DNA from: a virus
Lineage: Duplodnaviria > Caudoviricetes
Strand: one strand, 5' to 3'
IMG/VR virus record: IMGVR_UViG_3300024254_000011
Span: 1-51,756 of that record
Length of the DNA: 51,756 nucleotides
This document shows, one piece after another, positions 1 to 51,756 of this stretch (the stretch's first letter is position 1; every line of letters starts with the position of its first letter). Both the position numbers and the translations under genes were made by a program. The notes beneath the pieces are model-generated. The model was not told the origin of the DNA and did no database searches. It was given only the letters and a program-made list of their open reading frames with translations.

Positions 1-6
1 CGATTT

Positions 7-132
7 GTCATCTAATGCTCCCCTAAGCTCTTGCATCGGTGACCGTGCTAGACACTCACTCACAGAGAAAGATAGTGGTTGACAAATCGACGAAAGTCAT
101 GTATACTCTTGTGGTAAGCTGAAAGGACCAAG
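7..132. repeat. Terminal direct repeat, left copy (126 bp)
   Basis: 7-132 is identical to 51631-51756; either a true DTR or an assembly circular overlap. Confidence 0.95.
79..107 (+). promoter_or_regulatory. Sigma70-type promoter (duplicated at 51703-51731)
   Basis: TTGACA-17 bp-TATACT upstream of the ORF at 137. Confidence 0.85.
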
Positions 133-136
133 GACC

Positions 137-397
137 ATGATGCTTATGCAACTCCACGTTATCCGATTAGTCAGTGAACCAAGGCTTGCAAAGCCTGAAA
201 CAACTGTATTCGCGGAACAATACGGCATCCGCGAACTATCCCCCTCCGAAGCTGTCCACCTTCATGATGCTGATAAGACCACATGCGTTGTCTGTGGTCG
301 CAGCGGCTTCATGCCTTGGACGGATAGCAAGGACCGCTTCCAATCCAACGCAAGGCGCTGCGGTGATCTGCCTCCGGTAGAGGTTGATCTGTCATAG
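137..397 (+). CDS. Hypothetical early protein with CxxC motif
   Basis: ORF directly after a promoter with AAGGA RBS; CVVCG motif. Confidence 0.6.
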   Translation: MMLMQLHVIRLVSEPRLAKPETTVFAEQYGIRELSPSEAVHLHDADKTTCVVCGRSGFMPWTDSKDRFQSNARRCGDLPPVEVDLS

Positions 398-410
398 TCG
401 CTATCAGCCC

Positions 411-448
411 TAGCACAGTCATCGTCACTTCCCTATATGACTGTGTTA
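411..448. promoter_or_regulatory. Inverted pair of the TAGCACAGTCAT motif (candidate operator)
   Basis: TAGCACAGTCAT at 411-422 and ATGACTGTGTTA at 437-448, 14-bp spacer, intergenic. Confidence 0.55.
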
Positions 449-496
449 GTTCGGGTAGCCTTCGTTACCCATCAGCCATGGAAAGGAGAAACCATC

Positions 497-1111
497 ATGG
501 CATCTACCGATCTGAACGTACCATGCCCAAAGGCCAAGGGAGTATTCACCGTCACCAAGGAGGATATCGACGCACTACCAGAGTCAACGTATCGTGAGAT
601 TATGCTTCAAGGGCTGAAGTCTGTCCTAGCCCGTGGACAGAGCAAGATCACCGCAGACACCTATCCGAGTGAGGATGAGCGTAGGAACGCGGTTATGCAG
701 ATCGTTGCCAAGAATTGGAACGATTGCCAGAACGGCGCCATCAAGATCACTGGTGGCAAGGCTAAGAAAGCTGGCGCTGGCGCTATCATGACTGAAGCCC
801 GTCGCCTTGCTCGACAGGCTGTCAAGGACGCAATCAAAGCCGATGGTGGCAAGATCAGCCACTATGAAGCCAGCGAAATCACCAAGGCTGCTAACGCCTT
901 GATCGAGGAATATCCTGAGTACCTCGAACAGGCAACGAAGAACGTTGATGAGAGAAAGGCAAAGCCCCCTGCGGTCGCTATCCTCTCATCCATCAAAGTC
1001 TCTGAGAAGAAGGTTGCGGCAGCTAAGGCCAAGACGAAGAAAGGCGTCGGTCAACTCTCTGCAACACAGGCTGGCCTAACTGCAAAGCCGCGTCCGGCAG
1101 CGCAACAGTAA
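497..1111 (+). CDS. Lys/Ala-rich hypothetical protein, possibly DNA-binding
   Basis: Start moved to ATG 497 after AAGGAG; basic KAK-rich C-terminal tail; terminator follows. Confidence 0.8.
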   Translation: MASTDLNVPCPKAKGVFTVTKEDIDALPESTYREIMLQGLKSVLARGQSKITADTYPSEDERRNAVMQIVAKNWNDCQNGAIKITGGKAKKAGAGAIMTEARRLARQAVKDAIKADGGKISHYEASEITKAANALIEEYPEYLEQATKNVDERKAKPPAVAILSSIKVSEKKVAAAKAKTKKGVGQLSATQAGLTAKPRPAAQQ

Positions 1112-1120
1112 CTGAGTATA

Positions 1121-1150
1121 GGCCGGGGGTACACTTGCCCCCGGCTCTTT
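1121..1150 (+). terminator. Intrinsic terminator
   Basis: GCCGGGGGTA/TGCCCCCGGC stem then TCTTT. Confidence 0.65.
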
Positions 1151-1175
1151 CCATTCTAACACAAGGAACAAAGCT

Positions 1176-1883
1176 ATGTCTAACGTAACAACTTACCCCC
1201 ATACTGAGGAACAAGAGATGGGCAAGGTGAAGGAGATCTTCGATCGTGCCCTCAACGCTCTTGTCAGCGCATCCTCTCTAGCCAAGGAAGTAGAGCAGGT
1301 AAAGAGCGATCTTGAAGCCCTTACCTCTCAGGTCAACCACTATCGCAACACTATCGCTAATCAAGACGATCAGATCACAAGGCTTCGGCAGGATCGTGAC
1401 GCTGCAAGGACAGCGCAATATCAGGCTGAAGATACCGCAAGGCACATGACTACGCAGATTGAGACTATCAAGCGTGAGAACGATAGTCTCAATGGCTCTA
1501 ACATCAGGCTCAATGATCGTATCTCTGAGGTTACTAAAGAGCGTGACGATGCTCAATTCAAGCTCTTGGAACTTCAAGAGAGCCATGCTGCCCTCTCTAA
1601 GAAGCTGGACGACGTTAAGGCCCACATGCAGTCTGTCTTTGGCTTAGCTGAGCCTCAGCCAGCCAAGACCTCTGACTTACTCAGCAAAGAGCCTGTAGCT
1701 GAGCCTCTAGCACAGTCATCGCCGCAGGGTCTTGAGCCTGACTGGATGCCAAGGACTGAGCCGACCCCTGAGCCTGTCAAAGCCTCTGACTACTGGGGCA
1801 GCGACAGCGGGGATCAGAACCCCGAGGCTCCAACTAATCCCCCAGAGCCTTCCCCTTCCTTCCCGGAAGATATCAAGCGGTAA
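1176..1883 (+). CDS. Coiled-coil protein with Pro/acidic disordered tail
   Basis: 235-aa ORF, heptad pattern, P/E-rich C-terminus. Confidence 0.8.
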   Translation: MSNVTTYPHTEEQEMGKVKEIFDRALNALVSASSLAKEVEQVKSDLEALTSQVNHYRNTIANQDDQITRLRQDRDAARTAQYQAEDTARHMTTQIETIKRENDSLNGSNIRLNDRISEVTKERDDAQFKLLELQESHAALSKKLDDVKAHMQSVFGLAEPQPAKTSDLLSKEPVAEPLAQSSPQGLEPDWMPRTEPTPEPVKASDYWGSDSGDQNPEAPTNPPEPSPSFPEDIKR

Positions 1884-1890
1884 CGCAACT

Positions 1891-1920
1891 AAGGGAGCGC
1901 AAATGCTCCCTTCCCTTTTC
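1891..1920 (+). terminator. Intrinsic terminator
   Basis: AAGGGAGC/GCTCCCTT stem, pyrimidine tail. Confidence 0.6.
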
Positions 1921-1933
1921 CATGAGGTAAGCC

Positions 1934-2137
1934 ATGAGTCCATTACTAGACTATCCACATGATGCAAAGGCAATTCACCATATCTCATCTACTCGTCCTA
2001 TAGCCAAGAAGGAGTACACTTGTCAATGCTGCAATAAGCCTATCCTTAAAGGACAGAAGCACTTTAAGTTCGTCTATAAGGTAGGGAAGGACGATAAGAT
2101 ACGTTGGGAACGCTCTCACTTGCACTGTGGAGAATAG
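1934..2137 (+). CDS. Small zinc-binding protein
   Basis: GAGG RBS; AKKEYTCQCC...HLHC pattern common in small phage Zn-finger proteins. Confidence 0.7.
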   Translation: MSPLLDYPHDAKAIHHISSTRPIAKKEYTCQCCNKPILKGQKHFKFVYKVGKDDKIRWERSHLHCGE

Positions 2138-2139
2138 CC

Positions 2140-2628
2140 ATGAGAAAGGAACTAAGACGGGAACTATGTCGAACCTTTGGCCATGAGATGTGGACTGAGT
2201 TAAGAGAGTATTTAGTAGAGGCCACGAAGCCATACCCAGTTAAGTTTAGCTGGAAGTGTATAGCCAAGGGACGAAGCAAGAAGGGGTCTCACTGTATAGT
2301 CACTGAACAAGGCAATGAGGACCCTAACACTAATGGATGGTACACTACAGAGTTCTTCACCTATATCCGGTTCAAGGGGTGCGATAATATCTTTCGTTAC
2401 AAGAACCCCATTGAACTAGTCAACCACATCAGATACTTTGATGAAACTCTGATGACTGAACTGGAAGAAGGTGATGAGTTCATCCTTGAGCCTCCGGGGT
2501 TAGCACGGAGTCATGAGTACTCTAATGAGCGGCGTAAGGCTATCAAAGATGGAACTTGGATAGTTAAGCCAAGAGGCCCTAACCCTAATATGCGTAGAAC
2601 AACAGTACATCACTTCCGTCCATTCTAA
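2140..2628 (+). CDS. Hypothetical protein
   Basis: Start moved to ATG 2140 after GGAG; terminator follows. Confidence 0.7.
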   Translation: MRKELRRELCRTFGHEMWTELREYLVEATKPYPVKFSWKCIAKGRSKKGSHCIVTEQGNEDPNTNGWYTTEFFTYIRFKGCDNIFRYKNPIELVNHIRYFDETLMTELEEGDEFILEPPGLARSHEYSNERRKAIKDGTWIVKPRGPNPNMRRTTVHHFRPF

Positions 2629-2632
2629 CTTT

Positions 2633-2665
2633 AAGGGCCAGCCACTACGCTGGCCCTTTCTCTTT
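2633..2665 (+). terminator. Intrinsic terminator
   Basis: AAGGGCCAGC/GCTGGCCCTT 10-bp stem then TCTCTTT. Confidence 0.75.
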
Positions 2666-2753
2666 CCCACAATCCCTTCACAAATCCTCTCGCACCTAAC
2701 CTGCGATAATCAGGGATCATCAGGGAAATCTGGCTCTTGAAAGAAATTAGGGC

Positions 2754-2782
2754 TTGACAAATCCATGAAACTCATGTATAAT
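2754..2782 (+). promoter_or_regulatory. Consensus sigma70-type promoter
   Basis: TTGACA-17 bp-TATAAT. Confidence 0.9.
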
Positions 2783-2813
2783 GGTCTGGTACAATGGATA
2801 GGAGCAACCAAGG

Positions 2814-3116
2814 ATGACTCCCGATCCTAACGTCTATAACTGTATCATTTGTGACAATCCCTTGAGCGAATGGCATGTTACGAACCATATGCCATGTTGC
2901 TCAAAGGATTGCTACACAATGATGAAGTTCTATCGCCAGCGCCGTCATACCTGGACCGATAGACAACGTGGGGGATTAGGCGCACAGAGTAAACAAGGAG
3001 AGAAAAAAGAATGTGTATGTTGTGGGCGAGTATTCGTATCCCGTAATTCAAGACACAGTACCTGCTCACCAACATGCTCAGAGCTTCGTAAGTACGGATA
3101 CAAGATTAATCAATAG
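2814..3116 (+). CDS. Double zinc-finger protein
   Basis: Two CxxC...CSxxC modules; AGGAG RBS. Confidence 0.7.
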   Translation: MTPDPNVYNCIICDNPLSEWHVTNHMPCCSKDCYTMMKFYRQRRHTWTDRQRGGLGAQSKQGEKKECVCCGRVFVSRNSRHSTCSPTCSELRKYGYKINQ

Positions 3117-3144
3117 CGGAAAGTCTTGCAAGGGAGAGTTTCCA

Positions 3145-3306
3145 ATGGATTGGCGTAAGCTTGAACGTGAACTAATCGACATTCTCAAAACTCAAGACGT
3201 AGACCTCACCAGTGAAGCTGGTGACACCATCCTTATTGACGATAAGGGTGGTATTCTATTCAGCATCAGCGACTTAGCCAAGCAACTGGCGTTGAGGCTC
3301 TCATGA
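3145..3306 (+). CDS. Hypothetical protein
   Basis: Start moved to ATG 3145 after GGGAG; ATGA overlap with the next gene. Confidence 0.65.
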   Translation: MDWRKLERELIDILKTQDVDLTSEAGDTILIDDKGGILFSISDLAKQLALRLS

Positions 3307-3533
3307 CCCTCTACAACGCCTTCACAACCTCACAAGGTATCCGCATCACAAAATGGGATGACGACTTCAATGTCGAGTCCTCTTATCTCGTCTCTGATCA
3401 AGGCTGTGAGTGCCCTGCCGCTAAGCCCTGTAAGCACATGACGATGCTAAAACGCTTCCGTCTAACCGGCGTTATCGACGACAACGACTTCTACGACCCT
3501 GAAACCGATCAACACTACGGGTTAAACCTATGA
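3303..3533 (+). CDS. SWIM-type zinc-finger protein
   Basis: GCECPAAKPCKH fits CxC-xn-CxH. Confidence 0.7.
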   Translation: MTLYNAFTTSQGIRITKWDDDFNVESSYLVSDQGCECPAAKPCKHMTMLKRFRLTGVIDDNDFYDPETDQHYGLNL

Positions 3534-3865
3534 ACGACCTCCCCGCTGAAACCGGCCGACCAATCTACGCCGTTACAATGTGGTCCGATGAGAACTGGAT
3601 ATACGTCGAACTGCCGGTTCGTGGGCAGGTTCCGTATATCTGCAAGTTCGCCTTCACCGAAGGTGGGCTAAGCAAAGCCTTACACGTCTTAAGAACAGCG
3701 AGGCAGAAGACGCTGCCATCCACCGTCACAATGAGCAAGAAAGCCTTGGTTGGCCATATCGCTAAGGCCGACCCAAGAGTGCGAAGACCACCACCAAAAT
3801 CTACAGAAGAACAACGCAAACAGGCAACGGAGGTCCTGCGCAAGCTGAAGCTTCTCAACAAATAG
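3530..3865 (+). CDS. Hypothetical protein
   Basis: 111-aa ORF, translationally coupled. Confidence 0.7.
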   Translation: MNDLPAETGRPIYAVTMWSDENWIYVELPVRGQVPYICKFAFTEGGLSKALHVLRTARQKTLPSTVTMSKKALVGHIAKADPRVRRPPPKSTEEQRKQATEVLRKLKLLNK

Positions 3866-3873
3866 GAGTAGTC

Positions 3874-4428
3874 ATGTTACGACTTGTTGTAACTACCTTA
3901 GCAGTCGGGACGGTACTAAACGCAGTTGCAATAACTCAAGTCGAGGCTAGGAAGCATCACAGGCATCATCACCATAGAGTAGTAGATGCAAATGGAAACA
4001 GCGGCACTATCCAATCAAAGACCGGCGCTAAAGCCGTGGTTGGCGCTAAATACGCTGCGCTATTTCAAGGCTACATCGACGACCTCGAAAACAACGGCGC
4101 TACCATCAAAGACCTTGGTGGCAACCGTAGAGGCCGCTGTAGCCCTCGCCATATGCACTCTTGTGGCAAAGCCATTGATGTATGTCAGTTGCGACGTGGA
4201 GTTGTACGAACTGACTGCAATCTCCCATCAAAAGAAATTATGGCAAGGATCGCGGCTGACCATGGACTATTTGAAGGTGGTTTATGGTGCAATTCAGATT
4301 ACGGACATGCCCAAGTCGGGGTATCTGCCCCCGCTTGCGGAACAACGATGATGGCGAAGGCAAAGGAAAGGAAAGTCAGGTATGTCACTAGGAACCACGG
4401 GTTAAGAACGCAATGGTCGATCAAGTAG
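3874..4428 (+). CDS. Exported peptidase M15/extensin-like (Hedgehog/DD-peptidase fold) protein
   Basis: Signal peptide (..VEA), His-rich linker, HSCGKAID and DYGH Zn-ligand motifs. Confidence 0.65.
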   Translation: MLRLVVTTLAVGTVLNAVAITQVEARKHHRHHHHRVVDANGNSGTIQSKTGAKAVVGAKYAALFQGYIDDLENNGATIKDLGGNRRGRCSPRHMHSCGKAIDVCQLRRGVVRTDCNLPSKEIMARIAADHGLFEGGLWCNSDYGHAQVGVSAPACGTTMMAKAKERKVRYVTRNHGLRTQWSIK

Positions 4429-4634
4429 CAAAAGCACTATGCGAGGCCGCCGGTCGTTCAATATATCACGATCCAGATACGCAGCTTTTGGCTTGCTCTT
4501 GTTGCGACAAATTGCCGAACGGTACAAGACGTTGCATCTATTGGGAGACGTTTAGGGGTGAGGCGCGGGCGGCAATCTTGGCGGCTTATGCATGGCACAA
4601 AAAGGAAAGACGATGGCCGGGTTTTTGCAAATGA
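4413..4634 (+). CDS. Hypothetical protein
   Basis: VAKALC...WETFRGEARAAI pattern typical of small phage proteins. Confidence 0.6.
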   Translation: MVDQVAKALCEAAGRSIYHDPDTQLLACSCCDKLPNGTRRCIYWETFRGEARAAILAAYAWHKKERRWPGFCK

Positions 4635-4656
4635 TCGCGGCGTTCAGGACTAGATA

Positions 4657-4770
4657 ATGCCGGAACTTGAGCAATGGATCGAAGTAGCAATGGCCATCCG
4701 GCACACATGCCAGAACCTTGCAGAGTTCGACAAGCTGATTGAGCAGCAAAGAACCCGAAGGGCTAGATAA
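4657..4770 (+). CDS. Small hypothetical protein (37 aa, not in the ORF track)
   Basis: AGGA RBS; TAATG coupling at both ends. Confidence 0.5.
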   Translation: MPELEQWIEVAMAIRHTCQNLAEFDKLIEQQRTRRAR

Positions 4771-4874
4771 TGCCGCAACCAACACAAGAGCAAATCGAGG
4801 CGGCGGCTCGGGCGCTGAAAGCATTGGCGGCGCTAACGCCCGATAAACACCGGAGCGGCCATGAGGGTAAATGA
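4770..4874 (+). CDS. Small hypothetical protein (34 aa, not in the ORF track)
   Basis: MPQPTQEQIEAAARAL...TPDKHRS; TAATG coupling. Confidence 0.5.
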   Translation: MPQPTQEQIEAAARALKALAALTPDKHRSGHEGK

Positions 4875-4875
4875 C

Positions 4876-5043
4876 ATGACAACAGGCCGTCTATTGAAAC
4901 TGCATCGGCATATAAATTCGGTATTCCTAATGAGGCGTGATGCGGGCTATTCAGTTGCCAGCATCTATTCACAATTAAAGACTGTCGAGCGCCGGTTGAG
5001 CGATCTGGGGATTTTTTGGGCGCCCGATAAACGCCGGGAATGA
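4876..5043 (+). CDS. Small hypothetical protein
   Basis: GAGG RBS; ends APDKRRE. Confidence 0.55.
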   Translation: MTTGRLLKLHRHINSVFLMRRDAGYSVASIYSQLKTVERRLSDLGIFWAPDKRRE

Positions 5044-5234
5044 CGGAGTGCGAGCAACATGAATGGCGAAAAACCGGAGAAGTACGAAAGTACATCAATG
5101 ATGATGGGCGACTTTTCCGGCATGGCAACAAGCCGGTGGCAATTCTTAGATGCGCCAGATGCAGCCAATCGGGGTTTCGTCACTTGGATAGTGACGTGGT
5201 TTACACCTGGGCGAAACTTAAACAACGGCACTAA
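5040..5234 (+). CDS. Small zinc-ribbon-like protein
   Basis: CxxHxW...RCARC; ATGA and TAATG coupling. Confidence 0.6.
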   Translation: MTECEQHEWRKTGEVRKYINDDGRLFRHGNKPVAILRCARCSQSGFRHLDSDVVYTWAKLKQRH

Positions 5235-5407
5235 TGATTGAACACACGCCCGATAAACAACGCGACGTCACCACCACGGGGCCGTGGGCAACGGACACGC
5301 CAGAGAAACGCCGGGATGAAATAGGGTACGTGCCAAAAGACGATCCGAGGCTAAACACGATAATCGGGCCGCCGCGTTTGCCCGATAAACGCCGGGAGGA
5401 AACATGA
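5234..5407 (+). CDS. Small hypothetical protein (57 aa) with three PDK/PEK-R repeats (not in the ORF track)
   Basis: TAATG start, ATGA end overlap. Confidence 0.5.
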   Translation: MIEHTPDKQRDVTTTGPWATDTPEKRRDEIGYVPKDDPRLNTIIGPPRLPDKRREET

Positions 5408-5466
5408 CAATTCTGCTCATTATCCTAATCGTGATCGTGATCATAGAATTGTTGTACCCAGGTTAG
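5404..5466 (+). CDS. 20-aa hydrophobic membrane peptide
   Basis: GGAGG RBS; MTILLIILIVIVIIELLYPG. Confidence 0.5.
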   Translation: MTILLIILIVIVIIELLYPG

Positions 5467-5478
5467 CAGGAGGGAAAC

Positions 5479-5610
5479 ATGATACAGATCATACTTACAC
5501 TTGCGATCCTACTCTCTGGATGCGGCTTCTGTAGCGATCCAAAGTGCGATCCAAACACCGTTCGCTGCGGCAACGGATACTACGCAAAAACAAAGGCCCA
5601 ATGCCCATGA
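5479..5610 (+). CDS. Small Cys-rich lipoprotein (43 aa, not in the ORF track)
   Basis: GGAGG RBS; MIQIILTLAILLSGC lipobox; four further Cys. Confidence 0.65.
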   Translation: MIQIILTLAILLSGCGFCSDPKCDPNTVRCGNGYYAKTKAQCP

Positions 5611-5798
5611 CCAACCGACCCCGCATGCGCAAACGTAAGCGCAAACTCCGACAGGTCCTCTTCGAACTCAAAGAGGTCATCTACCCGACTGAAATCCACG
5701 TTCCTGAGGTAGCGGAAATCCCTCTACCTGAGGAACCTAGCACAGTCATAGTCGCAGTCCCTCCCTCTCCCCCTTCTCTCAAACGGAGGTCATGGTGA
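5607..5798 (+). CDS. Hypothetical protein ending LKRRSW
   Basis: Start moved to the ATGA overlap at 5607. Confidence 0.55.
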   Translation: MTNRPRMRKRKRKLRQVLFELKEVIYPTEIHVPEVAEIPLPEEPSTVIVAVPPSPPSLKRRSW

Positions 5799-6145
5799 TG
5801 GAACAGTTTCTTATAGCGCATAAGGTAAGGGGTGAACCTGCGTTTGATATCGCTATCAACATTGGTAATGAAGAAGATGGGGATATGTGGATCATCCCTA
5901 CCTCAGGGCATAGGGCCTATCCTTACTGGAAGGTAGAGGTTGATGCGCTGTTAGTTGATCAAACCGCCAGCGTTCATCCCTTCGTTATCCATCTCCTTCC
6001 ATCACTGATGCCCCCTGACCTTCCAGACCATTACGAAGTCTCCGCAGCGCCGAAAGGCAAAGGCTCAGGTACCAGCGGTCGTGACCTTCTTGCAAAGCTT
6101 GGCTTGGCTAAGCCTCTCGAGCCGTTGAAGAGGAGAAGCTGGTGA
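5798..6145 (+). CDS. Hypothetical protein ending LKRRSW
   Basis: TGATG coupling with GGAGG 8 nt upstream. Confidence 0.75.
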   Translation: MEQFLIAHKVRGEPAFDIAINIGNEEDGDMWIIPTSGHRAYPYWKVEVDALLVDQTASVHPFVIHLLPSLMPPDLPDHYEVSAAPKGKGSGTSGRDLLAKLGLAKPLEPLKRRSW

Positions 6146-6228
6146 ACTGGTTCCTTATCATCTCCGGCTGCGCTATCGGCTTCCTCGTCGGTTACTTCTT
6201 CATGTGGTACATGGGAATGATCCCATAA
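6142..6228 (+). CDS. 28-aa membrane peptide
   Basis: GAGGAG RBS, GTGA overlap; MNWFLIISGCAIGFLVGYFFMWYMGMIP. Confidence 0.55.
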   Translation: MNWFLIISGCAIGFLVGYFFMWYMGMIP

Positions 6229-6241
6229 CAAGGAAACCAAT

Positions 6242-6442
6242 ATGTCCGTCCCAACCGAAGGTGAATGTTACGCTAGGCTAATGGAGCATATAATCCGCTG
6301 TGAGGAAGAGTCCGCTATGCTTGCGCATCTCTGCAACGCCAACGACCATCGCTCAAAGGCCCTTCAATGGCTCAATGTTAGCGAGTTCTTTCGTCAAATG
6401 CAAGTGAAACTCACTTCTATCGCAATGGGACGTATGCAATGA
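6242..6442 (+). CDS. Hypothetical protein
   Basis: AAGGA RBS, 66 aa. Confidence 0.7.
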   Translation: MSVPTEGECYARLMEHIIRCEEESAMLAHLCNANDHRSKALQWLNVSEFFRQMQVKLTSIAMGRMQ

Positions 6443-6558
6443 CTCGCCTCATCCCCCTAATCATATTCGCCATAATATTCTTAATGTGGGCTGGTGTAAT
6501 GAATGAAATGAAAAACCTTACTATTGCTGCATATCATAAATGCGAGGGCCAGCCATGA
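6439..6558 (+). CDS. 39-aa single-TM protein
   Basis: ATGA overlaps on both sides; hydrophobic N-terminus. Confidence 0.5.
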   Translation: MTRLIPLIIFAIIFLMWAGVMNEMKNLTIAAYHKCEGQP

Positions 6559-8003
6559 CCGACCTCCCTCCACCAACCGATGAGCAAATCTCCATTCTAG
6601 AAAAGGTCTCCCTCACCGATGAAAATATCCTTATCAACGCTTTTGCAGGAACTGGCAAAACTACCACCCTCCAAATCATCCAAGAAGCCATCGGCGCTCA
6701 GCCAGTACTCTACCTCTGCTTTAATAAAAGAGTTGCTGACGAGGCTAAAGAGAAATTCCCGTCTTCGACGCTCGTTAGGACATTCAATTCACTCGGACAT
6801 AACATTTGGGCTAAAGCATGCGCTAGTAAGCTTACGCTTAATAGAAAGAAAACGCAAGAGAACTTGGCGGAGTTCATCCAATCGGTTCCAAGGACAGCGC
6901 AAGGACCAATGTGGGACTCTTACTGGGACGTTGTTAATGCAGTCGCTAGAGCCAAGGCGCTTGGATACGTTCCTGAAGGGAAATTCCCCCACGCCAAAAG
7001 ACTCATAACCCAAGAGGACTTCCATGCCTCCCTCGACGAAGAACCCGATGAGTTGGTTAAGGAGCTCGTGGACGAGGCCTTATTTACCTCAATCCAACAA
7101 GCTTATAAAGGGTACATTGACTTTAACGATCAGATTTACATGCCCGCGCTCTTCGGAGGCACGTACCCTAATTACCCAATTGTCAAAGTGGACGAAACGC
7201 AAGACCTCAACCCAACTAACCACGCAATGCTACATCAACTCGTTAAGCACCGTGTTATGGCAGTTGGGGACCCTTGGCAATCAATTTATGCTTTCCGAGG
7301 GGCGATGCAAGGTGGCATGGCATCGCTCAAGGAAAAGTTCTCGATGGTCGAAATGGACCTCTCCGTCTCGTTCCGCTGTCCGCAAGCGGTCGTCGAAGCG
7401 GCGAGATGGAGGGTCCCGCAGTTTAAGTGGATAAAGCCAGGAGGGCATGTTGAGAAGGTTAAGAAGCTGGATCAAAGAACCATTCCAGAAGGTGTGGACG
7501 AAGACGGTAAGCCATTGGCAGCGATTATCTGTCGAAACAACGCCCCGCTCTTTAAACTGGCACTTAATCTGCTTCGGGCTAAGCGTAGCGTTTCTGTTGC
7601 TGGTTCTGACGTTGGACCTAAAATAGTAGGGATTATGAAGAAGCTTGGGGACGGAGAGATGCCAAGGGCGGCGTTGGTTGATCGTATCCAAGAGTGGAGA
7701 GCAGAGAAGCTGGAGAGGCGTTCAACCTCTGCCAGCGACATTGCTGACTGTATGATCGTCTTCGCCTCCTTTGGTACCACCCTAACCCAAGCTGTCTCAT
7801 ACGCAGAGCATCTCTTCTCTCAGAAGGGGAAAATCCAACTCCTAACTGGCCATAAAGCCAAGGGCATGGAGTGGGATAGCGTCTACCATCTCGACCCTTG
7901 GCTAATCGGAGAAGAAGAGCAAGAGCTTAACCTGCGCTATGTTATCACCACTAGAGCTAAGGAAAGGCTATTTGAGGTTAACTCCCTCGATATAGAATGG
8001 TAG
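6555..8003 (+). CDS. Superfamily 1 (UvrD/Rep-like) helicase
   Basis: AFAGTGKT, VDETQD, VGDPWQSIYAFRG, SFRCP, TGHKAKGMEW, YVITTRAK motifs. Confidence 0.93.
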   Translation: MTDLPPPTDEQISILEKVSLTDENILINAFAGTGKTTTLQIIQEAIGAQPVLYLCFNKRVADEAKEKFPSSTLVRTFNSLGHNIWAKACASKLTLNRKKTQENLAEFIQSVPRTAQGPMWDSYWDVVNAVARAKALGYVPEGKFPHAKRLITQEDFHASLDEEPDELVKELVDEALFTSIQQAYKGYIDFNDQIYMPALFGGTYPNYPIVKVDETQDLNPTNHAMLHQLVKHRVMAVGDPWQSIYAFRGAMQGGMASLKEKFSMVEMDLSVSFRCPQAVVEAARWRVPQFKWIKPGGHVEKVKKLDQRTIPEGVDEDGKPLAAIICRNNAPLFKLALNLLRAKRSVSVAGSDVGPKIVGIMKKLGDGEMPRAALVDRIQEWRAEKLERRSTSASDIADCMIVFASFGTTLTQAVSYAEHLFSQKGKIQLLTGHKAKGMEWDSVYHLDPWLIGEEEQELNLRYVITTRAKERLFEVNSLDIEW

Positions 8004-8386
8004 CAATGAGCCTCCCAACCCACAGAGTATCGTATCAGGTGGAGTACGATATCCTAGACAAGGCCGTCTCTGATGAGGTCGGCGCTAGGATCAGGATGCC
8101 TTCTGTCGAGGCAGCCATCCACCTGCGGTCGAGAATTCACCAAGCTAGAAAGATCGACCGAGAAGAGAACAAGGATGCCTATGAAGAGGGCCATCCGATG
8201 CATGGGCAGTCGAACTACGACAAGCTCGTCTGTCGGATCAAATCCTCCAACAACCACACCTATCTCTATCTCGAGCAGCGCAACGCTGAGAACTTTGAAG
8301 TCGAACCCCTCAGCGAAGACCGCCCTGAGCCAATGCAGGTGCATGAAGTGGTTGTGACAGAAACCCTCAAGCGAAGGAAGTTCTAA
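7997..8386 (+). CDS. Hypothetical protein ending LKRRKF
   Basis: 129-aa ORF within the operon. Confidence 0.75.
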   Translation: MVAMSLPTHRVSYQVEYDILDKAVSDEVGARIRMPSVEAAIHLRSRIHQARKIDREENKDAYEEGHPMHGQSNYDKLVCRIKSSNNHTYLYLEQRNAENFEVEPLSEDRPEPMQVHEVVVTETLKRRKF

Positions 8387-8610
8387 TGGCCCAACCCCCT
8401 GATGAAGTCCTCATGATGCTATGGCAGCGCGCTGTCGAAGAGGAAATCGGCATCGGCATCGAAGTAACCGAAGGCGAACGGCGCTGGTTCGTCAACAACC
8501 TCTATCGAGTTCGGCAAGAGTTCGGTGACGAAGAGCTAGAGAAGATAATTCTCTTCCAACCACCAAAAGAGAACGAGATATTCCTATGCAAAAAGCAGAC
8601 GAGCCTCTAG
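8386..8610 (+). CDS. Hypothetical protein
   Basis: TAATG coupling. Confidence 0.7.
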   Translation: MAQPPDEVLMMLWQRAVEEEIGIGIEVTEGERRWFVNNLYRVRQEFGDEELEKIILFQPPKENEIFLCKKQTSL

Positions 8611-8747
8611 CTCGAACCACCATCAACCTTTACGAAAAAGACTATCATATCTTAAAAAGAAGGTATGGTTGGGGGTGGAGTGAGGTCGTTAGGGATAAGA
8701 TCAGAGAATGGCTGAGAAAGGAGCAGTTAGATGACCGAGGAAATTGA
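8586..8747 (+). CDS. Ribbon-helix-helix-like DNA-binding protein (53 aa, not in the ORF track)
   Basis: RTTINLYEKDYHILKRRYGWGWSEVVRDKIREWL fits the CopG/Arc strand-helix-G-S-helix pattern; fills an otherwise empty gap. Confidence 0.65.
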   Translation: MQKADEPLARTTINLYEKDYHILKRRYGWGWSEVVRDKIREWLRKEQLDDRGN

Positions 8748-8958
8748 CGTTCTAATGGACATTGATCCGACGGAAATGTCGGCGAAGAACATCGACGATA
8801 TCATCGAATACATGCGCAAGCAGCGTGGGTTCCTCGAGAAGGGAATAAAGCCGAAGAAGGCAGAAGGGCCGAAGAAATCCATCGACCTCGCTGCCTTAGG
8901 CCTCTCAAAGAAAGCAGAAGAGCCACCGCCAGCGCCAATGAAGAGGAGAAGCTGGTAA
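8731..8958 (+). CDS. Hypothetical protein ending MKRRSW
   Basis: AAGGAG RBS; 75 aa. Confidence 0.75.
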   Translation: MTEEIDVLMDIDPTEMSAKNIDDIIEYMRKQRGFLEKGIKPKKAEGPKKSIDLAALGLSKKAEEPPPAPMKRRSW

Positions 8959-9938
8959 TGGACGCAATGACCAAGGAACATTCTCCATTTATCGAAGGCA
9001 CCAACATCCAATACGCTTGGGACTCTACCTCCATCGGCTACCTCAAAACCTGCCCACGACTCTACCAGTACATCATGATCGAAGGCTGGACAGGCCGTGG
9101 TGAGAGCATCCATCTCCGTTTTGGCATCGAATATCACAAGGCATTGGAAGACTATGACCGCTCAAGGGCTACAGGCAACGAACACGAAGATGCACTTAGA
9201 AATACAGTTAGAGAATTGCTCATCCGAACAGCTGATTATAAACCTCCAGACGATGATGGCACTCGTGGAGAAAAACTTAAGACAAGAGAGGCCTTGGTTA
9301 GAACAGTCGTATGGTATCTCGATCAGTTTAAGGATGACGCCGCTAAGACAGTTATACTCTCCGACGGAAAACCAGCAGTAGAGTTAAGCTTTCAGTTCGA
9401 TCTAGATTGGGGTCCTCGTAGTGCTACGTACAAGGAAGGCAAGTTCAACACACCTGCGGGTCAGCCATACATTCTCTGTGGTCACCTTGACCGAGTCGTC
9501 GAATATATGGACTCACTCTACGTCATGGACAGAAAGACCACCACCACCACCCCGTCGGCTTATTACTTCAACTCCTTCGAGCCGAATAACCAAATGTCCC
9601 TCTACACCCTCGCCTCGCAGATCATCCTTGAGTCGCCGGTCAAAGGGGTTATCATTGACGCTGCTCAAGTTCTCACTGATAGCAGCAGGTTTGTACGTGG
9701 CTTTACTCAGCGCACTTCCGAGCAACTTGAAGAATTCACCAGGGACCTCGAATACTGGTTCAACCTTGCGGAAAGTTATGCAGAGGCCAATTACTGGCCG
9801 ATGAATGACACCGCCTGTGATAAGTACGGTGGTTGCCGGTTTAGAGATATCTGCTCCAAGTCCCCTCACGTCCGAGAGCAATTCCTTAAATCCTCCTTCG
9901 TAAAAGGTGAGAAATGGAACCCCCTCAAGGTGAGATGA
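8958..9938 (+). CDS. PD-(D/E)xK exonuclease (RecB/Cas4-like)
   Basis: CPR near the N-terminus, GHLDR...VMDRKT, QMSLY, C-terminal C..YGGC.F..IC. Confidence 0.85.
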   Translation: MDAMTKEHSPFIEGTNIQYAWDSTSIGYLKTCPRLYQYIMIEGWTGRGESIHLRFGIEYHKALEDYDRSRATGNEHEDALRNTVRELLIRTADYKPPDDDGTRGEKLKTREALVRTVVWYLDQFKDDAAKTVILSDGKPAVELSFQFDLDWGPRSATYKEGKFNTPAGQPYILCGHLDRVVEYMDSLYVMDRKTTTTTPSAYYFNSFEPNNQMSLYTLASQIILESPVKGVIIDAAQVLTDSSRFVRGFTQRTSEQLEEFTRDLEYWFNLAESYAEANYWPMNDTACDKYGGCRFRDICSKSPHVREQFLKSSFVKGEKWNPLKVR

Positions 9939-10126
9939 GGCTTATCCTACAGTTAGGTAAGTATAGAGTAACCGATCGAGAGAACAACCTAATGAAAATC
10001 GCCCTAGGTAGCTCCACCACCATGACCGTTATGCTCCCTGATAACGTTGACGTCAAGGCAGGGGACATACTAACCTTCTACACAGAGGTCTTCTATGCCA
10101 ACCCTAAACCACCACCAATCGAATGA
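9935..10126 (+). CDS. Hypothetical small beta protein
   Basis: ATGA overlap at 9935. Confidence 0.6.
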   Translation: MRLILQLGKYRVTDRENNLMKIALGSSTTMTVMLPDNVDVKAGDILTFYTEVFYANPKPPPIE

Positions 10127-10994
10127 ATACACTAAACTCCTGATCGAAGGAGACTCCGGCAGTGGAAAGACCGGCGCTCTCACGTCTTTGGTTCGAGAAG
10201 GCTTTAAGCTACGAATTCTCGATATGGACAATGGGCTTGAGACTCTCAAGCAGTTTATCCTTAAGGAGTGCCCTGAGAAGATCGAGAACGTTGAGTTCCG
10301 AACACTACGAGATAAGCGTAAGGCTAGTCCGATTGGCGCCATCATTGATGGACAGCCCAGGGCCTTCGTCCAAGCCTTAAACATGCTTGATAGATGGAGG
10401 TATACGAATGAAGATGGAACGACCACTGATCTTGGAGTACCAGCAGAATGGGGACCGGATTGTGTTCTTGTCATCGACTCCCTCACTTTTCTCGCTGATG
10501 CTGCCTTTGATTTCCGCGAACCGCTCACGGCGCAAAGCTCCAAAGGCGGGAAGTATGATATGCGAGCGGTCTACAAAGATGCGCAAGACGCTGTCGAGAA
10601 CGTCTTGGCCCTTCTAACCTCAGAAAGCTTTCGGACCAATGTCATTGTCATTTCACATATTCGGTATGTTGATAACCCTGATGGCACAAAGAAAGGATAC
10701 CCCACAGCCGTTGGATCAGCACTCTCTCCACAGATACCGCGTTACTTTAACAGTGTGGCGCTTTGTCAAACATCAGCCGGTGGAAAGAGAACTATCCAGA
10801 CTACAGCGACAGCAATGATCGACCTCAAGAACCCTAAACCCTTTGCGATGCTCCCTACCTACCCCATCGAAATCGGCTTAGCAGAGTTCTTTAAAGTTCT
10901 TCGTGAACAACCAAAGGAGGTTAAAGGCTATACACCATCGGCCTCGCCAGCCGTCCATAAACCCACACTCAAACCACTCATACGGAGAATATAA
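10095..10994 (+). CDS. P-loop ATPase, AAA_24/Sak4-like recombination protein
   Basis: GDSGSGKT, ILDMDNG, LVIDSLT, VIVISH; lies between the nuclease and SSB genes. Confidence 0.8.
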   Translation: MPTLNHHQSNEYTKLLIEGDSGSGKTGALTSLVREGFKLRILDMDNGLETLKQFILKECPEKIENVEFRTLRDKRKASPIGAIIDGQPRAFVQALNMLDRWRYTNEDGTTTDLGVPAEWGPDCVLVIDSLTFLADAAFDFREPLTAQSSKGGKYDMRAVYKDAQDAVENVLALLTSESFRTNVIVISHIRYVDNPDGTKKGYPTAVGSALSPQIPRYFNSVALCQTSAGGKRTIQTTATAMIDLKNPKPFAMLPTYPIEIGLAEFFKVLREQPKEVKGYTPSASPAVHKPTLKPLIRRI

Positions 10995-11465
10995 ATGACT
11001 GACGCTACATTCGGTTCCATTCTCGATACACCGGCTTCCGACGTTGAACGCCCAAAGCCGCTACCGGCAGGGACGTATCATTGCGTCGTAGACGGTCAAC
11101 CAAGGATGGATAAGACTACTAAGAAGGGAACCGAGTTTGTTGAGTTCTCTTTAAAACCAATGCAAGCCCTCGACGACGTGAATGAGGATGACCTCAAGGC
11201 CTCGCTCACTTCCGCTGATGGCTCGATCAAGCCGTTGGCCGATAAGCGTATCAGGGCCACCTACTATCTAACCCCTGACTCGCTCTACCGGCTGAAAGAC
11301 TTCCTCATCAACGACCTCGGGATTGAAGAGGGGAAGAAGAAAATCCGCCAACTCATCGGCGAGGCACAGAACAGACAAGTTCTGGCCGCTATCAAACTGG
11401 TACCGTCGGAAGATGGCACGATGCTCTACGCCAATCTTGCTAAGACAGCGCCAGTTGCAGAATAA
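10995..11465 (+). CDS. Putative ssDNA-binding protein (DUF669-like)
   Basis: PLPAGTYHCVV motif; position after the Sak4-like ATPase. Confidence 0.65.
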   Translation: MTDATFGSILDTPASDVERPKPLPAGTYHCVVDGQPRMDKTTKKGTEFVEFSLKPMQALDDVNEDDLKASLTSADGSIKPLADKRIRATYYLTPDSLYRLKDFLINDLGIEEGKKKIRQLIGEAQNRQVLAAIKLVPSEDGTMLYANLAKTAPVAE

Positions 11466-11541
11466 GCTACGGTAACCACCAACAACCGTAGCTTAGCGGC
11501 CCGGGGTTCAGCGTCAGGGATGGCAGTGACGCCCCGGGCCG
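11463..11541 (+). other. Tandem hairpins in the leader of the polymerase genes
   Basis: 11463-11473 pairs with 11485-11495; 11497-11506 pairs with 11532-11541, plus an inner CGTCA/TGACG helix. Confidence 0.6.
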
Positions 11542-11560
11542 TTCTAACCAAGGGAAGAAC

Positions 11561-12571
11561 ATGCAAATCGCAATCATAGGAGAAGCATGGGGTGAGAAAG
11601 AGGAAATCGAAAGGGCACCGTTCGTCGGTCCATCGGGCTATCTTCTCACGAGAATGTTGGATGAAGCTGGAATACAAAGAGCAGACTGCCTACTTACAAA
11701 TGTTTTTAACTTCCGTCCCGATGGTAACAAGATTGAGAGTCTCTGTGGGCCAAAGACGGAAGCTATTAAAGGTTTTCCAAGCCTTGGAAAAGGTAAGTTT
11801 GTGCAGGCGCAGTATATCCCCGAACTAGAAAGGCTAGCCAATGAGATTGTTGAATGTAATCCAAACGTTATCATTGCTCTCGGGAACACTCCTACTTGGG
11901 CTTTACTTGGGACAACTGGGATTTCTAAGATACGTGGAACCACAGCTTGGTCAACCCACACCGTCAGCGGCTACAAGGTGCTTCCCACCTATCACCCAGC
12001 GGCTGTCCTCAGACAGTGGGAATTGCGTCCAACAGTTATCATGGACTTTTTCAAAGCCAAGAGAGAAGCAACCTATCCAGAAGTAAGAAGGTTAGAGAGA
12101 ACCATCTGGATACAACCAACGATAGAGGACCTCTATGACTTTAAAAGAACTCAGATTGAAGGATGCGCAAGACTTGCTGTTGATATTGAAACAGCTGGAA
12201 ACCAAATTACCTGCATTGGGTTTGCTCCCAACCCCCGAGTGGCAATCGTTGTTCCCTTCGTGGACGGAAGAAGATTGGGTAAGAATTTCTGGGGAAATGC
12301 GAGCAGTGAACGTGCAGCTTGGAAATTTGTCAAGGACATTCTGGTGGACAGGTCGATTAGTAAGGTCTTCCAAAACGGACTCTACGATATCGCCTTCATC
12401 TGGAGAGCCACCGGGATAAAGACCTATGGAGCAGAGCATGACACTATGCTTCTTCATCATGCTTTGCAACCTGAGGCGCTGAAAGGATTAGGGTACCTCG
12501 GGTCGGTGTATACGGACGAGGGGAATTGGAAGCAGATGAGAAGGGTAGCGACGATAAAGAGGGACGACTAA
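11561..12571 (+). CDS. Family-4-like uracil-DNA glycosylase fused to the N-terminal part of a DEDD 3'-5' exonuclease (split DNA polymerase subunit)
   Basis: GEAWG, PFVGPSG, TNV, TYHPAAVLR (UDG); VDIET (ExoI), QNGLYD (ExoII), HDTM. Confidence 0.88.
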   Translation: MQIAIIGEAWGEKEEIERAPFVGPSGYLLTRMLDEAGIQRADCLLTNVFNFRPDGNKIESLCGPKTEAIKGFPSLGKGKFVQAQYIPELERLANEIVECNPNVIIALGNTPTWALLGTTGISKIRGTTAWSTHTVSGYKVLPTYHPAAVLRQWELRPTVIMDFFKAKREATYPEVRRLERTIWIQPTIEDLYDFKRTQIEGCARLAVDIETAGNQITCIGFAPNPRVAIVVPFVDGRRLGKNFWGNASSERAAWKFVKDILVDRSISKVFQNGLYDIAFIWRATGIKTYGAEHDTMLLHHALQPEALKGLGYLGSVYTDEGNWKQMRRVATIKRDD

Positions 12572-14058
12572 TGAAGATCATCGAAACCCACAAACTCGAC
12601 CCCTTATCCATCCCTCCAACCGAGAGGGACTGGGTCTATAACGGCTTGGACTGCTGTATCACTTCGGAGGTCCTAGACGTACTTCTCCCTCAATTAGACT
12701 GTCATACCTTAAAAACCTACGCATTTTCTAAATCGCTTCAGGGCCCGGCCTTAGAGATGAGATTGCGCGGGGTGAAGATCGATCGGTTTCGGAAGGCGGA
12801 AGTTATCGAGCATTACTTTCGGAAGCTAGATATGTTGGAGAGAAACCTCGAGCGGCTGGTACTTGAAGGCGTTGGGATGGAGGTCTTCAACTGGCGTAGC
12901 AACGACAACCTAAGGGAGCTCTTCTATGACCGTCTTGCAATTCCAGTTATTAAACGACAAGGGCGACCAACTGTTAACCGAGAGGCTCTTGAACGGCTCG
13001 AGTCCTACCTTATTGCCAAACCTATTGTTACGCATATCAAAGCAATGCGAGAACTTGGCAAGAAAATCTCAATGCTCAAAACCGAGATTGATCCTGACGG
13101 TAGAATGCGAACTGCTTACAACATCGCAGGGACAACTACTGGACGATTCTCTTCTTCCTTTTCTGAGTTCGGAACTGGAACAAATCTCCAGAACATTGAA
13201 GAAATCCTACGCTCTGTATTTATCGCCGATAAAGGAATGAAGATGGCCTATGTCGATGCACAACAAGGAGAGAGCCGTGTGGTTGGAGCTATTGAATGGA
13301 ATTTATTCCAAGATGCAAAGTACCTCGATGCCTGTGAAGGAGGGGACCTACACACTACAGTTGCGAGACTATGCTGGCCTCTTCTTTCTTGGACGGGTAA
13401 CCTTAACAAAGACCGATCCCTTGCAGAGCAGCCATTCTATAGACATTACGATCGACGCTTCATGTGCAAGAAGATTGGCCACGGCTCTAACTACGGTGGT
13501 AGGGCGAGAACACTTTCAAGTCAAGCTAAGGTTGACGTTAGAGTAATAGAAGAGTTCCAGCCGCTATACTTCAAAGCCTTTCCAGCACACAAAAGGTGGC
13601 ATCAACATGTTGAATTCACACTCCGATCTACTGGTAACATCATTAACCTTATGGGCCGCAAGCGGTGGTTTTTTGGTAGGAGAGATGACGACTCAACTCT
13701 TAGGGAGGCTATCGCCTACGACCCACAAGGAAGCCTTGCGGACATACTTAATAATGGGTTGCTTAACGTGTGGCATTGCCGTGATGCAGAACTATTGATG
13801 CAGATACATGACGCTGTACTCGTACAGTATCCAGAAGAGAGAGAAGATGAAATCATCCCGAAAATCCTCGAGCAGTTAAAGTACCCAATCCAACTAAATC
13901 ATAACCGGGATTTCCTAATCCCTTATGACTGCAAGGTAGGTTGGAATTGGGGGAAGTATGATGCTAAAGAAAATCCAGACGGACTTAAAACCTATATCCC
14001 GGGTGACAAACGGAAGCGCTCTAAGGAAATGTCAATCTTGGATAGAGAGTTTTATTGA
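12571..14058 (+). CDS. polA: Family A DNA polymerase (ExoIII plus polymerase domain)
   Basis: YNGLD (ExoIII), TTTGRFSS, NLQNI, DAQQGESR (motif A), RFMCKKIGHGSNYG (B), QIHDA (C); TAATG start. Confidence 0.93.
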   Translation: MKIIETHKLDPLSIPPTERDWVYNGLDCCITSEVLDVLLPQLDCHTLKTYAFSKSLQGPALEMRLRGVKIDRFRKAEVIEHYFRKLDMLERNLERLVLEGVGMEVFNWRSNDNLRELFYDRLAIPVIKRQGRPTVNREALERLESYLIAKPIVTHIKAMRELGKKISMLKTEIDPDGRMRTAYNIAGTTTGRFSSSFSEFGTGTNLQNIEEILRSVFIADKGMKMAYVDAQQGESRVVGAIEWNLFQDAKYLDACEGGDLHTTVARLCWPLLSWTGNLNKDRSLAEQPFYRHYDRRFMCKKIGHGSNYGGRARTLSSQAKVDVRVIEEFQPLYFKAFPAHKRWHQHVEFTLRSTGNIINLMGRKRWFFGRRDDDSTLREAIAYDPQGSLADILNNGLLNVWHCRDAELLMQIHDAVLVQYPEEREDEIIPKILEQLKYPIQLNHNRDFLIPYDCKVGWNWGKYDAKENPDGLKTYIPGDKRKRSKEMSILDREFY

Positions 14059-15199
14059 GCATAAAGCTAGCTTGGAGTCAGCGCCGATATTCCGCCGGTG
14101 GGCGGCAATAGCGACGATCAGCGCTGTCTTAGAGCAGAAGGTCCATGTGTGGACTAACGGTCCGCTCTTCCCTAACCTGTACGTCTTCTTAGTAGGTCAT
14201 CCGGGGGTAGGGAAGACGAGGACTATTATGGCTGCTAGGAGCTTCGTCAACGACCTAGCTGACTTTCATATAGCGCCGACCTCGATGACAATGGCGGCGC
14301 TGGTTGATTGTATGCTTGTCTCTAAGCGGTCTATTATGGACTCGGAGATGAAGCCGTTCGACTTCCATTCCTTATCTATCTACGCCGATGAGCTATCAGC
14401 CTTTATGCACAAGTTCGACGACGAATTGATCGGCGGGCTTACAACCTTCTACGACGTGGTAGTTCCTTACGGCCAACACCGTCGAGGGAAGGATATCAAG
14501 ATCAAGATAAAGAACCCACAGCTTAACATCCTCTGTGGCACTACCCCCTCCAACCTGATGAAGTTCATGCCAGAAGGTGCGTGGGATCAAGGGCTCACTT
14601 CCAGAGTTATCATGGTGTTCTCTGACGAAAGGATTATAGGAGATATCTTTGCCCCATTCGACCGTGCTATACCCAAGGATATGCTGTCTGATATAGCGAA
14701 AATCCATGCCCTCAACGGCGTCTTCGTAGTAACAGAAGAGTTCAAAGCCGCTATCAACGCCTGGAGATTAGGAGGGCAGCTACCAGTTCCAACGCATCCA
14801 AAGCTTCTTCATTACAACACCAGACGGTTAACCCATCTATTCAAACTCTCAATGGTATCCTCAGCCGATAAAGGCGATAGCCTTATCCTAACAATGGAAG
14901 ACTTCAACCGCGCAATGTCTTGGCTAATCGAAGCCGAGTCGTTTATGCCGGAGATATTTAAAGCTGGCGGTGTGCTTGCGGATGCAAAGGCGATGGACGA
15001 AATCTACCACTTCGTACTCGTTGGTGGTGGAGAGAAAGGTCTTGGAGAACATCAGATTATGAACTTCGCCAAAGAGCGGCTCCCTATCCATAGCTGTTAC
15101 AACGCGATTAAGCTTATGGAAGGCAGTGGCCTTATCAAAGCAATAGGTGTTGATAAGGCCACTGGGTTGCGTAGGTTTGTGGCTCTGCCGAAGCATTAA
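13958..15199 (+). CDS. DUF3987/YfjI-like P-loop ATPase, putative replicative helicase (start uncertain, possibly GTG 14003)
   Basis: PNLYVFLVGHPGVGKT, IYADE, LNILCGTTP, GLTSR. Confidence 0.75.
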   Translation: MMLKKIQTDLKPISRVTNGSALRKCQSWIESFIEHKASLESAPIFRRWAAIATISAVLEQKVHVWTNGPLFPNLYVFLVGHPGVGKTRTIMAARSFVNDLADFHIAPTSMTMAALVDCMLVSKRSIMDSEMKPFDFHSLSIYADELSAFMHKFDDELIGGLTTFYDVVVPYGQHRRGKDIKIKIKNPQLNILCGTTPSNLMKFMPEGAWDQGLTSRVIMVFSDERIIGDIFAPFDRAIPKDMLSDIAKIHALNGVFVVTEEFKAAINAWRLGGQLPVPTHPKLLHYNTRRLTHLFKLSMVSSADKGDSLILTMEDFNRAMSWLIEAESFMPEIFKAGGVLADAKAMDEIYHFVLVGGGEKGLGEHQIMNFAKERLPIHSCYNAIKLMEGSGLIKAIGVDKATGLRRFVALPKH

Positions 15200-15522
15200 G
15201 TCCCGGGAGTATTCTGCGGAACAGCTGCTTGCAGCGCCGTATTGGTAGCTTGCAGATCATCAGCGGCTTTGGTAATAGCAGCAAGGTCCTCTGCGTCGAT
15301 CGCTTGGCCGGGTTGAATAGCAGCGATCTGAGCTTTGAGGTCAGCGATTTGGTTTGCTTCCAATGCTAGTGCGTCTTGCGCTGACTTCACCGCATTGGTG
15401 TTAGCTGCTACTGCATCAACAAGGCGCTGTACTTGTGCATCAAGTGCCATTATCTTTCTCCATAGGTTGTTATTAGACAAGATTAGATCGATAGCCCAAT
15501 TTGGTGTTCCGAATAGTGGCAT
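15196..15522 (-). CDS. Ala-rich coiled-coil protein (alternative start 15450)
   Basis: Two RBS-preceded ATGs; last gene of the late operon. Confidence 0.7.
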   Translation of the reverse strand: MPLFGTPNWAIDLILSNNNLWRKIMALDAQVQRLVDAVAANTNAVKSAQDALALEANQIADLKAQIAAIQPGQAIDAEDLAAITKAADDLQATNTALQAAVPQNTPGT

Positions 15523-15545
15523 TACATAGTCTTCTCCTTTCTCTC

Positions 15546-15971
15546 CTACTTAGCAGGGACTGTTACGATAGCCAGCTTCCTTAAGTTCTCCTCGAGAGAT
15601 TTAATCCGCTCCTTTATCTCGAGAAGCTCACGAGTAGTGCTAGTTCCGATAGCCTGTAGTTCTCCAACGGTTGGACGAGTTGCCTCTATGATCTTTATTC
15701 GTTCGTTTATAGTCGATACTTCATGGTCCATCCGCTTCGTAAACTCATTACTCTCATTCCGATGGATGCTTTCGTTTCTTATTCTTTCCTCTTCTCGTTG
15801 TAGTTCATCTAGCCTTTTGGAAAAGGATCGGGTGGTTGTATCAATCTGCCTGTCGATACTTGCTAGTTGAGATTGCAGTAACGTCCAGCCCCCGCCACCG
15901 GCCGTGATTAGAACACCGAGAGTGACCATGATGTTGTACCACGTCACTCCCCCGCTTGGACGGTCCGGCAC
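15546..15971 (-). CDS. TM-anchored coiled-coil protein, possible i-spanin-like
   Basis: N-terminal TM then coiled coil; in the lysis cassette. Confidence 0.6.
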   Translation of the reverse strand: MPDRPSGGVTWYNIMVTLGVLITAGGGGWTLLQSQLASIDRQIDTTTRSFSKRLDELQREEERIRNESIHRNESNEFTKRMDHEVSTINERIKIIEATRPTVGELQAIGTSTTRELLEIKERIKSLEENLRKLAIVTVPAK

Positions 15972-15981
15972 TTAGCCCTCC

Positions 15982-16272
15982 TTATTGAGCCATGCCGTCG
16001 CTATCAGGCATAGCCGCTGCTGCCTCAAACTCCGCGTCGATCTTCTCTTCCAAGGCATCAAGGTCTTGAAGCTGCTGGTCGGTGATCGTCTTGTTATCCC
16101 TCAGCGCATCCACAATGTTCTTCACCAACGGCACCAAGTCTTGGAACTCCTTCACCAGTATCGGGATCAACTCAACCAAGGTGTTGATGATCGCTGTGAT
16201 AGAGCTAGACACTCCAAGAGATGGAGCGATCTGCGCTAGCACAGTCAACAGTAGAGTAATTGCGCTGCTCAT
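15982..16272 (-). CDS. Lysis-cassette hypothetical protein
   Basis: Amphipathic N-terminus, acidic C-terminus; coupled to the lipoprotein gene. Confidence 0.7.
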   Translation of the reverse strand: MSSAITLLLTVLAQIAPSLGVSSSITAIINTLVELIPILVKEFQDLVPLVKNIVDALRDNKTITDQQLQDLDALEEKIDAEFEAAAAMPDSDGMAQ

Positions 16273-16670
16273 TTTGCTACTCCTGAGATGTTATACTGCG
16301 CTGAGATTTGTTGTAACGTTGCAGTAGCTGTAGTGAGCGTATTATACATGCCGATGGGCCCCCAAGTTCCAGGAGGGTTTTGCTTCTGCCACTGGACAAG
16401 GTTAGTCCTAGCAATACGGCCTGACCGCACCGCAGGGATAAGCTTGGCGATAGCGGTCTTGGAGCAGCCGGGAGTACTAGGGTGAACCTTACAATAGACA
16501 ATGTAATTGGTGGCAGTGACTTCAACAGCGTCGAAGGAGTTTCTGGCAACGTAGATTGCTGTTGGTGAGGCTCCGTTGACAGCTGAGGTTGTGACGTTAT
16601 AAAAGGACTGCAATCCAGCGCAGCCTCCTAACGACAGCGCAAGGGTAGCGATCAGTAGAAGTTTCTTCAT
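16269..16670 (-). CDS. Lipoprotein, possible spanin component
   Basis: MKKLLLIATLALSLGGC lipobox. Confidence 0.75.
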   Translation of the reverse strand: MKKLLLIATLALSLGGCAGLQSFYNVTTSAVNGASPTAIYVARNSFDAVEVTATNYIVYCKVHPSTPGCSKTAIAKLIPAVRSGRIARTNLVQWQKQNPPGTWGPIGMYNTLTTATATLQQISAQYNISGVAK

Positions 16671-16954
16671 GAGGTCACCTTTGGTAGTGAGGGGTCATTG
16701 TTAAGAGTGTCGCTAGTAGTGGTGATCTTCGTTACCTCTGGTAGCGCCTGTGCGCTGGCTAGGATACCATGTGGACGATTAATCCAATAGCCCCAGAAGG
16801 CAGCGGCGATAGCAACGATTAAGGTCCCAATCCCTGCCACGTCCTGAGGACCGAGATAGCCCTTACCGGCGAGCCAAGCTAGGAGGATATAGACCACCCT
16901 TTCTAACGGCGCACGGATTTGATCGAAGGTTATGTTCTTGAGAGCGTCGCTCAT
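16667..16954 (-). CDS. Putative holin
   Basis: Small protein with 2 hydrophobic segments directly after the endolysin. Confidence 0.7.
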   Translation of the reverse strand: MSDALKNITFDQIRAPLERVVYILLAWLAGKGYLGPQDVAGIGTLIVAIAAAFWGYWINRPHGILASAQALPEVTKITTTSDTLNNDPSLPKVTS

Positions 16955-17481
16955 ACGATTGTCCTTCCCTGATCTAGCATTGCTAGAGCGTTTGTTTTTA
17001 CATGAGTTACGCGGTTGAGCCAGCCTTTGAGGAACCGAGGCTGGCCTAGTGAACGGTAGTACTTTTCCTTTACTCTAGAGTAGTCCTGAATCAACTGGAT
17101 AGGGTCCGCATCTTTGATAGCCTGTCTAGTGATGGGCCCAACCCTCCCATCGTCATCAACGCCAAGGGCCCTTTGGAGAAGGATAGTCGCACGATTAGGC
17201 CCTGCGTTGACGGCCATGTCGAAGTAGAGGTAGTCCACGCCGTTAGGGAGAAGGTCGCAAGGGGTGCCCCAGTATTCATCGTGGTAGATGGTCCTTACCT
17301 CAGCGTCAGAAGCCGTCCATACGTCTCTAGTTGGAAGCCCCTGCTCCTTCCGCCAAGCGTTGTATTCCCTTTGCGTTATCCCTCGAGAGGTTCTCCCTCC
17401 ATGATCGAGTGGATCGTCGTCGTTGCCTCCTTCATCTATAAGGAGGTAATGGAGCGCTTTGTCGAAGTTTTCTTTCATCAC
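16951..17481 (-). CDS. Endolysin, glycoside hydrolase family 108 with peptidoglycan-binding C-terminus
   Basis: EGG..DDP.D.GG.T..GIT, FDMAVNAG, DGRVGPIT, FLKGWLNR. Confidence 0.93.
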   Translation of the reverse strand: MMKENFDKALHYLLIDEGGNDDDPLDHGGRTSRGITQREYNAWRKEQGLPTRDVWTASDAEVRTIYHDEYWGTPCDLLPNGVDYLYFDMAVNAGPNRATILLQRALGVDDDGRVGPITRQAIKDADPIQLIQDYSRVKEKYYRSLGQPRFLKGWLNRVTHVKTNALAMLDQGRTIV

Positions 17482-20400
17482 TTCACCACATGTTTCTTTG
17501 TTGTGCCGCGGGTTAGACCTTGGAACCAGTCTTCAAAGGTCCTAGGATGGGCTTGTTCATTCATTAGATCAATGCCAAAGTGAGCTAGGTTCCCAAGCTC
17601 CTTAGGTGCCTTACCTGTTACTTGACCAAAGGTAGTGATAGCGTCTCCAACGGTCTTACCTGCATACTGCGGTGACACCGCTCGTTCCCCTCTTCTAAGA
17701 TCACGGATGAGTTGCGCTGTGTCGTGTAGTGGAGAAGAGAGAAGCCCTACCCCAGGGTCTTGCCCTGTGGTCCAAGCATGCATTAGATCACGGAGATAGA
17801 GGATCGAAGCACCTAGACCGTGAAGGGTACCGGTAAGGATATGTGATCCCCAACCTCTACGATCGTCGGTAGTGATGCCTGTAACAAGTTCTTCAACTGC
17901 TATAGGTACTAGAACATGGGCTATTACCCGGCCGAGGATATCCGGAATGTTTCCAGCGGCCCTTCTTACCCCTTCGTTCCGACCAAGCTTATAGGTGTCG
18001 TTAAGAACATGGGCTAGCTCAATCCTGCGCTGCATTACAGTACCGAAGAACCCATAGATGGAGGTTAGCCAACCGTGAAGAGGACCACCACCACGCACTA
18101 GCGCAGGTTGGTTGGTAATGGCTGTAGAACCGTGGGCCCTACGAACAGCACGTTCGGCTAGTTCAATGGCCTGACCATGGGTATCGCCTTGTTCTATAGC
18201 TTCTCGATACGCCGCAAGCCAAGTAGGACGGACGGATAGCATATCTGACTGCGCTACTAGCCATGAACCTGCTTCGATAATCCGTTCTCGGGTAGTGCCC
18301 TTACCATAGAGATAGGCATGCTCTCCTTGAATAGTATCCTGCCAATGCCTTCTTCTTCTTCCAACCTCTTCACTCCATTGATCAACGAACTTCTTATTAA
18401 GTTCACCGAACTCTTCACTCCTACCGTAGAGGCCGGTCACTGATCTAAGGAACTGCTCAGCGAAGTTCTTTACTCCCACTTCCCTTGCGCTGAGGACGAG
18501 AGCAGTAGGTCCATGCTTCAGCGCAGTATAGATATTGAGGCCGATATAGGAACTGATAACGTTCTGTCTAAGGAACTCAGACAGGGCGCTGGCTTCATGG
18601 TAAGCCTTTGAAGGTATACCTTCAGCGCCAGCAATACCTTTGAGATAGCTGTTTAATCCATCAGTATAGTGGGCACCATACCGCTTGGTGATTTCATTCC
18701 TCAACCCTTCATCACGGAATATCTTCTCTACCTCAAGGATAGGCCCACGGAAGACGGTGTCATGAATGATCTGCGTTAAGCGAATAGGTATCATATCAGG
18801 GTTCAGATCAAGGGGATAGATAGCGCCAGTACGAGCCTTGGTATAGCCGTTAGCGGTTCTAGCATGAGAGTTGTCAGTGCTATCGTAGACCGACCCACCC
18901 TTCTGCCTAACGCTCTGACCAGATATCTTATTCCCTTCGGCGTCGATATAGGCCTCGACCTTAGGATGCTTGATCAAAGGATGGTACCAGCCGTCGTACT
19001 CTTTCTGTGTTCCATCCTTAAAGGTAACTGTGAAAGGCTTTAGCTCTATCTTCTCAGGCGCTACACCGTATACCTTCGCATACTCCCGCTGCGCTCCTTC
19101 AAAGGCCTTCTTAAACATTGCCCCCATCTTCTCAGCACGGTCCCACATCTCCTTCGTAGAGTTCTGGAAGAGCCACTGCTTCAACCCTTCCGGATCACGT
19201 CCATAGCCTCTGGCTAAGACGTTCCAGTTGCTTTCATTCCCGGCGTTATGGATCATTACCATAACGTTCCCAACGGTGAAGTTACGCATTGGAGTGCCGG
19301 TAGGATTGGTCTTCTCATCAATGCTTAATGGGTCGATGAAGGGGGAGTCTACCAGCTTGTTCTGATCCTTGAGTTCTCCTATCTCCCGGTATATCTTAGC
19401 ATACTCTCTTTGTATCTTTGCCTTCTCATTAGCAGCGCCAGCGAGTGGATAGACAACGAACCTATTAAAGACCCCTCTAGGATCATCACGATCGAAGCGG
19501 TTCATCAGAGTCTCTAGGTTAGTGCTTGCCGCTAGGAAGGTCTTTGGTAGCTGCAACGTCTTCTGCATAAGTGTAGGAGTAGCAACAGCCTGTGGCTTTA
19601 ACGAGAAGGTCCTAACCTTATCCTTCATCTGATCGAGAAGGTCTTGCCGAGCGATAGAAGCTTGCTGCGTTGTTACCTTTAACTCCGCCTTCCCCATCTT
19701 GCTCAGCGCAGTCAGCGCCATATGCACCTGCTTGAGCTCTTCAAACGTCATCTTCTCAACCGGCTTCGACCACTTCTGGCCATCAGCGCCGACGGACATA
19801 AGGAAGTCAGGGATAGGCATATCGTCCATGCCCATACGAGAGTTGAAGCGAGAGTTGACGAAGTCTCTAAGGTCCTCATAGCCTGAACGGGCTATCTCAG
19901 TAGCAAGGTCAGCAGGGGTACGAGCTACAGGCTTGCCAATGCGAAGAAGGATATCGTGAATGAAGTTGGTGTACTCTTGCGCTGTACCAGAGACTAGCTT
20001 ACCGGGGCTACCGCGTTTGCTATAGGTCTCGGCGATGCTATCAACCTTACTCAGTACGTTCTTCTCTGCCTTGACAGCTAGTTGAGCCTTGGTTATTGCG
20101 GTGAATTGCGCTTGCTTCTCCTTGAAAGCACCGACGAAGTCTCCTTTCAATAGAAGGTCTTCAACCACCTTCCCTGATCTATTAGCCTCCTGCATAAAGG
20201 TCTTGGAGTCAATATCGCCGACATGTATCTTATTGAACTCTTCAGTGATCCAGGACTTAACCTTATCCCTTTCAAACGGAAGTTTAGCGCCAGCCTCTGG
20301 CTTTACTCCAGCCCGTTCAGCTAACGCAAGAATGTCCTCATGAACACTATCAAGGGATGAACGGAACTGTCGATCCTGTATCTCCTGAAAGACGTTACCC

Positions 20401-23400
20401 GCTAAGCTTCCGTACTTCTCCTGCATCCTTCTCTCAGTTTCTTTATCGACCATGTAATTGATAAAGTGCTTCCCATATTTATTCAGGTCCTTCTGCATCT
20501 GGTTCAGCATAACCAGCCGGTCGATCATAGCCGTACCGGAATGGAAGCCTAAAGCCCCGGCTAGGTCGTCAGGGTTGCGGGTGTCTCTACGAACGTAATC
20601 AACAGGGAGGCCCTTCCTCTGCTCAGGGGTGAGGTAGCGGGGATCGATCTTCGGAGGCCTACCAGTTTGGCCAAAGAGGGTCCCTGTCCGGAACCATTCA
20701 TTAGCAGCGATATCGGGACGGTTGTAGATATCTTGCTCAACGTCCTTGCGCATAGCGGCTGCATTGTCTTTCCACTCTTTGGATTGCCGCTTTATCTCTT
20801 CCTTGGTTATTCGCTCTTGCTCCGCTGCGTGTTCGGCCTTTAGCTGTTCGTTCATCCGAAGGTTATAGCGCCGATACGTCTGCGGAGAGAGACCGAAGGT
20901 ACCAGGGGTCTTAGCAACGTCGGTGACAGGTCCTTCGAGTTTCTTCTGCTGGGCCGCTTCTTCAGCACTGATTTTGAAGCCAGCTTCCTTTACCTTCCCC
21001 TTAACCCCCGGCTCTTTAAACTCAGGAAACGCAGCATGAAGCTGTTCAAAGCCTTGACTTGCGTGGAGAACAGCATCAAGAACAGTAGGCGTTGGGCGGC
21101 TTCCAATGATCCTCTCTAAGATGCTGGCGATAACTTCTCTGATAGCATCCCAAACGTTCTTTACACCACCCTTCATCTTATAGAACTGTGCAAACTCATT
21201 TGGCAATGGAACGTGAGAGAGGGTAGTTTGTAGGTCCTGATTTGACCAAGCCTCTGCAATGAACTCCCCAACGTGTGTAAAGGCGTAGTCATGGAACTTA
21301 CGTTGCTCAGGTAGGTTCTTAGCCATCCATGTATCAGCGGCGTTCATTAGGTCTGTGAATTGAGCATGGAGTAGCTGATCTGCCATAATCGCACGGTAGG
21401 TAACGGCATGAGTGAGTTCGTGCAATAAGGTATGCGCTGTCCACTCTCTTCCGGAGGTACCGTCGATGGTTCTAGCTGGCATTACCACGGTGTGGGTGAC
21501 TGCATCGTAGAAGGCAGCGCTAGTAGGTCTCTTCTCTGTGAATTCAGCGTCGCCTACGATCTTGACCTCAACGTCACCGGCCAATTCCTTAAGCCGCTTA
21601 GTAAAGAACTTGTTTAGCTCCTTTCCAATAGAGCTAGTCGTATACTCTGGCGTAACCATATCGAGAGCGTCTTTAGCCTTGAAGCTAGCGATCGCTACGA
21701 ACTCGGCCCGATTGGTCTTAAAACCATGTGGGGCAAAGTTAGCCGTAGGAGGGACCAGCGCAATAGGAGAGGAGACAACGTTCATATGGAAGGCGAGGTT
21801 CTCCAGCATATCTGGAGAGGGGTTGCGCAAGGAGATTTTAGCTATTCCTCTTCCCTTACCAGCTTCCACCCTGGCGCCAGATACTCTCATCCCTCCAATA
21901 GTCTCTACGTTAGGGAACTCATTTTTGATTTGAGCTAGGAGGTCCCTTATGACACGAGGTCCAAAGGCATTTGCCACAGCCTCACCGGGTCGGCGGCCAC
22001 CTATCCAGTTTATGTCTAAATGATTATTAATCGTATCCTCATAAACAGATAGACTACCAATGTTCTTACCTCCCTGATCTATAAGATTGAATCTCCTACC
22101 TGGCTGTAGAGCAGCCTCCATATCTGTGAGGTGACTTGTATCTTCAGGCTCTAACTTTAGCTTCTGCATCCTCTCCGCATCAAACAGTGGCTCTGCATGG
22201 ATCGAAGCCCTAATAGCATCAGTAGGCCCATGCCCTGTCTCTAAGACCGGTATCCTCTCCTGATCAGCGGAGTCCTTTACGAAGTCGATATCCTCCTTGC
22301 TCAGCCCACCCTTTCTAACTGTGATGAAATCTTCAAACTCTTTAGCAAGCTCAGGGTCCATCTTCGAGAGCCAATCGGAGAGGGGAACATTGATCTTGCC
22401 ATTGTTAGCTTCTAGTAATGACAGCCTCTCCTTAAGGTCTGGTATCCAACCGAGCTTGCCATCATCAGGTAGTGGGTCCTTTTCTCCATATAGCATCCTG
22501 ATCTTCTGTGCCGAGATACCGATGGTGCCGTTGGTATGCTGATCAAGATACTCTCCAAGCATCTTTGGAGAACGTTCCTTTAACGCAGCGCCATTAACCT
22601 CTTGCTCTGTCTCTTTAAAGTCTTTGAGATTCTTCTCAGCTTCCATGACCTTCAATAGATCGTAGGTAGGAGATATCCCAATAGGCGGCTCTTCACCGTG
22701 TCTAATATACTCCATCAAATGCCTAGCACGAACCTTATCAATCATCTCCTTAGCAGCAGTAACGATCGCTTCCGGCGCTACAGTAGCTCGATGTGGTCCA
22801 CCGCCTATTAGCTCCATCTCCGCCATGCCGGTGAGTTCTCGAGCGAGGGAGATGGCCTGTTGCTCTGTACCACCGGATTGTAGGACAGCCTCTTTAGTAG
22901 CCGCTGAAGCACCTTCAAGGAAGCCAGTCATACCACGGTCTAGGAGTTCGAATGGAACGCCAAGAATGTTCCAAGCAGCGGTACCTGCTCGTTGAATACC
23001 ACCAGCGTCGTAAGCTTCCATACCACCGGGTTGGCGCATGGCCCCAGTGCCGATGCTATAGTCTCGATGCCAGCCCTTGACGAAGCCTTGGATACCTTCA
23101 TTGATAATGGAGGAAGGAGCGCCAATGAGACCACTCTGGCGCATCTTCTGTGTTACAAGATCAAGCTGTCCAAGATCATCGTTGGTGATCTTAGGCGCTA
23201 GGGGTTGGTCGTTAAGGAATTGAGAGAGGTAGGCGTTGTTGCGCAGCAGCTGTCCCGTCAGCGCAGCCTTGTGCTGTTGTTCGAACTTCTCCATATTGCT
23301 ATAAACAACAACAGGATGTGCACCAGTAGCATCAGCTAGCTCCTGCGCTCTCGCCGCCTTCTCAGGATCGTCTTCAAAAGAAGATAGCGCAGCCGCTACA

Positions 23401-23474
23401 GAACGGCGTTGTTCATTCTCAACAAACTGCTGTGGGTCGAAAGGGACTACGTTATCTTCTTCTTCATTGGGCAT
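17478..23474 (-). CDS. Large internal virion/ejection protein with a zincin (HEXXH) domain
   Basis: 1998 aa at the T7 gp16-like position; LLHELTH...EFIAEAWSN. Confidence 0.8.
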   Translation of the reverse strand: MPNEEEDNVVPFDPQQFVENEQRRSVAAALSSFEDDPEKAARAQELADATGAHPVVVYSNMEKFEQQHKAALTGQLLRNNAYLSQFLNDQPLAPKITNDDLGQLDLVTQKMRQSGLIGAPSSIINEGIQGFVKGWHRDYSIGTGAMRQPGGMEAYDAGGIQRAGTAAWNILGVPFELLDRGMTGFLEGASAATKEAVLQSGGTEQQAISLARELTGMAEMELIGGGPHRATVAPEAIVTAAKEMIDKVRARHLMEYIRHGEEPPIGISPTYDLLKVMEAEKNLKDFKETEQEVNGAALKERSPKMLGEYLDQHTNGTIGISAQKIRMLYGEKDPLPDDGKLGWIPDLKERLSLLEANNGKINVPLSDWLSKMDPELAKEFEDFITVRKGGLSKEDIDFVKDSADQERIPVLETGHGPTDAIRASIHAEPLFDAERMQKLKLEPEDTSHLTDMEAALQPGRRFNLIDQGGKNIGSLSVYEDTINNHLDINWIGGRRPGEAVANAFGPRVIRDLLAQIKNEFPNVETIGGMRVSGARVEAGKGRGIAKISLRNPSPDMLENLAFHMNVVSSPIALVPPTANFAPHGFKTNRAEFVAIASFKAKDALDMVTPEYTTSSIGKELNKFFTKRLKELAGDVEVKIVGDAEFTEKRPTSAAFYDAVTHTVVMPARTIDGTSGREWTAHTLLHELTHAVTYRAIMADQLLHAQFTDLMNAADTWMAKNLPEQRKFHDYAFTHVGEFIAEAWSNQDLQTTLSHVPLPNEFAQFYKMKGGVKNVWDAIREVIASILERIIGSRPTPTVLDAVLHASQGFEQLHAAFPEFKEPGVKGKVKEAGFKISAEEAAQQKKLEGPVTDVAKTPGTFGLSPQTYRRYNLRMNEQLKAEHAAEQERITKEEIKRQSKEWKDNAAAMRKDVEQDIYNRPDIAANEWFRTGTLFGQTGRPPKIDPRYLTPEQRKGLPVDYVRRDTRNPDDLAGALGFHSGTAMIDRLVMLNQMQKDLNKYGKHFINYMVDKETERRMQEKYGSLAGNVFQEIQDRQFRSSLDSVHEDILALAERAGVKPEAGAKLPFERDKVKSWITEEFNKIHVGDIDSKTFMQEANRSGKVVEDLLLKGDFVGAFKEKQAQFTAITKAQLAVKAEKNVLSKVDSIAETYSKRGSPGKLVSGTAQEYTNFIHDILLRIGKPVARTPADLATEIARSGYEDLRDFVNSRFNSRMGMDDMPIPDFLMSVGADGQKWSKPVEKMTFEELKQVHMALTALSKMGKAELKVTTQQASIARQDLLDQMKDKVRTFSLKPQAVATPTLMQKTLQLPKTFLAASTNLETLMNRFDRDDPRGVFNRFVVYPLAGAANEKAKIQREYAKIYREIGELKDQNKLVDSPFIDPLSIDEKTNPTGTPMRNFTVGNVMVMIHNAGNESNWNVLARGYGRDPEGLKQWLFQNSTKEMWDRAEKMGAMFKKAFEGAQREYAKVYGVAPEKIELKPFTVTFKDGTQKEYDGWYHPLIKHPKVEAYIDAEGNKISGQSVRQKGGSVYDSTDNSHARTANGYTKARTGAIYPLDLNPDMIPIRLTQIIHDTVFRGPILEVEKIFRDEGLRNEITKRYGAHYTDGLNSYLKGIAGAEGIPSKAYHEASALSEFLRQNVISSYIGLNIYTALKHGPTALVLSAREVGVKNFAEQFLRSVTGLYGRSEEFGELNKKFVDQWSEEVGRRRRHWQDTIQGEHAYLYGKGTTRERIIEAGSWLVAQSDMLSVRPTWLAAYREAIEQGDTHGQAIELAERAVRRAHGSTAITNQPALVRGGGPLHGWLTSIYGFFGTVMQRRIELAHVLNDTYKLGRNEGVRRAAGNIPDILGRVIAHVLVPIAVEELVTGITTDDRRGWGSHILTGTLHGLGASILYLRDLMHAWTTGQDPGVGLLSSPLHDTAQLIRDLRRGERAVSPQYAGKTVGDAITTFGQVTGKAPKELGNLAHFGIDLMNEQAHPRTFEDWFQGLTRGTTKKHVVK

Positions 23475-25200
23475 CTTTTAACGGCTTTCTATAGAACTTG
23501 TTGTACAGCGTCTGGGTGTAGGCCCGATAGACTTCTTCGTCCGACAAGCTCCTGCCCTTATCAGTCATATCGGCCCTGAGCTTCTGATCAAAGTCCTTAT
23601 ACCCCTGTGTATAGGTTGGAGCTTTAAAGACCGGATACTCGTTAGTTCCGTAGAACCTACCCGGGAAGGTATGTGGCTGGATAAGGGTTGGGAAGATTTC
23701 GTCGATAAGCTCCTTATCAGTAGGCTTCTTTCCCTTTGTTTCCAAATGGCTATCAAGAGCCGCTTGGAGATTTTGGGTAAAGTGATCGTAGTCGATCTTG
23801 TTAGCCTCAGTACGTTTGAATACCTGTAGTGCTTCCAACTGTGGCCCTACTGCATTACGAAGAACAGTCATAGCAGGACCAACTCGGGGATCGGTCTGTT
23901 GGCCTTTGATGATCTTATCTCTCATGGCCATCAAATTCTTATAATCACCTTCGGATAGCCTCTCCTGATCGAGCCTTGTGTTAAGGAACTCTATAGTGTC
24001 GTTAGTGGAAAGGGCTCTTAATCTCTTGTAATTAGCAACCATTTCATCAGCTTGTTTCTGATTGGTATAGCCGCGAACCTGTGCCTCTAATGGCTTCTTC
24101 TTTAATGAGCTATTGGCTGGCAGCGCATCATACGCTGTCTTGCTAACAGGATCAGACATTATCTCAGCAGAAGTCTTACCGTCCTGTATCGATTGATAGA
24201 TAATCTGTTCGTTCTTGCGCTGTTCAATAGTCTCAGCATGAGTGGTCTGGTTCCATCTATGCGCTAACTTATCAACTGCATGTTGAGCCATTATCTTATT
24301 ATTAGGAAATTGCCTCTCTGCCTCGGCCTTAGCTCTATTCTGCATAGACTCTAACGACTCTTGAGGTTTAGTAGCTGTGCCTCTACCTTCTCTAAAGATA
24401 TCATCAGCAATTCTCTCAGAGCCTTCTGACGTTGCTTTAGAATTAACGGCAGTCTCCGCAGCCTTAACGTCCTCCGGAGTCATCTTAGTCTTGAGGTTGT
24501 CAAGCATATGTGATGCTCTTTCAGCATCAGTAAAGGCGCCACCAGCAATCTTCTCTCGATAAAGTCCGCTAAGCTCCTTCTTCAATAGCGCCTGAGCAAC
24601 CGGCCCACTCATATCACCGCCAAGCAGTTGAACCTTCGACTCAACAGCCCTTGTAAGCTTCGCCTCCTGAATAGCTAGATTAGCCTCATCAAACGGGCTA
24701 TCCGATACCGACTTCCTCGCCATGAATATCTCAGCATCAGCAGTCTTATCCATCCACTGCTTCTGAGCCGAAGCCGCTGCACCAGCGCCGTTGAAGATAG
24801 TCCGGCCGATTGTAGACAGCGCATTGCCGTCGTACATTCGCCTAGCGCCGTCGTTAGAGATACTTCCCCTTATCCTCTGGTGAGCGTCGAATATATCCTG
24901 TTTATACTTAGGAAACGCATCAACCCTCGCCTGTCCTTCCAACGAGTCATACTTAGCGTGCAGGTCCCCAAGCTCTCCCATAAGCTGTAGGTCAGCCTGT
25001 CGAGCTTCGGTTTCGTTGTTAAGGTTCTGGAAGGCTACGGCTCGGCTGAAGAGTTCATCTCCAGTCCTAGCTATATTCTGCCCAAGCCCTTCCGTAGCTC
25101 TAGCAACACCTACACCAAAGGCTTCCGGTGGAGTAGCGATATTAGTCGCTTGATCACCCGGCGCTACTTCTGAATAAGGCTGATATGGTACTCTTGGCAT
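23464..25200 (-). CDS. Internal virion/ejection protein (gp15-like position)
   Basis: MPRVPY start, helical 578 aa, synteny. Confidence 0.7.
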   Translation of the reverse strand: MPRVPYQPYSEVAPGDQATNIATPPEAFGVGVARATEGLGQNIARTGDELFSRAVAFQNLNNETEARQADLQLMGELGDLHAKYDSLEGQARVDAFPKYKQDIFDAHQRIRGSISNDGARRMYDGNALSTIGRTIFNGAGAAASAQKQWMDKTADAEIFMARKSVSDSPFDEANLAIQEAKLTRAVESKVQLLGGDMSGPVAQALLKKELSGLYREKIAGGAFTDAERASHMLDNLKTKMTPEDVKAAETAVNSKATSEGSERIADDIFREGRGTATKPQESLESMQNRAKAEAERQFPNNKIMAQHAVDKLAHRWNQTTHAETIEQRKNEQIIYQSIQDGKTSAEIMSDPVSKTAYDALPANSSLKKKPLEAQVRGYTNQKQADEMVANYKRLRALSTNDTIEFLNTRLDQERLSEGDYKNLMAMRDKIIKGQQTDPRVGPAMTVLRNAVGPQLEALQVFKRTEANKIDYDHFTQNLQAALDSHLETKGKKPTDKELIDEIFPTLIQPHTFPGRFYGTNEYPVFKAPTYTQGYKDFDQKLRADMTDKGRSLSDEEVYRAYTQTLYNKFYRKPLKDAQ

Positions 25201-25715
25201 TAGACTAACACCTTTGTTCCGCTACCACCGAATAGTCCGATGGACCGTCCTTGCAGCCACTTATCTGACACGGAGCCAGCTGTGCTGAGGAGAGAGCCAG
25301 CGGCTCCAATCTCTCCAGCAGTCCTAGCTTCCTTCCCTGCGAATACATCAAGCTTGGCTTCCTCTTGCTCGCCGTAGGCCTTACGAAGGAAGTTGGCTCT
25401 AGTGATCCCTTGCTCTTGAAGTCCTACATCATGCATGCTGTCTCTGACTTCTGGAGCAGAGCCACGGAATACGTCTAGGTTGCTGGCTCCTTGCGTTGCT
25501 CTGGTCTGCCCTATCTCGAACCGCGTCTTCATCCCCGATCGTTGCGCCGCTACATCTCCTGCTGCCTGTTCATACATTGCGTTCTGGGCCGCTACAGCAG
25601 CTTTGTACTTGTACATCTCCGCCGAAGCTTGGCCCTCTTGCATCTTACCAAAGGCAGTAACAGCGCCTCCAGCTACTGTAGCCCCCAAGGCTACCATTGA
25701 GATAGGGTCAGCCAT
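25200..25715 (-). CDS. Internal virion protein (gp14-like)
   Basis: MADP start, Gly/Ala-rich hydrophobic ends, synteny. Confidence 0.75.
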   Translation of the reverse strand: MADPISMVALGATVAGGAVTAFGKMQEGQASAEMYKYKAAVAAQNAMYEQAAGDVAAQRSGMKTRFEIGQTRATQGASNLDVFRGSAPEVRDSMHDVGLQEQGITRANFLRKAYGEQEEAKLDVFAGKEARTAGEIGAAGSLLSTAGSVSDKWLQGRSIGLFGGSGTKVLV

Positions 25716-26109
25716 GTTTCTTCCTTATCTGGAAAGGTATAAGCTTCCCATCTGGTTCGCCAAAGGTAGCGCCGAGCCATTTCAGCCAACGTACGCTGCT
25801 CGTAGCGCCTATTACGCAATGGCCAGTGATTACTTTATAAACCTCTAGAAGCTTCTGTATCTCAACCTGTGAATGACGGATAAGAGTGAATGGATGGCTC
25901 TTGATAAGATCGGTGGTGTAGAGCCAGAGATACGCCGTTTCTGAGAGAAGGGACGGAGCCGCTACTCCCCAAAGACACGCTACCTCTCCATCAACGTAAC
26001 CGGTCCAAACGTCGGCGCTCATTGCAATGCAGTTCCGCATAATCTCGGACTCTTTTACGGTGAGTTTAACATGGTCAATGTCGCAGATGCCGACGATGGA
26101 GGTCTTCAT
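25708..26109 (-). CDS. T7 gp13-like GNAT-fold protein
   Basis: DGEVACLWGV...AYLWLY...SVRWLKWLGATF; start moved to the ATGA overlap at 26109. Confidence 0.75.
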   Translation of the reverse strand: MKTSIVGICDIDHVKLTVKESEIMRNCIAMSADVWTGYVDGEVACLWGVAAPSLLSETAYLWLYTTDLIKSHPFTLIRHSQVEIQKLLEVYKVITGHCVIGATSSVRWLKWLGATFGEPDGKLIPFQIRKKHG

Positions 26110-28910
26110 TTGGTATCTCCGATTTCTATTTCTGGTATCACTCCTAAGATGGTTGCAGGGAGAGGGTTGGATTGCTGAATGCAGTATTGACCTGGGACTG
26201 TCCAAGAGGGATCGATTATGGTGCGTGCATCTCCTGTGACTAGGTCAGTAACAACGGCGTTGGATGCGCTGCCTACGTTGCCTAGAACGGTATCCTTCAT
26301 TGGGACGAGCTTATCGAAGGTCCCGCCGATCTGAAGGTTAAGAGCGTCCTGAACCCTGACAGTAACGCCATTGATGCCCTTTCTCTTTCCAGCGATAGTT
26401 GGTTCGCCGATATCTAAAGGAAGGGTCTGAAGCTTGCAGGTGAAGGCAAGGCCAATGGTGACGACAGAGGCAGGGGTCGATAGGGTAAAGCTGCCGCTAG
26501 TTGGCATAACAAACGGAGGGATAACAACGCCATCAGCTAGACCGGTGACGGTTGCGCCGCCTAGATGCTCTGCGCCTGAGATAGTGGTGGCTGGTGGACC
26601 GTCGTAGCGCAATCCTGAGTCAACGCAGAAGACCTCTGAAAGAGAGGGCCAGACCCTTGAATGTAGCCTTTCAATATACTTAACGGTATTGCCATTGATG
26701 ACTCTCTCAACGACGAAGTAAACAGCGTCAGCGACGCCTTCGCTGTTCAACAGTTCCACCGGCTCTGTCACCACAGCCACTGACTTAAACAGCCCTTGCG
26801 TTACGCTATGCGACCAGCCGATGAGCTCTTGTTCTTTAAGGAAGGTCAGCGACAGCGCCACCCCATCATCACGGATAGCCCAGACTACCTTAAAAGGCTC
26901 TTCTGCCCATGCCCATTCTAGGATTTGGTAACCGTAGAAGAGATGGCTAGAGAGAACGGAGATATCCGTACCGGTGTAGATTTGCGTATAGAAATTGAAG
27001 GTGAGATCGCGAACGACGGAGTTCTTGTTTTGGACGAAGAGAACGTCGAAGTTTGCGATGATTGGGGGTACATCATTAGCTCCATTGTAAGAGTGAGCGT
27101 TAGCGACGATATCGATTGGAGTGACAGCTGCCCCCTGGCCTCCAGCGGAGACTAGCCAATTGGCTTTGTTAGAGAGAAGAATGAGTCCTGTCGGAACAGA
27201 AACCATCGATTTGATTTCATTCAACTGTCCAGAGACGATGGAGGCTTCGATAGCGTCATCGGCTTGGATTGGGCTGCTGATATTAAAGTTGTAATACTCT
27301 CCCGGTTGGCTCATGTTGAAGGTTTGAACAGCTTCTGGCCTTGCGGCTAAGACTAGGCGCTGTTGATGGAGGCCGGGGACTGCTGGATTACCGGCGCTAG
27401 TTTCATCAAGGATAGCGGTAGCAGCAGCGGCACCAGCATCGAACGTAACGTTAGGAACTGATGTATAGCCAGCGCCGTGGTTATCTAGACCAACGGAAGT
27501 AACACCCCAAGTTAGATTAGCTGAAATACCCCCTATAGGATTAGTAAGGGTAACAGGATTACCCGGCGCACTTCCCGGGAAGTTAATACCACCAGCGCTA
27601 GTGATAGCTGCGGTTAGGACATGTCCAGAGCCGTCAACAGAAGTTGCGGTTAGAACAACGCCATTAAGAGTGGTGAAGACGCTACCTACGCTAAATCCAA
27701 TACCGCTAGATACAATAGCGAAGGAAATAACACCAATAACAGCATGACCAGTAGCGTCAGCGCCACCGGTAGGGGCAGGGTCTATTACCACTCCCGGAAC
27801 AGTGGTATAGGTACCAGCGTTTGTAACGTCAATACTAGCAACGCCAGCACCTTGGAATGGGTTCTTTGCAATAGGAACTCCGACGGAGAAGTCAGCGGCG
27901 TTGTTAGGGACGTTGCTGGTGAAGGTGTCGTCAGCGCCTGTGCCTGTGACGTTCATTAAGTACCCAAGGGAGCTACCAGCAGGTGGGGTGGCGCTGATTG
28001 ACTCTGGAGAGCGATAGACGTTGTATGAAACAGCGCCAGTTACGGCTGTCCATGTTAGGTGGATGGTAGCAACTTGTCCTGAGGTAGTGTTTATTGTTTG
28101 GGTTGCTGTGCTAGAAGAGACGGACTCCTGTCCATTAACATCAACAGCGGTAACAGCATAGAGGAAGTTACCATTCCCGGCGTTACTTGTAGTAGCAACG
28201 AGATTTGTTGGTGTACCGACGGTGGTGCCGAAGGGAATAGGTTGAAGTGTCCAATTATTCGCTGCGATAAGGGTCAACACTAGCGGTGGGTATTTAGGAT
28301 GGGTGAGGAACATTCTATCAACTAACTGAGTGTATTTGACCAGCGCCAAGTCCCCGTCGTCGTAAGGGCTTCCGAATAGATAGATAGGAGCCACAAAACC
28401 ACCTGAGACGTAAGTCCCAGTGAATGTTACTGGATTGCCGAATAGGTCTGTGACAGTGAAGTTAGCAGCAGTGGCGCTAGCAACGATAAAGTACTTGTCG
28501 TTGATGTTAGTGATCCCGGTAACCTCTGAGATAAGAACCCATTCACCTACCTCAAGGTTGTTGACAGCGGTAACTGTAGTACCAGCGACATTGGTGATAG
28601 TAAGCAGGTCTGAGAAGACCGGACCACCGTTAAAAAGTGGACGGATATATCCAGAGCCAAACTCTAGAACGTAGCCAACGGAATTAGAGGCTTGGAAGGG
28701 GATTAGCCTAATGGCGAAGTCATCATTACCACGAAAGGCTTGAATAACGTATTCCGTCCCTGGCCTTGAGCTAGCGCCGCCACGGTAGTCAACGTAGAAG
28801 TTCTCCATTAGTGCAGCGCCAGCCTTATACTTGGCAAGATCGACCCGAGCATAGAGGGCAGGTGCCCATTCGCCTGCGTGGAAGGAATGTTGTATGACTG
28901 ATTGTACCAT
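26106..28910 (-). CDS. Tail tubular/nozzle protein B (T7 gp12-like) with inserted FN3/Ig-like domains
   Basis: QHSFHAGEWAPALYARVDLAKY...GGASSRPGT N-terminus, QQRL, GWSH, YIERL motifs. Confidence 0.88.
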   Translation of the reverse strand: MVQSVIQHSFHAGEWAPALYARVDLAKYKAGAALMENFYVDYRGGASSRPGTEYVIQAFRGNDDFAIRLIPFQASNSVGYVLEFGSGYIRPLFNGGPVFSDLLTITNVAGTTVTAVNNLEVGEWVLISEVTGITNINDKYFIVASATAANFTVTDLFGNPVTFTGTYVSGGFVAPIYLFGSPYDDGDLALVKYTQLVDRMFLTHPKYPPLVLTLIAANNWTLQPIPFGTTVGTPTNLVATTSNAGNGNFLYAVTAVDVNGQESVSSSTATQTINTTSGQVATIHLTWTAVTGAVSYNVYRSPESISATPPAGSSLGYLMNVTGTGADDTFTSNVPNNAADFSVGVPIAKNPFQGAGVASIDVTNAGTYTTVPGVVIDPAPTGGADATGHAVIGVISFAIVSSGIGFSVGSVFTTLNGVVLTATSVDGSGHVLTAAITSAGGINFPGSAPGNPVTLTNPIGGISANLTWGVTSVGLDNHGAGYTSVPNVTFDAGAAAATAILDETSAGNPAVPGLHQQRLVLAARPEAVQTFNMSQPGEYYNFNISSPIQADDAIEASIVSGQLNEIKSMVSVPTGLILLSNKANWLVSAGGQGAAVTPIDIVANAHSYNGANDVPPIIANFDVLFVQNKNSVVRDLTFNFYTQIYTGTDISVLSSHLFYGYQILEWAWAEEPFKVVWAIRDDGVALSLTFLKEQELIGWSHSVTQGLFKSVAVVTEPVELLNSEGVADAVYFVVERVINGNTVKYIERLHSRVWPSLSEVFCVDSGLRYDGPPATTISGAEHLGGATVTGLADGVVIPPFVMPTSGSFTLSTPASVVTIGLAFTCKLQTLPLDIGEPTIAGKRKGINGVTVRVQDALNLQIGGTFDKLVPMKDTVLGNVGSASNAVVTDLVTGDARTIIDPSWTVPGQYCIQQSNPLPATILGVIPEIEIGDTK

Positions 28911-31456
28911 TATCTCCAGCCTACTGGTCCGGGTTCACGTACACGATCGAGCATCTGCCATTCATTACCAGCGTTCCATGCGATCCTCTTATCCTCTGGC
29001 GGCGTTGGCGTTGGCGGCGGTGGGATTGGGTTGGTGAATGGGTAGTAGATGTTGCTGCCTTGGAAGGCGAAGGAGTAGCGTTGTTCAAACCCAGGTGTCC
29101 ATGTTCGTGGCAGCGGCCATTGATATTGATTGAACGGAATAGGCGGCGTTGGCCGGAAGCGGTTGGGGTTGGTTGCGAGTATCCAATCGCTGAGCCGCCT
29201 AGGATCACGTGGAAGTGGCCAGTCTTGCTGCCGGAATGGGAGCTTGTCCTTGCCAATGAGATTGCGATTGTAGAAGGAGGTGAAGACTTGGATCGGCTGT
29301 CTTGGACCGGGGTTGACGGGCCAGTCGTATTGGTTGAAGGGACGTTGGATCGGCGCTACCGTCAGCGCAAGATTGAGTGCCTGTATCCAAGTCCGTAGTT
29401 GAATAGAAGACAACGCCGGTTGTGGTGGGATATCAGTAACTACCTCACCAACAGGGAGTTGATCCTTACCGATTAGGTTGAGGTTGTAGGAAGCGGTAAA
29501 GGTCTGGATCGGCTGCTGGTACCCACGTGGGATAGGCCAGTCTAGCTGTCTACCCGGACGCTGGAGGTAAGACTTGGCCCTGTCGATCCATGAGACAAGA
29601 TCGAGCGACCGCGGATTTGGCGTTGGCAGTGGCCAATCTTGTTGACGGAACGGAAGGCGGTCTTGTCCGACAAGGTTCCGGTTGTAAGAGGCGGTGAAGA
29701 TGGATATTGGTTGCTGTGGGCCGGGGTTGATTGGCCAAGAGTATTGATTGAAGGGTAAGATGGCTGGCGTTGTTACCAGCGCAAGATTGACTGAGTTGAT
29801 CCAAGTCCGCAGCTGGATGGCGGACAGCGCAGGCTGTGGGGGAAGATCAGAGACGATCTCTCCAGTTGGGAGTTGGTCCTTACCAATAAGGTTGAGGTTG
29901 TAATTCCAAGTCCAAGACCTTGGAAGTTCAACCAAGGCAAGAGTTGGACGATCGTAGAATGGCTTCCCGTACGGGATTGGTTGAAGAGTGCTTTGCTGAA
30001 GGTTGAGAACCCAAGCACGGAGGAAGGTAGCGTATTCGTAGCCCCTTGGTGGAAGGTCGGTGATGACTTCGCCGGTTGGGAGTTTGTCTTGGCCAATGAG
30101 GTTCGGGTTGTAGGTAACGGTAAGGATTGGCGTTGCTGGCTGCGGCGCAAAGCTCAGCGGCCAGATATACTGGTTGAAGGGTAGTACCGCAGGGGTTGTG
30201 TTCAGCGCAAGGTTAAGAGATTGTATCCATGTTCGAAGCTGGATTGCTGACTGCGCTGGCTGCGGCGGAAGGTCAATAATGTCCATTCCGACAGGAAGCT
30301 TATCCTGACCGATTAGGTTGTAGTTGTAAGTCTCAGTGATCGTCCTGAGGTCGATAGGATAGGGATACCCTATTGGTGGAAGGTCCCCACCGAACTTGCC
30401 TGTTGGTAGCCTGTCCTTACCTATTAGATTAAGGTTATAGTTCCAGCGCCAATCGCGGAGTTGAATGTGGTAGTCGTAGGGCTTGACGGTAAGCTCTGTC
30501 CTAATCTCACCGACTGGTAACTGATCCTGGCCTATAAGCTCTAGGATATACTTCCACGACCACTGACGAAGCTGGATAGAGAATTCATAGCCCTTGGGTA
30601 CTTCGTTGGTAGTGTCGCCTACTGGAAGCTTGTCCTGCCCTACGAGATTTGGGTTGTAGGAGGCGGTGATTGTTCGTAGATCAAACTGCCGAGGCGGGGT
30701 AGGTAGTGGCCAATCGTCTTGAGAGAATGGATTGGCTACAACGGCAACTGGAGGGTTGGTGCCAATCCACGTCCGAAGCTGGATATGATGGTCGTAACCA
30801 CGGATAGGGATATATAGTGGTGTGCGTGGTTCGATGATATCAGGACTAAACGGCGCTGCCGGTACGGTATAGTTGCCGGTATAGGCGGCAAAGCCTTTAA
30901 TAATCCTTGTCTCATACATTCTTCCGTTGAAGAAGATGGTAGTGTCGTTACCGATCCTTGGGTAGCCAGCGAGTGCTGTGTAGTTGTTGGTATCGACGTA
31001 TGATCCAAGGGTCTTGCCGTTAGCGAATAGCTGTGTAAGGCCGTTTCTGCGTGCAGCGGCAATGTGATAAATGGCGTTGGCTGGTATTTCAAGGTTTGAA
31101 GATATCCGATCAGCACCAGCGGCGAAGAAGTTTAAGGTCCCGCCAGATATGTGGTAAATCTCGATATTCCCGGAAGCAAAGCCAAAATCAATAATCGAAC
31201 CGTCAGCGCCAAGTGGAGTACGGACGAAAGTCTCAATGGTGAAGTCGCCGGTACCAAAGGCGAAGTCGCTTGATCCATCAAGGGTTAGGGAAGTAGGAGC
31301 GGTGCCGTCGAATAATCCGCTGCCCTCACCACCCCATGGAAACGAAGTGCTGATCTGAGCAGTGCCGTTAGCGGTGACGGTATGACGACCGGTTGCGTCG
31401 GTGAAGGTTGTCGAACCGTTAGCGCCAAGGTAGTGTAAGAGAAGGACAGTTGCCAT
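28910..31456 (-). CDS. LamG-domain protein followed by ~630 aa of Pro/Trp-rich tandem repeats
   Basis: LLLH...GDFTIETF...YHIAAAR...FNGRMYETRIIKG (LamG/ConA); 9 copies of YNxNL(I/V)GxDxLP. Confidence 0.85.
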   Translation of the reverse strand: MATVLLLHYLGANGSTTFTDATGRHTVTANGTAQISTSFPWGGEGSGLFDGTAPTSLTLDGSSDFAFGTGDFTIETFVRTPLGADGSIIDFGFASGNIEIYHISGGTLNFFAAGADRISSNLEIPANAIYHIAAARRNGLTQLFANGKTLGSYVDTNNYTALAGYPRIGNDTTIFFNGRMYETRIIKGFAAYTGNYTVPAAPFSPDIIEPRTPLYIPIRGYDHHIQLRTWIGTNPPVAVVANPFSQDDWPLPTPPRQFDLRTITASYNPNLVGQDKLPVGDTTNEVPKGYEFSIQLRQWSWKYILELIGQDQLPVGEIRTELTVKPYDYHIQLRDWRWNYNLNLIGKDRLPTGKFGGDLPPIGYPYPIDLRTITETYNYNLIGQDKLPVGMDIIDLPPQPAQSAIQLRTWIQSLNLALNTTPAVLPFNQYIWPLSFAPQPATPILTVTYNPNLIGQDKLPTGEVITDLPPRGYEYATFLRAWVLNLQQSTLQPIPYGKPFYDRPTLALVELPRSWTWNYNLNLIGKDQLPTGEIVSDLPPQPALSAIQLRTWINSVNLALVTTPAILPFNQYSWPINPGPQQPISIFTASYNRNLVGQDRLPFRQQDWPLPTPNPRSLDLVSWIDRAKSYLQRPGRQLDWPIPRGYQQPIQTFTASYNLNLIGKDQLPVGEVVTDIPPQPALSSIQLRTWIQALNLALTVAPIQRPFNQYDWPVNPGPRQPIQVFTSFYNRNLIGKDKLPFRQQDWPLPRDPRRLSDWILATNPNRFRPTPPIPFNQYQWPLPRTWTPGFEQRYSFAFQGSNIYYPFTNPIPPPPTPTPPEDKRIAWNAGNEWQMLDRVREPGPVGWR

Positions 31457-31833
31457 CAGAGTAACGCCTGTCCCATGAGGAATGTTAACGCTGGTGGCGG
31501 CGGTGCGTTCAGCGGCAAGCTGCTGCTAGCTGTAAAGATAGGTAATGGAACGGCGATCGGTAGCTGTGGGCGATCTAAGAACTGAGCGCCTACAGTTATC
31601 TTGTCCTTGTTGATAAGGTTTAGGTTATAGCTATAAGTCCAAGTTCTAGTCGCTGGCTCTGGATAACCCCTAGGTGGAAGATCAAGGACCCGCACCACAA
31701 TAGGCTTAGGGGGGATTAGATATCCTTGGAAGCCCCAAGTCCAAGTCTGTCCGGGAGCCGGATACTTCCACGGAGGGGTGAAGTGCGGCTCACGGAGTTG
31801 GATATCTATAGATAGGCTTAGTAGTAGTGCCAC
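31456..31833 (-). CDS. Short paralog of the repeat region of the 28910-31456 protein
   Basis: DLPPRGY...RTWTYSYNLNLINKDKITVG. Confidence 0.7.
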   Translation of the reverse strand: MALLLSLSIDIQLREPHFTPPWKYPAPGQTWTWGFQGYLIPPKPIVVRVLDLPPRGYPEPATRTWTYSYNLNLINKDKITVGAQFLDRPQLPIAVPLPIFTASSSLPLNAPPPPALTFLMGQALL

Positions 31834-32511
31834 TTACCAGCCTGTTACGCCTGTTGGATCGATTTCTGCCCATTCGACTTGGACTGAGAGGGACCAAGTG
31901 CCTGTGGCAGGAACGGCTACGATTTCGATGATGAAGCCTTCATTCTGAGCAAAGACAAAGGGATATTCGTCAGGGGTATTGCGTTGCCACATGTAAGTGG
32001 GATTGATAACGTAGGTGTTGCCTGTCGCTGCCCCTGCGCAGCCTAAGACCATAGCGCAGCGGTTGGTGTCGAGGGTTTTTGTTCCTGCGCCAAGAGCGGC
32101 TGTGGTTGCTATTCTAACACCGGTATCTGAGAAGAGGGATAGAGGAAAGCTCGTTCGCTTCTTGTTAGTATTGGCGGTGGAGAAGACGATAGCTGTTCCG
32201 CCTGTTCCGTCAGCGCTCCAGCTTCTTGCTACACGCATACCGAGTTGGACAGGTACACCAGCAGCGAAGGCGGTGGTTGATACTACTCCGGAGACTAGAA
32301 CAGAGCGGAGAAGCATAAGCCTAGTGGCATCAATCCAGCGCATTTGGAAGACTTCGCCGGTTGTTGTCGCTGCTATAATACCCGTCATCTGCCCAAGAGC
32401 ATAAGCACCACGAGTGCCTAGCTCCATTGGTCGATTTGCTACTCTTACTGAGCGATGCGTTGACTCGACCTCGTCAACAACGCCAGCGTTACCTTGATGT
32501 TGAATTGCCAT
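31834..32511 (-). CDS. Beta-rich putative virion protein
   Basis: Thr/Ala/Gly-rich, ends VQVEWAE; in the late operon. Confidence 0.75.
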   Translation of the reverse strand: MAIQHQGNAGVVDEVESTHRSVRVANRPMELGTRGAYALGQMTGIIAATTTGEVFQMRWIDATRLMLLRSVLVSGVVSTTAFAAGVPVQLGMRVARSWSADGTGGTAIVFSTANTNKKRTSFPLSLFSDTGVRIATTAALGAGTKTLDTNRCAMVLGCAGAATGNTYVINPTYMWQRNTPDEYPFVFAQNEGFIIEIVAVPATGTWSLSVQVEWAEIDPTGVTGW

Positions 32512-32520
32512 TTATCTCTC

Positions 32521-32880
32521 CTAGTTCCAGACCCAGGCTACATTCCATATGCCGTAAGGCATAGGTGCAGTGCGGCCATGTCCCTGATATGTGGGCTCTT
32601 GCCCCTGTGTACCGAGAGGGCCAGCATCGGGCACCGGTATGCCATCCCTTGCCGTAGCGTAGATAGTGAACCCAGTACCCGCAACGATGCTACCGGCTGT
32701 GATCATTGGTGGGTCTACTACGTGTTCATCCGATGAATGATCCGCCGTTGCAGCTGGAAGGAGCCAAGCTTCTACTAGCGATCCAGCGGTTATAGCCCCC
32801 TGCCCTGTTACTGCTACGGAAGCTTGGCTAGCTCCTGGGAAGGCACCGAAGGTTATGGTTGTTGATCCCTGTGCGCCCAT
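32521..32880 (-). CDS. Beta-rich putative virion protein
   Basis: GTGFTIYA...GIWNVAWVWN, resembling a fibre tip. Confidence 0.7.
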   Translation of the reverse strand: MGAQGSTTITFGAFPGASQASVAVTGQGAITAGSLVEAWLLPAATADHSSDEHVVDPPMITAGSIVAGTGFTIYATARDGIPVPDAGPLGTQGQEPTYQGHGRTAPMPYGIWNVAWVWN

Positions 32881-32881
32881 G

Positions 32882-33613
32882 TTACATCCATATTTGTCCC
32901 ATAAGTGGTTTAGGTACTATCGGCTTCCTCATGACCCATTTTGGCAGCACGTATTGCTGGATCGGGCTGAGTAAGGGTGGACCAGTGACAAAGCTGGTGC
33001 CGGTTAACACTCCTGGGAGGTCACCGAGGAAGTTGTTAGCAGGGGCAACATAACCGTCTAGTGGCCAATAGCCCTTTAGCCCTCCCCGTCTAATCATATA
33101 AGGGCGTACGCCAGAGGCGAGGGCTTTGATTTCGATTGGGGAGAGTATATCCTGCCAAATAGCAACGTCAGCGATTTTACCGGGGAAGAAGCGATCGGCT
33201 GAGGAACGGCCGCCTATTGTTACAGGGAAGTTTGAGGAGTTGGTGTTTGTTCCAGCGCCTGTGGCTTGTTGAATTCCGTTGGCGTAGAGAAACATTGTTG
33301 TGGTGTCGTTTATGCCAGCTAAGTGGTACCAAGTCCCGTTTACAACGCTTCCACCGAATGTCCATGAAGCGGCAGCGCCACCGACGCCGAAGGTGATTTG
33401 GCTAGAGTTAAATCGGACGTAGTATTGTTCGGTACCACCAGAGGCCTTCGACATCATATAAGCCAAAGCCGCTGTCACATCAGTAGGGTTCGTCCACAGC
33501 GACCAGCTGAAGAATGGACGAGGCATCGTTCCGGAGTTCTGAAAGTTCAACTGCCCACTAGCCGAGTTTGGGATAGTGACTAGGTCGCTAGTGCCATTAA
33601 AGCTCAATGCCAT
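32882..33613 (-). CDS. LamG/ConA-like lectin domain protein
   Basis: ALSFNGTSD...WYHLAG...FLYANG...FPGKIADVAIW...LKGYWPLD. Confidence 0.85.
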   Translation of the reverse strand: MALSFNGTSDLVTIPNSASGQLNFQNSGTMPRPFFSWSLWTNPTDVTAALAYMMSKASGGTEQYYVRFNSSQITFGVGGAAASWTFGGSVVNGTWYHLAGINDTTTMFLYANGIQQATGAGTNTNSSNFPVTIGGRSSADRFFPGKIADVAIWQDILSPIEIKALASGVRPYMIRRGGLKGYWPLDGYVAPANNFLGDLPGVLTGTSFVTGPPLLSPIQQYVLPKWVMRKPIVPKPLMGQIWM

Positions 33614-33614
33614 T

Positions 33615-34067
33615 TTAAGCGTTCAGGTTGTAGCTATAGGGTAAGACTTTGACGGTGTTGCCAGAGGCTCCGAGCGCAACGCCAGCTTGGTTATCGAGCT
33701 TGAACTGTATCTTTGCTGGCGGTAGGAGAATGTTCCTTGCCACTACTCTTTGCGCTGTAGCAGCGGTGGTGCCGATTGGAATTGCTACTAATAGCTGAGA
33801 AGAGGTTAGCCGAAGGTCAGCGTCTGACTGCGCTGGAAAGTTTGAGCCGTCAACAGCTTCCCAAACGTAGATCGCTACAAAGGCTCCAGCGGCTGGAGAT
33901 AGAGAGGCTAAGACCACTTCGATATCAACGTATAGATCGAGGTTGGCAGAGTTGTCGTAGGTTGACGACGCTGCTGACATGGTGTTGTTAGCAAGCGAAT
34001 TCAGGCCTGTGGAGAGGACTGTAGTGAGGCCAGTGCCACTTAAAATCCATTCGCCTATATTAGCCAT
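33615..34067 (-). CDS. Beta-sandwich putative virion protein
   Basis: 150 aa with alternating hydrophobic strands. Confidence 0.75.
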   Translation of the reverse strand: MANIGEWILSGTGLTTVLSTGLNSLANNTMSAASSTYDNSANLDLYVDIEVVLASLSPAAGAFVAIYVWEAVDGSNFPAQSDADLRLTSSQLLVAIPIGTTAATAQRVVARNILLPPAKIQFKLDNQAGVALGASGNTVKVLPYSYNLNA

Positions 34068-34413
34068 TGTTCAACACCGACCATGTTGTCCCATCCCAGG
34101 TGGACCCGAAACGCTGCCAAGGATTTGAGTTGTTGATTTGTGCTTGGAAAGAGGTCCAGATGGTTTCTAGAAAGGCCTCGATCTGAGGGAGAGTTGAGCT
34201 AGCTGGTACCCGCTGTGTTCCAACTAACTCTGTCACTGAACCGTTTACAATAGCGGCATTATCAGCGGGCAAGGCACCAGACCACGCAGATACTGTACCA
34301 GCGGGCATAGCGTAGAAGCTCTGTCTTGCCGCTGGAACGTCAGCCCATAGAACGTAACGGAACGTGTTGCTGTCGCTGTCACGCTCAAGGATAATTACCC
34401 TCAATCTAGGCAT
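34060..34413 (-). CDS. Hypothetical late protein
   Basis: AAGGA RBS; ends WDGTTWS. Confidence 0.7.
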   Translation of the reverse strand: MPRLRVIILERDSDSNTFRYVLWADVPAARQSFYAMPAGTVSAWSGALPADNAAIVNGSVTELVGTQRVPASSTLPQIEAFLETIWTSFQAQINNSNPWQRFGSTWDGTTWSVLNNG

Positions 34414-34473
34414 AGCTTATTCCTTCCCTCTGAGAGGGCGGCCCAGTGGACAGCATTGAACCGCCACTCAGGG

Positions 34474-34998
34474 TTAGTAGGTCTCGTAGATGATATGCGC
34501 GTCGCCGAGGCCGGTAGAGCCGCCAGCGGTGGAGTTGTTGAAGAGTAGGGTTTCACCGCCTGGGGCAGTGTTGCCTACCATCGTCCACTGCTGCGTTGGC
34601 GCTGCGTTCCAGCGGACTATGCCACCGAACAGGTTCAGGCCAAGGTTGAGCTTGGCGTCTGTCACTGTGTTGGAGGGTGTCGGGCCGGTAGCGGCAGCGA
34701 CGAAGACAACGACAGGCGCTGCCAAGGCGGCGGTAGCGAAGTGCGCTGGACCGTCTGAGTGTGGGGCAGCAAGAGCCGTTGGAGTGGTTTCGAGGGTACT
34801 TGCACGACAGAGTTCGATAGCGGCCACTATTGACGCTGTAGCTTTGCCGGAGAAGAGGACTTCAAGGATATCAGTGATCTGAGTAGCTGCTGCCCCTTTA
34901 AGCCCCATCCAGCTAGGCGTACCGGGGGTACCGATCGCTGAGCCAGCTGCGTTAGCGGTGTAGGTCACTGCCGCAGAGGTAAATATTCTCTTAGCCAT
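34474..34998 (-). CDS. Beta-rich putative virion protein
   Basis: Ala/Thr/Gly-rich; ends HIIYETY. Confidence 0.75.
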   Translation of the reverse strand: MAKRIFTSAAVTYTANAAGSAIGTPGTPSWMGLKGAAATQITDILEVLFSGKATASIVAAIELCRASTLETTPTALAAPHSDGPAHFATAALAAPVVVFVAAATGPTPSNTVTDAKLNLGLNLFGGIVRWNAAPTQQWTMVGNTAPGGETLLFNNSTAGGSTGLGDAHIIYETY

Positions 34999-35376
34999 CT
35001 ATTTGTCTCCTGTTGGACGTAAGACAGGCTGCGCTGTAGAGCCACCAATCATCTCGAACTTTCCGCTACCAACGAGGTCTTTGAGCTCTTTGATGGTGGA
35101 ATGAACGTAGTCTGGTTGGCTCATTAGGATAGCGCACCCATCACAAATGTACGCATCGCACTTGAAGCAATGCGCACGTTCACGAGTCCGTAAGGGGTTC
35201 AGGACAACGCAAGAACCGCAATGCGGACAGCCTAGAGTGGCGGCTTCGAAGACAGCCCCCTCCCTAACTTGCTGCGGAGCATAGCCAAGCTTAGGCGCTA
35301 GCTCCGCTGGAATACCTGGCGATGCTCGAAGGTCTAGAACGAGCTCACCGTCGTTCGATTTCTTCTGAAACGGCAT
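34999..35376 (-). CDS. Zinc-finger protein
   Basis: CPHC...CFKCDAYICDGC. Confidence 0.75.
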   Translation of the reverse strand: MPFQKKSNDGELVLDLRASPGIPAELAPKLGYAPQQVREGAVFEAATLGCPHCGSCVVLNPLRTRERAHCFKCDAYICDGCAILMSQPDYVHSTIKELKDLVGSGKFEMIGGSTAQPVLRPTGDK

Positions 35377-35467
35377 GCGCTTCCTCGGCCTTTAGTTTCT
35401 CACGAGCTTCGATGAGCTTGTCGATCTGCTTCTGGATTTCAGCGAGTTTAGCTTCTTTGTCAGCCAT
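35345..35467 (-). CDS. 40-aa coiled-coil peptide (not in the ORF track)
   Basis: GGAGAAGG RBS; MADKEAKLAEIQKQIDKLIEAREKLK. Confidence 0.55.
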   Translation of the reverse strand: MADKEAKLAEIQKQIDKLIEAREKLKAEEAHAVSEEIERR

Positions 35468-35477
35468 TTCCTTCTCC

Positions 35478-36560
35478 TTAGAATGGTGTCCATAGATTAC
35501 CCCAGTTGAAGTCGATGTTCGGGGTATAGGAGTAATCTGAGTAGCTTATACCCCGTACACGGATGAAGTCGGGAGTTACGTCGTTGACGGTGAGAGCTTC
35601 GTTACCGTCGGCTTTGCGAGCTTCGATGATAGAGGCGTTGGCCTGTTGGACCTTTAGGTTGGCTAGCTGCTTATCTCCGACCAGCGCCATTACTAGCCTA
35701 GCGCCAAGGATGCTGACCCATGCGTCTTGGAACAGCGGGTCCATTACGTTGGGATCGGTGATCTGCTTGAGATAGGTTAGAAGGGCGAATTCTTGATTGC
35801 AGAGAATGACTCGTTGAGAGCCTTTAGGCCCGTAGGTGAGATTGAAGGTAGCGCCAGTGCCAACGCCAGAGGTAGAGCCTTGCGCTACCGGATTGGTCTG
35901 GTGGGCGAAGTAGCTGCCGCCGAGGGGAGTAGCGGAACCAGCAATTTGGTTCACAACAGCTACGGTAGCGACTGCGCTGCCAGCAAGGGTAAGGACTAGA
36001 AGCTGCGCTGGAGCGCCGATAGGTGGAAGTCCTGGGCTTCCAAGGGCTAAGGTGATGGTGTCTCCGACAGCGTAGCCTGTACCACCAGCCGCTACGGTTG
36101 CGCCGATCACCGGGAAGAATTGATCTACAGAAACCTTGAACTTCACCGGAGGCCCTTGCCAGAACGCAGCAGAGCCACCTGTTACAGCGGTAGTGATTGG
36201 GACACCGCCAGTGAAGCCGGATTGGAACTGGGGAACGATGTAGAGAGGACGGAGGCAATCGACAGGGTATTGATATTCATAGGCCCAAGGTGGTGGGGGA
36301 GTCCCCGGTGTCCAGAGGTTAGTGCCAATAGCGATGTTCTCTGGAGTACCGGGGGTGGAAGTGATGTAGTTGAGGTTCACGAACGCCGAGGCGAAGTTCC
36401 ACGGTGCCATGCGGATGGTTTCATCACGCACTTGATCGAGGATTAGGTTAGCTTGGATAGCCTCGTTGGAAGTGTTGTTGTCGAGCTCTGATTGCGTTAC
36501 GGTCGAACGTGACCCTAGGCATTGCAGCGCTCGATTAACGATATCAAGTTCGGTTGTCAC
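35478..36560 (-). CDS. Tail tubular/adaptor protein A (T7 gp11-like) with a beta-rich insertion
   Basis: TELDIVNRAL..LG, PWNFA, WAYEYQYPVDCLR, ITDP..MDPLF. Confidence 0.85.
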   Translation of the reverse strand: MTTELDIVNRALQCLGSRSTVTQSELDNNTSNEAIQANLILDQVRDETIRMAPWNFASAFVNLNYITSTPGTPENIAIGTNLWTPGTPPPPWAYEYQYPVDCLRPLYIVPQFQSGFTGGVPITTAVTGGSAAFWQGPPVKFKVSVDQFFPVIGATVAAGGTGYAVGDTITLALGSPGLPPIGAPAQLLVLTLAGSAVATVAVVNQIAGSATPLGGSYFAHQTNPVAQGSTSGVGTGATFNLTYGPKGSQRVILCNQEFALLTYLKQITDPNVMDPLFQDAWVSILGARLVMALVGDKQLANLKVQQANASIIEARKADGNEALTVNDVTPDFIRVRGISYSDYSYTPNIDFNWGNLWTPF

Positions 36561-36760
36561 CGTTGTGATCCTGCTTTACGATTCTTTCCACCAAGGCCAG
36601 GGCTTCCGCTCTCACCACCTTGAGTAGAGGCGGATTGAGTACCTGAGGGGTAGACGTTGCCGTGTATGCCCGGGGACTTAGTGTCTTCGATTGAGGTTGG
36701 GCCGTAGGGGCTCTTGTAGCCCATTACGTCTTTAGACTCTGTAACTCCACCTTTAACCAT
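36557..36760 (-). CDS. Small Gly-rich protein (paralog set)
   Basis: Coupled ORF; ends GSQR. Confidence 0.65.
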   Translation of the reverse strand: MVKGGVTESKDVMGYKSPYGPTSIEDTKSPGIHGNVYPSGTQSASTQGGESGSPGLGGKNRKAGSQR

Positions 36761-36978
36761 TAGTGCCTCCCTTGTGATCCGCAGTTACCGTGGTTGACTC
36801 CGTGGTTGCCGGGGGAGCCGATAGCGCCGCCGTGGCCATGAGCTTGTTGATCGTGACCCACGTTTGCTCCGCCACGAAGCCCTGGGCCCTCACCGCCTTG
36901 ATGAATAGGACCGGTAGGCGGTTTGTAGTTGTAGATGGGTTTGCAGTAGGGTTTGCCGCCATCTGTGGTGTCTGACAT
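36760..36978 (-). CDS. Small Gly/His-rich protein (paralog set)
   Basis: TAATG coupling; ends CGSQGRH. Confidence 0.7.
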   Translation of the reverse strand: MSDTTDGGKPYCKPIYNYKPPTGPIHQGGEGPGLRGGANVGHDQQAHGHGGAIGSPGNHGVNHGNCGSQGRH

Positions 36979-37178
36979 TAGTACTTCCCCTGTGAACCAC
37001 AGTGATGTTGCGTTGTGCCTTTCATCGGGGCCTTAAGCCCACGGCCTTCGTAGACGTTCTCCTTTTTGAAGGCAACGGCTTGGCCGAGTTGGTCAACGCC
37101 ACCGGGGGAGACAGCGTGGGGATTGGGTTCTACCTTCGTCCCTTTCGTAGTCTCGACTTGGGCTCTACCTTGCTTCAT
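36978..37178 (-). CDS. Small Gly-rich protein (paralog set)
   Basis: AAGGAG RBS; ends CGSQGKY. Confidence 0.7.
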   Translation of the reverse strand: MKQGRAQVETTKGTKVEPNPHAVSPGGVDQLGQAVAFKKENVYEGRGLKAPMKGTTQHHCGSQGKY

Positions 37179-37560
37179 CTTTCTCTCCTTTGTGAGTCTG
37201 CTTGATTAGCAGACGGGTATGGTCGTAGCGGTTGAGAGGATCGGTTGCCATTTCTCTCCGGACCTTTTCAAAGGCACCGGTATCGGAGTGCATCTCGGAT
37301 AGGATTTGGCGGTAGCGATCGTCGCAGCGCCTAGCCTCGGCTTTGATCCATTCAGGGGGTTCCTGTCCGATTTCCTGATGCATGTGCATAACGTCGTGAA
37401 CGTCGTGCATGTACATGATGAACCTTCGCATACGTTCAGGGACCTCGGACTCAGCGTCAACGATATAGGCGATTACCTTGCCAACGAGGTCAACGAGGGT
37501 CTTCTGGTCTCGAGCAATGCGCTGGAGGTAGTGTAGCTCGTCTTGTTCTTCACTTGCCAT
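37165..37560 (-). CDS. Helical hypothetical protein
   Basis: Start moved to MASEEQ at 37560. Confidence 0.7.
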   Translation of the reverse strand: MASEEQDELHYLQRIARDQKTLVDLVGKVIAYIVDAESEVPERMRRFIMYMHDVHDVMHMHQEIGQEPPEWIKAEARRCDDRYRQILSEMHSDTGAFEKVRREMATDPLNRYDHTRLLIKQTHKGEKDEAR

Positions 37561-37726
37561 TGTCTTGGAAACCCATCCTCTTCTTCTTGCGCAAGATGCC
37601 GGTCTTGGCATCTGCTTGGTTGAATTCTTTGGCAACGGAGACAGGAACGCCTACCTTCTTGGCGAAGGAAGGGTTATGCGCTGCCCCTGCCATCATTCGG
37701 GCTTGTGAAGGAGATTTGCTTGGCAT
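37550..37726 (-). CDS. Small basic phage protein (58 aa, not in the ORF track)
   Basis: GGAGG RBS; MPSKSPSQARMMAGAAHNPSFAKKVGVPVSVAKEFNQAD. Confidence 0.7.
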   Translation of the reverse strand: MPSKSPSQARMMAGAAHNPSFAKKVGVPVSVAKEFNQADAKTGILRKKKRMGFQDNGK

Positions 37727-38139
37727 TATGCCTCCTTGTCTTCTACTCGTTGAACTGCTGCTGCTGTGATTGGAGCTTTACTTGCTCCTAAGCCGGTGAG
37801 GGCCCAAACGTTAGGGGAGAGTTGGTGCCAATAGGTAGTAGGGCTGTAGATATCGCTGGTGGTGAACTGAGTACGGATCACAGCGCCTAGGGTAGGGCCT
37901 TTGGCGTAGAAAGAGTTGACAGCGGTAGCGTCTAAAGGCTCTACGTCAGGCGTTGGGGTCCAAGGGAAGAACATGTCTCGAATTACACCTGCTTGGATGA
38001 ACTCTCCGTCTAGATAGTGGTCTTTTAGAAAGCGAAACCTTCCTTGCGCTGTATCGAACTCTGTACCGAGGACGAGGTTGTTTGCGGTGAGGAACACCGT
38101 GTTTGGCGTTGGAGATAAGACTGTTCCGAAAACTGCCAT
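37726..38139 (-). CDS. Hypothetical late protein, partial paralog of 40426-40935
   Basis: Start moved to 38139; RFLKDHYL and PTPDVEPLDA. Confidence 0.7.
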   Translation of the reverse strand: MAVFGTVLSPTPNTVFLTANNLVLGTEFDTAQGRFRFLKDHYLDGEFIQAGVIRDMFFPWTPTPDVEPLDATAVNSFYAKGPTLGAVIRTQFTTSDIYSPTTYWHQLSPNVWALTGLGASKAPITAAAVQRVEDKEA

Positions 38140-38140
38140 G

Positions 38141-40285
38141 TTAGAAGCACGGAATGTACCGTGTAGCGCCTGTGTTGTCTTGGATAGTGAGCCACTTTTG
38201 AACAGTGGTGGAAGCACCAGCGGGGCCAACGCTGCCTAAGACGGTAGCGACAGCGGCGTTAGCGGAGAAGTTGGGTGCACCGGAGAATTTGATCTGGCCA
38301 CCAGCGACAAAGCGTAGTTGCTCAAGGCCACCGGTCTTTATGATGAAGTCTCGGTCAGCGCCAGCGCCTAGGTGCTCGGTTCCAGCGATAAAGGTGTCAG
38401 CGGTCCAGCGCAGGACTCCTCGTTCGGAGTTAGCGCCGCCGTTGTTCTCTAGAACGATGTAAGGCCGTTGCCCGCTAGGGTTGACAGCGGGAAGGAAGAG
38501 CCATCCACCCCAATTCAGCTGCCAGAGGTTAGGATCGGTGTTTGTGCCCTTGTTAGGGGCCATGAAATTGAGGATGCTGTGAGAGCTAGTGGAAGGAGGG
38601 GTGACTCCGTCAGTGCCAACAGCAGGGTTGATCTGTAGCCCGCCGTTACCGGATTGTGGAGCTATCCATGCGCTGTTATTCCACATGATCGTTCCAGCGG
38701 CATCAGTGATACCACCAAAACCACCGGGGGTACGCATACGGATAGCGGCAACTAGGCTGAAGTTAGCGTCGAAAGCAACGTTGTTGGTTTCACCTACTTG
38801 GAAGCAGCTGTCGAAGGCTATGCCGTCAGCGCCAGCGCCGTGGATAGTTGCGTTATCACCAATACGGATAGCGGTGGCAAACATTCTGGCGCCGCCATTC
38901 TGAATGTTCATAAAGTCACGACAGGTGCTTCCGTTCGTCCAGCTACCAAGTTGGTATTGAAAGCCGCTAACGTCAGGGTAGGGGCAGATCACTTGCTCAA
39001 CGCTATCGCCGACTGTCCAAGTAGCTGTGGTGGTTTCGCAGATGATTTCGTTGGTGTAAGCGCCGTTGGCGTCGGTAACGATACGGAGGACACGAACTGC
39101 TGGACGGATGAGGTAGGTTCCAGCGCCAGGACCTTTGCCATGGTAGGAACCGTCACCGGCAATGGTTGTGGTGAAGATACCGAGATGGGTTGCGTCGGTA
39201 ACGGATGAAATCTGATACCAGGATTTAAGGGTACCAGCGCCACCAGAGAATGGGAAGCTGGTGTAGTTGTCAGCGACGAGGGTTATAGCGCCGATGTTCA
39301 ATGCGTTGCCGCCGACGATGCTGTTAGTCCAAGCTGTACCGGTGCCAACGAAGCCACCACCAGAGATTGATGATACGGTGCCAGTGGAGTAGCTTGTACC
39401 GCTTAGATTGACGAGGACACGGTCTTGGCCGAACAGCGAGCTATCCCCAACTGATATTCTCAGCGCAGGAGTGACGGTAACGCCAAGGTTGTGGTTGAAG
39501 AGGAAGACCCCGGTGATGCTGGTTGGAGTGAAGGAGATAACTTGTACTGCTTCTAGATTAGCAGCGCCAGAGGGGACGGACTGCTCGATAACAACCCAAT
39601 CTCCGTTAGATATGCCAGCAGTGCTTACGACGGTGACTGTCTGCTGAGATTTGGATTTGGAGATTGCTTGAGTGGTTGTGGTGTTGACGGTTGATTGCGC
39701 TGGCTTGGCGGTGATAGTGCCGGAGTTGAGATAGTTCTGCTGAAAGAGGGCAGAAACAACTCCCCAAGCCTGTCCTTCGTCACCATCGACAGGGCCGCCA
39801 GCGAAGAGGACGTGGTTGTTGGCGAAGATCGCTGTGTCGCCCATGCCGTAGGCAAGGAGGGTGTTATTGAAGATGAACTTCTGTCCAGCGGCGTTGGATT
39901 GCATGAAGTTGTTCTGGACTGAGAAGGTTTGCTTGGCAATGGTTAGACCGCCAACGATATTCTGACCATGGCGAGGGAAGATTGAGTTGTTTACTGTTTC
40001 GTTAGCGGAGAATTGTGGATCGGTTTGAGAACAGTCGGTGATGACTTTGTTCTGCGCAGCCCAACGATCGCTAGCGTTGCCGCTGACGGTAGGGTTTACT
40101 ACGTTGAGGGAGAAGCCGTGGATTAGAGCTAGAGGATCGGTCCCTGGACCGACGGATGGGATCAGCGCCAGCAGTTGGTTGATGGCGCTTTGAACATCTG
40201 TGGCGGTAAGAGCCCCCGACGGGCTAAAGATAATGAGGTTAGCCGCCGGGGGAACAGTTGCAATAGGGAAGGCGTTAATTGACAT
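38141..40285 (-). CDS. Tail fibre/spike, candidate receptor-binding protein
   Basis: 714 aa, G/T/S/N-rich; LTATDVQSAINQL anchor motif; C-terminal RYIPCF. Confidence 0.75.
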   Translation of the reverse strand: MSINAFPIATVPPAANLIIFSPSGALTATDVQSAINQLLALIPSVGPGTDPLALIHGFSLNVVNPTVSGNASDRWAAQNKVITDCSQTDPQFSANETVNNSIFPRHGQNIVGGLTIAKQTFSVQNNFMQSNAAGQKFIFNNTLLAYGMGDTAIFANNHVLFAGGPVDGDEGQAWGVVSALFQQNYLNSGTITAKPAQSTVNTTTTQAISKSKSQQTVTVVSTAGISNGDWVVIEQSVPSGAANLEAVQVISFTPTSITGVFLFNHNLGVTVTPALRISVGDSSLFGQDRVLVNLSGTSYSTGTVSSISGGGFVGTGTAWTNSIVGGNALNIGAITLVADNYTSFPFSGGAGTLKSWYQISSVTDATHLGIFTTTIAGDGSYHGKGPGAGTYLIRPAVRVLRIVTDANGAYTNEIICETTTATWTVGDSVEQVICPYPDVSGFQYQLGSWTNGSTCRDFMNIQNGGARMFATAIRIGDNATIHGAGADGIAFDSCFQVGETNNVAFDANFSLVAAIRMRTPGGFGGITDAAGTIMWNNSAWIAPQSGNGGLQINPAVGTDGVTPPSTSSHSILNFMAPNKGTNTDPNLWQLNWGGWLFLPAVNPSGQRPYIVLENNGGANSERGVLRWTADTFIAGTEHLGAGADRDFIIKTGGLEQLRFVAGGQIKFSGAPNFSANAAVATVLGSVGPAGASTTVQKWLTIQDNTGATRYIPCF

Positions 40286-40424
40286 TAGATGCTTCTTTCT
40301 GCTGCTTATGTTCTACCATCTGCCGGTTTATCTCGAAGATAACCGGCGCTGACTTTTTATATGGTAGCTCCATCAGCGCCTCAGCGATAACGTTCAGCAT
40401 CTCATCAGTGAACTCAAGTTTCAT
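40275..40424 (-). CDS. 49-aa helical protein, possible fibre chaperone (not in the ORF track)
   Basis: LNVIAEALMELPYKKSAPVIFEINRQ pattern; adjacent to the fibre gene. Confidence 0.6.
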   Translation of the reverse strand: MKLEFTDEMLNVIAEALMELPYKKSAPVIFEINRQMVEHKQQKEASNVN

Positions 40425-40425
40425 G

Positions 40426-40935
40426 TTAGCCCCTGCGCAATGGTCTCTCTGACACTTGCGCCTGGAGCTTAGCGTTCTGCTCCATCAGCGCCTTCATTTG
40501 CGCTTGGAGCTCAGCGAAGGCTTTAGGATCAACCCCTGAGGAGACTGGTTGGAACTGTGCTTGTTCCATCTTCGCCATGAAGTTCTTGATGAGGGACTCG
40601 CCGAAGTCGAGGCCTTCTTCTTTCTTGGTCCATACACCAGAGTCTTGAAACGACTTGCTAATTCTCTTAGCTTCCGCATCGATCGGCTCCATGTCTGGCG
40701 TTGGATCGCCAATGAAGATGATATCACGGGGTTGAGGGTCGTTGCCGTCGCAGACGATGATTTCACCGAGTTCAGGGTAGTTGTGGTCAGCGGGGTCTTT
40801 GGGTTCGAGGACCCGGGGGACCTTGTAGACCTTTCTGGCTTGCCGACCGGTGTTGCGATCGGTTTCTTTGAATTCGATTTCAGCCGGAGGGTCGGTGTTG
40901 AGGTAGTGACCGACCATTAGTTTCCATCTTGCCAT
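40426..40935 (-). CDS. Hypothetical late protein with C-terminal coiled coil
   Basis: RWKLMVGHYL and PTPDMEPIDA. Confidence 0.8.
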   Translation of the reverse strand: MARWKLMVGHYLNTDPPAEIEFKETDRNTGRQARKVYKVPRVLEPKDPADHNYPELGEIIVCDGNDPQPRDIIFIGDPTPDMEPIDAEAKRISKSFQDSGVWTKKEEGLDFGESLIKNFMAKMEQAQFQPVSSGVDPKAFAELQAQMKALMEQNAKLQAQVSERPLRRG

Positions 40936-40944
40936 TTGGGGCTC

Positions 40945-41367
40945 CTATTGCTTCCCTACACAGACGTAGGTGATGGTGTTGCCGGAAGAAGAGGTTTGGG
41001 TGACGGTGATAGCGGTGGTAGAGAGTGTGTAGGAGAAGGAGGCTAGAACGCCGCTGGCGGGGGAAAGGACGCAGGTCGGCGTTGCGGTGAAGGCCGTGGT
41101 GAAGGTGATAACGCAGCCGGTGGCTGTGGTGCCGGTGACGACGGTTCCAGCGAGGTTAGAGCCAACGATTGTTGGAGAGCCACCGCCACAGCCGGAGAGG
41201 ACAGGGGCAGGGCCGGTGCTAGAGAGGTTACCTGTACCGAGTACTGCTCGGCCCAAGGTGTCGAAGACTATTGGTCCTCTATCACCGGGAATGGTTTGGA
41301 CAGAGGTCTGCGCTAAAGCGACGGTTCCTAGAAGGATAAGACCAAGTGTAATAGGCCAACGTTTCAT
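40945..41367 (-). CDS. Signal-peptide-bearing protein with a fibre-tip-like domain
   Basis: MKRWPITLGLILLGTVALA|Q; CVITFTTAFTATPTC...ITYVCVG. Confidence 0.75.
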   Translation of the reverse strand: MKRWPITLGLILLGTVALAQTSVQTIPGDRGPIVFDTLGRAVLGTGNLSSTGPAPVLSGCGGGSPTIVGSNLAGTVVTGTTATGCVITFTTAFTATPTCVLSPASGVLASFSYTLSTTAITVTQTSSSGNTITYVCVGKQ

Positions 41368-41376
41368 CTGTTCCCC

Positions 41377-41808
41377 CTATTGTGCGTAGTAGAGCATGAT
41401 TGAAAGGGGACCTGTGCCTGTGGTTACGAGACAGAGGTCGTTGGCAACGCCGGAAGAGTTGACGGAGGGGATAGAGAACCCACCGAAGTCTTTATGGTCC
41501 ACCATAACGCCGTTGATCGGAAGGGAGAAGACGGGGATGAGAGTAGTGGTGCCGGTACCGCAGTTGGTGCCTGTGCCATAGGATACTGAGAAGGTTGCCG
41601 TTGCTGCGCCAGCGCCAGCAGCCCATCCGCAGATGCTGATGGAAGTGCCGGAGATGCCGGAGATGATTTTGGTCAGCGCAACAGCGCCTTGTGAGACTTG
41701 GAAGAACTTGTTGCATACGATCACCTGCCCTGAGCCAGGGGAAGGTTGAGAAGCTGCTGGCACCGCCGATGCAAGTGCCAGAAGCAGTGCCAGCAGAAGT
41801 CGTTTCAT
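41377..41808 (-). CDS. Signal-peptide-bearing beta-sandwich protein
   Basis: MKRLLLALLLALASAVPAAS|Q; 4 Cys. Confidence 0.75.
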   Translation of the reverse strand: MKRLLLALLLALASAVPAASQPSPGSGQVIVCNKFFQVSQGAVALTKIISGISGTSISICGWAAGAGAATATFSVSYGTGTNCGTGTTTLIPVFSLPINGVMVDHKDFGGFSIPSVNSSGVANDLCLVTTGTGPLSIMLYYAQ

Positions 41809-41811
41809 CGA

Positions 41812-42210
41812 TTACCTTACTTTGTACCACTTAGCCGTACCAGCTGAGTATTGCCACTCGACTGAGGTACCGGCGCTAAGGGTTTGGTTGGTGTAGGTTG
41901 CGTTGAGGGTTTGTCCTGTGTTAGCGGTCAGGGTCACCATCGTTGTGAGGGTGGTGTCCGTTGCGATAGTCAGGATTTGCCCATCGACAGGCGCAGCAGG
42001 AGTTGTGATCGTTACAGTTGTTGGGGCTGTACCGGTCCAGAAGTAGGTAGAGTCCTGCGGACGCATGGTGTAGGTGATAGCGCCAGAGCCAGATGCTACG
42101 ACTAAGCCAGCCGAAGCGGTGATCTGGTTCGGGAACGCGAAGTCTTCTGTTCCGCCAGGCCCTGCCATTACGCGGAACAGGGCGTTGCTAGGAAGGGAAG
42201 CCCAGGTCAT
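41812..42210 (-). CDS. Thr-rich putative capsid decoration/fibre protein
   Basis: GGAGG RBS; PAAPVDGQILTI...WQY...KWYKV. Confidence 0.7.
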   Translation of the reverse strand: MTWASLPSNALFRVMAGPGGTEDFAFPNQITASAGLVVASGSGAITYTMRPQDSTYFWTGTAPTTVTITTPAAPVDGQILTIATDTTLTTMVTLTANTGQTLNATYTNQTLSAGTSVEWQYSAGTAKWYKVR

Positions 42211-42219
42211 GAGTCCCTC

Positions 42220-42777
42220 CTAGTTTGCGACGGTAACGCCAGCAGGATAACCTCCAAGGGTTGCGTTGCTCGTGCCTTGATACATCTGATCGACACGATC
42301 AATGACAATCCATGCGCCAAGGGCACCAGCGGAATGGGTACCGACGGAGACGTAACCTAGGCGAAGGAAGCGTGGGACACCAACGCCAGCCGGTGGACGA
42401 GGCATGTCCATGTCGTAGAGGCGAGCCCCTGCGACAAGGGTTGCTTCGGCGTAGACTGGTGATGCCCACCAATTGGTGTATGAGCCGGGGGCTCCAGAGC
42501 CGTTGTCAGGTGCGCCTTGTAGGACGACCTGAAGGCTAGTGCCTCCGGTGATGGCGGTTGTGACTTGGACTAGAAGCTTCAGCGCAGGATCGTCACCAAT
42601 GCCGATATCTCTGGCGCCTTGCAGGTTGGCAAGGACCGGGATACCAGCCATATGGAGGTCGATGATGTTGCTGGAGTTCTGAGTACCAGTCGTTGGGAGG
42701 TCGTAGTTAGTTCCAGTAACGACGATACCTCCGGTGGCCGGTGCGCCAGTGAACTGGAGAAATGCATCAAGGATCAT
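42220..42777 (-). CDS. Capsid cement protein (BPP-1 Bbp16-like)
   Basis: MILD..LQF...SSNIIDL...RDIGIG...RFLRLGY; directly after the capsid gene. Confidence 0.8.
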   Translation of the reverse strand: MILDAFLQFTGAPATGGIVVTGTNYDLPTTGTQNSSNIIDLHMAGIPVLANLQGARDIGIGDDPALKLLVQVTTAITGGTSLQVVLQGAPDNGSGAPGSYTNWWASPVYAEATLVAGARLYDMDMPRPPAGVGVPRFLRLGYVSVGTHSAGALGAWIVIDRVDQMYQGTSNATLGGYPAGVTVAN

Positions 42778-42778
42778 A

Positions 42779-43822
42779 TCAGGTCACCGTTGTTTCGTTG
42801 TTAAGGATCGCATCGCAGGTGCGAACCGGGATGCCACGGAAGGTCGTGACGGGTTTGCCATCGAACTCCTCGATACGGAGAAGCACGTTGGTTTTGTTCA
42901 TCGCTTGGAGGTCGAGGTAGGTACGGATGACACGGTTGCAGTAGATGACCGTGCGACCCATGTTTGCTCGGACCTCTGGAGCATCGGAGGTCTGGATGGT
43001 GGTGGCAGAGACCGGTGCGGTCGGGAGGCGGTAGAGAGCTCGAACGAGAAGGTTGATCAGGTTCGCCGCCGATACGCCGGTGAGAAGGGTTACGTCGATG
43101 TTACAGATGCGAGCGACATAACGCCAGTCTCTAAGCACCAAGCCGATTTCCCATTTGAAGTGATCACGATAGGCTTGGTAGGTGTTGGAGGCTGAATCTA
43201 GGACTGGCCATTCACCCATATCACGGTGTTGGAGGCCGGTGATCTTGCCCTTTGGGAAGGTTGCGTGGAGAGTATCTGCTCCCCATACAGCGATCCACAT
43301 GGAAGTGTTGGTTGAGGCAGCGCCACCGCCAGAGAGCACGTTAGCTGCGGTGTTTGCGTTCGCAGCGGTGAGTGTGGAGTAACGTGGGGCAAGTCCGGTG
43401 AAGCGTTCAGGGTTGACGGACTGGTTGCCGTAGATCAGGGTAGAGGCTACCTGTTGGGACATGCCCTCAAGGAAGGCCTTTACTTCTGAGAGACGGAACT
43501 CTGCGGTGTTGCCGTTGAGGTCAGCGATATCTTTGTCGATGACCGCGTAGGTTTCGAGGTTACCGCAGGTGTCAACGATCTGCGATGTGGTTGACTTGGC
43601 ATTGGGAACGCCTTGGTTCAGCAAACGCCAAGTGGCTTGTGGGAGGCCGGTACGGACGGTAGTTTTGTGTCCGGTTGGGAGATTGCCTTCGACGACGAGC
43701 ATATCGTCGAGGATTTCGTTGGTCTGAGAGAGGAGTTCGATAATCGATGCGACTCGATAGTCGTCCCCCATCCTCTTAGCCCAATCCGCATATGTTAGTG
43801 CGGTTGTGCCGAGCGTGGCCAT
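42779..43822 (-). CDS. Major capsid protein (BPP-1 Bbp17-like)
   Basis: LTYADWAKR...IIELLSQTNEILDD...RTGLP..TWR...FRGIPVRTCDAI. Confidence 0.92.
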   Translation of the reverse strand: MATLGTTALTYADWAKRMGDDYRVASIIELLSQTNEILDDMLVVEGNLPTGHKTTVRTGLPQATWRLLNQGVPNAKSTTSQIVDTCGNLETYAVIDKDIADLNGNTAEFRLSEVKAFLEGMSQQVASTLIYGNQSVNPERFTGLAPRYSTLTAANANTAANVLSGGGAASTNTSMWIAVWGADTLHATFPKGKITGLQHRDMGEWPVLDSASNTYQAYRDHFKWEIGLVLRDWRYVARICNIDVTLLTGVSAANLINLLVRALYRLPTAPVSATTIQTSDAPEVRANMGRTVIYCNRVIRTYLDLQAMNKTNVLLRIEEFDGKPVTTFRGIPVRTCDAILNNETTVT

Positions 43823-43903
43823 TTAGGCCCTCCTAGCTGGTTAAGGGTCATGGTGAGGTCCGTTCCCATCTGCGCATTGCGGTTCATCCTCTCTGAGGCA
43901 GGG

Positions 43904-44593
43904 TCAGGGTAGGTTCGGATAGAGCGCACGGGCGGTGGATGGTCGATCCGAAGCGCCGGGTGCAGTCTGACCGAATTTCGTTGGGCCTGAGCCAGCGACA
44001 TGACCGCCTTCGGTCACTTGCTGAGCTAGGCGCCAGAAGGCCTTGATGAAGGCTAGGTTGTTCCCTGCTCCTGTGTAGTCCATTGCTGCACGGAAGTCAG
44101 AGGCTAGCTTGGCATCTCCAAGGCCATCAATTGCTCTTGAGATTGTGGTCCTAACGTCATTAAGCTTTGGCCCGATTTCAGGGTCAAGACGTACAGCGTT
44201 TTGCCACTCGGTTTGGGTTTTTTCCCAGAGCTTATAGGGGGCAGCGGCTGCGTCTTGGGACTGCTTTGCGTAGTAGTCGATAAGCTTTTGTCCTTCTGAC
44301 TGGGAAAGATTAAGGTCCTTGAATAGTGCGGCGACTTCCTTGGTCGTCTCTTCTGGCATCTCAAAGCCTTCCGGGACTTTGAATGCTTCGTACTTCTCGG
44401 GGGCACCTTCGGGTTCCTTGGTGTCGGGCTTCTTCTCCCCTTCGTTGACGATAGAGGACTTGGACGAAGGTTCATCTGGCTTCGTCTCCGTCGTCGGTGT
44501 CGGTGTAGTAGGTGGTGGGGTCGGGCTCTGATCCTTGATCTCGCCCGTTGGTGTTCTGATCTCTGGTTCGTTCGCTAGCGCTACGTCGCTCAT
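43904..44593 (-). CDS. Capsid scaffolding protein
   Basis: P/T/E-rich N-terminus, GAPEKY, GAGNN, ends ARALYPNL; precedes the capsid gene. Confidence 0.8.
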   Translation of the reverse strand: MSDVALANEPEIRTPTGEIKDQSPTPPPTTPTPTTETKPDEPSSKSSIVNEGEKKPDTKEPEGAPEKYEAFKVPEGFEMPEETTKEVAALFKDLNLSQSEGQKLIDYYAKQSQDAAAAPYKLWEKTQTEWQNAVRLDPEIGPKLNDVRTTISRAIDGLGDAKLASDFRAAMDYTGAGNNLAFIKAFWRLAQQVTEGGHVAGSGPTKFGQTAPGASDRPSTARALYPNLP

Positions 44594-44879
44594 TTTCTTC
44601 CCTCATCATTAGAATGTATTCATCTGGGCAGGAGGCCATTATGTCGTTGAGTAGCTTGAGGCCAATGTCACGTTGGCCTTCGCTGAAGGCCATTGCAAGC
44701 TGGTCCCGATTAAAGCTAGTGGAGAAGATGTGGCAATCAACAAGCTTTTCCAAGAGCCATCTACGTCCTGGCATTGTGGACATAATACCGTGCATGAACT
44801 CTCGTCGTTGTTGATCTGCAAGCTTAGCCTCCTTCTCGGCCTTACGGATATCTTTCCGGTCAGCTGCGTTGTAGGTCAT
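44472..44879 (-). CDS. BPP-1 Bbp19-like head-associated protein
   Basis: IMSTMPGRRWL...MAFSEGQRDIGL. Confidence 0.75.
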   Translation of the reverse strand: MTYNAADRKDIRKAEKEAKLADQQRREFMHGIMSTMPGRRWLLEKLVDCHIFSTSFNRDQLAMAFSEGQRDIGLKLLNDIMASCPDEYILMMREENERRSASERTRDQNTNGRDQGSEPDPTTYYTDTDDGDEAR

Positions 44880-45046
44880 GCGTGGATTATGAACCCGAAG
44901 GCATGCCAGCCTAGGAGGAAGAGAAGGATGAAGAGCATAAGGGCGCTAGCCTGTGGCCAAGGATATTGACCCGGTGCCCAAACGCTACCTGCCCAACCGA
45001 TGAGCCATAGCAGCATGATGATCCAAAAGATAAGTCCTATTGACAT
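44876..45046 (-). CDS. 56-aa two-TM membrane protein (not in the ORF track)
   Basis: GGAGG RBS, TAATG/ATGA coupling; MSIGLIFWIIMLLWLIGW...LMLFILLFLLGWHAFG. Confidence 0.75.
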   Translation of the reverse strand: MSIGLIFWIIMLLWLIGWAGSVWAPGQYPWPQASALMLFILLFLLGWHAFGFIIHA

Positions 45047-46806
45047 TAGATGCTTCCTCCTGTCATTGCTTGGATTGCGTTTTGTCCCCCGCCAAGTTGG
45101 GTGTCTGAGAGGTTCTTAGCGCTCTCGGACATTGATTTAGCTTGTTCGGCTAGTTGTTCAGCTTGTTGTTGCTGTTGGCGTTGTACTCTGATATTGTTGA
45201 GTTCTTCCTTGGAACGGATGATGCGTGGGTCGTTGTTCATCAAAGCGGAGTACTTCTCTAGGGTAAAGTCTACGTCGATGTTGTCCATAACGGCTGGATC
45301 GACGCCAACTAGGCCTCCGGCGATTTGAAGTAGACGCTCGATGCCTGCTGTGGTGGCTGCGGCCTGTGCAGTGGCCAACATGGAGACGAATTCGATATTG
45401 ATGTTGGCGTTGGAGAACTCGGCTGGAGCGGGGGGAAGAATCCCCGCTCTAGAAGCAATTGCAAACGTTCGTTCGACAGCGACTTCCAGTAGTTCCGTAT
45501 AGATTCGCTCCAATACAGGTCCGAGCATAACGAGGCTCTCAGACTTTCGCATATCCCATTCAACTGCTGTAACGTTGGATCGGGTTTCGTACTGCGACGC
45601 GGTTTGGAGAACGTCATTGAAGAAGACCCTCTTAATCCTATCTCTAATCTCTTGTAGGTCCTCAGAGATAGCTTGGATTTCAGGTTTCCAGTTTCCGTAG
45701 ACGGAGCGGAAGCCGGGGTTGCCGGAGGACATAAGTCCGGCTGTGTAGGTTATTCCTCCTGGAAGAAGCGAAGCGGGTTGGTTTTTGAGTTGTATATCAG
45801 CTTCCATAGGAGGATTGACAGTCTTATCGATAGCCTGAGCTTTACGACGAACCTCTTGCTGAAGCTGCTTGACGTCAGGGAGTGCGTCCATTCCAGGGGA
45901 ACGTCCGTAGGCATCATTAGATACAAGGTCCCATCGGACGGTGACGTTGAGTTGTTCATGATAACCGCGTTTACGTAGGAAGCCTTGCGCATAGGAAGCT
46001 CCTCCTTGAGGAGATGCGGAGCCACCCCATTCCCAGTAACATTCCATGAATTTGAACCTACGGGGGATGCCATAGACTTCGGGTTTGTTGTTTGGTTCGA
46101 TAGCGTGAGCGACAACGAGTTCTCGAGTGAGTTGAGCGCCGCCTTGTTGGTAGAGGCCTTGGACAGCGGGGGAGCAGTTCTCTAGCCCGAACTCGTCAAC
46201 GCAAGCATCGACGGTCATTGTGAATTCACGGTAGAAGATGGTGGGTCGGTATTTGCCGTCGATATCAACGTAGTATTCGCCGAAGCAGGGGTTGATGCAG
46301 TTGATGACGTCTTCGAAGTCTTCGTAGATTAGCATAGAGGCGGTGCCGAAGACGACGAGGTCGAAGTAGACGATAGCGATGGAGTTGTAGAAGTTGCTCT
46401 CGGCGAAGATGAGCATTAAGAGGCGTTCACACTCAGCTAGCCAGAGACTGATGGGTGTCGTACCAGTAGAGTCCAAACGATTGATTTTCAACTTGATCCA
46501 CGGTCTCGTCGGGTTGGAGACGCCAGACATAAGTCCCGAAGCTAAATTTCTTGCAGCCAAAGTTGCTGTGGAGTCCAAGATGTGAGAATTGATCGGAGAG
46601 CCTCTGGCCATCTGGTTGGGGGTGATTAGCCACTTATACCTCCTAGGAAGAAGGTAGTCGGCTAGCTCACGTGCGTGAGTCCACCACGAGTAGCGGTTAG
46701 TACGTAGGCCGATTAGGCGTCCTTCAACGTGTCGGCGAAGCTTTAGATCGGCCTCGGTTAGAGGCCGAGGAGCCGGGCCCGGGGACACCTGAGCTAGCTG
46801 CGGCAT
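45046..46806 (-). CDS. Portal (head-tail connector) protein
   Basis: ELADYLLPRR, DSTATLAARNLASGLMSG, DLVVFGTA, YGRSPGMDALPD, LGPVLER. Confidence 0.93.
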   Translation of the reverse strand: MPQLAQVSPGPAPRPLTEADLKLRRHVEGRLIGLRTNRYSWWTHARELADYLLPRRYKWLITPNQMARGSPINSHILDSTATLAARNLASGLMSGVSNPTRPWIKLKINRLDSTGTTPISLWLAECERLLMLIFAESNFYNSIAIVYFDLVVFGTASMLIYEDFEDVINCINPCFGEYYVDIDGKYRPTIFYREFTMTVDACVDEFGLENCSPAVQGLYQQGGAQLTRELVVAHAIEPNNKPEVYGIPRRFKFMECYWEWGGSASPQGGASYAQGFLRKRGYHEQLNVTVRWDLVSNDAYGRSPGMDALPDVKQLQQEVRRKAQAIDKTVNPPMEADIQLKNQPASLLPGGITYTAGLMSSGNPGFRSVYGNWKPEIQAISEDLQEIRDRIKRVFFNDVLQTASQYETRSNVTAVEWDMRKSESLVMLGPVLERIYTELLEVAVERTFAIASRAGILPPAPAEFSNANINIEFVSMLATAQAAATTAGIERLLQIAGGLVGVDPAVMDNIDVDFTLEKYSALMNNDPRIIRSKEELNNIRVQRQQQQQAEQLAEQAKSMSESAKNLSDTQLGGGQNAIQAMTGGSI

Positions 46807-46939
46807 TCTTCTTCTGCTTTGTTGTGTTAAGCTGTTGCATGGTAGCGGCGGCCATTGCTAGAGCGGTAGGGGATGGTTGAGAACCAGAGCCGCTATAGAG
46901 AGCGGCGGGGTTGGTAGGTTCTGTTTCAGGAACTCTCAT
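46724..46939 (-). CDS. Hypothetical protein
   Basis: ATGA-coupled to the upstream gene, but overlaps the portal start by ~80 nt. Confidence 0.4.
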   Translation of the reverse strand: MRVPETEPTNPAALYSGSGSQPSPTALAMAAATMQQLNTTKQKKNAAASSGVPGPGSSASNRGRSKASPTR

Positions 46940-47130
46940 TGGCCGAGTAGGGTTTTACCCCTCTCCATTCCGCCAGCGCCGAGGTCACCGGTGGGGGACT
47001 TCTCAGCGCCGAGGAAGGTTGGGACGGTGGATTTCTTGTTCGCTGGTTTAGCAGCGGCGAACGCTGGAGGGGCAGCAGCCGGAGGCGGTGGCGCTGGAGC
47101 GTCGATCTTCGGTGGTTTGAGGAAGCCCAT
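46936..47130 (-). CDS. Small Pro-rich virion-associated protein
   Basis: MGF..PK..APAPPP...KTLLGQ, typical of the gene between TerL and portal in such podoviruses. Confidence 0.75.
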   Translation of the reverse strand: MGFLKPPKIDAPAPPPPAAAPPAFAAAKPANKKSTVPTFLGAEKSPTGDLGAGGMERGKTLLGQ

Positions 47131-48617
47131 TAGGCCACCATTCTTTCTGGAGCGAAGGGGTTGTACTCTGTTTCAACAGCAGGTTTGGGTTGATGCTCCC
47201 CGCCAGCATAAGCATGGGGAGTGACGGGGAGCGAGAAGGTAAGGGCAAGTGCGTCAGCGAGGTCGGGAGAGTCTAAGCCTCGTTTGCGCATGTCCTCCTT
47301 CTTTTCGAGTTGGATTTCGTTCTTCAGGTTGAAGGTGTAGGTAGGGCCAACGAGTTGGGCACGGAGGTCTTGGTCGTTAGGGATAGAGCCGGTCTTCAGC
47401 CATTCTCGCATTGAGCCCCAAATCTCCGCACGTTTATTAGCGTACTTAACACCGTCATCGCCCACAAGGAAGCCGGTACCTTGGGGCTTCGATCCGAACT
47501 GTATGTCGAAACAAGGAACATGAAGATTACGCAAGTTGTCAACAACACCACCACCCACACCGCCACCGTCAACAAATATCGCATCGGCGTGATACTGGCG
47601 GTAAGCCTCTGCCACCTTTGTGGCCACTTGGACAACATCTGCGCCTCTCAGGCGAATAGGTGGAGTGGACTGCCCATCGCGACCTTTGCGGAAAAAGATG
47701 ACCGTTTCGTTGTCGCCATAGCGGGCAACGTCCACTCCTATGATGAAAGGGTCGGAACGGTTTACGTCAGGGGATCGAGCAACGGCTTCGGAGACGACTT
47801 CCATGGAGATGAATTCCATCTCGCCGATACGGGGGAAGGTGCCCCGGACACGGACACGGACGAAGTCGGAGTCCTCGCCGTAGGCGTCTACCCAACGTTG
47901 GATTTGTTCTTTGTTGGTGAAGCGAACGCTGCGGGAGTCAACTTGGTAGGTTGTCCAGTGCTTGGAGTGTTGTTGGCCAGGGAAGCATTCACGGAAGCGG
48001 CCGGTGTTACGGGTTGGGTTGCCAAAGACGCACCAGATGATTTGGGTGTCTTTGTCGGTGAGAGCGCCTTCAGAGACTTCGTAGATGATGTTAGGGATAG
48101 CGGAACCTTCGTCCATTAGAAGGAGGATGCGCTTGCCTTTGTTGTGGAGTCCGGCGAAGGCTTCGGTGTTCCGCTCGGACCAAGGGACCATATCGACACG
48201 CCAAGTGCGTTCTCGGTCTTGTTGGAATAGGGCAGTGGCGGTGAGCTTGAAGTACTCCTTCCCAACGAACATGTGGAACCACTTGCCCAGTTCGGCCCAG
48301 GTTTTTGTTTTGAGTTGGGTTTCGGTGTTGGCTGTGACAACGCCTTTGGTGTCGGACATTGTCGTTAGGCCCCAGAGGATGAGCCAAGCTACGAGGCAGG
48401 TTTTGCCCACGCCGTGGCCTGAGGCAACGGCGAGTTGGATTGCTTGGTCGATTGGGAGGCCTTTACGGATTAGCTCGAGGATATTGCGCTGCCACTCTTC
48501 AGGACCATCTTCGTGTTCGAGCCGTGAGCCTTCCACTCCCCAAGGGAAGGCGCCCATTACGAAGGCTAAAGGATTGTTAGAGACTGACGCTAGCCAGCCT
48601 ACTAATTCCTGCTCCAC
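47130..48617 (-). CDS. terL: Terminase large subunit
   Basis: ASGHGVGKT, LLMDEG, GNPTR, GVDVARYGD, SPDLADALALTF. Confidence 0.95.
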   Translation of the reverse strand: MEQELVGWLASVSNNPLAFVMGAFPWGVEGSRLEHEDGPEEWQRNILELIRKGLPIDQAIQLAVASGHGVGKTCLVAWLILWGLTTMSDTKGVVTANTETQLKTKTWAELGKWFHMFVGKEYFKLTATALFQQDRERTWRVDMVPWSERNTEAFAGLHNKGKRILLLMDEGSAIPNIIYEVSEGALTDKDTQIIWCVFGNPTRNTGRFRECFPGQQHSKHWTTYQVDSRSVRFTNKEQIQRWVDAYGEDSDFVRVRVRGTFPRIGEMEFISMEVVSEAVARSPDVNRSDPFIIGVDVARYGDNETVIFFRKGRDGQSTPPIRLRGADVVQVATKVAEAYRQYHADAIFVDGGGVGGGVVDNLRNLHVPCFDIQFGSKPQGTGFLVGDDGVKYANKRAEIWGSMREWLKTGSIPNDQDLRAQLVGPTYTFNLKNEIQLEKKEDMRKRGLDSPDLADALALTFSLPVTPHAYAGGEHQPKPAVETEYNPFAPERMVA

Positions 48618-48640
48618 ATACTATCCCTCCCCGAAAAGGT

Positions 48641-48712
48641 GGAAGCTCTACCCATCTCAAGCTCAAAGCCCTGCGCCAAGGAACGCCGACGAGCGGGACG
48701 GATAGAGCTTCC
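48641..48712 (-). other. Long stem-loop in the terL leader
   Basis: 16-bp stem 48641-48656/48697-48712 with two G-U pairs on the minus strand. Confidence 0.6.
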
Positions 48713-48765
48713 TAAGAAAAGAAGCGGTGACCGTTGTAACCTGGAGAACAGCCTTCGGCTTCTGT

Positions 48766-49374
48766 TCAAGCTAGTTTCCTTCTAGGTGCCTGCCCAACCT
48801 CGGCTTGCAGCTGGGGGTTTGGTTGCGCATTAGTAATCCGAGGCTGGGCAGACGAAGCGATGACTTTGTTGCTCTCACGCTGAGCACGATCGAGTTGCGT
48901 TGCGAAGTCGCCGATGTTGACTTGGATATTGGTGTTGCGGTCTTGGCGACGGGAGATGGAGATGAGGTCACGGAGAGGGAGAGGCTCTTCCTCTTCGTCA
49001 GCGGCATCAAGCCGATCAGCGATCTGTCGCTCGGCTTTCAGCTGATCCTCAGCGACAAGCTCGTTGTAGTCCTTGACCATCTTACGGTATTCTTCGTCAA
49101 CGACACCCTCACGGTAGTCTGCGGTCAGCTGCTGGAAGGCCGGGACTTGCTTCAGCTGCATTACCCGGTTCATGCTGTACCCGGTGGCTTGCGCTACCTC
49201 AGTCACCGTCATCCCAAACGCTAAGAGCCTCGCCACCCGATGGTGGGAGTCCCTGAACCTTGCGACAGTCGGAGGCGGTCGGCTGACCTTGAGGACTTCC
49301 AAATCCTCTCTTCCCAGCACCCTGACCGCCTTTATCTCCCGATCCCGCGCTATCTTCCCTCTATGCAGCGCCAC
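48766..49374 (-). CDS. Putative terminase small subunit (HTH)
   Basis: HHRVARLLAFGMTVTEVAQATGYS HTH, NIQVNI tail; start moved to GTG 49374 (GGAG RBS) downstream of the promoter. Confidence 0.7.
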   Translation of the reverse strand: MALHRGKIARDREIKAVRVLGREDLEVLKVSRPPPTVARFRDSHHRVARLLAFGMTVTEVAQATGYSMNRVMQLKQVPAFQQLTADYREGVVDEEYRKMVKDYNELVAEDQLKAERQIADRLDAADEEEEPLPLRDLISISRRQDRNTNIQVNIGDFATQLDRAQRESNKVIASSAQPRITNAQPNPQLQAEVGQAPRRKLA

Positions 49375-49401
49375 GACCCACTTCTCCGATCTTACCCGCT
49401 C

Positions 49402-49430
49402 AGTATACATGACTCGACTCGATTTGTCAA
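49402..49430 (-). promoter_or_regulatory. Sigma70-type promoter for the morphogenesis arm
   Basis: Minus strand TTGACA-17 bp-TATACT. Confidence 0.8.
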
Positions 49431-49556
49431 CCCCTATCTTTTTTACTATCATACCCTCGCAGGAAGCATTATCATATAATGCCATTCCCCACAGAATTTG
49501 CGCAGGGGTATTGCGTTTGGCCGAGCGCCGGAATTTTGGCCCCGGGGGGTGGCTTC

Positions 49557-49655
49557 GCCGCACAAGCGCCATGAAAAAGCCGCCAAGAAGCCACAACAAT
49601 ATCACGAAATGACCTTTATTCCGCCACACAGCCGCCACAATCGGGGCGCTAGATG
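49557..49655 (+). promoter_or_regulatory. 11-bp-phased GCC repeats with a GCTAGA -10-like box
   Basis: GCC at 49557, 49568, 49579, 49590, 49623, 49634; GCTAGA at 49648. Confidence 0.4.
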
Positions 49656-49680
49656 GTGGGGCGCTAAGGAGGCGCATACC

Positions 49681-49935
49681 ATGACACAGCCAGCAACACG
49701 GGAAGAACTCGAAGCCTTCGTCGCTCAGCTTATGGCAGAGAACACAAGGCTCAAGACTAACGCCAAGAGCAACATCAAGGTCAGCACCAAGGGAGCAGTG
49801 ACAGTCTATGGCTTCGGTCGTTGGCCGGTGACGTTGTACAAAAGCCAGTGGCTCAAGCTGTTCGGCATGATTGAGGACATCAAGGCTTTCATCGAAGCCA
49901 ACGACAGCCAGCTATCGGTTAAGGCTGAGGATTAG
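49681..49935 (+). CDS. Small conserved protein, possibly PC4-like nucleic-acid-binding
   Basis: AAGGAGG RBS; KVSTKGAVTVYGFGRWPVTLYKSQW. Confidence 0.8.
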   Translation: MTQPATREELEAFVAQLMAENTRLKTNAKSNIKVSTKGAVTVYGFGRWPVTLYKSQWLKLFGMIEDIKAFIEANDSQLSVKAED

Positions 49936-49944
49936 CACAGTCAT

Positions 49945-49973
49945 AGGGGGCAGCGCCAATGCTGCCCCTTTTT
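49945..49973 (+). terminator. Intrinsic terminator
   Basis: GGGGCAGC/GCTGCCCC stem then TTTTT. Confidence 0.8.
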
Positions 49974-49998
49974 CACGCCTTGGGGGTTCACGCTATGT

Positions 49999-50107
49999 TC
50001 CGTTTCGCCTTAGGAAGCTCGCTGGTGCGGTTGGCCACGTTGCCCGGTAGGGTAGCAGCCTCCGGCCCTACCGAACGTACCAGCGAGCGCCTTAAGCCGA
50101 CCACGGA
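49999..50107 (+). other. Long imperfect hairpin (structured RNA or ssDNA element)
   Basis: Nested helices 49999-50003/50103-50107, 50009-14/50091-96, 50017-29/50076-88, 50045-53/50065-73. Confidence 0.65.
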
Positions 50108-50308
50108 CCTACCAGCGGCTGATGGTCCCCTGATGCGGCCCAGATGCTACCTAGATAGGCTGATAGCACAGACGAGGGCGTATCCACCCATCTCTCTCAC
50201 CGTCTCACCTGCTCTTGCTCTTACTGGCTTATCTATCACACATATATATTATACCTACCAGATAGGTAGACCGAGGGAGAGGGGGAGAAATACGCTCTAC
50301 TTGGTAGT

Positions 50309-50355
50309 ATCAGGCTATCAGGGGGGGATCAGGGAGGCATCAGGGGAGTATCAGG
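50309..50355 (+). repeat. ATCAGG iteron-like repeats
   Basis: Copies at 50309, 50317, 50328, 50339, 50350; the last four are 11 bp apart. Confidence 0.7.
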
Positions 50356-50376
50356 CGGCGACAACAGGAGGATAGC

Positions 50377-50577
50377 ATGACCACAGCGCCATATCGGATT
50401 ATCAGGATCAAGCTTAGCACAAGGCTGGTGTTGTTTCAGCTTGTGAGGACAGATGATGGGTGGATAGTAGCGCAGTCATACGGTAAGGGCAACGCAATCA
50501 TAGCGCCACAGCATCTCAGGGATATGCTGACTAGGTTGAACACATCGACAATAGGAGGGCACATACCAGAGGCGTGA
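50377..50577 (+). CDS. Hypothetical early protein
   Basis: GGAGGA RBS. Confidence 0.55.
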   Translation: MTTAPYRIIRIKLSTRLVLFQLVRTDDGWIVAQSYGKGNAIIAPQHLRDMLTRLNTSTIGGHIPEA

Positions 50578-50615
50578 GCCGTGCCCCTACGGACACGAAC
50601 GGTAGGAGGGCAACA

Positions 50616-50798
50616 ATGCAGACTATGGACACAGGGTTTGTTAAGATTAGCATGTGCAGGTACGCAGATACAACGCAGGTATTGTTCATGCGTACTCATC
50701 CAGACCGAGTGAGTTTTGTTATGTCACTCAGTGACAGTGAGGTTGATGAGTTCGTTAATAAGCTAGTGCAGGAAAGCCATTCAAGGAGGGTAGGATGA
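50616..50798 (+). CDS. Hypothetical early protein
   Basis: Start moved to ATG 50616 after GGAGG. Confidence 0.6.
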   Translation: MQTMDTGFVKISMCRYADTTQVLFMRTHPDRVSFVMSLSDSEVDEFVNKLVQESHSRRVG

Positions 50799-50968
50799 AG
50801 ATACGCATGACGGTTGAGTATGATTCTGCTTGGGTCACAGAGGATAAGACGGATGAGCAGATAGCGCAAGCCTTAGTAGAGGAGAAACAGGCGTGGTTGG
50901 ATGGCAGCGTTGGAGTGTGGGATATTCACCCAGATATTGGAACGGTTAAGTGGGAGATAATCCCATGA
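50795..50968 (+). CDS. Hypothetical early protein (57 aa, not in the ORF track)
   Basis: AAGGAGG RBS; ATGA overlaps at both ends. Confidence 0.65.
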   Translation: MKIRMTVEYDSAWVTEDKTDEQIAQALVEEKQAWLDGSVGVWDIHPDIGTVKWEIIP

Positions 50969-51180
50969 CCAAAGGCGAGAGCCGTGTAGGCACGGAACGC
51001 TCTGCCCGTTGGGCTATCTTCAGGATACTCCCTAACGGGGTTAAGACGGTCTACACTGTAGATACAGAGGAGAGGGCGAGAAGGTTAGCGCAAGAGACGA
51101 AGGATGCATACCCTAACTCAAGGATATTCGTAGGGTATGAGATAGCGCAGTCATCGACGGAGGACACCAATGACTTATGA
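50965..51180 (+). CDS. Hypothetical early protein
   Basis: GGGAG RBS; ATGA overlap. Confidence 0.6.
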   Translation: MTKGESRVGTERSARWAIFRILPNGVKTVYTVDTEERARRLAQETKDAYPNSRIFVGYEIAQSSTEDTNDL

Positions 51181-51331
51181 TATCGTAGTGTTAGTCAATC
51201 TCCCAAATGACGAGGAAGTGAGTTGGGTTCTGCATGATAGGACACTCAACAGCGTAATGGTAGATGTGGGGATAGAACACCCTGATTGGACTTCGCTCGT
51301 TCTAACCATAACCAAAGGCAGCGCAGACTAG
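51170..51331 (+). CDS. Hypothetical early protein (53 aa, not in the ORF track)
   Basis: GGAGG RBS; HPDWTSLVLTI. Confidence 0.6.
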   Translation: MTYDIVVLVNLPNDEEVSWVLHDRTLNSVMVDVGIEHPDWTSLVLTITKGSAD

Positions 51332-51409
51332 GTGCGGCGATTTGCCGCACCTTTCGCCACAATTGCGCCACAATTTCGTGCTAGGCTTAGCACAGTCATA
51401 GGAGGATAT

Positions 51410-51601
51410 ATGGCTTACCCACCATGCCACTGTAACTGTGGCGCTACTTACTTCAAGAGGATGGAGTTGAAACAGCATATCGGGATATTAAATCCTCATT
51501 GGCCAAGGACAACGCCAGAGGATGAACATTACGAGATAACGCACGCTGAATATCTCAATCGACAGTATCGTATCCTGAAAGGAGACAGCGACACAAAATA
51601 A
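51410..51601 (+). CDS. Small C2H2-like zinc-binding protein
   Basis: AGGAGG RBS, start moved to 51410; CNCGATYFKRMELKQHI. Confidence 0.6.
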   Translation: MAYPPCHCNCGATYFKRMELKQHIGILNPHWPRTTPEDEHYEITHAEYLNRQYRILKGDSDTK

Positions 51602-51630
51602 TCTCCCTCACTTCCCCCTGATCTAGCACG

Positions 51631-51756
51631 GTCATCTAATGCTCCCCTAAGCTCTTGCATCGGTGACCGTGCTAGACACTCACTCACAGAGAAAGATAGT
51701 GGTTGACAAATCGACGAAAGTCATGTATACTCTTGTGGTAAGCTGAAAGGACCAAG
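51631..51756. repeat. Terminal direct repeat, right copy
   Basis: Identical to 7-132. Confidence 0.95.

Follow-up and report, generated by a model that had tools for sequence, protein, structure and literature searches.

A family A DNA polymerase predicted to assemble from two phage-encoded polypeptides, with a conserved split inside its proofreading domain

The replicative family A DNA polymerase of the soil phage studied here very probably consists of two polypeptides that assemble into one enzyme, the outcome of an old, presumably HNH-derived split, a reading that draws on sequence comparison together with structural modelling. The window, i.e., the whole stretch of DNA analysed, comprises 51,756 nucleotides (positions 1 to 51,756 of the IMG/VR record IMGVR_UViG_3300024254_000011; Duplodnaviria, Caudoviricetes). 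The first subunit (336 aa) combines a family-4-like uracil-DNA glycosylase (UDG) domain with the ExoI/ExoII part of a DEDDy 3'-5' exonuclease fold; the second (495 aa) opens with a short strand, followed by the ExoIII helix, and runs on into the polymerase domain. The features on which this reading is based, together with the neighbouring genes, are as follows.

10095..10994, + strand: AAA_24 / Sak4-like ATPase, a neighbour in the replication module (Pfam, PHROGs)
11561..12571, + strand: ORF1, small subunit, 336 aa, with the UDG-like domain and the first part of the 3'-5' exonuclease domain (ORF and Pfam)
11567..12025, + strand: family-4-like UDG domain, ORF1 residues 3-155 (Pfam UDG, 71.6 bits, cut-off 24.3)
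12182..12193, + strand: ExoI motif DIET (D208, E210), ORF1 residues 208-211, invariant in alignment A2 and found in 79/79 loci
12371..12388, + strand: ExoII motif QNGLYD (N272, D276), ORF1 residues 271-276, invariant in alignment A2 and found in 79/79 loci
12527..12568, + strand: conserved C-terminal tail of ORF1, W-K-x-M-R ... T-I-K-R-D-D, at which the chain always ends
12558..12564, + strand: AGAGGGA within the last ORF1 codons, Shine-Dalgarno-like, putatively serving ORF2
12569..12573, + strand: TAATG, the ORF1 stop and the ORF2 start with one base in common
12571..14058, + strand: ORF2, large subunit, 495 aa, with the N-terminal strand and ExoIII helix followed by the family A polymerase domain
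12637..12651, + strand: ExoIII motif YNGLD (Y23, D27), ORF2 residues 23-27, invariant in 21 sequences
12817..13953, + strand: DNA_pol_A domain, ORF2 residues 83-461 (Pfam, 125.2 bits, cut-off 34.3)
13958..15199, + strand: DUF3987 primase-like protein, a neighbour whose listed start overlaps the end of ORF2 by 101 nt and is uncertain

All features of a family A polymerase (PolA) are present, namely the polymerase domain, its catalytic residues and the DEDDy motifs ExoI-III, the last set being divided over two chains. In ORF1, the UDG domain lies N-terminal to a DNA_pol_A_exo1 match (residues 202-313; Pfam, 23.8 bits, cut-off 23.6). D229, K300 and H413-D414 of ORF2, which we take to be polymerase motifs A, B and C, show no variation across 21 sequences, and this chain matches positions 462-886 of the PRK05755 profile. 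Pattern searches for motifs A and C matched in 52 of 79 loci, a count set aside here since the patterns were overly strict and contig ends truncate some ORF2s. Moreover, a single polymerase profile, phrog_17, is matched by the two chains in succession, at positions 543-800 by ORF1 and 809-1241 by ORF2. A preliminary description made from the letters of the window had assigned ExoI and ExoII to the small chain and ExoIII with the polymerase motifs to the large one; all the motifs that it quoted were found where it had placed them, and its reading of a genuine two-gene polymerase is upheld.

The UDG domain carries the motifs GEAWG, PFVGPSG and YHPAAVLR. Among the 20 aligned sequences of A2, E8 (the Glu of GEAWG), N47 and H145 (the His of HPAA) are invariant, as are G7 and P146, which with E8 and H145 occupy motif A and motif B positions. 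Family 4 UDGs have GE-[AG]-P-G as motif A and H-P-[SA] as motif B, and here the proline of motif A is replaced by an aromatic residue: a search over a fixed slice, in which the pattern matched in 68 of 78 loci, gave W in 51, Y in 16 and F in 1. The score against NCBIfam UDG_fam4 (TIGR00758) is 90.3 bits vs a cut-off of 125.3, i.e., the family 4 threshold is not reached. In alignments to solved family 4 UDGs the start of ORF1 falls at chain residues 35-51, the N-terminal segment being absent, and ORF1 has N-F-R-P where 1L9G, 1VK2 and 4ZBX have K-C-R-P. The four cysteines of the family 4 cluster, which we take to be the 4Fe-4S ligands, are therefore those absent from ORF1 in the alignment to these three structures, in agreement with what had been proposed from the sequence. 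Because the proline is replaced, the cysteines are missing and the score stays below the NCBI family 4 cut-off, UDG activity of this domain is uncertain.

At the junction, the TAA of ORF1 (12569-12571) and the ATG of ORF2 (12571-12573) share a base, and AGAGGGA lies 6 nt 5' of the ATG. The ORF2 frame is open from 12475 and stops at 14058, and no sequence separates the two genes; the gene limits, the overlap, the putative ribosome-binding site and the extent of the open frame all agree with the preliminary description. Such an arrangement, with a one-base overlap and a Shine-Dalgarno-like element inside ORF1, suggests coupled, equimolar synthesis of both subunits, the translation of ORF2 being presumably coupled to that of ORF1. 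A scan for promoters and terminators gave no more sites than shuffled sequences, and none between ORF1 and ORF2. The junction was also recovered from sequencing data: two Logan contig sets, X1 (depth 22.4) and X2 (depth 10.9), match 12200-12950 with 0 differences and 0 indels, though both may come from the source samples of the window and are perhaps not independent of it. A third run, X3, yielded only a short piece of about 92% identity (12728-12878), outside of which the junction lies.

Whether homologs are split at the same position, a question raised along with the first description, is answered by the relatives. An IMG/VR search with the single protein returned 5 loci and its repeat with an alignment 81, of which 79 hold both halves, L044 and L079 being truncated before the second; duplicate pairs account for 11 of the 79. 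The cut falls at the same residue in 79/79: the ORF1 alignment ends at residue 335 or 336 in 78 loci and at 333 in L081, and the ORF2 alignment begins at residue 1 or 2. The cut recurs at this position in four MAG contigs (L085-L087 and L089) and in the cultured Caulobacter phage Kuura (41% identity), in which two genes stand between the halves, Kuura_029 and Kuura_026. The contigs found in the genome search are mostly binned metagenome, so that they give no reliable host. Both chains are conserved up to the junction; W323, K324, R327, T331 and K333 of the ORF1 tail are invariant in A2, the tail being kept as protein to its last residue, ORF2 always starts with M-K/R-I/V-I, and ExoIII lies within its first 45 residues in all 79 loci. 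Without exception, the halves are adjacent and share a strand. They overlap in 19 loci (TAATG-like, -1, in 7/79 and ATGA in 12/79; 4 nt at most), lie at 0 to +2 nt in 8 and at 134-1224 nt in 52; the frame of ORF2 relative to ORF1 is -1 in 45, 0 in 18 and +1 in 16. Homologs of ORF1 form at least 120 clusters of 335-357 aa with 61-86% identity, and each of the best 120 near-length homologs falls in this length range. A nucleotide search of the phage collection gave no match, so relatives there exist at the protein level only. Judged from these sequences, the split dates far back and has become fixed throughout a large clade, which consists mostly of soil-metagenome phages and includes Kuura.

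Structural modelling is in line with assembly of the two chains. The ORF1+ORF2 model reached an ipSAE of 0.86 vs 0.00 for the best of three controls. Of the solved complexes, 58 of 80 attained that mark, as did 2 of 110 mismatched pairs, though the pass may reflect likeness to solved PolAs, as ORF1 and ORF2 are halves of a known fold. The partner pLDDT was at least 87, at least 89% of contacts were common to the runs, and the interface of 230-248 contacts joins ORF2 residues 1-65 to ORF1 204-327, with ORF2 residue 28 placed against ORF1 206-208. In this model the ExoIII helix of the second subunit would dock into the first, so that the exonuclease fold and the metal site within it are both completed, and the assembled enzyme would have the three-domain architecture seen in the UDG-exo-pol enzymes that related phages make as a single chain. 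If SP15-like polymerases are a guide, the UDG domain might then act on template uracil. With the cut and the Exo motifs shared by 79/79 loci and with the modelled complex, a heterodimer whose proofreading site is rebuilt from both chains, as initially suggested, is still the best reading.

The detachable subunit and tunable fidelity of the preliminary description gain no support from these results, in which nothing points to regulated association. It is conceivable, but in our view unlikely, that the cut has been kept because it is useful, allowing a tunable ratio of editing to polymerase or providing a safe-harbour junction for cargo genes. If this were true, a separate UDG-exonuclease chain could vary in its ratio to the polymerase subunit, which would tune fidelity or uracil handling, and the intervening genes of 52/79 relatives, together with their own translation signals, could contribute to that ratio. 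A pre-split junction could likewise act as a permanent safe harbour, where HNH genes or small cargo (the DUF7768 ORF of L089, for instance) come and go and the polymerase is never inactivated. The fragment-complemented proofreading site would then be regulated or evolvability-enhancing rather than a frozen accident.

We regard as improbable that the chains form no stable enzyme at all, i.e., that ORF2 is a proofreading-deficient polymerase and ORF1 a separate UDG or DNA-binding factor with an inactive or only transiently engaged exonuclease, fidelity being regulated. Separate genes in principle permit separate dosage, and other genes do stand between the halves in 52/79 relatives; the halves nevertheless always stay adjacent and on one strand, and the retention of ExoI, ExoII and ExoIII together in 79/79 loci is hard to explain without an assembled site. 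Moreover, the modelled interface is large, with the ExoIII helix predicted within the ORF1 fold, and PolAs need the exonuclease domain for stability according to the cited part of Czernecki et al. (PMC10201439).

Considerably less probable is a programmed -1 frameshift near ATA-AAG that would join ORF1 and ORF2 into a single UDG-exo-pol chain, an alternative that the preliminary description had left standing. The -1 position of the open ORF2 frame in the window, the A-AAG (a lysine codon after A) 11 nt before the ORF1 stop, and the -1 relation in 22 of 27 abutting junctions of relatives could all be taken in its favour, but the 18 loci in frame 0 and the 16 in frame +1 (of 79) speak against it, as do the 134-1224 nt and whole genes between the halves in 52/79 loci (whole genes in Kuura as well). 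A stop closes the ORF2 frame directly before the start in L013, L030, L032, L033, L074 and L080, and within 3-6 nt of it in L007, L054, L084, L011, L012 and L036. The ORF1 tail, conserved to the end, and the constant ORF2 N-terminus also argue for two separate chains. With all three frames in use, genes between the halves in most relatives and stops 0-6 nt before the ORF2 ATG at many abutting junctions, the alternative has to be given up for the clade.

Two further readings deserve hardly any credence. Rejoining of the halves by a split intein at the protein level or by RNA splicing (a "fractured gene" or an intron) has precedents, in that cases have been described in which an endonuclease gene separates the split-intein halves of a fractured gene (cited part of PMC2677866) and group I introns occur in polymerase genes of SPO1-type phages (by reference titles in PMC2988022). 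However, the tails beyond the last shared residue amount to about 12 aa in ORF1 and about 20 aa in ORF2, 33 residues in total vs about 15 in the single-chain linker. Of the 120 listed single-chain forms, 116 measure 750-861 aa, a range that also includes the two chains taken together (831 aa), which leaves no space for intein halves. Rfam at the gathering threshold found nothing in the window or in 8 loci whose halves lie far apart, nor did a search at E up to 1 in L093 3800-4500, and in the window nothing lies between ORF1 and ORF2; the junction is free of intron and intein, as had been noted at the outset. The other reading takes the stop for an assembly or sequencing error, or the gene for a pseudogene of a single-chain polymerase. 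Metagenome assemblies often contain single-base indels, and single-chain relatives do exist, but this reading is contradicted by the identical junction in the two contig sets (depth 22 and 11, perhaps not independent of the window), by the same cut in 79 IMG/VR contigs that were assembled independently, in 4 MAG contigs and in the genome of an isolate, and by the conservation of all catalytic motifs.

As for the origin of the two-subunit polymerase, the intervening genes offer the main clue. Small genes lie between the halves in 52/79 loci, several of them HNH endonucleases: HNH_3 was found in 7 of the 33 intervening ORFs tested with Pfam, and 24 of the 33 matched no Pfam family; L014 and L046 are among the loci with HNH ORFs. 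The two ORFs of Kuura gave no meaningful Pfam score and no PHROG family; L089 has a DUF7768, deoxyribosyltransferase-like ORF there. An endonuclease gene is present at the junction in some relatives and absent in others, including the window, and the junction is, by this pattern, a landing site for HNH endonuclease genes. Hence, the split probably arose by insertion of a free-standing HNH homing endonuclease gene into the surface loop before ExoIII; in the window such a gene is absent, and the cistrons overlap by one base. Since most intervening ORFs match no Pfam family, this origin is circumstantial for the clade, and the first cut could equally have been made by a point mutation and restart, the route published for S-SBP1, in which case the HNH genes came in afterwards. 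The lack of an intervening endonuclease gene in the window itself counts against the insertion.

Single-chain relatives are distant. The best of them reach only 41% identity among the 120 listed, and Microcystis phage Mel-JY34 and MW202489, closer than the N4-, SPO1- and SP15-like forms, are at about 35%. A first tree of the polymerase part has a branch with an SH-aLRT of 99 that leaves the 22 sampled split rows, with Kuura among them, all on one side; since these trees come from quick searches and no root was inferred, "one fission" here stands for a single change on an unrooted tree. L093 and L123 form a second split lineage, which nests within the single-chain forms and has its cut in the same loop. 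L093 has a 112-aa ORF of an HNH endonuclease family (phrog_374, E 8.5e-34; no match in Pfam) exactly between its halves, and L123, 61% identical to it, has only TAA-ccc-ATG at the junction. The HNH gene in the loop of L093 is thus likely an intermediate of fission, caught in a second lineage. In L119 an HNH_3 ORF makes the cut at a different site, between the UDG and exonuclease domains.

The preliminary description had mentioned neither the age and clade-wide spread of the split and the HNH genes at the junction nor the split PolAs reported before. In S-SBP1, the 171-aa exonuclease product gp15 carries on one chain the strings that we take to be ExoI, ExoII and, as Y-x3-D, ExoIII; the cut there comes after the whole exonuclease domain, whereas that of the window lies inside the domain, before ExoIII, which is left on the polymerase chain. 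Both are phage family A polymerases encoded as adjacent exo and pol genes. The S-SBP1-like split of the T7-like PolA of cyanopodoviruses is described in the cited part of Czernecki et al. (2023; PMC10201439) as gene fission, not frameshift, ascribed to a frameshift and a new start codon rather than to an inserted gene, and the predicted complex superposes on a single-chain relative; unlike the window polymerase, this enzyme has no UDG domain and belongs to another PolA subfamily. The UDG-PolAs of N4-like, SPO1-like and SP15-like phages, as far as the cited parts of that paper and of Missoury et al. (2026; PMC13697223) go, are single chains with the same order of N-terminal family-4-type UDG, 3'-5' exonuclease and polymerase, and the catalytic E53 and H178 of phiLo have invariant counterparts in E8 and H145 of ORF1. 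They differ in being one polypeptide, where the window, 79/79 IMG/VR relatives and Kuura have two, and in motif A, where the window clade has the aromatic residue. Moreover, none of the 49 window ORFs scanned against PHROGs matches a thymine-modification family, unlike the situation in SP15-type phages.

T4-type genes in pieces resemble the window in that a gene essential for replication is likewise broken into two cistrons, at a region critical for function, and that only some relatives carry an endonuclease gene between the two parts. According to the cited part of a review (PMC2988022), the enzyme encoded by Aeh1 nrdA is still active despite the split by mobE, and the two pieces gp43A/B of phage 25 purify together and are able to polymerise, 44RR also having gp43A/B; reassembly into an active enzyme is thus described there and only predicted for the window. 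Those cases concern ribonucleotide reductase and family B polymerase of myoviruses, in contrast to a family A polymerase, and in the window the cut runs through the exonuclease catalytic set. Split polymerase genes are also reported, in the parts of the sources cited, for an uncultured cyanophage lineage (bioRxiv 10.1101/325100) and for the OM43 phages MEP401/402, MEP401 having a small unknown ORF between the halves (PMC10580990). We found no description of a UDG-PolA cut before ExoIII in the literature covered, the supplementary tables of PMC10201439 and PMC13697223 being outside its scope. Split PolAs and UDG-fused PolAs have each been published.

The clade thus presents a natural division of DEDDy proofreading catalytic residues over two polypeptides, by which an essential replicase would rely on complementation between fragments. 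One type of PolA fission had been described, at the domain boundary, in T7-like cyanophages; the present case adds a cut that lies within a domain, in a UDG-carrying subfamily, and it comes with a plausible origin, of which a second lineage with an HNH gene in the loop probably preserves an intermediate. Naturally split polymerases are of interest for enzyme engineering, and Caulobacter phage Kuura offers a culturable model. Annotation pipelines label the small subunit "uracil-DNA glycosylase" and the large one looks exonuclease-less, both of which mislead surveys of replication and fidelity. In Kuura, the small subunit is annotated merely as a hypothetical protein.

The window is a phage-like contig whose replication module lies on the + strand and whose structural genes lie on the - strand; the run records of X1 and X2, two Logan contig sets that match it, give a soil metagenome origin. 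Its family A DNA polymerase is encoded by two ORFs:

11561..12571, + strand: ORF1, 336 aa, with a UDG domain at residues 3-155 and a DNA_pol_A_exo1 domain at residues 202-313 (Pfam)
Frame open from 12475, ATG at 12571, + strand: ORF2, sharing 1 base with the ORF1 TAA, with a DNA_pol_A domain at residues 83-461 (Pfam)
6 nt 5' of the ORF2 ATG, + strand: AGAGGGA, SD-like and internal to ORF1

The ORFs and the junction sequence confirmed the split with a 1-base overlap reported in the preliminary description, all motifs quoted there were found at their coordinates, and the sequencing data agreed fully, with zero differences at the junction in the two contig sets (depth 22 and 11), which are perhaps the source samples. 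Moreover, the two products align consecutively with a single phage DNA polymerase profile (phrog_17; positions 543-800 for ORF1 and 809-1241 for ORF2), and likewise with an E. coli-type Pol I profile (265-414, then 462-886). The 1-base overlap, along with the SD-like motif inside ORF1, suggests that ORF2 translation is coupled to that of ORF1.

The split is shared by relatives of the window. ORF1 homologs in the protein database form at least 120 clusters (61-86% identity), all 335-357 aa long, and conservation of the ORF1 C-terminal tail extends right to its end. Both halves are present in 79 of 81 IMG/VR loci (L044 and L079, left out, end too early; the 79 include eleven in duplicate pairs), and homologs do split at the same position, the cut residue being identical in 79/79. 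The closest cultured relative, Caulobacter phage Kuura (41% identity), possesses a 369-aa UDG-exo gene and a DNA polymerase gene of 560 aa; the cut falls in the homologous loop, and two ORFs of ~100 aa lie between the genes. Its UDG-exonuclease half (Kuura_029, L001:3453-4562) carries a hypothetical-protein annotation, and in the Kuura genome paper just 'a DNA polymerase' is named. At another locus (L008:754-876) the ORF2 homolog ends after 41 residues, which may reflect an assembly error, a pseudogene or one more interruption. In an Actinomycetota MAG contig of 4.7 Mb (L094:3001-6648), the ORF1 homolog runs across three reading frames, whereas that of ORF2 aligns from residue 54 only, which suggests a decayed prophage copy.

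Across the 79 loci, the spacing between the ORF1 stop and the ORF2 start varies: -4 nt (overlap) in 12, -1 nt (overlap) in 7, 0 to +2 nt in 8, 134-141 nt in 4, 151-450 nt in 37, and more than 450 nt, up to 1224, in 11. The ORF2 frame relative to that of ORF1 is -1 in 45, 0 in 18 and +1 in 16, and at many abutting junctions it is closed by a stop 0-6 nt 5' of the ORF2 start. Hence, the -1 frameshift fusion first considered as an alternative is rejected, as is any conserved frameshift. The absence of an intron or intein at the junction was borne out, since an Rfam search gave zero matches (window and 8 long-gap loci at gathering threshold; L093 3800-4500 at E up to 1) and intein halves would need much longer tails. 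Assembly error is excluded by the constancy of the cut residue.

ExoI (D-x-E-T) and ExoII (Q-N-x-x-[YF]-D) are located on ORF1, and ExoIII (Y-N-x-x-D) at most 45 residues from the ORF2 start, in 79/79 loci; the ORF1 tail of 2 loci also has an ExoIII-type string, probably by chance. Given this, along with polymerase residues that are invariant in 21 sequences, selection is acting on a proofreading site with residues on two chains. Comparative evidence gives good support to the core proposal, a two-chain polymerase that would need both chains for its proofreading site; tunable fidelity, as first suggested, would be a speculative extension of it. The predicted ORF1-ORF2 complex scored 0.86, and the highest-scoring of three controls had 0.00; 58 of 80 solved complexes attained that mark, as did 2 of 110 mismatched pairs. 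Partner pLDDT was 87 or more, and the runs had 89% or more of contacts in common. In the model, the first 65 residues of ORF2, which include the ExoIII helix, pack against residues 204-327 of ORF1, and ORF2 residue 28 contacts ORF1 residues 206-208. The prediction supports binding, and its pass may reflect likeness to solved polymerases, since each chain supplies half of a fold that is well known.

Single-chain UDG-exo-pol relatives are plentiful; among the matches listed, 116 of 120 are 750-861 aa long and identity to ORF1 is at most 41%. One of them (P0154, 1085 aa) has a ~290-aa insertion in the polymerase domain, immediately N-terminal to the conserved N-L-Q-N motif; judged by typical intein ends, it may be an intein. 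In a quick, unrooted maximum-likelihood tree built on the polymerase part, one branch (SH-aLRT 99) separates 22 split forms (Kuura included) from 20 single-chain forms, and two metagenome-bin contigs (L087 and L089) join the split clade once added. Locus L093 (2962-5640) is also cut just 5' of ExoIII, yet it is nested among the single-chain forms; therefore, at least two changes are needed. Between its halves, a 112-aa ORF with an HNH endonuclease PHROG match (E 8.5e-34) overlaps the stop of the first half and the start of the second. L123 (2243-4639), 61% identical to L093 and of the same second split lineage, has TAA-ccc-ATG in the same pre-ExoIII loop, with GGAGGA before it. The window's clade would thus represent one old fission, and L093/L123 a second at the same loop. 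Of the best 80 single-chain-clade IMG/VR loci, 77 carry one ORF and 1 is truncated where its contig ends; the others are L123 and L119 (1948-4613), the latter cut elsewhere, between the UDG and exonuclease domains, in the order 231-aa UDG-only ORF, 126-aa HNH_3 ORF (E 5e-11) and 571-aa exo-pol ORF, which begins just 5' of the ExoI motif.

A family search of 33 intervening ORFs of the window's clade assigned HNH_3 to 7 and DUF3102 to 2, with no family match for 24; PHROGs gave 2 further weak HNH matches and some unknown-function families. The ORF between the polymerase halves at L089:4009-4344 (MAG contig) encodes a DUF7768 protein (E 1e-19) that also matches, less strongly, a nucleoside 2-deoxyribosyltransferase PHROG (E 2e-8); therefore, the junction holds non-endonuclease cargo too. 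Since HNH ORFs occur at cuts in the window's clade, L093 and L119, insertion of a free-standing HNH gene is probably a recurring way of cutting these polymerase genes, and on at least two occasions the pre-ExoIII loop has been hit or cut. In the window's clade, the initial cut may have been either an HNH insertion or a point mutation followed by restart; the latter is the published case of the cyanopodovirus S-SBP1, whose split was ascribed to a frameshift and a new start codon (PMC10201439).

The ORF1 UDG domain aligns with solved family 4 enzymes (E 7e-23) and scores below the NCBI family cut-off. As first described, family 4 features are missing: it is without their N-terminal segment and has N-F-R-P where they have K-C-R-P. 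The motif A Glu and motif B His are invariant and correspond to the catalytic E53 and H178 of the phiLo polymerase, whose UDG domain is reported to excise template uracil ahead of the fork (PMC13697223). Since these residues are kept but W, Y or F stands in place of the motif A proline and the score is low, catalytic activity is possible; alternatively, the domain may serve structure or processivity, which has been proposed for N4-like enzymes (PMC10201439).

Our literature search found no UDG-PolA cut before ExoIII, and supplementary data could contain such cases. The 171-aa exonuclease protein of S-SBP1 carries all three strings, which we take to be ExoI, ExoII and a Y-x3-D ExoIII. Hence, S-SBP1 is cut after the entire exonuclease domain, whereas the window's clade is cut inside it, belongs to a UDG-carrying subfamily, and has a cut associated with endonuclease genes. 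The exo/pol split of S-SBP1-like cyanopodoviruses was described as the first among PolAs, and its halves were modelled as an intact-like complex (Czernecki et al., 2023; PMC10201439). Split polymerase genes are also mentioned in an uncultured cyanophage lineage (bioRxiv 10.1101/325100) and in OM43 phages (PMC10580990), and T4-type phages are cited as experimental precedents in which endonuclease-associated split genes still give active enzymes (PMC2988022). The present case should be moderately interesting for specialists in polymerases and phages, and Kuura offers a culturable model for the proposed two-chain polymerase.

Elsewhere in the window, a 100-aa ORF (2814-3116, + strand) has a weak HNH endonuclease PHROG match (E 7e-6). 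The listed start of a DUF3987 primase-like ORF overlaps the ORF2 end by 101 nt (13958-14058); its true start is probably further downstream, since the family match starts only at residue 27. A 1998-aa ORF (17478-23474, - strand), adjoining endolysin and virion protein genes, matches only unknown-function PHROG families (phrog_9880, E 2e-89).
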